DNA of 38,978 bases from NCBI GenBank assembly GCA_046709585.1, contig JBKEFO010000001.1, positions 1 through 38,978 on the forward strand. The letters run 5' to 3'. The position numbers were made by a program, and so were the translations under genes. The stretch comes from Marivirga sp. GTDB taxonomy: Bacteria; Bacteroidota; Bacteroidia; Cytophagales; Cyclobacteriaceae. Numbering within the stretch: the stretch's first letter is position 1; every line of letters begins with the position of its first letter. Positions 1 through 38,978 of this stretch are shown piece after piece. Under the pieces are notes generated by a model. The model saw nothing but the letters and a program-made list of their open reading frames with translations, searched no databases and was not told where the DNA came from.

Positions 1-2417
1 TGAGAGGTTCCACCAGCGCTTCGCAAGCTTACATATAAAAAATTTGTACTGGGAGAAAATTCAAGACCATAGACGGTACCTCCGAAGTTTACATCTAATA
101 ATGCATATTCGTAACCTCCAATGCTGTCCCTTCTGATAAAGTCGACAAAAGCGCCTCCTTCATTGTACGAGTGGGCTATTTTATCACCACCAGCAGCATA
201 TTTTAAATAGCCTACAGTGCTTTCTGCGGTTAAAAAAGTAGCACCTTGGCTCACATAATCTGGTGAATTTATGCCCTCGGCATTTACATCAAAAGAGCGA
301 TAATTATTAGTACCTAGCTCATGTGTGAGTACAGTGGTGTTGGCTGTGCCAACAGCAGCTATTTTTTCCAGATTTTGTGCATATATCTTTCTATTTTTAA
401 GGACGACATCTCCCAAGCCATTATTTAGTTTTAAATCTACTAAAGCTACTTTAAAGCCTTTATTCAGACTGTTTTCATCTTCTGACAAAAAGATGTAATA
501 CAAAGATGGATCAGTACCATGGGCTACTGCGATTACGCCTTGAGAGGCATCACTGCTGCCGCCTAGGTCAGTGCCGTTGGCCATTTCTTGATGCTCTGAA
601 TCCCATATTATTTCTCCATTTGTATAAAATAGGAGGTCCCCATTGTCATCTGAGACAGTGGCGCAACCCTCCTCTGCTAGAATTGCCCCATCTGTGACGG
701 CTTGAGGCCCGGCATCACCATTGAAATCAATGCCAGCCCCCTCACCAAAATACCAAAAATTGGCCAATTGCTTACCTTCTTCGTATAAGGTAAGTGTGAA
801 AGTTGCTGTAACTGTGCAGGCACCAACGGTAACAGCAGCTGAGTAAGTTCCTGACTGGAGAAAAGTGGCTGTGCCATCACCATTGTCAGTGAATTTTGTA
901 GGGTCTGGGTTTATCCACACTACTTGATCTGGATCACTACCATCGCCTAATGTAGGCCCGTAATTTTGTAAGGGAAGTTCACAGACCGTGCTGTCTTGAA
1001 GTTGCACCTGGCTGTCGAATATATCGACAGTTACCACTGTGGAGTCTATGAGTATATTCCCGCCAGCGTTCACAAACAACTTCACGTTGTAGCTACCTGC
1101 AGCTGCAAAATTTACTATTGGGCTGATAGCGTCTGAAGTCTGTCCATCACCAAAATCCCAAAATACGGAGGAAATATCTTCTAATGCATCGTATTGTGCA
1201 AAAAATGAAATGGGGTTGTTCTGACAGATAGCAGTATTTAATTGCGTATCGTACCAGTCGAAATCCACCAATGCATCAATTAATTGTGGTGGAGCCGATT
1301 GCGGTAAGTTCTGAGCATTTCCAAAGTCTGCACCATTAAAAAGGTCCCATTGAATATTTAATGAATCAGGTATCGAATCAGCAAATTGAATCCTACTTAA
1401 AAAAGAAGATGCGCCATTATTGTATAAGAAATATAACAGTCCATCGGGCCCGTTTTGTAAAGCGGAAGCCTCATTAATGGTTCTGTTTAGTATGTTTTCC
1501 GTACTAAGGCTGTCAGGATTAAACTGAAAAATGCTACCTTCATTTGTAGTAGTATTATTTCTGCTGTAATATAGATTAGCACCACCAACGGACCATTCAA
1601 TGTCTGTTATCTGCTGATTTACTGCCCCAGTATTCGTGAGTAAGGTTTCGTTGACGAAATTTGCCGAAGAAGGGCTATCTCCTAATAAGTCTAATAGGAT
1701 GATGTTTTTAGGTGCGGATCCAACATTTTCGGAACTTAAGGCTAATTGAACAGAGTCTTGACCAATGGTTCTAAAGCTGACATTATTTAATGCGTAGCTA
1801 ATGGAGAAAGTATGGCTAAGAGCCGGAGTAGCTGCGAGGGTACCTCCATTTTGGATTTGGGATATTTTTAATTGGTTGTCGATAAGGGTTTGATACAGGA
1901 GGTAATAAGTATCTCCAATCCTTAAACTCTGAACAAATGGTGCCAAGTTGGTTATGCCTGTGGCAATAGGGGCTGAGCTTACTTCACCGAATGTTCCAGC
2001 ATTTAAATCTACATTGACATATTGTAAATCGCCAGCATTCGTAATGAAATAGACATGCATCAGTTCATCATTTGCGATAGGAGAAGGGCTGATGGTTACG
2101 CCGTTTTGTATCGTGGAATTGCCTGTTATATTGCCGCCAGGCATTATTTGATGGTCCTTTCCATATATTGTTGTTCCATCGGTATAAAAAAGTAACTCGC
2201 CATTTGTGGCACGCGCCGCCACTGCGGCTGCATTTACGCCAAAAGGGGTTGCTTGGTTTGAAATGATATCCGCAGCTCTTCCGTTGCTTTTACTAAACTG
2301 TATTGCTCGGTTATTATCTCCATAATACCAGAATGACTCACTAAACTCTTGAGCCAATAAAGTTTGACCAAATAAAAAAGATAGAAGAAGAAAGTACTTA
2401 AATATTGAACTACTCAT
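1..2417 (-). CDS. Large secreted PKD/beta-propeller surface protein, probable T9SS substrate (partial; 3' end runs off the window; absent from the ORF track)
   Basis: Manual translation from ATG at 2417 gives MSSSIFKYFLLLSFLFGQTLLAQEFSESFWYYGDN... (signal peptide). Two homologous modules (WYYG..GELLFYTDG near 2330-2180; WYFGEGAGIDF..GDLLFYTNG near 760-615), a PKD motif WDFGDG near 1141-1160, and the same frame is still open at the window edge (..YGLEFSPSTNFLYVS..). Divergent from a PorP/SprF gene. Confidence 0.85.
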   Translation of the reverse strand, partial: MSSSIFKYFLLLSFLFGQTLLAQEFSESFWYYGDNNRAIQFSKSNGRAADIISNQATPFGVNAAAVAARATNGELLFYTDGTTIYGKDHQIMPGGNITGNSTIQNGVTISPSPIANDELMHVYFITNAGDLQYVNVDLNAGTFGEVSSAPIATGITNLAPFVQSLRIGDTYYLLYQTLIDNQLKISQIQNGGTLAATPALSHTFSISYALNNVSFRTIGQDSVQLALSSENVGSAPKNIILLDLLGDSPSSANFVNETLLTNTGAVNQQITDIEWSVGGANLYYSRNNTTTNEGSIFQFNPDSLSTENILNRTINEASALQNGPDGLLYFLYNNGASSFLSRIQFADSIPDSLNIQWDLFNGADFGNAQNLPQSAPPQLIDALVDFDWYDTQLNTAICQNNPISFFAQYDALEDISSVFWDFGDGQTSDAISPIVNFAAAGSYNVKLFVNAGGNILIDSTVVTVDIFDSQVQLQDSTVCELPLQNYGPTLGDGSDPDQVVWINPDPTKFTDNGDGTATFLQSGTYSAAVTVGACTVTATFTLTLYEEGKQLANFWYFGEGAGIDFNGDAGPQAVTDGAILAEEGCATVSDDNGDLLFYTNGEIIWDSEHQEMANGTDLGGSSDASQGVIAVAHGTDPSLYYIFLSEDENSLNKGFKVALVDLKLNNGLGDVVLKNRKIYAQNLEKIAAVGTANTTVLTHELGTNNYRSFDVNAEGINSPDYVSQGATFLTAESTVGYLKYAAGGDKIAHSYNEGGAFVDFIRRDSIGGYEYALLDVNFGGTVYGLEFSPSTNFLYVSLRSAGGTS

Positions 2418-2491
2418 GATGTTGCTTACTCAAAATTTTAAAACACACTAGTATAACAGCAATAACGTAAAAAGGTACAGATTAATTTTTA

Positions 2492-2523
2492 ATGCTATTC
2501 ATTTGTACAAAATTGAATAGCAT
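2492..2523. promoter_or_regulatory. Near-perfect 32-bp inverted repeat in a divergent promoter region
   Basis: ATGCTATTCA-TTTGTACAAA-AT-TGAATAGCAT: perfect 10-bp arms around a palindromic 10-bp core. Confidence 0.5.
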
Positions 2524-2699
2524 GCCGTTTTAATACGATATCGAAATTAGTAAATTAAAAGAGAATCTGACACTGTAATTTGTACGTTTTTAGATTTTTT
2601 AATCGAAAAGAGGGCTTTTTCTCTTGCGATGAGCCTTAGCTTTCTAACTTATTTCATATATTTCGACAATTTTGAACAGTATTTGTATGTTAATATAAC

Positions 2700-3746
2700 G
2701 TGTTGAAAACTAAAAATATTCTAAAGTTAAGTTTAATAGCCTTTATGCTATGCATTTTAAAGGTGAATTCTGGGATGGCGCAAGACCCGCAGTTCTCACA
2801 GTTTTATGCAGCCCCACTTTATCTTAACCCTGCTTTTGCGGGGAACACTCAGATGAGTAGGTTTGGTGTTAATTACAGGAACCAATGGCCTAGTATTAAC
2901 GCGAATTTTACGACATATTCAGCCTATTTTGATCACTATTTTGATATGATACGTAGTGGTGTAGGTTTTGTGATATTACGAGATCAAGAAGGTCAAGTGG
3001 GTTATAGGTCAACCACCATTGGTGCACAATATGCATATCAGTTGCGCATTTCAGATAAAATCACTTTTAGACCAGGGATACAAGTTGGGGTTATTAATAC
3101 AAACCTAGATTTTAGTAGACTAACATTTTCAAGCTCTTTTGATCCTGATTGTCAATGTTTTCCAAACCCTAGTGGGGAAGCCGGCGGAGGTGATAGTAAG
3201 TTTATGTTCGATCTTTCATTAGGGGGCGTGATTTATTCCGAAAATTTTTGGTTTGGATATTCTAATTTCCATCTTAATCAGCCCAACCAGTCTATTGCAG
3301 GAGAAGCTAGCCCTTTGTCTATGAGGCATTCATTCCACGCTGGCTATAAGGTTTTCCTGAACACAGGCTATGGTAAAAAGGGATATACTAAGTCTGGTTA
3401 TGAAAGAAGCATTACGCCGACAGCACAATTTAAAATGCAAGGACCTTTTAGACAACTTGATCTGGGCTTATATGCCACCTTAGAGCCAATGGTGGTCGGC
3501 TTACAGTATAGAGGAATACCGTTTGCTTCAGCCAATGAAGGTATATCTACCTCGGAGTCACTGATTCTTATCTTGGGGTATTCTTATGAGAAGGTGTCAG
3601 TAGGTTATAGTTTCGATTACACTTTATCTGGCTTAGGTATCAGAAGTGGAGGAGCTCATGAAATTTCTATATCATACGTATTGTCATTAACAGATCCGAG
3701 AAGGCCACCAGCAGATAGGTTGCGCATACCATGTCCTAAATTCTAA
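2700..3746 (+). CDS. Type IX secretion system PorP/SprF-family outer membrane protein
   Basis: Signal peptide followed by the family signature AQDPQFSQFY..PLYLNPAFAG..NYRNQW; C-terminal GYSFDYT..GGAHEIS. Confidence 0.93.
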   Translation: MLKTKNILKLSLIAFMLCILKVNSGMAQDPQFSQFYAAPLYLNPAFAGNTQMSRFGVNYRNQWPSINANFTTYSAYFDHYFDMIRSGVGFVILRDQEGQVGYRSTTIGAQYAYQLRISDKITFRPGIQVGVINTNLDFSRLTFSSSFDPDCQCFPNPSGEAGGGDSKFMFDLSLGGVIYSENFWFGYSNFHLNQPNQSIAGEASPLSMRHSFHAGYKVFLNTGYGKKGYTKSGYERSITPTAQFKMQGPFRQLDLGLYATLEPMVVGLQYRGIPFASANEGISTSESLILILGYSYEKVSVGYSFDYTLSGLGIRSGGAHEISISYVLSLTDPRRPPADRLRIPCPKF

Positions 3747-3752
3747 GTCTTT

Positions 3753-4997
3753 ATGCAATTTAATGCAACTGAATACCTAGCCATCCTATTGATTATTATT
3801 GGAGGCGAGTATCTATTTTCAACTTTTGTGGATTTATTGAATTCAAGGAATGATAGCAGTCACGTTCCTGAGAAATTAAACAGCTACTATGATGATGATA
3901 AGTACCAAATCGCCTTAGCTTACCAAAAGGAAAACGCACGTTTTGGCTTATTGAACGGATTTGTAAGTCTGCTAACTGTTGTATGCGTAATATTTTACGG
4001 GCTGTTAGGTAAGTTAGATGCTTATTTTACTGCTGAACTGAGTGGTATGATACCACAGACCCTAGCTTTTTTTGGCGTTATTTTTCTCGTTAATGATGTG
4101 ATGAATATGCCTTTTCAACTCTATTCGACTTTCAGAATTGAGGAGAAATATGGGTTTAACAATACAACGGTTAAGGTTTTCTTCCTAGACAAGCTCAAAG
4201 GCTATTTGTTTACAGCATTGATAGGGAGTATTTTATTATCTGTACTTATACTCTTAATAACCTATTTGAGTGCCTCCTTTTGGTGGATATTCTGGATAGT
4301 CATCAGCATATTTATGATTGGCGCAAATTTCCTTTATACTAGCTGGATAGTACCAATTTTCAATAAATTAACACCATTAGAAGATGGGGAATTGAAAAGT
4401 GCGATTGTCGCCTACGGTGAGTCCGTTAACTTCCCTGTTGAGACCATTTTTGTTATTGATGGATCCAAAAGATCGAATAAGGCTAATGCCTATTTTTCTG
4501 GTTTCGGCAGAAGAAAAAAAATAGTGCTTTTTGATACCCTGGTCAAAAATTATACCACTGAGGAGCTAGTAGCTATATTAGCACATGAAGTAGGCCACAA
4601 TAAATTAAAACACACTATTTTTGGGATGGTAAACGCAGTGATTCAAGTTGGCTTCATGCTTTTTGTGATGTCGTTAATGATTTTCGAACCAAGTTTAAGT
4701 GAAGCATTGGGAGCGATGAGCTTAAGCTTTGGTATTAATCTTATTGCGTTTGGTATTATCTTTACACCGATAAGTATGCTTACTGGAATTATTGGCAACT
4801 ACCTCAGTAGGAAACATGAATTTGAAGCAGATGCGTTTGCCAAGAAAACGTATAACGGTGCCTTTTTAGCCACGGCTTTAAAAAAGCTATCTGTCGATAA
4901 TTTAAGTAATCTATGGCCTCATAAATTTTACGTATTTATCCATTACTCTCATCCGCCGCTATTAAAAAGACTGCTAGCAATTGAAAGAAGCGAATAA
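3753..4997 (+). CDS. M48 family (Ste24/CAAX-like) membrane zinc metallopeptidase
   Basis: Multiple TM segments, DGSKRS..ANAYF, HEXXH (AHEVGH), SRKHEFEAD, YSHPPL. Confidence 0.95.
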   Translation: MQFNATEYLAILLIIIGGEYLFSTFVDLLNSRNDSSHVPEKLNSYYDDDKYQIALAYQKENARFGLLNGFVSLLTVVCVIFYGLLGKLDAYFTAELSGMIPQTLAFFGVIFLVNDVMNMPFQLYSTFRIEEKYGFNNTTVKVFFLDKLKGYLFTALIGSILLSVLILLITYLSASFWWIFWIVISIFMIGANFLYTSWIVPIFNKLTPLEDGELKSAIVAYGESVNFPVETIFVIDGSKRSNKANAYFSGFGRRKKIVLFDTLVKNYTTEELVAILAHEVGHNKLKHTIFGMVNAVIQVGFMLFVMSLMIFEPSLSEALGAMSLSFGINLIAFGIIFTPISMLTGIIGNYLSRKHEFEADAFAKKTYNGAFLATALKKLSVDNLSNLWPHKFYVFIHYSHPPLLKRLLAIERSE

Positions 4998-5186
4998 AAT
5001 CTTCTCCTATTTTAAATAAAAACTATATATTTAAGACACTGAGTCCCTTTAATTAGACTGCTGTGTAATAAGTTACATGGCCATTAGGGCAATACGTACA
5101 AAGAAAAAATTTTTAAAAAGGCCTTTAATCGTCTTTAAACCATTTTAAAGCTCAATTGGCAACATTGTAATTAATATTTTATAATT

Positions 5187-7499
5187 ATGAAACGAATAAT
5201 TCTTACTTCATTCTTTTTTCTAGCTGTATCGCTAGTATTTGCCCAAGAATCAAAAATTGATGATTTAATTTACCGTGGTGAAAACTATTTTAAAATTAAA
5301 AATTATGAAGCGACGATAAAAGCCTTAGATGAAGCAGTACAATTAGGTACAAATAATGCGTATGTCAATTATATGTTAGGGGTTTCCTATCTCATGCAGC
5401 CAAATGCTACTGATCAATTAAAGGCTATTAATAGTTTTGATAAGCTAGACCAAGGTGGGTCATTAGATAAATTGCCCAAGGAGGTAAATTATTACATGGC
5501 TCAAGCATATCATAAAAATCTGCAATTAGTTAAAGCAGAAAAATACTATGAGCAATACCTTCAACTGATCAAAGGCGGGGCGCAGAATCTAATTGAAGAA
5601 GTAACCTTGCAACGTCAGAAAAGTCAAAATGCAATACGTCTTGTAAATGATAAGAAGGATATCAACATTCAAAAAATGGCGCCTCCTATCAACTCCGAAT
5701 ATACAGAATACAACCCTGTTGTTTCTGCAGATCAATCTGTGATGGCCTTTACTACCTTGAGGCCCAATAAGAGAACAGGAAGGTCAGTTGAGGAGATTTA
5801 TATAACTTATAGCAATGACGGCAATTGGGGGGGGGCTACAGTGGTCTCTATTAACACAAACGAAAATGTTGGTACCGCAGGTATATCTCCAGATGGTCAA
5901 CAAATGCTCGTTTTCATTGGTTCAGGTCCAAAAGGTAATATTTACATCATGAACAAAGAAGGGGCTGCATGGAGCGCGCCGGCGCCATTAAAGGGACTTA
6001 ATTCAAATAGTTTAGAATCAACAGCAAGTATTACCCCTGATGGCAAGAAAATTTATTTTGCCAGTAATCGACCTGGTGGCTACGGTGGGATGGATATTTA
6101 TGTAGGAGAGAAATTAGCCAGTGGTGGTTGGGGCAATGTTACTAACCTTGGAGCTGAAATTAATACGCAATATGATGAGGACGCGCCATTTATTCATCCA
6201 GATATGAAGACTTTATATTTTACCTCTAATGGTGTGAGGTCAATGGGTGGAAGAGATATTTTCAAAAGTGTTAAATCAGGAGGGAAGTGGAAATCACCAG
6301 AAAATATGGGCTATCCTATTAATACGCCCCTAGACGATAATTATTTTACCCTTACAGCCGATGGTAGTAGGGGTTTTTTCTCTTCAGACAGGCAGGGAGG
6401 ATATGGTGGACAGGATATTTATACCTTTGAGATGCCTGAACAGTATGCAAATATTCCTTTGACCATGTTAAAAGGTAAAATAACAGCTGGTCCAGATAAG
6501 CAGCCAGTCCCTACAAGAATAAAATTAGTAAATAATGAGGATAATACTAAAGTTGATTATGTGTATGATCCCGACCCTAGAACTGGCAACTATTTGATTA
6601 TTCTTCCTCCGGGAAAAAATTATGATTTAATCATTGAATCTGAAGGGTACCTACCCTATACACTGAATATTAATGTGCCTAACCAAACATATTTTTATGA
6701 GTTATATCAAAGGATTAACTTAAATCTTATCAGGCAGTTTGATGTTGTTGTGGGTCAGGAGGTGACCGTTAATAATGCTTTCTATGATACGCAGCAAACG
6801 GAGTCGCACAGCCCTAAACAAGCAAATGAGGCCATGTTGGTGCAAAATGATAGTTTAGATGTATATGGTATGATGGATGCTATCATAGCAACGGAAGATA
6901 CTGCGGCATTTAATTATTTGATGGGCTTGATGTATAGTGTTAATCCGATAGAGAATGTTGATTTTACATCGAAAGAAGATGAGGGTGAAATCGCAAGCAG
7001 AACTTATTACTATGATGAGAGTGACACCACAACTTTGCAAAGTAGAGTGGTAGAAGGAGAAACCATTTATTCACTTCCTACTATGTACGTGACGGAAGAA
7101 GCGCAGAAACAAAAGGCGGAAAAGAAAAAGGAGATTGTAGCTAATTATGATGAAATGCTGTTGGAACCAGTGTATAAAATCTATTTTGATGTGGGCCAGG
7201 CAAACTTGTCCGATAAAGATAAGACTGAATTACAAAATATTTACGCGAAGATCGGTGCAAGCGATCAACTAGGCATCCAGATATCTGGATATGCCTCAGC
7301 TGAAGGAAATCCAGAAGCAAATAGGAAGTTGTCTAATCAAAGGGCTATTGAGGTAGTGAATTTCTTCAATTTTAAAGGAGTAGTGAGAAGACGTATTATT
7401 GCTAAAGGTTATGGTGCTACGCAAGCCGACTCTAAAAATCCTGCCGAGAATAGGCGAGTGGAAGTTCAGATTGTAGATTTAAATAAGGTTAGTAAGTAA
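5187..7499 (+). CDS. TPR-PD40-OmpA domain periplasmic protein (PorE-like)
   Basis: N-terminal TPR-like helices, PD40 repeats (IYFASNRPGGYGGMDIY; FFSSDRQGGYGGQDIY), C-terminal OmpA domain (N.KLS.QRA..V; NRRVE). Confidence 0.9.
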   Translation: MKRIILTSFFFLAVSLVFAQESKIDDLIYRGENYFKIKNYEATIKALDEAVQLGTNNAYVNYMLGVSYLMQPNATDQLKAINSFDKLDQGGSLDKLPKEVNYYMAQAYHKNLQLVKAEKYYEQYLQLIKGGAQNLIEEVTLQRQKSQNAIRLVNDKKDINIQKMAPPINSEYTEYNPVVSADQSVMAFTTLRPNKRTGRSVEEIYITYSNDGNWGGATVVSINTNENVGTAGISPDGQQMLVFIGSGPKGNIYIMNKEGAAWSAPAPLKGLNSNSLESTASITPDGKKIYFASNRPGGYGGMDIYVGEKLASGGWGNVTNLGAEINTQYDEDAPFIHPDMKTLYFTSNGVRSMGGRDIFKSVKSGGKWKSPENMGYPINTPLDDNYFTLTADGSRGFFSSDRQGGYGGQDIYTFEMPEQYANIPLTMLKGKITAGPDKQPVPTRIKLVNNEDNTKVDYVYDPDPRTGNYLIILPPGKNYDLIIESEGYLPYTLNINVPNQTYFYELYQRINLNLIRQFDVVVGQEVTVNNAFYDTQQTESHSPKQANEAMLVQNDSLDVYGMMDAIIATEDTAAFNYLMGLMYSVNPIENVDFTSKEDEGEIASRTYYYDESDTTTLQSRVVEGETIYSLPTMYVTEEAQKQKAEKKKEIVANYDEMLLEPVYKIYFDVGQANLSDKDKTELQNIYAKIGASDQLGIQISGYASAEGNPEANRKLSNQRAIEVVNFFNFKGVVRRRIIAKGYGATQADSKNPAENRRVEVQIVDLNKVSK

Positions 7500-7515
7500 G
7501 TGAACTAGATGTTAT

Positions 7516-7550
7516 AAAAAAAAGGTCAGCTGCTAAGCTGACCTTTTTTT
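7516..7550. terminator. Bidirectional intrinsic terminator
   Basis: A8-GGTCAGCT-GCTA-AGCTGACC-T7 between convergent genes. Confidence 0.9.
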
Positions 7551-7579
7551 GTGTATAACTTTTTAACGAATGAAATACC

Positions 7580-8056
7580 CTATACTGTCGCTAGCACTTC
7601 TCTGCTATTATGAATCTCTTTTGGAAGCGTTACTTGGCTGATAAGTTGTTCCTCTAAGAGTTGCGCCCAAGTGCGCATATATAAAATAACATCCTCTTTT
7701 ATGTTGTGGTTAAGTCTATTACCTCTTTTGCCTAGATAACGTCGCACTTCATGATTTTGCAGTCTTTCAAGTTCTATCATATCTTTTCTTTCCAGCCCCG
7801 AGTCCATCATCGACGAGATAATCTCATCCATAGGCATAGCGCTTGTACTGCAATAATCATCTACCTGATCACTCCAGTCACCAGATTTTCTCATGGCGTA
7901 TTCATGAATCTCGCGCTTGCTGTAAGGAGTTAATTGTTGTGCTAAATGCCCACAATTGCAAGCACCCATATGACCCCACTGGTAAGTTCCTTCCGAATTC
8001 ATTTTATCTGCAGCCGCTTTAATGGCCTGAATTAATTTGATATTTGCTCTTGCCAT
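7580..8056 (-). CDS. Hypothetical protein with His/Cys cluster
   Basis: 158-aa ORF filling the gap between the terminator and a divergent promoter region; motif YQWGHMGACNCGHLAQ and GDWSDQVDDYC. Confidence 0.8.
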   Translation of the reverse strand: MARANIKLIQAIKAAADKMNSEGTYQWGHMGACNCGHLAQQLTPYSKREIHEYAMRKSGDWSDQVDDYCSTSAMPMDEIISSMMDSGLERKDMIELERLQNHEVRRYLGKRGNRLNHNIKEDVILYMRTWAQLLEEQLISQVTLPKEIHNSREVLATV

Positions 8057-8177
8057 AATCCTAATATTTTAACTTAATAACTGAAAAGTTTGGCAGAAAG
8101 TTTAGTGAAACCAGCTCGAAATAATATATTATTTGATACAAAGTGATGAATAGCACCTATTTTTTAACAATCATTCT

Positions 8178-8185
8178 TATTTTTG
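8178..8185 (+). promoter_or_regulatory. Bacteroidota housekeeping promoter -7 element
   Basis: TATTTTTG matches TAnnTTTG about 50 nt upstream of the ATG at 8237. Confidence 0.5.
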
Positions 8186-8236
8186 TGAAAACCAAAAGGA
8201 ATACATTCGGTTAGACAGTAAAATTATAATAAAGAT

Positions 8237-9349
8237 ATGGCATTTAATTTTTTTAAGAAGAAAGAGAAAGATAATTCCGCTAATAAGAAAAATGATCGGT
8301 ATAAGGAACTAACAGTACGTCAGGTTGTACATGCTACAAAAGATGCGATTGTTATTGAATTTGAAAAGCCGGAATGGGAAATCAGCTATACTGCTGGCCA
8401 GTTTCTTACCTTGATCACAGATATTAACGGAGAGAGTGTAAGAAGAGCTTATTCGCTATGCACCTCCCCTCTGGTGGACGAATTTCCAGCAGTAACTGTA
8501 AAGAGGGTAGAAGGTGGCAGGATGTCTAACTACTTAAATGACAACCTTAAAGCAGGGGAAAGTATGCAAGTACTGGAGCCGATGGGTAATTTTACTACTG
8601 AGGTGGTTGCAGAGAAAAAGAGACACCTTATCATGTTTGCTGGTGGGAGTGGTATCACGCCAATGATGGGCATTTCCAAATCAATTTTGCATGGCGAAAG
8701 CGATAGTATTATCTCATTAATTTATGCGAATAGAAATCTTGAATCTGTTATCTTCAAAAAAGAGTTTGATGCCCTCGAAGATAAGTATGAAGGCCGCATG
8801 CATGTGATTCATGTGTTAGATGACGCACCACTAAACTGGCAAGGAGAGTCTGGTCTGTTAAATGAAGAGATGCTGAAAAAAATATTCGTCAGGATTCCTA
8901 GCTGGGGAAGTGAGCAAACGCAGTATCTCATGTGTGGTCCTGAGGGGATGATGAAGAATGTGGAGCAAGCATTAGAAGTGTTGGAAATCCCTAAGGCTAA
9001 TATTTTTAAAGAAAGTTTTGTTCAAGGTACTATTGACAAAGCAAATAAGTCAACGGCAAAAGTAGAGGTAGGTGGCGATTATGAGGTAACCATTTTGTTT
9101 GATGATGAGGAACATGTATTCACAGTGCCTGCAGACAAAAGTATATTAGAGACAGCCTTAGACGCCGACATAGATTTGCCATTCTCTTGTCAGAGTGGTT
9201 TGTGTACTGCATGTAGAGGTAAATTGTTATCTGGAACGATGCATTTAGATGAGGACGAAGGGCTCTCTGATTCAGAAAAAGAGGAGGGTTACGTATTGAC
9301 CTGCGTAGGACATCCGACTTCTGAGGGAGTAAAAATTAAAATCGGATAA
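8237..9349 (+). CDS. PaaE-like ferredoxin-NAD(P)H reductase (FAD/NAD-binding plus C-terminal 2Fe-2S)
   Basis: RAYSL, GQFLT, AGGSGITP, YLMCGP and the 2Fe-2S motif CQSGLCTAC...C. Confidence 0.92.
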   Translation: MAFNFFKKKEKDNSANKKNDRYKELTVRQVVHATKDAIVIEFEKPEWEISYTAGQFLTLITDINGESVRRAYSLCTSPLVDEFPAVTVKRVEGGRMSNYLNDNLKAGESMQVLEPMGNFTTEVVAEKKRHLIMFAGGSGITPMMGISKSILHGESDSIISLIYANRNLESVIFKKEFDALEDKYEGRMHVIHVLDDAPLNWQGESGLLNEEMLKKIFVRIPSWGSEQTQYLMCGPEGMMKNVEQALEVLEIPKANIFKESFVQGTIDKANKSTAKVEVGGDYEVTILFDDEEHVFTVPADKSILETALDADIDLPFSCQSGLCTACRGKLLSGTMHLDEDEGLSDSEKEEGYVLTCVGHPTSEGVKIKIG

Positions 9350-9377
9350 ATTTCATATAGCGTTTTAGTGAGAATAG

Positions 9378-9401
9378 AAGAGGACATTGTCCTCTTTTTT
9401 T
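9378..9401 (+). terminator. Intrinsic terminator after the reductase gene
   Basis: AAGAGGAC-ATT-GTCCTC followed by a T run; argues against the GTG at 9368 being the pepF start. Confidence 0.65.
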
Positions 9402-9454
9402 ATGAAGGGAATGGAAGCTTAAATGGAGACTTAGTTCGTCCAAAAAAAAATATT

Positions 9455-11167
9455 ATGGAATTAAAAATAAAACATAGAGCCTTTTTACCCGCCGATTTTA
9501 AGGTAGAAGATTGGGCAGGTTTGAAGCCTTATTTTGAGGGTCTATTAGTGGCTGAAATTTCTTCTGAGGTAGATTTAGCCAAGTGGTTCAGAGACATGAG
9601 TGAGTTAGAAGCCGTGGTGTCCGAGGATTTAGCTTGGCGTTATATTAAGATGACCTGCGATACAATAGATGAGGCTTTATCCGAAGCATACGAGTTTTTT
9701 GTGAGAGAGATACAACCCCATATTGCACCATTCTCGGATCAATTGAATAAAAAAGCCTTAGCATCTCCTTATCTTGTTATGTTGAAAAATAAAGAGGGTT
9801 TTGATATCATGATTCGTGAGATGGAAAAGGATGTTAAAATTTATAGAGTGGAGAATATTGCATTGGAAACAGAAATCGCAAGCAAAGCGCAAAAATTCGG
9901 TGCCATTTCTGGTGCTATGGATATCCAGCATGATGGAAAAGAAATGACTCTACAGCAAGCGGCAGTAATGCTCCAGTCACCAGATCGTAAATTAAGGGCA
10001 GAGGTATACCATAAAATAAGTGATCGAAGATTGGTTGATAAGGAAAAGCTGAATGCTCTTTTTAATGAATTAATTAAAATAAGGACTGAAACAGCACAAA
10101 ATGCTGGTTTTGAAAACTTTAGAGACTATATGTTTACTGCAATGGGGCGTTTTGATTATGCTCCTGATGATTGCTTCGACTTCCATGAATCCGTAAAAAC
10201 AGAGGTGGTACCTCTATTAAATAGTATTGCAATAGACAGAAAAGAAAAATTAGGTTTAGAGGCATTGAAGCCTTGGGATAAAGCAGTTGATATTTCAGGA
10301 AAAGCTGCATTAAGACCCTTTTCTGATGCGAGAGACTTAACAAAGAGAACGGTAAGCTGCTTCAAAAGGCTAGATCCATTCTTGGGAGAGTGTCTTGAAA
10401 AGATGGAAGAAATGGGGCATCTAGATTTAGATTCAAGGAAAGGGAAATCACCAGGTGGCTATAATTATCCTTTGTCAGAGACAGGAGTGCCTTTCATCTT
10501 CATGAACGCTACTTCTACTTTGAGTGATATGGTGACTTTGCTGCATGAGGGTGGTCATGCTGTACATTCTTTTTTAATGAATGATTTAGAACTGACTGAT
10601 TTTAAGAATACTCCTTCTGAAGTAGCGGAGTTGGCTTCGATGAGTATGGAACTCATAACTATGGATCATTGGGATGTGTTCTTTGACAATGAGGAAGACT
10701 TAAAAAGAGCTAAAAGGGAACACTTAGAACAAATTATTGAAACGTTGCCATGGGTGGCTACTATAGATAAGTTTCAACATTGGCTTTACGAAAATCCCAA
10801 CCATACTGTAGAGGAAAGAACGGACGAATGGAATATCATATTTGATGACTTTTCCGATAAAATTACAGACTGGTCTGACTTAGAAGATAAAAAAGATAGT
10901 CTTTGGCAAAAACAGCTACACCTTTTTGAAGTACCATTTTATTATATTGAGTATGGAATGGCACAGCTTGGTGCCATAGCAGTTTGGAGAAATTTCAAGG
11001 AAGATAATGAGAAGGGGCTCGCTTCGTATTTATTAGCCTTGCAGTTAGGTTACACGAAATCAATCCCTGAAATCTATGAAGCCGCAAATATAAAATTTGA
11101 TTTCAGTAAAGAAAATATTAGCACCTTGATGAACTTCGTAAAAGAACAGCTCAACAAGCTAGATTAA
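9455..11167 (+). CDS. pepF: M3B family oligoendopeptidase F
   Basis: RKGKSPGGY, HEXXH (LHEGGH), EVAELAS, HLFEVPFYYIEY. Start moved from 9368 to the ATG at 9455 (A-rich context, downstream of the terminator). Confidence 0.92.
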   Translation: MELKIKHRAFLPADFKVEDWAGLKPYFEGLLVAEISSEVDLAKWFRDMSELEAVVSEDLAWRYIKMTCDTIDEALSEAYEFFVREIQPHIAPFSDQLNKKALASPYLVMLKNKEGFDIMIREMEKDVKIYRVENIALETEIASKAQKFGAISGAMDIQHDGKEMTLQQAAVMLQSPDRKLRAEVYHKISDRRLVDKEKLNALFNELIKIRTETAQNAGFENFRDYMFTAMGRFDYAPDDCFDFHESVKTEVVPLLNSIAIDRKEKLGLEALKPWDKAVDISGKAALRPFSDARDLTKRTVSCFKRLDPFLGECLEKMEEMGHLDLDSRKGKSPGGYNYPLSETGVPFIFMNATSTLSDMVTLLHEGGHAVHSFLMNDLELTDFKNTPSEVAELASMSMELITMDHWDVFFDNEEDLKRAKREHLEQIIETLPWVATIDKFQHWLYENPNHTVEERTDEWNIIFDDFSDKITDWSDLEDKKDSLWQKQLHLFEVPFYYIEYGMAQLGAIAVWRNFKEDNEKGLASYLLALQLGYTKSIPEIYEAANIKFDFSKENISTLMNFVKEQLNKLD

Positions 11168-11311
11168 TTAATATTTAGGAGGGTATTATTTCAGTATTCT
11201 TTTACCCTGAATAGTAGGATATTTTTTTTATTGAGTAGTAAAAAAAAGTTTAAATGTACTTTTTCAGTAACAATTAGTTATTAAATTTATTCAAAAAAAA
11301 GGTAAAAAAAT

Positions 11312-11854
11312 ATGAATAATTCGACAGAGGGGGTAACGTTATCATCAGCATTTATTAAAGACATACTAGATCTTTATGAAGGGAGAGATTCTTTGCAAAA
11401 TGAACTGAAAGCTATGGCTGAAGGTATTGATACTTCCAACGTTATGAAATTCGCACCGATGGAGACATATAACAAGATGTGCAATTGGATCGAAGAACAA
11501 ATAGGTCAGGTAAATACCAAACGATTAGGTCGGAAGATCGGAAATACTGCTTATCATGGGATGATGGCAAATGGCTTTATAGAAAATGGTGCTATGCCAT
11601 CAGAAATGATGGAAGGACTAGCTAAAGTTGCATCTGCCATGATTAAAGATCCTCAAAAAAGGGGCTGGGAAATACTAGAAAATTCTTCGAAATATATAAT
11701 CATGAGAAGGACCCAAACATTCAATAGCACGCTTCAATTTGGCTTATTAGACGAACTGGTAAGGAAAACAAAAGTTGTTTCCCCCAAAGTTGATTATGTG
11801 AAAAGCGTTGCAAACGGAGATGAATTTGATGATTATAAAGTATCATGGTTTTAG
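11312..11854 (+). CDS. Hypothetical protein, possible V4R/HNOB-like ligand-binding fold
   Basis: 180-aa monocistronic ORF with an A-rich start context; pattern 'LGRKIG..GWEI....GLL....V..GDEFDDYKVSW' recalls V4R/H-NOX-like domains (inference). Confidence 0.7.
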   Translation: MNNSTEGVTLSSAFIKDILDLYEGRDSLQNELKAMAEGIDTSNVMKFAPMETYNKMCNWIEEQIGQVNTKRLGRKIGNTAYHGMMANGFIENGAMPSEMMEGLAKVASAMIKDPQKRGWEILENSSKYIIMRRTQTFNSTLQFGLLDELVRKTKVVSPKVDYVKSVANGDEFDDYKVSWF

Positions 11855-11864
11855 TCATAAACCT

Positions 11865-11907
11865 ATAAATGCCCTTTCTAATTTCTTTAAATAGAAAGGG
11901 CATTTAT
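11865..11907. terminator. Bidirectional terminator hairpin
   Basis: 16-bp perfect inverted repeat ATAAATGCCCTTTCTA / TAGAAAGGGCATTTAT between convergent genes. Confidence 0.85.
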
Positions 11908-11908
11908 T

Positions 11909-13999
11909 TTAATAAGCTAGTAGTGTCCCTATTTCATCAGCAACCTTTTCGGCATTTGGTAACATGGCATGCTCCCAAATTACATTAAGACCTATTGCAG
12001 GGAGGTTTAAGGCACCATATGCTCGAACGGGTGCATCTAAATACTCAAAGCAGTGTTGATTCAGTCTGCCAGCCAGTGATTCTGCGAAAGAGTTCATTAA
12101 AGGCTCTTCGGTTAACACCAAAGCACGGCCGTGTTTCTTTACAGATTCAGATACAGTTTCCCAATCTAAAGGATTCAATGTTCTTAAATCGATAATCTCT
12201 ACTCGACCATCATACTTCTTACTTGCCTCTGTTGCCCAATACACGCCCATGCCGTACGTAATAATAGTCATCGATAATGAGTCGCTGATCATCGCGATGC
12301 TCGCTTCTTGAGCTATTCTAGCCTTTCCTAGAGGTATTACATAATCTGCAGCTGGTTCAAAGGTTTTGGCTTCATCTGTTCCAGGTACTTTTGACCAATA
12401 TAAGCCCTTATGCTCTAAACATATTACAGGGTTGGGATCTAGAAAAGCAGCTTTTAATAAACCTTTCATGTCGGCTGCATTGGAAGGGTAGACAACTTTT
12501 ATGCCTCTAATAGTTAGCAAGGTGGACTCGATACTTCCTGAGTGGTATGGACCACCGCCACCGTAGGCGCCGATAGGGATTCTAATCAAAGCCTGAATAG
12601 GGAATTGTCCATTAGATAAATAACAAGATTTAGATAATTCTTCTACGAGCTGATTCATTCCTGGCCAGATGTAATCGGCAAATTGTATTTCAACAATGGG
12701 TTTAACCCCAACAGCCGACATACCAGCTGTACTACCAACAATATAGGCCTCTTGGATAGGCGTGTTAAACACACGTTCATCCCCGTATTTCTTTGCCAGG
12801 TTAGCGGCTTCTCTAAATACACCACCCAAGGCTCCTCCCACATCCTGTCCATAGAAAAGTGCTTCAGGGTAGTTTTTTAATATATCATCTACAGCATGTA
12901 AGGCGGCGTCTACCATAACAACTTTTTCAGCATTTGCAGGATGCCTTTCTCCTGACTCCTCTGTTATTGTAGTGGGTGCAAACTCATGTAGCATCACATC
13001 TGCAGCGTCGGGATCTTCGGCAGCTACAGCTCTTTCAAAGGCAGTATTAGCAGCTTTTATAGCGCTCTGTTCAATAGTGGTCAATGCTGTTTCTTCAAAA
13101 CCATTTTCAAGTAAATAGTTTAATAATCTAGGTATGGGGTCTCCTACTGCATGTATTTCTAAATCATCCTCTGTACGGTACCACTCTTTTCGAACGCCAG
13201 AAGTATGATGGCCCAGTAAAGGGCAATTGGCATGCACCAAAACAGGACCTTTACGGCTTCTTACATGCGCAATGGCGTCACTCATTTTTTCGTAGGAGTC
13301 GTTAAAATCTGATCCATTTGCTTGAATGCGTTTCAAACCTTTAAAGCCTGCAGCAAATTCATAAGCATCCATTGCACGCATTTCTGGCCCAGTGGCAGAA
13401 ATACCCCAGTCATTATCTTGCACGAGATAAATGATAGGCAGATTCTTTAAAACTGCCATTTGAAGCGCTTCCGAAACCTCACCTTCTGTAACAGACCCAT
13501 CACCTAAAGAACATATGACCACTGGTTTTTCAATACTAGACTCTTCTAAGCCCTGACTTTCCATGTACTTTAACGCATGAGCCATCCCCGTTGCAGGAAT
13601 AGCTTGCATGCCCGTGGCAGAACTTTGATGTGGTATGGTAGGGAATCCCTTCCTTTTTAGCGAAGGGTGGTTATAATATGTTCTACCTCCAGAAAATGGG
13701 TCGCCCTTCTTTGCCATTAGCTGTAACATTAGCTCATAAGGTTCCATTCCTATACCTAATAGGAAAGATTCATCGCGGTAATAAGGTGCTGCGAAATCGA
13801 TTGCAGTTAGCTGCATAGAGGCAGCTAACTGAATAGCTTCATGGCCTCTAGAGGTACTGTGGACGTACTTAGCTGCCACAGGTTTGTTTTCATCATAGAT
13901 TTCAGCCATGCGCTTTGCAGTATGCATTAGCTCATAGGCTCTTAATAATACATCTTCCTTGATTTTTAACTTACTCTTTTGGCTCGTTTTTGTCGTCAT
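11909..13999 (-). CDS. 2-oxoacid (probably branched-chain) dehydrogenase E1, fused alpha+beta subunits
   Basis: TPP motif GDGSVTEG...DN, beta-subunit motifs GQDVG..GGVFR, FNTPIQE, EIQFADY, IDLRTLNPLD. Confidence 0.92.
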   Translation of the reverse strand: MTTKTSQKSKLKIKEDVLLRAYELMHTAKRMAEIYDENKPVAAKYVHSTSRGHEAIQLAASMQLTAIDFAAPYYRDESFLLGIGMEPYELMLQLMAKKGDPFSGGRTYYNHPSLKRKGFPTIPHQSSATGMQAIPATGMAHALKYMESQGLEESSIEKPVVICSLGDGSVTEGEVSEALQMAVLKNLPIIYLVQDNDWGISATGPEMRAMDAYEFAAGFKGLKRIQANGSDFNDSYEKMSDAIAHVRSRKGPVLVHANCPLLGHHTSGVRKEWYRTEDDLEIHAVGDPIPRLLNYLLENGFEETALTTIEQSAIKAANTAFERAVAAEDPDAADVMLHEFAPTTITEESGERHPANAEKVVMVDAALHAVDDILKNYPEALFYGQDVGGALGGVFREAANLAKKYGDERVFNTPIQEAYIVGSTAGMSAVGVKPIVEIQFADYIWPGMNQLVEELSKSCYLSNGQFPIQALIRIPIGAYGGGGPYHSGSIESTLLTIRGIKVVYPSNAADMKGLLKAAFLDPNPVICLEHKGLYWSKVPGTDEAKTFEPAADYVIPLGKARIAQEASIAMISDSLSMTIITYGMGVYWATEASKKYDGRVEIIDLRTLNPLDWETVSESVKKHGRALVLTEEPLMNSFAESLAGRLNQHCFEYLDAPVRAYGALNLPAIGLNVIWEHAMLPNAEKVADEIGTLLAY

Positions 14000-14042
14000 C
14001 CTCTAATATTTTCTACGATATTTTATACCTTCGTTCTTCAGT

Positions 14043-14060
14043 CAAAAATAGTTAATTTTG
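14043..14060. promoter_or_regulatory. Back-to-back Bacteroidota -7 promoter elements for the E1 gene (-) and hemF (+)
   Basis: CAAAAATA at 14043-14050 (TATTTTTG on the minus strand) and TAATTTTG at 14053-14060, both matching TAnnTTTG. Confidence 0.6.
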
Positions 14061-14116
14061 ATTGAAGGCTAAGGGAATAGTAGACAAATTTGATTAACGG
14101 AGTATAGCTTACATAC

Positions 14117-15037
14117 ATGAATATAAATAAGGAGGAGATAAGTCGGTGGTTTTTAGAGCTGCAAAACAGCATATGTGATCTTGTAGCTAAAGAAGATGGT
14201 AAAGGAAGCTTTCAGGTAGATGAATGGCAACATACTGCTGGAGGAGGAGGGCGATCACGCGTGCTCTTGAATGGAAATGTGTTAGAAAAAGGGGGTGTAA
14301 ATTTTAGCGCTGTAGAAGGCGAGGCGCCGGAGGCACTTTTGAAAACATTGGAGATTGATACTGCTGAAGAGAGTAGTGCATTAAAATTTTATGCCACGGG
14401 CGTTTCTATCGTAATGCACCCTAATAATCCTTTGGTACCGATAATTCATATGAATGTGCGCTATTTTGAATTAAGCAATGGACTCTATTGGTTCGGTGGA
14501 GGCATAGACCTTACCCCACATATTGTTGACAAGGAACAAGCGACATGGTTCCATAGTCAGTTGAAGTCTGCTTGTGATCATCACGATTCAGCTTACTATC
14601 CAAAGTTTAAGCAATGGGCTGATGACTATTTTTATTTACCTCATAGAAATGAGACACGTGGGGTTGGAGGAATATTTTTTGACCGGCTCAAAGCTGATGA
14701 TCGAAAAAGTAAATTAGGGGTCTTTGAGTTTGTGAAATCCGTAGGGAATAGCTTTGCGCCTATCTACACCCACTTAATGAACATAAATAAAGGAAAAGAG
14801 TATACTGCAGATGAAAAAGCTTGGCAGATGCTACGCAGAGGAAGGTATGTTGAGTTTAACTTAGTTTGGGATAGGGGAACAAAGTTTGGCCTGCAAACAG
14901 GCGGGAGAACAGAATCAATATTAATGAGTATGCCGCCAGCCGCTCAGTGGGAATATGATTATAAACAAACAAAAGATTTTGAAAAAGAAACTACCGAACT
15001 GTTAAAGAAAGGAGTTGATTGGTTAGCAATCAACTGA
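14117..15037 (+). CDS. hemF: Oxygen-dependent coproporphyrinogen III oxidase
   Basis: EKGGVNFS, HMNVRYF, WFGGGIDLTP, RRGRYVEFNLVWDRGTKFGL. Confidence 0.97.
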   Translation: MNINKEEISRWFLELQNSICDLVAKEDGKGSFQVDEWQHTAGGGGRSRVLLNGNVLEKGGVNFSAVEGEAPEALLKTLEIDTAEESSALKFYATGVSIVMHPNNPLVPIIHMNVRYFELSNGLYWFGGGIDLTPHIVDKEQATWFHSQLKSACDHHDSAYYPKFKQWADDYFYLPHRNETRGVGGIFFDRLKADDRKSKLGVFEFVKSVGNSFAPIYTHLMNINKGKEYTADEKAWQMLRRGRYVEFNLVWDRGTKFGLQTGGRTESILMSMPPAAQWEYDYKQTKDFEKETTELLKKGVDWLAIN

Positions 15038-15075
15038 AAATCAATATTTTAAATACTGTAGTAATAGTTAAATAG

Positions 15076-15651
15076 ATGATAGAGCAATTTAATATCTGGG
15101 ATCAACAATTATTTTTATGGCTTAATGGCTTTCATGCTGATTGGTTAGATCCAATGATGTTATTCATCACAGCAAAAAACACCTGGATTCCACTGTATTT
15201 GCTAATCGTAGTTATTTTTATAAGAAAACTGGGCTGGCGCAGCATCTATCTACTAGCGGCTTGCGGTTTATTAATATTGTTAGCAGATCAGTCTGCTTCT
15301 GGTCTTTTTAAACCTTTCTTCGAAAGGTTAAGGCCTTGTCATAACCCTCAAATACAGGACGTGGTACATACCATAAAGCATTGTGGTGGGCAATATGGCT
15401 TTGCTAGCTCGCATGCCTCAAATACTTTCGCCCTTGCTACCTTTCTATTTCTTCTCTATAGAAATAAATGGAGCAAATTAATGTTGGGGTGGGCAGTAGT
15501 AGTTTCGTACTCTAGAATATATGCAGGAGTACATTATCCTGCAGATATTCTAGTTGGCGCTATTTTGGGAGCGCTCTCTGCTATTATTGTTTACTTTCTT
15601 TATAGGAAGTACTTTTCTAATGACCTACAGAAAATTCATAGTTTTATATAG
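15076..15651 (+). CDS. PAP2 family phosphatase
   Basis: K...RLRP, F.SSHA, SRIYAGVHYPAD motifs; TM helices. Confidence 0.93.
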   Translation: MIEQFNIWDQQLFLWLNGFHADWLDPMMLFITAKNTWIPLYLLIVVIFIRKLGWRSIYLLAACGLLILLADQSASGLFKPFFERLRPCHNPQIQDVVHTIKHCGGQYGFASSHASNTFALATFLFLLYRNKWSKLMLGWAVVVSYSRIYAGVHYPADILVGAILGALSAIIVYFLYRKYFSNDLQKIHSFI

Positions 15652-16323
15652 CTTTTCTTTATACGAGGCACCTATCGGAATAGATTTTACTTTAATATGA
15701 ATGCTTAAATCCTCTATGAAGTCAATCTTCTCCAGGTTAACTATAAATGACCTATGGACCCTTACGAATCTGCCTTCGGGTAATTTTTTCTCAACACCTT
15801 TCATGGTATGGTGCACAATATATTTTTTGGCTTCTGTATTGATTACCACATAATCTGCCAAAGCTTCTATAAATAAAATATCAGCTAATTTCAGATGAAT
15901 AATCTTTCCATCACTTTTGATGAAGATGTGTTCTACTTTATCTTTCTTATTTCTGAAGGTTTCAATGTTTACCCTCGCTTTGTTTATGGCCTGGCTAAAT
16001 CTATCGTATTCAAAAGGTTTTATCAGGTAATCCGTAACTCTTTGGTCGAAAGCATCCACTGCGTAGCTATCATTAGCTGTAACTAGAATTACTTCATAGC
16101 CATTATTTAATCTTTGGACTAATTCAATACCAGTCATTTCTGGCATTTGAACGTCAAGAAAAATAATATCTATGTCGTTTTCTTCTAGTAGCTCAATGGC
16201 TTTAGTAGCACTGTCCGCCTCTACGATAAGCTTTAGCCCATTAGTTTCTACAATTTGCTTGCTAATATATTGTCTGAATATAGGGTCATCATCGACCACC
16301 ATACAATTTATCTCTGCCGCCAT
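15625..16323 (-). CDS. LytTR family two-component response regulator
   Basis: REC domain (VDDD, FLDVQMP, DYLIKP) plus LytTR domain (FVRVHRSFIVNL). Confidence 0.95.
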   Translation of the reverse strand: MAAEINCMVVDDDPIFRQYISKQIVETNGLKLIVEADSATKAIELLEENDIDIIFLDVQMPEMTGIELVQRLNNGYEVILVTANDSYAVDAFDQRVTDYLIKPFEYDRFSQAINKARVNIETFRNKKDKVEHIFIKSDGKIIHLKLADILFIEALADYVVINTEAKKYIVHHTMKGVEKKLPEGRFVRVHRSFIVNLEKIDFIEDLSIHIKVKSIPIGASYKEKLYKTMNFL

Positions 16324-16330
16324 GCTGCTA

Positions 16331-16921
16331 TTATTTATTGTTTAAATTGACCAGTTTATATACATATTTCCCAATTATATCGAATTCTATGTTTACTTCA
16401 TCGTTTTTTTTAATTTTTCTGAAGGTTGTATGTTCATAAGTGTAAGGAATGATAGCCACGCTAAATAGTTTATCTGTAATGTCGAAGCAAGTTAAACTAA
16501 CCCCATTGATACAAACGGAACCTTTTTCTACCAATACATTTTCCTTACTATCGTATGAAAAAGTAAATACCCAGCTACCATTTTCTTCTTTTTCGTTAAA
16601 GCAAGTAGCTTTTGAATCAACATGACCTTGAACGATATGTCCATCAAGACGCCCATTCATTTGCATACAGCGCTCTAAATTCACTGGATCTCCAATAGCT
16701 AAGTTCCCGAGGGTAGACTTTTTAAGTGTTTCGTCAATTGCTACCACCTTGTGGGTACCTCCTTCCACAGCAGTGACCGTAAGACATACACCATTGTGGG
16801 AGATGCTTTGGTCTATTTTTAATTCCTGCGAAAGCGTACTCTCGACAGTGATTATCAAGTTACTCTTTTCTTTTTGTAAGTCTCTTATTTCTCCTAAAGT
16901 TTCTATAATGCCTGTAAACAT
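16331..16921 (-). CDS. ribE: Riboflavin synthase (alpha chain)
   Basis: MFTGIIE N-terminus, NGVCLTV, GHIVQGHVD, NIEFDIIGKY. Confidence 0.97.
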   Translation of the reverse strand: MFTGIIETLGEIRDLQKEKSNLIITVESTLSQELKIDQSISHNGVCLTVTAVEGGTHKVVAIDETLKKSTLGNLAIGDPVNLERCMQMNGRLDGHIVQGHVDSKATCFNEKEENGSWVFTFSYDSKENVLVEKGSVCINGVSLTCFDITDKLFSVAIIPYTYEHTTFRKIKKNDEVNIEFDIIGKYVYKLVNLNNK

Positions 16922-17236
16922 ATTGTAATATTACATAATTGTGTGTATTATATCCAACAATAAAAACATGAAAGTGTTAAATATACTGCTGGTGTTTGTT
17001 TCTCTTTAGAAGAGCTTTACAAAGGTGAAGAATACCTTTTTCGAATAATGAGAGGGCCAATATTAGCCCACGCAATAGTATACAATAAATGCATTTGGCG
17101 CTGTAGTTCAGATAAAAACGGTCTAAAAAGTCATATAGCTTTCCAAGCTGCGCTAAACCTCACGGCTTAACTTCTTTGTGTAAGATGGCTAAAGTCCTCC
17201 ATTGAAAAGCTACAATGTATCTGAGGTTGTCATTGT

Positions 17237-17782
17237 TTACCTATACAGCGCTTCATTGAAAAATGGGATTAATGCTAGAATAACTGCATCTGTATAATAG
17301 CCTGTTCTGTCTATTAAATTCGCCGTAAGCAAGCCCACTGCCCCGTTTTGTTGTTTTGAATTATGCTTATCAAATACAATGTCATTCGCTTCTCCAAGCT
17401 CTATTCCCATGTGTACGAGGTCAGCTACCTGCTTAGGTAAGAAAAAACTTGCGGTTTTTGCTACGCCAACTGTCTTTTCACTAAGTATATAGACCCAAGC
17501 AAAGGACTCCATGCCAGTGTCTGAATCCTGTATTCCTCCTTCTATTCCTACCCAATAGCTTGCATCCCCTGTGTTTTTTCTAGCATTTTCTGCTCTATTG
17601 AGGGCACCTTTCTTTGTCTCGTTTTGGGTCATCGGTTGGTCGCTTACATTTGAAGCTACCGCTACTCCGCTAATAGTAAATTTTTCGTCAGGAAAGACTT
17701 TTTCAAAGCCTGCTTTAACGGCATTTATTTTCACAGGATTATTGGACGCTACTATGACATGTACGGAATTCTTCATTTGCAT
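17237..17782 (-). CDS. yjjX: Inosine/xanthosine triphosphatase
   Basis: VASNNPVKI.AV, VSDQPM, GALNRA, VGIEGG, GAVGLLT. Confidence 0.93.
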   Translation of the reverse strand: MQMKNSVHVIVASNNPVKINAVKAGFEKVFPDEKFTISGVAVASNVSDQPMTQNETKKGALNRAENARKNTGDASYWVGIEGGIQDSDTGMESFAWVYILSEKTVGVAKTASFFLPKQVADLVHMGIELGEANDIVFDKHNSKQQNGAVGLLTANLIDRTGYYTDAVILALIPFFNEALYR

Positions 17783-17794
17783 TGTTTTTTCTTG

Positions 17795-18700
17795 CTAGCG
17801 CATTTTACTGCGCTTAATCAAAAATGCTCCCATCACTTTTTCAATGTCATCATTGACGTCAACTTTCGTTAAGTCAATCTTATATTGCTGACATCGTAAG
17901 CTAACCTCTTGAAAGTATTTTTCAGACTGCCGCTGATAATATTCTTTTACCTCATAAGGGTTAAGCTTGATTTTTTCTCCTGATTCTAAGTCTTCGATCA
18001 AGTAGGGTCGATCTTCTAAATTGAATGATAATTCTGTTTCCTGGTGGTTTATTTGAAAGAAAAGTACTTCATGCTTTTTATGCTTGAGATGCTGAATAGA
18101 CTGAAAAAAAGTATCTAAACTTTCGTTTGATGCAATTAAGTCACTAAACACAATGACCAAGGATCTCTTATGAATTTTCTCTGCTATTAAATGAATGTTA
18201 TCACTTAATTGCGTTTGCTTTAATGATTGTGTCTGTGCGTAAATGGTCTGCAGATGATTAAATAAATTGATTAAGTGTGCTTTTGTTGATTTCACTTCCG
18301 TGAAAAGATCAATTTTATCTGAAAAACTTATTAGCCCCACTGCATCGCGCTGTTTCTGTAATAACTGAGCTATGCAGGCCGCAGCTATCACACTAAATTT
18401 GATTTTAGCTTTGCTTTCTGTAGGATAATACATTGACGAGCTATTGTCTATAAGAAGATAAGCCCTAAGGTTTGTCTCCTCATCATATTGTTTGGTGTAT
18501 AATCTATCTGTTCGGGCATAAACCTTCCAATCAATATGCTTTGTACTCTCTCCTATATTATATAAGCGGTGTTCAGCAAACTCAACTGAGAACCCATGAA
18601 ATGGCGATTTATGTAGTCCCGTAATAAAGCCCTCCACTAATTTTTTTGCTAATAGACTTAGTTCTGGCAATTGAGGTAATTGATCAAAGCTGATTTTCAT
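17795..18700 (-). CDS. DUF58 (vWA-like) domain protein
   Basis: GLHKSPFHGFSVEFAEHR.Y..G....IDWK, DAVGL. Confidence 0.93.
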   Translation of the reverse strand: MKISFDQLPQLPELSLLAKKLVEGFITGLHKSPFHGFSVEFAEHRLYNIGESTKHIDWKVYARTDRLYTKQYDEETNLRAYLLIDNSSSMYYPTESKAKIKFSVIAAACIAQLLQKQRDAVGLISFSDKIDLFTEVKSTKAHLINLFNHLQTIYAQTQSLKQTQLSDNIHLIAEKIHKRSLVIVFSDLIASNESLDTFFQSIQHLKHKKHEVLFFQINHQETELSFNLEDRPYLIEDLESGEKIKLNPYEVKEYYQRQSEKYFQEVSLRCQQYKIDLTKVDVNDDIEKVMGAFLIKRSKMR

Positions 18701-18843
18701 TGCTACCCGGCTTTTAATTTTGTTTATGTTGTTGCAAATTACATAACTCTATTTGCATTTGTGAATTTGATTATACTATATTTAAAATTAAAATTATTTT
18801 ATGCAGAGCAACAAATTAATGTAGTTGCACCAGACTAAGTCAT

Positions 18844-19167
18844 ATGGAAAGAGAACAAGAAGAAATTTTTTCAAAGAGAATTAGGGCAGGAAAGCGAACC
18901 TATTTTTTTGATGTAAAAACGACCAGAGCTAATGATTACTACTTAACAATCACTGAAAGTAAAAGGAAGTACAAGGAAGATGGTTTCAGTTATGAAAAGC
19001 ACAAAATATTTTTGTACAAAGAGGATTTTAATAAGTTCGTTGGCGCATTATCAGAAACTGTCGGCCATATTAAGACAGAACTTATGCCGGAATTTGATTT
19101 TTCTCAATTTGATAGAGAGAATTCTGAAGGGGAGGAGTCTGAGAATAATTCTTTGTCTTGGGACTAA
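18844..19167 (+). CDS. PUR-family (DUF3276) nucleic-acid-binding protein
   Basis: IFSK.IRAGKRTYFFDVK...DYYLTITESK...KHKIFLYKEDF.KF signature. Confidence 0.92.
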   Translation: MEREQEEIFSKRIRAGKRTYFFDVKTTRANDYYLTITESKRKYKEDGFSYEKHKIFLYKEDFNKFVGALSETVGHIKTELMPEFDFSQFDRENSEGEESENNSLSWD

Positions 19168-19176
19168 TCAAAAAGT

Positions 19177-19209
19177 AAAAAAAAGTCCTACGTGAAGGAC
19201 TTTTTTTTT
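19177..19209 (+). terminator. Intrinsic terminator after the PUR gene
   Basis: A8-GTCCT-ACGTGA-AGGAC-T9. Confidence 0.85.
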
Positions 19210-19236
19210 AAGGACTTTAAGTACTAACTTAGTACA

Positions 19237-20328
19237 GTGAATAGAATAAAACCAATTTTATACCTAGTAGGTGTTGCATTAATTGTATTAATAATAAGTT
19301 TACTTTTTGCCGATATCCTAATATATGTAGTGCTCTCGTTGATAATTGCTACAATATTAAGACCCTTGGTAAGCTATTTAAATAAGCTGTATTTTTTCGG
19401 CTATAATTTACCAAAAATTGTTTCCATAATAATTGGCTATGGTATTTTGGTGGGTTTTATTGTTTTGTTTGTAGGCTTATTTGTTCCGTTAATATCCGAG
19501 CAAATCCGCATCCTAAATCAACTTGATTATAATGCGCTCTACCAAAGTATCTCAGAGCCTATAGCAGCAATTGAAAATTTCCTATTTGAATCTTTTCCTT
19601 CCATAGGGGAAGAGGGTTTTTTGATTGATACCATCAGAAACAATATTCTTGGTTTCGTTCAAACATTAGATTTTAGCTCCCTTCTAAATAATTTACTTTC
19701 TTTTACTGGTAGCTTCTTTGTGGGGCTATTAGCAGTAAGTTTTATTAGTTTTTTCATGCTTTTTGAAAAAGGTATGCTGAGGAGGCGAATTATATCAATT
19801 ATTCCAAATAAGTATTTTGAAGTGTCAATAGGCGCTATTTACAAGATTGAAAGCTTACTTTCTAACTACCTTTTAGGCCTGTTATTTCAAATGATTGCCA
19901 TATTTACTATTGCCGCTGTAGGCTTAAGTATTTTTGGTGTCAAGTATGCCATTACTATAGCTGTATTTGCCGCTGTTGCTAACTTAATTCCCTATGCAGG
20001 GCCACTTTTGGGTTCGCTATTTGGAATAATTGTTGGCGTAACTACAGGAGGATTATTTGAGATGAATAATGAGTTGTTTTTCCTTCTAGTTAAAATTGTT
20101 TCCGTTTTTGCAACAGTCCAGGTAACAGACAACATTCTCCTGCAACCACTTATTTTCTCAAAAAGTGTAAAAGCGCATCCATTAGAAATTTTTGTTATTA
20201 TCTTTGCAGGCGCATCCTTAGCAGGGGTCGTTGGCATGATCGCGGCGATACCGGTTTATACAGTACTACGGGTTATATTTGTAGAGCTGTACAATGGATA
20301 CCGAAGATATAAGATATTTCAGAATTAA
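19237..20328 (+). CDS. AI-2E (PerM) family transporter
   Basis: Multi-TM; NLIPYAGP, DN.LLQP.I....HPL, G.VGMI.AIP. Confidence 0.92.
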   Translation: MNRIKPILYLVGVALIVLIISLLFADILIYVVLSLIIATILRPLVSYLNKLYFFGYNLPKIVSIIIGYGILVGFIVLFVGLFVPLISEQIRILNQLDYNALYQSISEPIAAIENFLFESFPSIGEEGFLIDTIRNNILGFVQTLDFSSLLNNLLSFTGSFFVGLLAVSFISFFMLFEKGMLRRRIISIIPNKYFEVSIGAIYKIESLLSNYLLGLLFQMIAIFTIAAVGLSIFGVKYAITIAVFAAVANLIPYAGPLLGSLFGIIVGVTTGGLFEMNNELFFLLVKIVSVFATVQVTDNILLQPLIFSKSVKAHPLEIFVIIFAGASLAGVVGMIAAIPVYTVLRVIFVELYNGYRRYKIFQN

Positions 20329-20339
20329 AATTATAAAAA

Positions 20340-21437
20340 ATGGGCTTAAGATGCGGAATTGTTGGTTTACCGAATGTAGGTAAATCTACGCTGTTCAATG
20401 CGCTTTCAAATGCTAAAGCTGAGGCGGCAAACTTTCCTTTTTGTACAATAGAACCAAATGTAGGTGTAATTAGTGTGCCTGATGAGCGTTTAGATATTTT
20501 AAAGGATTTAGTAAATCCCAATAAGGTTGTACCAACGATTATAGAATTTGTGGATATAGCAGGTTTGGTAGAAGGCGCTAGCAAAGGTGAGGGCTTAGGT
20601 AATAAGTTTCTGGCAAACATCAGAGAGGTCGATGCGATAGTGCATGTGGTACGCTGTTTTGAAGATGATAATATTACACATGTCGCCGGTAGGGTAAACC
20701 CGGTGGCTGATAAGGATATTATTGATACGGAACTACAACTCAAAGATTTAGACTCTGTTGAAAAGAAAATACAGAAAACAGAAAAAGTAGCTAAGTCAGG
20801 AGATGCCAAAGCAAAACAGGAACTAGCTATTCTTCTTAAATACAAGGAAGCTTTAGAAGCAGGTAAAAATGCAAGGACATTGGACTTGACAAGTGACGAG
20901 AAGGAGCCTATCCGAGATCTGATGCTTTTAACTGATAAGCCTGTTATCTATGTGACAAATGTTGAAGAAGCATCGGCAATGAGTGGAAATAAATTTGTCG
21001 ACCAATTCAAGGAATATGTGAAAGAGGAGGATGCTGAAGTGATAGTGGTAAGTGCTGCCATTGAATCACAAATAGCTGAATTTGACGATGAAGAAGAGAA
21101 AGCAATGTTCCTTGGTGAATATGGACTTACTGAGTCTGGACTAAATAAGTTGATTCGTGCATCGTATACTATCTTGGACTTGATTACATACTTTACAGCT
21201 GGTGTAACAGAAGTGAGAGCTTGGACCATTAAGAAAGGGTGGAAAGCTCCTGCAGCGGCTGGCGTGATCCATACTGATTTTGAAAAAGGCTTTATCAAAG
21301 CAGAGGTAATAAAGTTGGAGAATTACAGGAAATATAAAACAGAACAAGCTTGTAAAGAGGCAGGTAAAATGGCCATCGAAGGAAAAGAGTATGTTGTCCA
21401 TGATGGAGACATAATGCACTTTCGATTTAATGTGTAG
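20340..21437 (+). CDS. ychF: Ribosome-binding ATPase YchF
   Basis: [47 protein letters not shown]-terminal TGS domain. Confidence 0.98.
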
Positions 21438-21522
21438 TCGTCTTTTTTAAGGCGTAGGTATTCCTTTTAATTTTACTGTTTTTATATTTATTTACACTTT
21501 CTCGAAACAATTGTGGTTTATT

Positions 21523-21549
21523 TTTAGTCTCCTTTCGAAAGAGATTAGG
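21523..21549 (+). promoter_or_regulatory. Hairpin directly upstream of the cas6 start codon
   Basis: TAGTCT-(C)-CTT-TCGA-AAG-AGATTA (21525-21547) extendable by two G-U pairs; ends 2 nt before the GTG at 21552. Confidence 0.4.
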
Positions 21550-21551
21550 CT

Positions 21552-22337
21552 GTGCGTGTAAGGATAATATTTGAAAATAAAGACAAGGGGGCAGCTGTCC
21601 CATTTCATCATCAATATCATTTATATCGTCTTTTTAAAGGCATAATAAAGAAATGTAATGATGAAAACATGGAAAGTTTTAAGCATTACAACTTTTCAGG
21701 ATTGAAAGGGCAAACCAAAGTTAGTAAGAATGGTCTACATTTTTATAGCAACAAAATAACGGTAGTTTTCTCGTGTTCCAATAAGGCCTTCTTAGATAAA
21801 ATAATAGAGCAAATTTTTAGTTTTGAATTACTGAAGGTTAGAAATTTACCCATCAAGCCCTTATCTGTGGAACTGGAATCTGAAATCCACTTTGAAGAGA
21901 AAATGGAATTTATTTGTATTTCCCCAATTGTACAGCTGAAAGCGGAGTTTTTCGATGATGCTAGTAAAGAATTTATACACCCTTGCAGCGAGCAATTTGC
22001 GCATAATCTAAAGCAAAATTTAATTAGCCGATTTCCGCAATTTGAACCCTATGAGTCGGCTATTCAATTTACACCTGACCGTTCTTACGTAGATAGGATA
22101 GAGAGAAATGGAAAAAAATATTCTCGAATATATCCTTTATTTGATCAAGACATACCCTATGAGGTTAGGGGATATACGCTTCCTTTTATGCTCGAAGCAC
22201 CAGTAGATTTGCAGAAATTAGTTTACAACAACGGTATTGGCCTTTACTGTGATAAGGGCTTTGGTATGTTAGATCTAGCAAATGTTCAGCCTGGAACAGA
22301 AACAGTCACTTATTTTGACGGGCAGTTCGTGAATTGA
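21552..22337 (+). CDS. cas6: Stand-alone Cas6-family (RAMP) endoribonuclease-like protein
   Basis: N-terminal MRVRIIF..VPFHHQY, FKHYNFSGL, mid-protein CISPIV, and the C-terminal G-rich loop GIGLYCDKGFGML (GhGxxxxxGhG); 261 aa; GTG start. Confidence 0.88.
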   Translation: MRVRIIFENKDKGAAVPFHHQYHLYRLFKGIIKKCNDENMESFKHYNFSGLKGQTKVSKNGLHFYSNKITVVFSCSNKAFLDKIIEQIFSFELLKVRNLPIKPLSVELESEIHFEEKMEFICISPIVQLKAEFFDDASKEFIHPCSEQFAHNLKQNLISRFPQFEPYESAIQFTPDRSYVDRIERNGKKYSRIYPLFDQDIPYEVRGYTLPFMLEAPVDLQKLVYNNGIGLYCDKGFGMLDLANVQPGTETVTYFDGQFVN

Positions 22338-23619
22338 ATTGGGTGTAGCCAATTAGTTCATCGTACCTCAGTTGTGGATTGCTGTAGTAAATCGCGATAT
22401 CATAGCTATTTTCTGTATCAACGTAACTGCCTTCAAATTTATAAACGGGTTCCTGTGGAGTGAAATACATGTATTCATAAAACCCCTGCTTCAGTTTATA
22501 TGTCCTTTGGTAAGTGCTCGTACTCTCATTATACTTCATTATACTGTTGGAATTAGTTTCCCAATTATTGAATTCTCCGATTATGTAAATGGGCTCACTC
22601 TGTTGCGGACTAGCTAGTCGGAAAGTAACATCAATATAATCATTCACCAGCTCTGTAGTTTGTCGTTCTCTGTTACCGATGAAAAACTGACCATTATTGT
22701 CTTGCCATTCTCTATATGCCTGGGAAGCTCGACTTCTATCAATGCTGGAAAGCATTTTGATAGGGGTCTGTGTTTGGTCTATTTCTGAAATATTAGCACC
22801 TTTAAAATTAACAGTACTTATATCTATAAACCTAAATTCGCTGAATCCAACGAAATTCAGTGTCCCATCGAAAAAATTGTATTGGAGCACCTCACCTTGT
22901 ATAAATCTAGGCTCATTTAATGTGATCTCATTATTCCAGTTATTATTTTGTTTAACTACTGGATAAATATCCCCTCCTCTATTTAATATATTTGCACCAT
23001 TTAGGCGTACTTCAAATTCTACTTCTTGCATTGTTCTTCTATTTCTTACCAAGCTAGAAGGGACAATTTTGTAGGCGACAGAAGTCTTATTTTCATATAC
23101 TCTGAAGCGCTCGGATAGAACGATATCATTTTCATTATTTCCTTTATATACGACGAGGAGGTAGTTTCCGGTAACCTCGACGGCAGGAACCTTGAATTGG
23201 TAATGGATATACGGTATTTTGGTGTCAAAGGAATATTCGTAATCTTGAATAGGTATTTGATTATATCCATCTAAATAATTCATTGATAATACCTGACTCA
23301 GCTTAGTCCAGTCTTTATTGAGATGGAGTATTCTTGCCTGATATAGTTGCTGCTGATTTGACAAGTCGTCAAAGGTAAGTATTAAGCTTTGCTGACTATT
23401 TAATTCTATTGAAGGATTGTTTCGCGCTGTATTAGAGCCGTTTTTGAAGGTTAAAAGCTGAACAGTTTTTATATTGTTTTGATAGGAATTATTGTTGAAT
23501 TGTAAGGCAGGGAATCTTTGCGTAGTACTAGTATTCGGCTGGATTGGAACGCAAGCATAGCTCACTAAAAACCCAATTACTAACGTGCATTTTAAAATAA
23601 AATATTTTATTCCAACCAT
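22306..23619 (-). CDS. DUF5103 family lipoprotein (T9SS plug protein-like)
   Basis: Lipobox SYAC; IKTVQL, LTFDDL, YIHYQF, GNYLL.VY, EFRFID, LKQGFYEY.Y, EGS...TEN.Y...YD.LIG. Confidence 0.85.
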   Translation of the reverse strand: MVGIKYFILKCTLVIGFLVSYACVPIQPNTSTTQRFPALQFNNNSYQNNIKTVQLLTFKNGSNTARNNPSIELNSQQSLILTFDDLSNQQQLYQARILHLNKDWTKLSQVLSMNYLDGYNQIPIQDYEYSFDTKIPYIHYQFKVPAVEVTGNYLLVVYKGNNENDIVLSERFRVYENKTSVAYKIVPSSLVRNRRTMQEVEFEVRLNGANILNRGGDIYPVVKQNNNWNNEITLNEPRFIQGEVLQYNFFDGTLNFVGFSEFRFIDISTVNFKGANISEIDQTQTPIKMLSSIDRSRASQAYREWQDNNGQFFIGNRERQTTELVNDYIDVTFRLASPQQSEPIYIIGEFNNWETNSNSIMKYNESTSTYQRTYKLKQGFYEYMYFTPQEPVYKFEGSYVDTENSYDIAIYYSNPQLRYDELIGYTQFNSRTARQNK

Positions 23620-23639
23620 ATCTTCTTAATTTGGGTCTA
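23613..23639 (+). promoter_or_regulatory. Candidate ECF-type autoregulatory promoter
   Basis: CAACC-N16-GGTCTA, fitting the general ECF AAC/GTC architecture, 28 nt before the sigma ATG. Confidence 0.4.
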
Positions 23640-23667
23640 ATATAACAGAATCTGGAAAGGTTTCCAT

Positions 23668-24216
23668 ATGTCAACAGCCATTGAAATTATAAAAGGTTGC
23701 CAAAAAGGTAATAGGAAGAGTCAATACCAGCTCTACCAACAATATGCATCTGGAATGCTTGCTGTTGCTATGCGATATTCTAAATCTACACAAGAGGCAG
23801 AAGATATATTACAAGAAGGCTTTATTAAAGTATTTCAAAATATAGGCAAGTTTAGACAAGACTCAAGTATTGGCTATTGGATAAAGCGAATAATAATTAA
23901 TACAGCCTTAAATCACCAAAGAAATAAACTATACCTCTATCCTATGGTAGATGTAGATGATCTAACAGAAGGATTAGGGGCTAGTTCTTTAGAAAATCTG
24001 GAAATGGAAGACCTCATGAATATGGTACAAGAGCTACCAACTGGCTGTCAGGTGATTTTTAATTTATATGCAATAGAAGGTTATCAACATAAGGAGATAG
24101 CTAAAATGTTATCTATTAACGAAGGGACTAGCAAATCGCAGTATGCCAGAGCTAGAAAACTATTAATGGAAATAATAGAAAAGAATAATCAGTGGGGTAA
24201 TGAAAGAGTACAGTAA
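23668..24216 (+). CDS. ECF-type RNA polymerase sigma factor
   Basis: AEDILQEGFIKVF, WIKRIIINTA, LP.GCQVIFNLYAIEGY.HKEIA.ML.I.EGTSKSQY.RAR. Confidence 0.96.
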   Translation: MSTAIEIIKGCQKGNRKSQYQLYQQYASGMLAVAMRYSKSTQEAEDILQEGFIKVFQNIGKFRQDSSIGYWIKRIIINTALNHQRNKLYLYPMVDVDDLTEGLGASSLENLEMEDLMNMVQELPTGCQVIFNLYAIEGYQHKEIAKMLSINEGTSKSQYARARKLLMEIIEKNNQWGNERVQ

Positions 24217-25582
24217 AGATATATTTAATAGAAACCTGAAGGGGAAGTTCAAAGACGCAAATTTTGAGCCTTCAACTGCCGTATGGGACGCCATTGAGGC
24301 GAATCTATTACGTGCTGAGAATAAACAGATGCGAAGGAGAGCGATCTGGTATAGGAATATTGCAGCTGCAGTGATACTAATTGCACTGGTTTCACTTTAT
24401 TATAATGTGATAGACAGCGTTTCTGATACTTTCCTTGGCGAAGATTGGCAAGCTATTGAGTTGTCTGAAGCGGCGAACTCAGCATTTACCGATAATAGGA
24501 AGGGAGCAAAATTTCCTGTGATTATTAATGATGTTTTATCTATAAAAAGAGTGGATAATACTAGGCGTCAAGATCAGATAGGAGAGGGAGTTGCTGGTGC
24601 AGTAAATGCAATTGCCTCCTTTACTGATATGGAAGTTGAGGACGAATTGATGAATATTGACAAAAATCGTGCTATAGTTAATTTGATGCATAAAGATAGA
24701 ATGAAGCCTACTTTAGATGAAATTGCTTTATCTGATAACCCTGATAATCTTGAGCAAGTATCTTTTTTTGCTATTAGTGAGGTAGAAAAAATGAACGAAA
24801 GAAGTGCTGTTAATTTTGAGGCAAACGTGTTGTTTGGCTCGGGTAATTTTAATCCGAATGCTACTATTAGTGAAGGTAATTCTGTTTTGTCTACAGCGAT
24901 AGTGTCAAACACATCAGGTATAGCTACCAGAAACAATGTAAATGATGGGTATAATGAAAGGCAAACAATTGAGAATTTAAGCAACGCTCCCATGAGAAGT
25001 AATCTTTCTTTGTCTTATGGCTTAAATTTTGGATTTAATTTAGGGAAGCGATTCTTAATTAAAAGTGGCTTGACGTATGGTAATTTTAGGTCAACTTCTG
25101 AAAGTAGCGCTGTGCTACGAGATTTGAATAGTGATGATTTATTTCCCTATCATGGTGCAAGTAGCGCAGCAAGTGCTGCTGAAGGAAAAGTCATAAACAT
25201 TACTTCGCCTTATAATCTTTATAACGATTTTGAAATTTTATCAGTACCGCTTCAATTAAGCTATAAACTTATTGATGCTAAGTTCGCTATTGCACTGATG
25301 ATGGGTGCGACAGCTGACTTTTTGTTGTCTAACTCCATTATAGGTGCAAGCGATCAGCTAAATACCATCACCTTTTCACAGCGAGAAAGGAATGCATATA
25401 AGAATGTATTTGCTAGTGGCATAGCGGGTATTGAGTTAAGTTATGAGCTTGGTAAGCACTATGGGATATCTTTAACACCTCAGTATAAAAAGGCACTTAC
25501 TAATGTTACTAACAACGGCGTTGGGTTTAGTAGTTCACCAGCATTTGCTAGTGTAAACATGAGCTTTCAATATATATTTTAA
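24200..25582 (+). CDS. Anti-sigma factor with TM helix and C-terminal outer-membrane beta-barrel (dual membrane-spanning type)
   Basis: Overlaps the sigma gene by 17 bp; N-terminal EPS..VW..IE..L motif, one TM helix (IAAAVILIALVSLYY), long linker, amphipathic beta-strands ending in a terminal Phe (FQYIF). Confidence 0.8.
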   Translation: MKEYSKDIFNRNLKGKFKDANFEPSTAVWDAIEANLLRAENKQMRRRAIWYRNIAAAVILIALVSLYYNVIDSVSDTFLGEDWQAIELSEAANSAFTDNRKGAKFPVIINDVLSIKRVDNTRRQDQIGEGVAGAVNAIASFTDMEVEDELMNIDKNRAIVNLMHKDRMKPTLDEIALSDNPDNLEQVSFFAISEVEKMNERSAVNFEANVLFGSGNFNPNATISEGNSVLSTAIVSNTSGIATRNNVNDGYNERQTIENLSNAPMRSNLSLSYGLNFGFNLGKRFLIKSGLTYGNFRSTSESSAVLRDLNSDDLFPYHGASSAASAAEGKVINITSPYNLYNDFEILSVPLQLSYKLIDAKFAIALMMGATADFLLSNSIIGASDQLNTITFSQRERNAYKNVFASGIAGIELSYELGKHYGISLTPQYKKALTNVTNNGVGFSSSPAFASVNMSFQYIF

Positions 25583-25603
25583 AACACGTTGAATCTGTGT
25601 GTT

Positions 25604-25772
25604 CCCTTTAAAAGTGAGTAATTATATTACTTATTTACAAGCCAACGAATACGTCTATGGAATGCTTATTTAAATAAGCTATTTTCCTTCTCGTCAGAAG
25701 GTTTCCATAAACGCATCGACAATAGTCGTATCGATTGTATAAAGTCTAAATGCGTAATATTGTTGCAAGGGG
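25604..25772. ncRNA. Candidate structured non-coding RNA (unassigned)
   Basis: Nested pairings: 25604-08/25767-71, 25624-37/25747-60, 25648-62/25703-17, plus internal hairpins 25664-79, 25686-701 and 25719-38. Confidence 0.45.
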
Positions 25773-25799
25773 TCTTATGATAGATAGGGTGGTCTGCAA

Positions 25800-26504
25800 T
25801 TAGCTTTTAGATATCAAGCCCAATCGAATTTTGATATATAGATTTATTTCTGGGTTTAATTTTGTATTGGTAAGTCCATAACCAGGTAGTAGCTGTGTAT
25901 TGGCAAACTTAAATTTAGAATAATTTAAATTCGATTTTAACCTTACTTTAAACCCTAGTCGGAGGAAGTCATTAATTGGACTTTTAAATATTCTATTTAT
26001 TCTTTTTTCTGATGTGACAACAAATTCTAGCCAATTTGCTGACAAATTACTCCTTTGAATATTACCTATTTGGTCCTCGAAAATAGGGTTGGCTGAAGTG
26101 TATAAAATTGATTCATTATAATTGCTCAAACTATACCTTAATCCTACCATGAAGTGGTTGTCAGCATTAATTTGCAATATATAATCTAAGCCAAATCTAC
26201 CATAATTGCCATCAACAGTATAGTCTGCATTTTTAAATGCATCTTCCGGCATAAGAGTAGCTATGCCAACCTCAGCAATGAGGTTAATTTTATTCTTAAT
26301 AGAAAGGTTCAATGCAACCTCCCATTTTTCTGCATCATCTAATAGTAAGGTGTGTAGCTTTAAATAGTCAAAGCTCAATCCTACTCCAATGACTTTAGTT
26401 TTTTTTGTTTGATCATCCCCAGTTTCAGTTTCTTGGGCGAAAGAATTTTGCTCGAATAGCAGTATAGCAGCTAATAGAATTATAAAAAATTTATATTTCG
26501 ACAT
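25800..26504 (-). CDS. Outer-membrane beta-barrel protein (DUF6048-like)
   Basis: Start moved to the ATG at 26504 (MSKYKFFIILLAAILLF..FAQE signal peptide); Y.VDGNYGRFGLDY, LPGYG motifs; beta-strand pattern. Confidence 0.75.
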   Translation of the reverse strand: MSKYKFFIILLAAILLFEQNSFAQETETGDDQTKKTKVIGVGLSFDYLKLHTLLLDDAEKWEVALNLSIKNKINLIAEVGIATLMPEDAFKNADYTVDGNYGRFGLDYILQINADNHFMVGLRYSLSNYNESILYTSANPIFEDQIGNIQRSNLSANWLEFVVTSEKRINRIFKSPINDFLRLGFKVRLKSNLNYSKFKFANTQLLPGYGLTNTKLNPEINLYIKIRLGLISKS

Positions 26505-27129
26505 ATATCGTTTGGTTGTTGCTAATGCACACAGTTTTGCTACAGCCATAGGGCCCTCTCAGAGAATCAAAAGTATGTTCCATTACAAGGAGTTGCTTTG
26601 CGGCTTTGGTGATTTTACTGTCGATTATAGTATCTACTAGCTGGTAACTTATAGCTAGTTCTTTAGAGAAATTGGCTCCCTCGATTTCAATAATATATCT
26701 AGATACTAGGTCATTGGGATTAATAGGGATTTGGAAATTCACGAGGCTGTCATCTTCATCCTCTGCGAATTGAAATACATTCAGTTTTGAATTAATGGAT
26801 TTGATACTTATTAAGCGGCTTTTCACAATAGAGACTAATGAGTTGTAAAAAGATAGTGAATCTACTTTGATCGATTTCAATCCATTAAGGGAATCACTTT
26901 TGCCAGCATTTGATTGATCTGCTAAAAGCGCGTCGATAGTTTTTACCTCTGCTTTTAGTCTAGTTACATCTATGCTTAAGCTATCAAGTGACGTTTTATT
27001 TAGGACTGTAAACTTAAAGTAAGGATAAGCATCATTAGGGCCACAATCAAAGCATGTTTCACATGCTGAGGTGAAAATTAATAGCGTTACACTCACCGTC
27101 AAGATAATATGAAGAATGTATTTATTCAT
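26491..27129 (-). CDS. Lipoprotein of unknown function (DUF6452-like by position)
   Basis: Lipobox TSAC followed by ETCFDC; overlaps the downstream barrel gene; family call is tentative. Confidence 0.7.
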   Translation of the reverse strand: MNKYILHIILTVSVTLLIFTSACETCFDCGPNDAYPYFKFTVLNKTSLDSLSIDVTRLKAEVKTIDALLADQSNAGKSDSLNGLKSIKVDSLSFYNSLVSIVKSRLISIKSINSKLNVFQFAEDEDDSLVNFQIPINPNDLVSRYIIEIEGANFSKELAISYQLVDTIIDSKITKAAKQLLVMEHTFDSLRGPYGCSKTVCISNNQTIYVEI

Positions 27130-27133
27130 AGGG

Positions 27134-27141
27134 CAAAATTA
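27134..27141 (-). promoter_or_regulatory. Bacteroidota -7 promoter element adjacent to the lipoprotein start
   Basis: TAATTTTG on the minus strand, 4 nt before the ATG at 27129. Confidence 0.55.
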
Positions 27142-27187
27142 CATGCTATGTTTAATATTCGGCTATTAGTGAGCTTACTTTTATTCA

Positions 27188-27841
27188 TTATTTTGATGTA
27201 AAAATGTATGTAATAATATTAGCCCCCATTTTCAGTGCTTTTGCCCGTTTTTCCGGTGGGTCATTGTGAACACTTTGATCTTCCCATCCATTGCCCAAAT
27301 CAGATTCATAGGAATAGAAAGACAGTAATCTTCCCTCATGAAATAAACCAAACCCTTGAGCTGGCTTACCATCATGTTCATGAATCTTCGGCAAGCCTTC
27401 ATCAAAGTCATATTTTTGATGATATATAGGGTGATCAAAAGGAATCTCAATAAACTCCTTTTCTGGGAAAACTTTTTTCATTTCAAGCCTTATGTAAGGG
27501 TCTAATCCATAATTGTCATCGATATGAAGAAATCCTCCAGACAAGAGATAGGTGCGCAGTTGTTTTGCTTCTTGGTCGCTTAGCATAACGTTGCCATGGC
27601 CAGTTAGGTATACAAAGGGGTATTGAAATAGTTCAGGACTACCCACTTCAACGACGTAGTCATTGCTGTTTATTTTGGTACCTAATGTGCTATTGCAAAA
27701 GTTGATCAAATTTGGGAGTGCTGTTTTATTAGCGTACCAATCGCCGCCACCGCTATACTTTAATTTAGCTATTTTTAGCTCTTGACCATAGCTTAAAGTT
27801 GTCAAGTGCAGTAAGCAAATAATCCATATTATTCTTTTCAT
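27188..27841 (-). CDS. DUF4159 domain protein
   Basis: IAKLKYSGGGDWY.N, YLTGHGNV, GGFLHIDDNYG, GLPKIHEHD, DLGNGWED. Confidence 0.9.
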   Translation of the reverse strand: MKRIIWIICLLHLTTLSYGQELKIAKLKYSGGGDWYANKTALPNLINFCNSTLGTKINSNDYVVEVGSPELFQYPFVYLTGHGNVMLSDQEAKQLRTYLLSGGFLHIDDNYGLDPYIRLEMKKVFPEKEFIEIPFDHPIYHQKYDFDEGLPKIHEHDGKPAQGFGLFHEGRLLSFYSYESDLGNGWEDQSVHNDPPEKRAKALKMGANIITYIFTSK

Positions 27842-28491
27842 ACCGACGGAACGCTTAGTGTTTGAAAATCTTTGGCGCTGGCTACCAACTCACCTGGCAG
27901 CTGCTCTATGCTTAAGGAGCTAGCTATTCCTACAACGTCCATCCCAGCATTCTTTGCAGACTGTATGCCAGCTAAGGCATCCTCAAATACCAGGCAATCT
28001 TTCGGGGCTACATTTAACTCTTTGGCAGCCATGAGGTATATTTCAGGGTCTGGTTTACCTTTTGTTACCATTGTACTGTCAACCACAACATCGAAAAACT
28101 CTCGTATAGACAATCCTTCTAGTGTAAATGTCGCATTAGAGGTGACCGCTGAAGTTGCTACGGCCATTCTTATTCCATTTTTTTTTGCTGCCATCAAAAA
28201 AGGAAGTAGCCCCAGAGTGGGAGAGAGGAACGGTTTATAAAGCGATCTATAAAGGGCCTCTTTCTCTTCGGTTAATCTCATTACTTCTTCTTTTGAAGCA
28301 TCAGGCTTTAAACTTAGCACTACTTCTTGCATGGTTCTTCCATTAAGGTGCTGTTGAAAGTATTCGTCATCTATCTCTTTACCAAAGCCTTTTAGAAACT
28401 CTTTCAGGGCTTTTATATGGTAACTAATGTTATCTACTATTACCCCGTCCATATCAAATATGAAGGCTTCTTTTTTTGGTAGTTTTATCAT
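27838..28491 (-). CDS. HAD-superfamily phosphatase (beta-PGM/CbbY-like)
   Basis: FDMDGVI, VATS, GKPDPEIY, VFEDA..GI.SA..AGM. Confidence 0.93.
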   Translation of the reverse strand: MIKLPKKEAFIFDMDGVIVDNISYHIKALKEFLKGFGKEIDDEYFQQHLNGRTMQEVVLSLKPDASKEEVMRLTEEKEALYRSLYKPFLSPTLGLLPFLMAAKKNGIRMAVATSAVTSNATFTLEGLSIREFFDVVVDSTMVTKGKPDPEIYLMAAKELNVAPKDCLVFEDALAGIQSAKNAGMDVVGIASSLSIEQLPGELVASAKDFQTLSVPSV

Positions 28492-28494
28492 TTA

Positions 28495-29601
28495 TTATGC
28501 TATTTGGTAGCGCTTTCCGGGCAGTGTTCGAATAATCCCATTCAATTCTAATCCCAACAATATTCCCGCTAATTGATTCAATCCTATTTGACTTTTAATA
28601 CTTAACAAATCTAGGCTAAGTTCTTTATTATTTTGCAATAATGCATGAATTACAGCTTGTTCCTTTTCATTCAATTGAGAAAAGTCGATAACCTTTTGTT
28701 TTATCTTTGCCTGATTGTCCATCTCCCAGTTCATAAGTGAGAGGATGTCTTCGGCAGACTCTATAAGATGTGCCTGATTGTTTTTAATAAGTTTGTTGCA
28801 TCCTTCCGAGAATATATCTCCGACCCTGCCAGGAAAGGCCGCTACCTCTCTATCGTAGGAATTAGCTAATTCGGCGGTAATTAATGCACCCCCTTTTCTA
28901 GCAGCTTCCACCACCACCACAAGGTCGGCCATTCCAGCAATGATTCTATTTCTTGCTGGGAAGTTAAAGGCCTCCGGTTTGGCGCCAAACACTTGTTCTG
29001 TTATGAGACCTCCATTTTCTTGCATCTCTAACGCAATAGGTTTGTGTATTGAAGGATATATGAAATCTATGCCTGACCCTAAAACAGCATAAGTACTTAA
29101 CTTATTTCGTAAAGCTGCTTTATGTGCAGTGATATCTATTCCATATGCTAGGCCACTCAGGATAATTGGCTTTAAGGGACTCAGCGCGTCGATGATTTCA
29201 TTCGTAAGCCTTCTGCCATTATCAGTAGCATTTCTGCTACCAATGATTGCTAATGTAGGTCTTTCACTGCTCAAAGGCCATTGTCCTTTACTGAAAATAA
29301 TTGGGGGTGCATCAGCTATTTGCTTGAGTCTGTATGGGTATGCTTTATCTAAATAGGATAGGACATGGCAACTTTCACTTTCTGCTTGTTGAAAAATTTC
29401 ATTTGCTTTCTCCATCAAGCTACCATTTTTAATAGAATTGGCGCCTTTATGACCAATGCCAGGGATTTTAAGTAATCTTGAGAGGGATAAATTATGTACA
29501 GCAGAGGCTGACCCTGCATAACTTATGAGATGCTTAATGTTGCTGCTGCCGATTCTAGGGACTAGCGTGAGAGAGAGCAATGCCTTTTTTTCAGCATCCA
29601 A
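28495..29601 (-). CDS. dprA: DNA-processing protein DprA
   Basis: YP..L..I.DAPP, AIIGSR, SGLAYGID..AH, FPARNRIIAG, GGALITA, GCNKLI. Confidence 0.96.
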   Translation of the reverse strand: MDAEKKALLSLTLVPRIGSSNIKHLISYAGSASAVHNLSLSRLLKIPGIGHKGANSIKNGSLMEKANEIFQQAESESCHVLSYLDKAYPYRLKQIADAPPIIFSKGQWPLSSERPTLAIIGSRNATDNGRRLTNEIIDALSPLKPIILSGLAYGIDITAHKAALRNKLSTYAVLGSGIDFIYPSIHKPIALEMQENGGLITEQVFGAKPEAFNFPARNRIIAGMADLVVVVEAARKGGALITAELANSYDREVAAFPGRVGDIFSEGCNKLIKNNQAHLIESAEDILSLMNWEMDNQAKIKQKVIDFSQLNEKEQAVIHALLQNNKELSLDLLSIKSQIGLNQLAGILLGLELNGIIRTLPGKRYQIA

Positions 29602-29605
29602 GGGG

Positions 29606-29941
29606 TTATAGTTTTTCTTTTACTTCTGATAAAAAGCCTCTAATATTTCTTAATGAGTCAAGCATATCCATTTTATCTTTCACAGCATGCGAGTCATTCT
29701 TTAACATATCTTTTGCGCCTTGCAGAGTGAACCCCTTCTCCTTTACAAGGTGATAGATAAGTTTCACGTTTTCAATGTCTTCTTTCGTGAATTGCCTGTT
29801 GCCTTTTCTGTTTTTCTTGGGTTTGATAATATCAAACTCACCCTCCCAAAATCTGATTAAGGAGGTAGCCACGTCAAACTGATCTGCTACTTCACCAATG
29901 GTGTAGTATTTTTTCTCTATGGTCTTTTCTTTGTAAGGCAC
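29606..29941 (-). CDS. MerR-family HTH regulator (short Bacteroidota type)
   Basis: YYTIGEVA..F.V..SLIRFWE.EF, KN.KGNRQFT, LVKEKGFTL.GAK; GTG start. Confidence 0.93.
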   Translation of the reverse strand: MPYKEKTIEKKYYTIGEVADQFDVATSLIRFWEGEFDIIKPKKNRKGNRQFTKEDIENVKLIYHLVKEKGFTLQGAKDMLKNDSHAVKDKMDMLDSLRNIRGFLSEVKEKL

Positions 29942-29946
29942 TTTTT

Positions 29947-31149
29947 CTATTTATGTTTGTGAAGATAGCGAATATTACCTTGTGGGTCAATAGAAATCTT
30001 AGATTCTGGAAAATCAATCTCTGTTAATTCTTTGATTTTTTGAGCAGCAGCGTGCTGTGGGTCTAATTCAGGAATTCCCCCGCCTACTTGTTTGGCAGAA
30101 ATGATTTTCCCAGATAAAAAATCACCGTCAGCATTAACATAAATTTTAGCTATTGGTGCCAAGCCGTTTACGCCTCTTAAGTTGAATCGACCATAAGTGG
30201 CAAAATTGCCTAGACTGTAAGCAATAAATTTATTTTTATATACTTCTATTGCTCTAGATACATGTGGGCCATGACCGAATATTAGATCAGCACCAGCGTC
30301 TATCAAGGAATGAGAGAAATCATACACATTTCCGCGGTTTTCGCCGTAGAAAAATTCTCGTTCTCTGGTAACATGTTCATATTTACTACCTTCCGCCCCC
30401 CCATGGAAAGAGACGATGGTAATATCCACTAAACTATCTAAATGCTTTATGATACCGATTGCTGCGTCAAGGTCATTTATACTTTGCGTCCCTGTATTGG
30501 GTGAAAAGGCCACAAAGCCGTAAGTTACTCGGCTTTTTGTGAATATAGTAAAAGGCTGCGCTAGCTGACCCGCATGTTTAATACCTAAGCTATCCAATGT
30601 GCGCATGGTATTTTTTCTACCCTCATCACCAAAATCACCTGCATGATTATTAGCCAGGCTCATCATGTCAATGCCTGCAGCTACATAGTGTTGCGCCAAA
30701 TATTCAGGACTTCTAAATATATAGCATAAATCAGGATTGCTGCATTGCTTTTGTATGCCTCCTTTATTTAAAATTACGCCTTCTTGGTTTGCAAAGGTGA
30801 GGTCGGCATCTATTAAAATATCTTTTACACCTGCAAGCATATACCTCCCAGAATCTGGTGGCAGGTAGCCAGTGTTTGGGAAGTTAGTACCTATCATTAC
30901 GTCGCCCACACCAATAATCGCTATGCTGTCAATGTTAATGGGTGAAACAGATAAATATACGGTGTCTTGAACTTTAGGCATCGTAGTTAACAGCAAGCTG
31001 TCCTTGATGGATATTAGTTTTAAGCTATCTGTTTTAGCTTCCACTAAGGTACCAGCACTTTCCGTGGAGGCAGTGGATGTTTGCTTTAACGTTTTACAAG
31101 CAGTAAAAACTGTGGTAGAAAAAAGTAAGTAAAGTAGGTATTTTTTCAT
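29947..31149 (-). CDS. CapA (PGA_cap) family metallophosphoesterase-like lipoprotein
   Basis: Lipobox FTAC; VGDVM, N.EG, ANNH..DFG, FHGGAEG, GHGPHV, YSLGNF. Confidence 0.92.
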   Translation of the reverse strand: MKKYLLYLLFSTTVFTACKTLKQTSTASTESAGTLVEAKTDSLKLISIKDSLLLTTMPKVQDTVYLSVSPINIDSIAIIGVGDVMIGTNFPNTGYLPPDSGRYMLAGVKDILIDADLTFANQEGVILNKGGIQKQCSNPDLCYIFRSPEYLAQHYVAAGIDMMSLANNHAGDFGDEGRKNTMRTLDSLGIKHAGQLAQPFTIFTKSRVTYGFVAFSPNTGTQSINDLDAAIGIIKHLDSLVDITIVSFHGGAEGSKYEHVTREREFFYGENRGNVYDFSHSLIDAGADLIFGHGPHVSRAIEVYKNKFIAYSLGNFATYGRFNLRGVNGLAPIAKIYVNADGDFLSGKIISAKQVGGGIPELDPQHAAAQKIKELTEIDFPESKISIDPQGNIRYLHKHK

Positions 31150-31158
31150 TTAGAGTTC

Positions 31159-31188
31159 AAAAAAAAAGCAGTCGGCAAGACTGCTTTT
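31159..31188 (-). terminator. Intrinsic terminator after the M23 gene
   Basis: Plus strand A9-GCAGTC-GGCAA-GACTGC-TTTT; gives a hairpin plus U9 on the minus strand. Confidence 0.85.
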
Positions 31189-31208
31189 AGTTTTTAATGG
31201 GTAGTTGA

Positions 31209-32186
31209 TTAACCTAATGATTGATTTTCGATAGCTGCTAATTCCAGTAATTTCTCGTATTCACCATCTGTCACATCTTGATAGAAGTAATGAACGGGAT
31301 TAATAGGTTTGCCATCTTTGTGTATTTCGTAGTGTAAGTGAGGAGCAGTAGAAGTTCCTGAGGTTCCAACAAAGCCGATGCAATCGCCTCTTTTTACTTT
31401 ATCACCTCTTTTTACATTAAAAGAATCCATATGTGCATATTTAGTGATAAAGCCGTATCCGTGATCTATTACTACTAGTCTTCCAAAACCACCATAGGTG
31501 CTAGAGATTCTAGCGATTTCGCCATCTCCTGTAGCATAAATTGGCGTACCACGAGGGGCAGAAAAATCGCAACCTTCATGCATCCTTACCATTTTTAGAA
31601 TAGGGTGCATCCGCATTCCAAATCCAGAAGCTAATCTTTTAAGTTCTTTGTTAGGTATAGGCTGAATGGCGGGTATAGAGGCAAGCATCTCCTCTTTATT
31701 TTCTGCCATTTCTAAAATTTCATCGTATGACTTGGTTTGAATATACATCTGCTTCTTGACTTTGTCAAGGTCCGTCATCATATCCAAGATTAACTTCTCT
31801 CTCTCTAAATCGCTTTCGATGATATTTTTATACCTTTCAGCACCACCAACACCAGCTTGACGAATGCTAGAAGGGATCGGCTCAGTGCCCATAATGTTCC
31901 TATAGACCTCATCATCTCTTTCCTGCAAAGATGATAAAACGTTTTGGACATTTTTCACCTCAGACTCCATCATATTGTAATAGAACTGAAGTTCTTTATT
32001 CTCTTTTTTTAGCTGCGCTTCCTTTGGAGAATCGAAGTACGCGTTAAAAATCGCCCACATTCCAATAGCTAGAATGGATGCGACCGAAAGGAAACCTAAT
32101 AAATTCAGTAAGATGTCCCATTTTGATACTTTTACTCGTTCATATCTACAAGTTTCTGTATCATAATAATATTTAATTCTTGCCAT
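31209..32186 (-). CDS. M23 family metallopeptidase
   Basis: N-terminal TM and coiled coil; HEGCD (HxxxD), YAHM, PHLHYE. Confidence 0.95.
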   Translation of the reverse strand: MARIKYYYDTETCRYERVKVSKWDILLNLLGFLSVASILAIGMWAIFNAYFDSPKEAQLKKENKELQFYYNMMESEVKNVQNVLSSLQERDDEVYRNIMGTEPIPSSIRQAGVGGAERYKNIIESDLEREKLILDMMTDLDKVKKQMYIQTKSYDEILEMAENKEEMLASIPAIQPIPNKELKRLASGFGMRMHPILKMVRMHEGCDFSAPRGTPIYATGDGEIARISSTYGGFGRLVVIDHGYGFITKYAHMDSFNVKRGDKVKRGDCIGFVGTSGTSTAPHLHYEIHKDGKPINPVHYFYQDVTDGEYEKLLELAAIENQSLG

Positions 32187-32354
32187 CCTGTTTTAGACTC
32201 GTTAAAAACTTCTAATTTTGTGACCGGATATTTAAAGGCACAAAGTTGCACAAAGGTTCAATTAAAATCAAATGTTTTCTTAGAACCTATCTGATATCCA
32301 CAAATATATATAAAATATTTTAAAGTAAAACATTAATCATTAATACTTTAATAC

Positions 32355-34988
32355 ATGACTTCCAGCGAGATACGTAAAAAGTTCCTAGATTTCTTTGTTG
32401 ACAAGAATCACAAAGTAGTTCCTTCAGCTCCAATGGTTTTGAAGAATGATCCAACCTTGATGTTTACCAATGCAGGGATGAATCAGTTCAAAGATTACTT
32501 TTTAGGAAACCAAGAACCATCCAGTAGTAGGGTAGCTGATACCCAGAAATGCTTACGAGTATCAGGTAAACATAATGATTTGGAAGAGGTAGGTCATGAT
32601 ACTTACCATCATACCATGTTTGAAATGTTAGGTAACTGGTCTTTTGGAGATTATTTTAAGAGAGATGCCATCAACTGGGCGTGGGAATTATTAACGGACG
32701 TCTATAAGCTACCTAAAGATCGTTTATATGTTACTGTCTTTGAAGGCGATAAAGGTGATAAGCTCGCATTTGACCAGGAAGCATTTGATTTATGGAAACA
32801 ACATGTGGCTCCTGAGAAGATACTCAATGGAAATAAAAAGGATAATTTCTGGGAGATGGGTGAAACAGGACCATGTGGACCTTGTTCAGAGATTCATGTT
32901 GATTTGCGGTCTGATTTAGAAATCGCAAAAGTTTCGGGAGCAGAATTGGTAAACCAAGACCATCCGTTGGTTATTGAAATCTGGAACCTTGTATTTATGC
33001 AATTCAATAGAATGGCTGATGGGAAATTGACTTCATTGCCAGCACAACATGTGGATACTGGGATGGGCTTTGAACGCCTTTGTATGGCTATTCAGGGTAA
33101 AACCTCCAATTATGACACCGATGCCTTTACTCCGCTGATTAAAACTGTGGAGGATATATCTGGTAAATTTTATGGTCAGACAGATAAAGTGGATATAGCT
33201 TTTCGTGTAATTGTGGATCACATTAGAGCAATTTCATTGTCCATTGCGGATGGTCAGTTGCCTTCAAATAATAAGGCGGGTTATGTGATCCGAAGAATAC
33301 TGAGAAGAGCTGTGAGGTATGGTTATACCTTTTTAGACTTAAAAGAACCTTTCTTATTTCAATTAGTTGCAACTCTGTCGGATCAATTTGCTTTGGTATT
33401 TCCAGAATTGAAGGCGCAGCAAGTGTTGGTAGAGCGAGTTATCAAAGAAGAAGAGCAAACATTTCTTCGAACTTTGGAAAAAGGATTGAAAAGGATTGAG
33501 ATTTTAAAAGAGGAACTAGCGGCGGCATCGGAAAGTATCATTTCTGGTAAGATAGCTTTCGAACTATTTGATACCTATGGCTTTCCAGTGGACCTTACTG
33601 CTTTGATAGCAAAGGAAAATAACCTTAAGTTGGATGAGGTAGGTTTCGAAGCAGCTATGGCAGAACAAAAGACGAGGTCAAAGTCGGCAGCAAAAATGGA
33701 AACTGGCGATTGGCAAATAGTTACCGAAGGACAAGAAGTAACCTTTATTGGTTATGATACCTTAGAAGCAGAGTCAAGTATTTTAAGATACCGTAAAGTA
33801 AAGAATAAGAACAGGGAACAAATTCAAATTGTATTAAATAAAACACCTTTCTATGCTGAAAGCGGTGGACAGATAGGAGATACGGGCCTTCTACAGTTAG
33901 GCGAGGAGCAATTACGCGTGCTGGATACAAAGAAAGAAAATGACTTGATTGTTCATTTTGTAGATAAGCTCCCAAAGGACTTAAAAGCCACCGTGGTCGC
34001 AAAGGTTGATGCAACGCGCAGGAATAAGATAGTATATAACCATTCAGCAACGCATTTATTACATGCGGCGCTAAGACATGTGTTAGGCGTTCACGTGCAG
34101 CAAAAAGGCTCGCTAGTTTCAGAAAAGCTTTTACGGTTTGATTTTTCTCACTTCTCCAAAATGACTGATGAGGAAGTTTTAAAGGTACAGCAGATCGTTA
34201 ATGCAAAGATTCGGGAGAATATTCAAAAAACAGTAGACATAGATGTACCAATCGAGGAAGCCAAGCAAAAAGGAGCGATGGCCTTATTTGGTGAGAAATA
34301 TGGAGATGCGGTAAGGGTGATTACTTTTGATCCAAACTATAGTGTGGAATTGTGTGGAGGCGTACACGTAGCCGCTACAGGAGATATTGGCCTTTTTAAA
34401 ATAATAACTGAAAGTTCTGTCGCATCAGGCATACGAAGAATTGAAGCTATTACGGCGGATACAGCCGAACATTATTATAATGAACAAGAACAAACAGTAA
34501 AAGAGCTTGCTGAGCTCTTGAAAAACCCTAAAGATTTGAAGCAGGCAGTTGAGCAATTAATTGCTGAGAAGGCAGCTTTGCAAAAGGCCATTGACAAAGA
34601 GCACGCGCAAAAGTCGGGTCTATTAAAAGAGCAATTGATTGAGAAGGTGACACAGGTAAATGGAGTTTCTGTCTTGGTTGAGCAAATAACTATGCCAAGT
34701 GCTGATGCTTTGAAAAAGCTATCTTTTGAGCTCAAGAACGAAATAAAAGCCTTGTTTGCAGTCTTGGCTTGTGATATTGATGGCAAGCCGCAGATTTCTG
34801 TCGTGATTGATGAAACGATAGTTGCGGAGAAATCTTTGAATGCTGGGCAGATTATAAGAGATTTGGCTAAGAATATTCAAGGAGGAGGTGGCGGTCAGCC
34901 TTTCTTTGCGATAGCAGGAGGTAAAGATATTGCCGGTTTAGCAGCAGTAATTGAACAAGCAAAGCAATTGGTAAAAGAGAAGTTATAA
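32355..34988 (+). CDS. alaS: Alanine--tRNA ligase
   Basis: FTNAGMNQFK, HHTMFEMLGNWSFGDYFK, VDTGMGFER, HSATHLL, ELCGG.H, GGGGG. Confidence 0.99.
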   Translation: MTSSEIRKKFLDFFVDKNHKVVPSAPMVLKNDPTLMFTNAGMNQFKDYFLGNQEPSSSRVADTQKCLRVSGKHNDLEEVGHDTYHHTMFEMLGNWSFGDYFKRDAINWAWELLTDVYKLPKDRLYVTVFEGDKGDKLAFDQEAFDLWKQHVAPEKILNGNKKDNFWEMGETGPCGPCSEIHVDLRSDLEIAKVSGAELVNQDHPLVIEIWNLVFMQFNRMADGKLTSLPAQHVDTGMGFERLCMAIQGKTSNYDTDAFTPLIKTVEDISGKFYGQTDKVDIAFRVIVDHIRAISLSIADGQLPSNNKAGYVIRRILRRAVRYGYTFLDLKEPFLFQLVATLSDQFALVFPELKAQQVLVERVIKEEEQTFLRTLEKGLKRIEILKEELAAASESIISGKIAFELFDTYGFPVDLTALIAKENNLKLDEVGFEAAMAEQKTRSKSAAKMETGDWQIVTEGQEVTFIGYDTLEAESSILRYRKVKNKNREQIQIVLNKTPFYAESGGQIGDTGLLQLGEEQLRVLDTKKENDLIVHFVDKLPKDLKATVVAKVDATRRNKIVYNHSATHLLHAALRHVLGVHVQQKGSLVSEKLLRFDFSHFSKMTDEEVLKVQQIVNAKIRENIQKTVDIDVPIEEAKQKGAMALFGEKYGDAVRVITFDPNYSVELCGGVHVAATGDIGLFKIITESSVASGIRRIEAITADTAEHYYNEQEQTVKELAELLKNPKDLKQAVEQLIAEKAALQKAIDKEHAQKSGLLKEQLIEKVTQVNGVSVLVEQITMPSADALKKLSFELKNEIKALFAVLACDIDGKPQISVVIDETIVAEKSLNAGQIIRDLAKNIQGGGGGQPFFAIAGGKDIAGLAAVIEQAKQLVKEKL

Positions 34989-36451
34989 TGTTAGCAGATG
35001 AGATCAGAAGTAAATATACGGTTGTTATTGGTTTGGAGGTGCATGCGCAGCTTCAAACGAAGAGTAAGATATTTTGTGCTGACTCAAATATATTCGGTGC
35101 TGCACCGAACACCAATATCAGCCCTATCTCCTTGGGTCATCCTGGTACTTTACCCAAACTGAATAAGGAGGTAGTAGATTATGCTATAAAAATGGGTTTG
35201 GCATGTAATTGTGAAATTACGGAGGAGAATATTTTTGCTAGGAAAAATTATTTCTATCCTGATCTGCCCAAAGGATATCAGATTACGCAGGATAAGGCTC
35301 CTATCTGTAAAAATGGAATCGTCATGATTAGGCCAAAGGGAGAGGATTCAAGAGCAATTGCATTAAATAGAATTCATTTGGAGGAAGACGCTGGTAAATC
35401 TATGCATCTGTCTGGTGAAACTGAAACGGCTGTAGATTTCAATAGAGCGGGCGTACCTTTGATAGAAATAGTTACCGAGCCAGTTCTCAGAAGTTCGGCG
35501 GAGGCAATTGCTTTCGTAACTGAAGTAAGAAGACTTTTAAGGTATTTAGAAGTTTGCGATGGTAATATGGAGGAGGGCTCTTTGCGATGTGATGCCAATG
35601 TGTCTGTGATGCTCAACGATGCCAAGGAATACGGTAGTAAGGTAGAAGTAAAGAACATGAACTCTATTAAAAGTGTGCAGAGAGCTATAGAGCATGAAGT
35701 TGAGCGCCAGATAGGGTTGATAGAGCAAGGGATTAATATAGTATCAGAAACTAGAGATTTTGATGCCGCTAGTGGAGCTACCTCTAGTCTTCGTAGTAAA
35801 GAAGATTTAAATGACTACCGTTATTTTCCGGAACCAGATTTGGCACCACTCATAGTAAATGAAGAATGGATTGAGCGCATAAGAGCTACGATGCCTCTTT
35901 TACCGCAGGAGCTGGTCAAGAAGTTTACTAATACCTATCAATTATCCCAATACGACGCAGAGGTACTAACAGATAATAAAGGAGTAGCGCTGTATTTTGA
36001 TTTACTTTGTCAACATACCAGTAATTATAAGGCGGCATCTAACTGGGTGATGGGAACCATAAAATCTTATTTAAATGAGCATCATCTGTTAATTGCTGAT
36101 TTTTCAGTTGCCCCTCAGCGTATTGCTGCACTTATAAAATTGGTAGACGAGCAAAAAGTAAGCAATTCGATTGCTACGCAAAAAATATTTCCCTTAATGA
36201 TAAAGCAACCGAACGAACAACCGGAAAATATTGCAAAAGCCAATAACTTTATTCAGGATAGTTCGTCTGATAGTATTCAACCGCTTATTGATGAGGTATT
36301 ATTGAATATGGCGGATAAAGTACAGGCGTATAAATCAGGTAAAAAAGGTTTAATAGGCCTTTTTATGGGTGAAGTGATGAAGAAAAGCAATGGAAAGGCA
36401 GACCCACAGCTAACAAGCAGATTATTAAAAGATACATTAGAAAACAAATAA
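34988..36451 (+). CDS. gatB: Asp-tRNA(Asn)/Glu-tRNA(Gln) amidotransferase subunit B
   Basis: IGLEVHAQL, RKNYFYPDLPKGYQI, HLEEDAGK, NRAGVPLIEIVTEP, YRYFPEPDL. Confidence 0.98.
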   Translation: MLADEIRSKYTVVIGLEVHAQLQTKSKIFCADSNIFGAAPNTNISPISLGHPGTLPKLNKEVVDYAIKMGLACNCEITEENIFARKNYFYPDLPKGYQITQDKAPICKNGIVMIRPKGEDSRAIALNRIHLEEDAGKSMHLSGETETAVDFNRAGVPLIEIVTEPVLRSSAEAIAFVTEVRRLLRYLEVCDGNMEEGSLRCDANVSVMLNDAKEYGSKVEVKNMNSIKSVQRAIEHEVERQIGLIEQGINIVSETRDFDAASGATSSLRSKEDLNDYRYFPEPDLAPLIVNEEWIERIRATMPLLPQELVKKFTNTYQLSQYDAEVLTDNKGVALYFDLLCQHTSNYKAASNWVMGTIKSYLNEHHLLIADFSVAPQRIAALIKLVDEQKVSNSIATQKIFPLMIKQPNEQPENIAKANNFIQDSSSDSIQPLIDEVLLNMADKVQAYKSGKKGLIGLFMGEVMKKSNGKADPQLTSRLLKDTLENK

Positions 36452-36456
36452 TAGAA

Positions 36457-37569
36457 ATGAAAAAGTTAATCATATTAGTAATGATTGCTGTATGCTTTGC
36501 GGCATGTACAAGCAGTGAAACGGAAGGTAAATTAGTATTGTCAGGAACTGTTGAGAATCCTCCAGAGAACGGACAAATTACCATTGCTGAATTGAATCAG
36601 GGTAAAATGTCTGTTATTGATACTATCCAATTGCTTGAAGGGAATAGGTTCAGCTATACAATAGATAAAAGAGCTCCAGAGTTTTATATGTTGAATCTTT
36701 ATAATACGCAAAGGGCCACTTTGATTTTAGGAAACGACAATATAGAGGTTACCGCAGATGGTAGCGATAGAAATGGTAAGTTAGAGATAAAGGGTTCTAA
36801 GGATGTAGAAAATTTGTCGTCTATAAAGAAAATAACTGAGGATCAAAATGCGGAAATACAGCAAATCAACGCATCTTTTTTAGCGGCAAGAGAAGCCGGT
36901 GATCAAGAAAAAATGAAAAATATTCAGGATGACTTTTTACTAACTCAAGAAAGGAAAAAAGAGCAAATTAAGGCTAAAGTGGAAGAAATGTTGCCTTCTA
37001 TTGCCGTTATTCAGGCGATGAATTTTTTCAATCCGAATGAAGATTTTCAGTTTATGAAAAAAGTGAGTGATGCACTTTATGCTGCACATGAAGGATCAGA
37101 TATGGTGCTATTCTATAAAAAGCAAATGGATGACCTTGCTAGGGTATCTGTTGGTGTAGAAGCGCCAGATTTTTCAATGCCAACGCCTGCTGGAGATACA
37201 GTGAGTTTGTCAGATTATAGAGGCGGTTATGTTTTGGTAGATTTTTGGGCTGCTTGGTGTAAGCCTTGTAGACAAGAAAATCCTAATGTAGTAGCTGCTT
37301 ATAATAAGTTTAAAGAGCAAGGATTTGAAATCTTGGGCGTTTCGTTAGACAGAAAGCGAGATGATTGGTTGAGAGCAATAGAACAAGATAATTTAGCATG
37401 GACTCAAGTATCGGATTTGTTGTATTGGCAAACACCCGTAGTACAAGAGTATAAAATCTCGGGAATTCCTTTCTCTCTGTTAATTGGACCTGATGGAAAG
37501 ATTGTAGCGAAGAACTTAAGAGGGGAGGCTTTACATGAGAAATTGGCTGAGATTTATCCGGAATCGTAA
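36457..37569 (+). CDS. TlpA-family thiol:disulfide oxidoreductase lipoprotein (DUF4369 plus AhpC/TSA)
   Basis: Lipobox FAAC; LVDFWAAWCKPCRQENP, GVSLD. Confidence 0.93.
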   Translation: MKKLIILVMIAVCFAACTSSETEGKLVLSGTVENPPENGQITIAELNQGKMSVIDTIQLLEGNRFSYTIDKRAPEFYMLNLYNTQRATLILGNDNIEVTADGSDRNGKLEIKGSKDVENLSSIKKITEDQNAEIQQINASFLAAREAGDQEKMKNIQDDFLLTQERKKEQIKAKVEEMLPSIAVIQAMNFFNPNEDFQFMKKVSDALYAAHEGSDMVLFYKKQMDDLARVSVGVEAPDFSMPTPAGDTVSLSDYRGGYVLVDFWAAWCKPCRQENPNVVAAYNKFKEQGFEILGVSLDRKRDDWLRAIEQDNLAWTQVSDLLYWQTPVVQEYKISGIPFSLLIGPDGKIVAKNLRGEALHEKLAEIYPES

Positions 37570-37587
37570 AGCTTATTGTCAATGATG

Positions 37588-37629
37588 CATAAAAAAGGCT
37601 GCTGTATTTTTAGAGCAGCCTTTTTTATG
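37588..37629. terminator. Bidirectional intrinsic terminator
   Basis: CATAAAAAAGGCTGCT-N10-AGCAGCCTTTTTTATG between convergent genes. Confidence 0.9.
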
Positions 37630-37645
37630 GATAAAAATACTGTTT

Positions 37646-38512
37646 TTATCCTGCAGAAACAGCATCTAATAATTTGAGTGCATTAGGACCTAGATTTGCC
37701 ACGATTATTTTTCTATAACTCGCACTAGATTTATATGCTTCCGTTAAGAACTCGGCGAAAGGCTTTTCCCAATCTGAATTACTTGGCATAATAATACCAA
37801 ATTCCTCGGCTGCTTGGTCACCTGCAGGATGTCTTTTTATAGGTTTATTGTTTTGAATTCCATCAAGATAATAAGTAAAGTCCATACTCGCGAAGTACTT
37901 ATCGCTGCTTTCAAGCTTTTTTACTGCTTCGTCAAAATAATTTAAATACTCTATTTTCATGGTCGGATAGTATGTCGACTTTAATTGCTTGATAAAATCC
38001 TCATTCGTCGTTCCTTTGATAGTAAGGGCAATCATTCCATTAAAAGTGTCACCTATTTTGCTAATATCACCTAAGGTAGGCACCGCTTTATTTGTTAAAA
38101 GCATGGCAATATTGGTGATGTAGGCAGGGCTAAAGTTATACTCCTTTTTACGCTTTTCGGTGATGGTTGTATTACTTAAACCGAAAACGCCTCCAGTAGA
38201 TTTTTTGACTGCGGTTAAATAGGTAGTGAAGTTATTCGCATGATCAGTATTGACGGTGCTATTTACCTTAATGCCATATTTATCAAGTAAAAAGAATTCG
38301 AAATCTTCCATAATGGAAACGCATACTCCTTGTACCTGACCATTTACCGCAGAGGCAAAGCCTGGAGCTTCAGAGTAAATGTAGGTGATATTGGCTTGTC
38401 TTGTTTGCTTTGCCTTCTCGAAGCTGTCGCCACTAGTTTGTGCTAGTATGCTGCTGGTTGAGACGAGAAAAAGTGATAAAACACTTAGTGCTATTCGATA
38501 AAATCTTTTCAT
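37646..38512 (-). CDS. Periplasmic substrate-binding protein (family 3 / PBP2 type)
   Basis: Start moved to the ATG at 38512 (MKRFYRIAL... signal peptide); TITEKRKKEYNFSPAY and KGTT motifs of polar amino acid SBPs. Confidence 0.8.
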   Translation of the reverse strand: MKRFYRIALSVLSLFLVSTSSILAQTSGDSFEKAKQTRQANITYIYSEAPGFASAVNGQVQGVCVSIMEDFEFFLLDKYGIKVNSTVNTDHANNFTTYLTAVKKSTGGVFGLSNTTITEKRKKEYNFSPAYITNIAMLLTNKAVPTLGDISKIGDTFNGMIALTIKGTTNEDFIKQLKSTYYPTMKIEYLNYFDEAVKKLESSDKYFASMDFTYYLDGIQNNKPIKRHPAGDQAAEEFGIIMPSNSDWEKPFAEFLTEAYKSSASYRKIIVANLGPNALKLLDAVSAG

Positions 38513-38653
38513 GTGAAGATGTTTTAGGTTCAAAATCAACTTTCAATTAAGTGCTTTATCTTTAATTTATCCAACTCATTTATCGAATAAAGACAGATGT
38601 ATATTAAAGGTGTTTGTTTAGTTCTATTTTGTATCAAATAAGTACCTTTTTTG

Positions 38654-38926
38654 CTACTGACGTTTATTCTTTAATTTTTCATATTCTTTTTCTACATCAC
38701 TTTCTTCATCACTAATGTACGTCTTTACGTAATGTATTGTAATACCAATGCCCCATCCAATAGTAGTAAAGATAGGCCAAGGAAAAGCACCATTAATTCT
38801 TCCACCAGTAAAGTACCAAAGCAGCCATAAGAAGATATTGATGATGATATAGGTCGTGAGGTGTTTCTTAAATGCTACACGCTCTTCCGCTTTTTTCCAA
38901 AGTTTTTCGTCTCTTTGATTTTCCAT
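38654..38926 (-). CDS. 2TM domain membrane protein
   Basis: F..HL..Y..IN..L, WPI....GWGIG...H pattern; two hydrophobic segments. Confidence 0.88.
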   Translation of the reverse strand: MENQRDEKLWKKAEERVAFKKHLTTYIIINIFLWLLWYFTGGRINGAFPWPIFTTIGWGIGITIHYVKTYISDEESDVEKEYEKLKNKRQ

Positions 38927-38978
38927 AGTAATTAATTAAAAGTTTAAAACCACCCCTGCATAAAGGCTTCTTCTTGAC

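Follow-up and report, generated by a model that had tools for sequence, protein, structure and literature searches.

A solitary Cas6-family gene beside ychF in Cytophagales: a candidate for domestication outside CRISPR

Cas6 is the RNA-cutting enzyme of CRISPR systems. In the order Cytophagales, a Cas6-family gene, hereafter solo cas6, behaves like part of the core genome and has neither the catalytic residues nor the CRISPR context expected of a Cas6. Its independence from CRISPR is very probable. The best explanation, in which our confidence is evenly balanced, is a chromosomally inherited, CRISPR-independent gene whose product is a non-cutting, sequence-specific binder of host RNA. No description of this family was found in the open-licence papers searched.

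A Cas6 protein encoded beside ychF

The window, i.e., the whole stretch of DNA analysed, comprises 38,978 nucleotides of a Marivirga sp. assembly (GCA_046709585.1, contig JBKEFO010000001.1, positions 1 to 38,978). The following features are referred to below:

18844..19167, + strand: DUF3276 gene, belonging to the ancestral gene order
19237..20328, + strand: AI-2E transporter gene, belonging to the ancestral gene order
20340..21437, + strand: ychF, conserved upstream neighbour in 44 of 59 loci (context, not a demonstrated functional partner)
21552..22337, + strand: solo Cas6-family gene, 261 aa, GTG start
21600..21620, + strand: PFHHQ motif where helix 1 begins, the homologue of PYNHQ in PfCas6
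21636..21698, + strand: remnant of the catalytic region, from sequence alignment
21678..21698, + strand: FKHYNFS motif
21699..21719, + strand: GLKGQTK motif, conserved and clade-specific
21921..21932, + strand: SPIV motif
22113..22187, + strand: C-terminal RAMP hairpin with invariant K188, R192, E204, R206 and Y208
22233..22265, + strand: glycine-rich loop, four glycines invariant
22306..23619, - strand: T9SS plug gene, convergent neighbour in 39 of 59 loci (context only)

A reading made from the sequence alone had described an intact 261-aa ORF with Cas6 motifs, located between ychF and a T9SS plug gene and without other cas genes nearby, and all of this was borne out. Translation of 21552-22337 is uninterrupted, with zero internal stops and with the motifs at the positions listed, both neighbours match their family profiles, and neither another cas gene nor a transposase family was found among the 33 window ORFs scanned (30 by Pfam, 9 by NCBIfam, 6 by both). 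The ORF at the left window end was covered by the genome-wide local profile search; it is long, occupies positions 1 to about 2430 on the minus strand and runs off the contig end, lying upstream of a PorP/SprF gene and divergent from it. The plug gene and solo cas6 overlap tail-to-tail by 32 bp, and the DUF3276 gene still adjoins ychF in genomes without solo cas6.

The solo ORF is a PfCas6-type Cas6. The profile search proposed to check this assignment places it in the family, with a PF01881 match above the curated cut-off (E 1.2e-17, 65 bits against 23) and a TIGR01877 match slightly below its own (57.3 bits against 58.65). A structure model built from 41 orthologues reached a pLDDT of 94 and predicts a fold of two tandem RAMP domains, on which residues were placed from sequence alignment and secondary structure; a single-sequence fold was discarded (pLDDT 43.5). 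The top seven Foldseek matches of the model range from E 4e-18 to 8e-15. The best structural matches are 3QJJ, 5YI6, 3UFC, 3I4H and 3PKM (VIA Z 22.9-25.0, rmsd 2.2-2.5), the next family scoring 15.5. Two of them are non-catalytic Pyrococcus paralogues, namely 3QJJ (Z 25.0, rmsd 2.2 over 225 aligned residues) and 3UFC (Z 24.8), but 5YI6 is tied with the latter at Z 24.8 and PfCas6 follows closely at Z 23.5, hence the structural ranking cannot part inactive from active relatives.

The family is well delimited within Cas6. In a library clustered at 50% identity, full-length solo members score at least 183 bits against the family profile and the next full-length Cas6 matches at most 97. The orthologues carry a clade-specific insertion and a C-terminal tail. 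The Marivirga-like lineage, comprising the window gene and L031-L037, has a long branch (0.57) in the tree and is without a 7-9 residue insertion that the other orthologues conserve.

Distribution, inheritance and CRISPR context

Solo Cas6 was searched for in 250 other genomes of the order, each at least 90% complete. Matches occurred in 160 of them, and after removal of five weak ones (E 1.6e-8 or weaker) 155 carriers remained at E < 1e-30, nearly always with one strong match each and including Marivirga, Fulvivirga, Roseivirga, Cyclobacterium and Echinicola. Each family tends to have the gene in nearly all of its genomes or in almost none: it is found in 17/18 genomes of f1, 18/18 of f16, 19/19 of f17 and 11/11 of f7, and it is absent or nearly so from f11 (0/8), f12 (0/19), f14 (0/19), f22 (0/9) and f3 (1/19), which indicates that it is dispensable in several lineages. 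In five closed non-carriers the family profile was also negative and ychF was found in all five. In one of these five, L113, the plug gene directly follows ychF in convergent orientation with no gene in the interval, which points to a clean loss of solo cas6. Among 301 genomes sampled from the phylum, matches outside the order reach only E 5e-26, and the 15 full-length out-of-order matches that were aligned all have the canonical triad; a few divergent solo members may exist there, one of them labelled as a Sphingobacteriia MAG.

Inheritance was followed in 59 loci, which lean to families f1 and f17 and of which 39 came from best-hit lists. Ancestral context is kept on one side or the other in 47 of them (ychF upstream in 44, the plug gene downstream in 39), and in the remaining 12 the gene is relocated among other housekeeping genes and still kept. 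The closed 1.45-Mb genome of L060 has the DUF3276-ychF-cas6 order. In a quick tree search, the 59 orthologues form one clade (SH-aLRT 99) on a long stem (0.98), apart from 23 CRISPR-linked Cas6 and 6 Cas6b. When Cas6 and YchF trees were compared over 44 loci, 12 of 16 splits with support of at least 95 were shared and none conflicted; at support 80, three of 22 conflicted. The Cas6 tree is about twice as long as that of YchF (13.3 against 6.6), so that Cas6 evolves about twice as fast. The dN/dS ratio lies between 0.016 and 0.119 in the 11 of 15 pairs giving a value, most of them near saturation, and where dS is below 0.5 (four pairs) it is 0.034-0.119 for solo cas6 and 0-0.131 for ychF. Solo cas6 is thus under purifying selection, and the proposed vertical inheritance is upheld by the single clade, the synteny and a tree without strongly supported conflict with that of YchF.

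Descent from a defence gene and patchy loss at the family level would suit a protein acting alone against phages, as an RNA sensor or a nuclease. This reading is extremely unlikely, since the gene evolves slowly, occupies a fixed housekeeping location and follows a vertical tree; moreover, no viral copy was found among 20 pattern matches and no defence neighbours were seen in the loci examined.

The relation to CRISPR was surveyed with markers in the same 250 genomes, giving 113 matches for cas1, 60 over the cut-off for cas3 (seven candidates scored per genome, one sub-cut-off case being added by judgement) and 48 for RAMP genes. Among the 155 carriers, 62 have cas3 or RAMP genes and 93 have neither, and 60 are also without cas1, 15 of these being assembled in 10 contigs or fewer. 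Five closed carriers gave no match to two Cas7 families or to Cas2. Four of the five were searched for arrays with the I-B repeat end and had none, a control genome giving 15 matches. The two single array-pattern matches in closed genomes were set aside as not being repeat arrays in the sequence listed. Retention of solo cas6 far exceeds the presence of CRISPR in the carrier-rich families, f16 having no RAMP gene, f1 three class 1 genomes and f17 five. No cas gene is an immediate neighbour of solo cas6 in the loci listed, the nearest case being L043, where cas1 lies about 9 kb off behind unrelated genes. The survey thus finds the gene retained in genomes where no other cas genes were found, and the CRISPR independence proposed from the window is supported.

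The Marivirga sp. assembly itself contains no cas1, Cas6b, RAMP gene, array or over-cut-off cas3 match, but at 79.5% completeness and in 345 contigs it cannot show absence by itself. Its weak cas3-profile matches were rejected as helicase-like ORFs below the cut-off.

From carriers, 40 regions around class 1 markers were taken, of which 39 are effector loci. Their own cas6 is present in 33. Among the six that lack one, a contig end truncates one locus, and the remaining five (L047, L056, L117, L118 and L122) are of type III-A and have neither cas6 nor cas1, in genomes which also hold a type I system. Such loci leave room for a Cas6 encoded on the chromosome and acting in trans, either as a helper or as a damper of type I/III systems that are acquired transiently. 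PMC12669027 states that Cas6 works in trans for most type III systems, PMC12102369 that one Cas6 can inhibit another system, and RAMP (type III) markers are commoner in carriers (40/155) than in non-carriers (8/95), a comparison in which related genomes are not independent. However, the 33 loci with their own cas6 and the 93 carriers without a class 1 marker, in lineages of which selection is nevertheless strong, speak against such a helper. In addition, three of the cas6-less III-A genomes have a CRISPR-linked cas6 at another locus and two a cas3 locus, and the CRISPR repeats of these genomes differ so widely in sequence that they would hardly fit one conserved Cas6. This explanation is therefore very unlikely. 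Beside the type III locus of L049 (16905-19133), three ORFs with unusual low-complexity ends and no Pfam match were observed.

The active site and a candidate binding mechanism

The catalytic triad of PfCas6 is composed of Tyr31, His46 and Lys52 (PMC3652601). In a joint alignment of the 59 solo orthologues with the 23 CRISPR-linked Cas6, the catalytic Tyr is found in none of the former and in 20 of the latter. The Tyr31 column holds Tyr or His in 23/23 CRISPR-linked proteins and is variable in the solo clade (K in 30/59, then N, Q, T and E). The catalytic His, kept in 20/23 CRISPR-linked Cas6, falls in a gap in 59/59 solo orthologues, as the sequence-only reading had supposed for the window protein. 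In all of them the gap spans the His helix and amounts to about 15 residues, and alignments to 3PKM and 5YI6 show it as well. The Lys52 column has Lys in only 9/59 solo orthologues, compared to Lys or Arg in 20/23 CRISPR-linked Cas6. The window protein has K29 and K44 at the Tyr31 and Lys52 columns, respectively. As judged from these alignments, the canonical catalytic residues are lost in the solo clade. Consequently, of the two activities that had been put forward, i.e., processing or regulating host RNAs, processing becomes the weaker half, Tyr and His being gone from 59/59 orthologues and Lys not being conserved.

Loss of the triad is not proof of inactivity, because the His-less SsoCas6 is active and, in three short CRISPR-linked Cas6, the Tyr column holds His while the His helix is missing. 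SsoCas6 (Sso1437) processes crRNA with its conserved Lys25, Lys28, Lys51 and Arg231 (PMC3652601); like solo Cas6 it is without the catalytic His, but it is structurally far more distant (Z about 10.5). A type I-B locus, L046:2638-4130, has two tandem cas6 genes, a long one with the triad and a short one without the His helix; the short one has N-terminal motifs like those of the solo family, and the tree does not resolve it as their sister.

An N-terminal HHQYH cluster, together with the missing His, had been taken to mean that the active site may be rewired or binding-only. The cluster turns out to be an ordinary Cas6 motif: HHQ aligns with PYNHQ of PfCas6 and with 5YI6, and is thus inherited and not evidence for rewiring. 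What is particular to the solo clade is that H20 and Q21 have become invariant (59/59), His being found at the H20 column in 3/23 CRISPR-linked Cas6. Likewise, K52 is present in 58/59 and G53 and Q54 in 59/59, all three positions being variable in CRISPR-linked Cas6. A domesticated enzyme with a rebuilt site (H20, Q21, K52, Q54), cutting structured host RNA to leave 5′-OH and cyclic-phosphate ends, would account for this conservation and for the intact G-loop (four Gly in 59/59 solo and 23/23 CRISPR-linked Cas6), and the active sites of Cas6 enzymes are plastic, as exemplified by the cleavage without His by SsoCas6 (PMC3652601). We nonetheless regard it as unlikely, since H20 sits about nine residues upstream of the Tyr31 column, at the start of the helix, the Tyr/His column common to all CRISPR-linked Cas6 is variable in the solo clade, and in these alignments helix 1 is variable as well, with no conserved basic cluster of the SsoCas6 kind. 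At the G-loop, near which SsoCas6-type enzymes also have conserved basic residues, K235 is present in 39/59 solo orthologues.

R2, K139, K188, R192 and R206 are invariant among the 59 orthologues; R2, R192 and R206, on the sheet and the hairpin, are basic residues common to CRISPR Cas6, and R192 and R206 align with K/R in 22/23 CRISPR-linked proteins. The retention of the basic residues of the cleft together with the loss of the catalytic residues points to a protein that would bind a short motif in host RNA without cutting it. Solo Cas6 is near neutral (median pI 6.7, net charge -1) in comparison with the basic CRISPR-linked Cas6 (8.7, +4), which weakens the inference of RNA binding. This neutrality, the clade-specific insertion and tail, and the invariant acidic and aromatic residues D176, Y179, E204, Y208 and D241 would also be expected if the domesticated fold bound a protein partner or a small nucleotide instead of RNA. 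That a non-RNA ligand is involved is decidedly unlikely, given the invariance of R2, R192 and R206 and the change of neighbours in 12/59 loci; in addition, no fused form was found among 7994 long candidates, which is a weak test. Whether the protein binds host RNA, cuts it with a rebuilt site or binds a ligand of another kind, each of these readings implies domestication.

Binding by an inactive Cas6 has been described for a structural relative. PhCas6nc of Pyrococcus (PH0350; 3QJJ, 3QJP) and the P. furiosus paralogue (3UFC) have the same class of fold as solo Cas6 and no triad; both are described as inactive, and PhCas6nc is described as binding repeat RNA in its inter-domain cleft. Their identity to solo Cas6 is about 19-20% and they bind CRISPR repeats. 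The Pyrococcus hosts of non-catalytic Cas6 have CRISPR systems. In contrast, solo Cas6 spans the order, is passed on vertically and also occurs without CRISPR. PfCas6 (3I4H, 3PKM), 5YI6 and the Bacteroidota type I-B/III Cas6 likewise have the tandem RAMP fold, the G-loop, PxxHQ, SP and the basic hairpin residues, but these PfCas6-type and Bacteroidota enzymes keep Tyr-His-Lys (20/23 here) and sit in cas operons, neither of which holds for solo Cas6.

The mechanism by binding alone, for which and against which we see about equal chances, could be as follows. A type I-B/III-type cas6 would have been captured beside ychF early in the order; the helix with the catalytic His would then have disappeared from its product, and the basic cleft between the two RAMP domains would have been retained. 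In PfCas6 and in the inactive PhCas6nc, this cleft grips the first ~10 nt of the single-stranded repeat (PMC3727216). Solo Cas6 may similarly grip a short motif within a non-coding RNA or the leader of an mRNA, and its grip could alter the folding, stability or translation of that RNA. The level of the protein could be kept low by its conserved start codon, which is GTG or TTG in 50/59 orthologues and ATG in eight, with one more having GTG a codon earlier, compared to ATG in 44/44 ychF and 23/23 CRISPR-linked cas6 genes.

RNA targets and significance for Cytophagales

Several searches were directed at RNA targets and control elements, and none of them yielded a target. No conserved RNA element was visible in the 59 leaders or detected from codon use, Rfam gave no match in the window, and 18 loci gave two tRNAs and no other RNA match. 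A promoter of the form TAnnTTTG is found upstream in 9/59 loci against a shuffle mean of 8.5 and was rejected as a general feature; six of the nine loci are close kin, with the motif at 75-81 nt. Searching the Marivirga sp. genome with 14 array repeats for repeat-like solo units gave one match with seven mismatches, dispersed intergenic words showed no link to solo cas6, and the supplements of PMC7311316 hold no fitness entry for the gene.

Other repeats were observed during these searches. A non-coding repeat of at least 170 bases occurs in four copies and one partial copy at G000:C19 (about 8800-16600) and C285 (about 3770), the four copies being 1.7-3.3 kb apart in a cassette-like arrangement. 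At G000:C7, C61 and C318 lie other repeated sequences, which presumably resemble group II intron 3′ ends and have a further repeat family beside them. An 18-base palindromic hairpin, REP-like, is present at G000:C9, C22, C33, C40, C66, C78 and others, with 25 matches on both strands at two mismatches or fewer.

Cas RAMP proteins that a lineage keeps for a role other than adaptive immunity have been described, namely HRAMP, ARAMP, STAND-linked I-E, CAST and type IV (PMC8730458), and section 6 of that review, on exapted derivatives, lists no lone Cas6. These derivatives are multi-gene modules with ties to defence or mobile elements, whereas solo cas6 is a single gene located among housekeeping genes, without a Cas5/Cas7-type module and without a Cas7 family match in the five closed carriers. 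If true, a lone Cas6 that is fixed in the core genome and evolves slowly would mean that a CRISPR part has been absorbed into housekeeping.

There is also a consequence for annotation, in that database entries carry the label “CRISPR-associated endoribonuclease” even for genomes in which solo cas6 was the only cas gene found. The domestication reading is directly testable in Echinicola vietnamensis DSM 17526, which encodes an orthologue (WP_015266326.1, UniProt L0G1P0) and for which a barcoded transposon library exists (10.1101/158840). That a nuclease-dead Cas6 serves the whole order as a core, single-copy post-transcriptional regulator, recognising a short motif in host RNA, perhaps in an RNA that derives from a repeat and was itself domesticated, and no longer linked to immunity, is a proposal to which we give somewhat less than even confidence. 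Solo Cas6 may thereby expose an RNA control circuit in Cytophagales.
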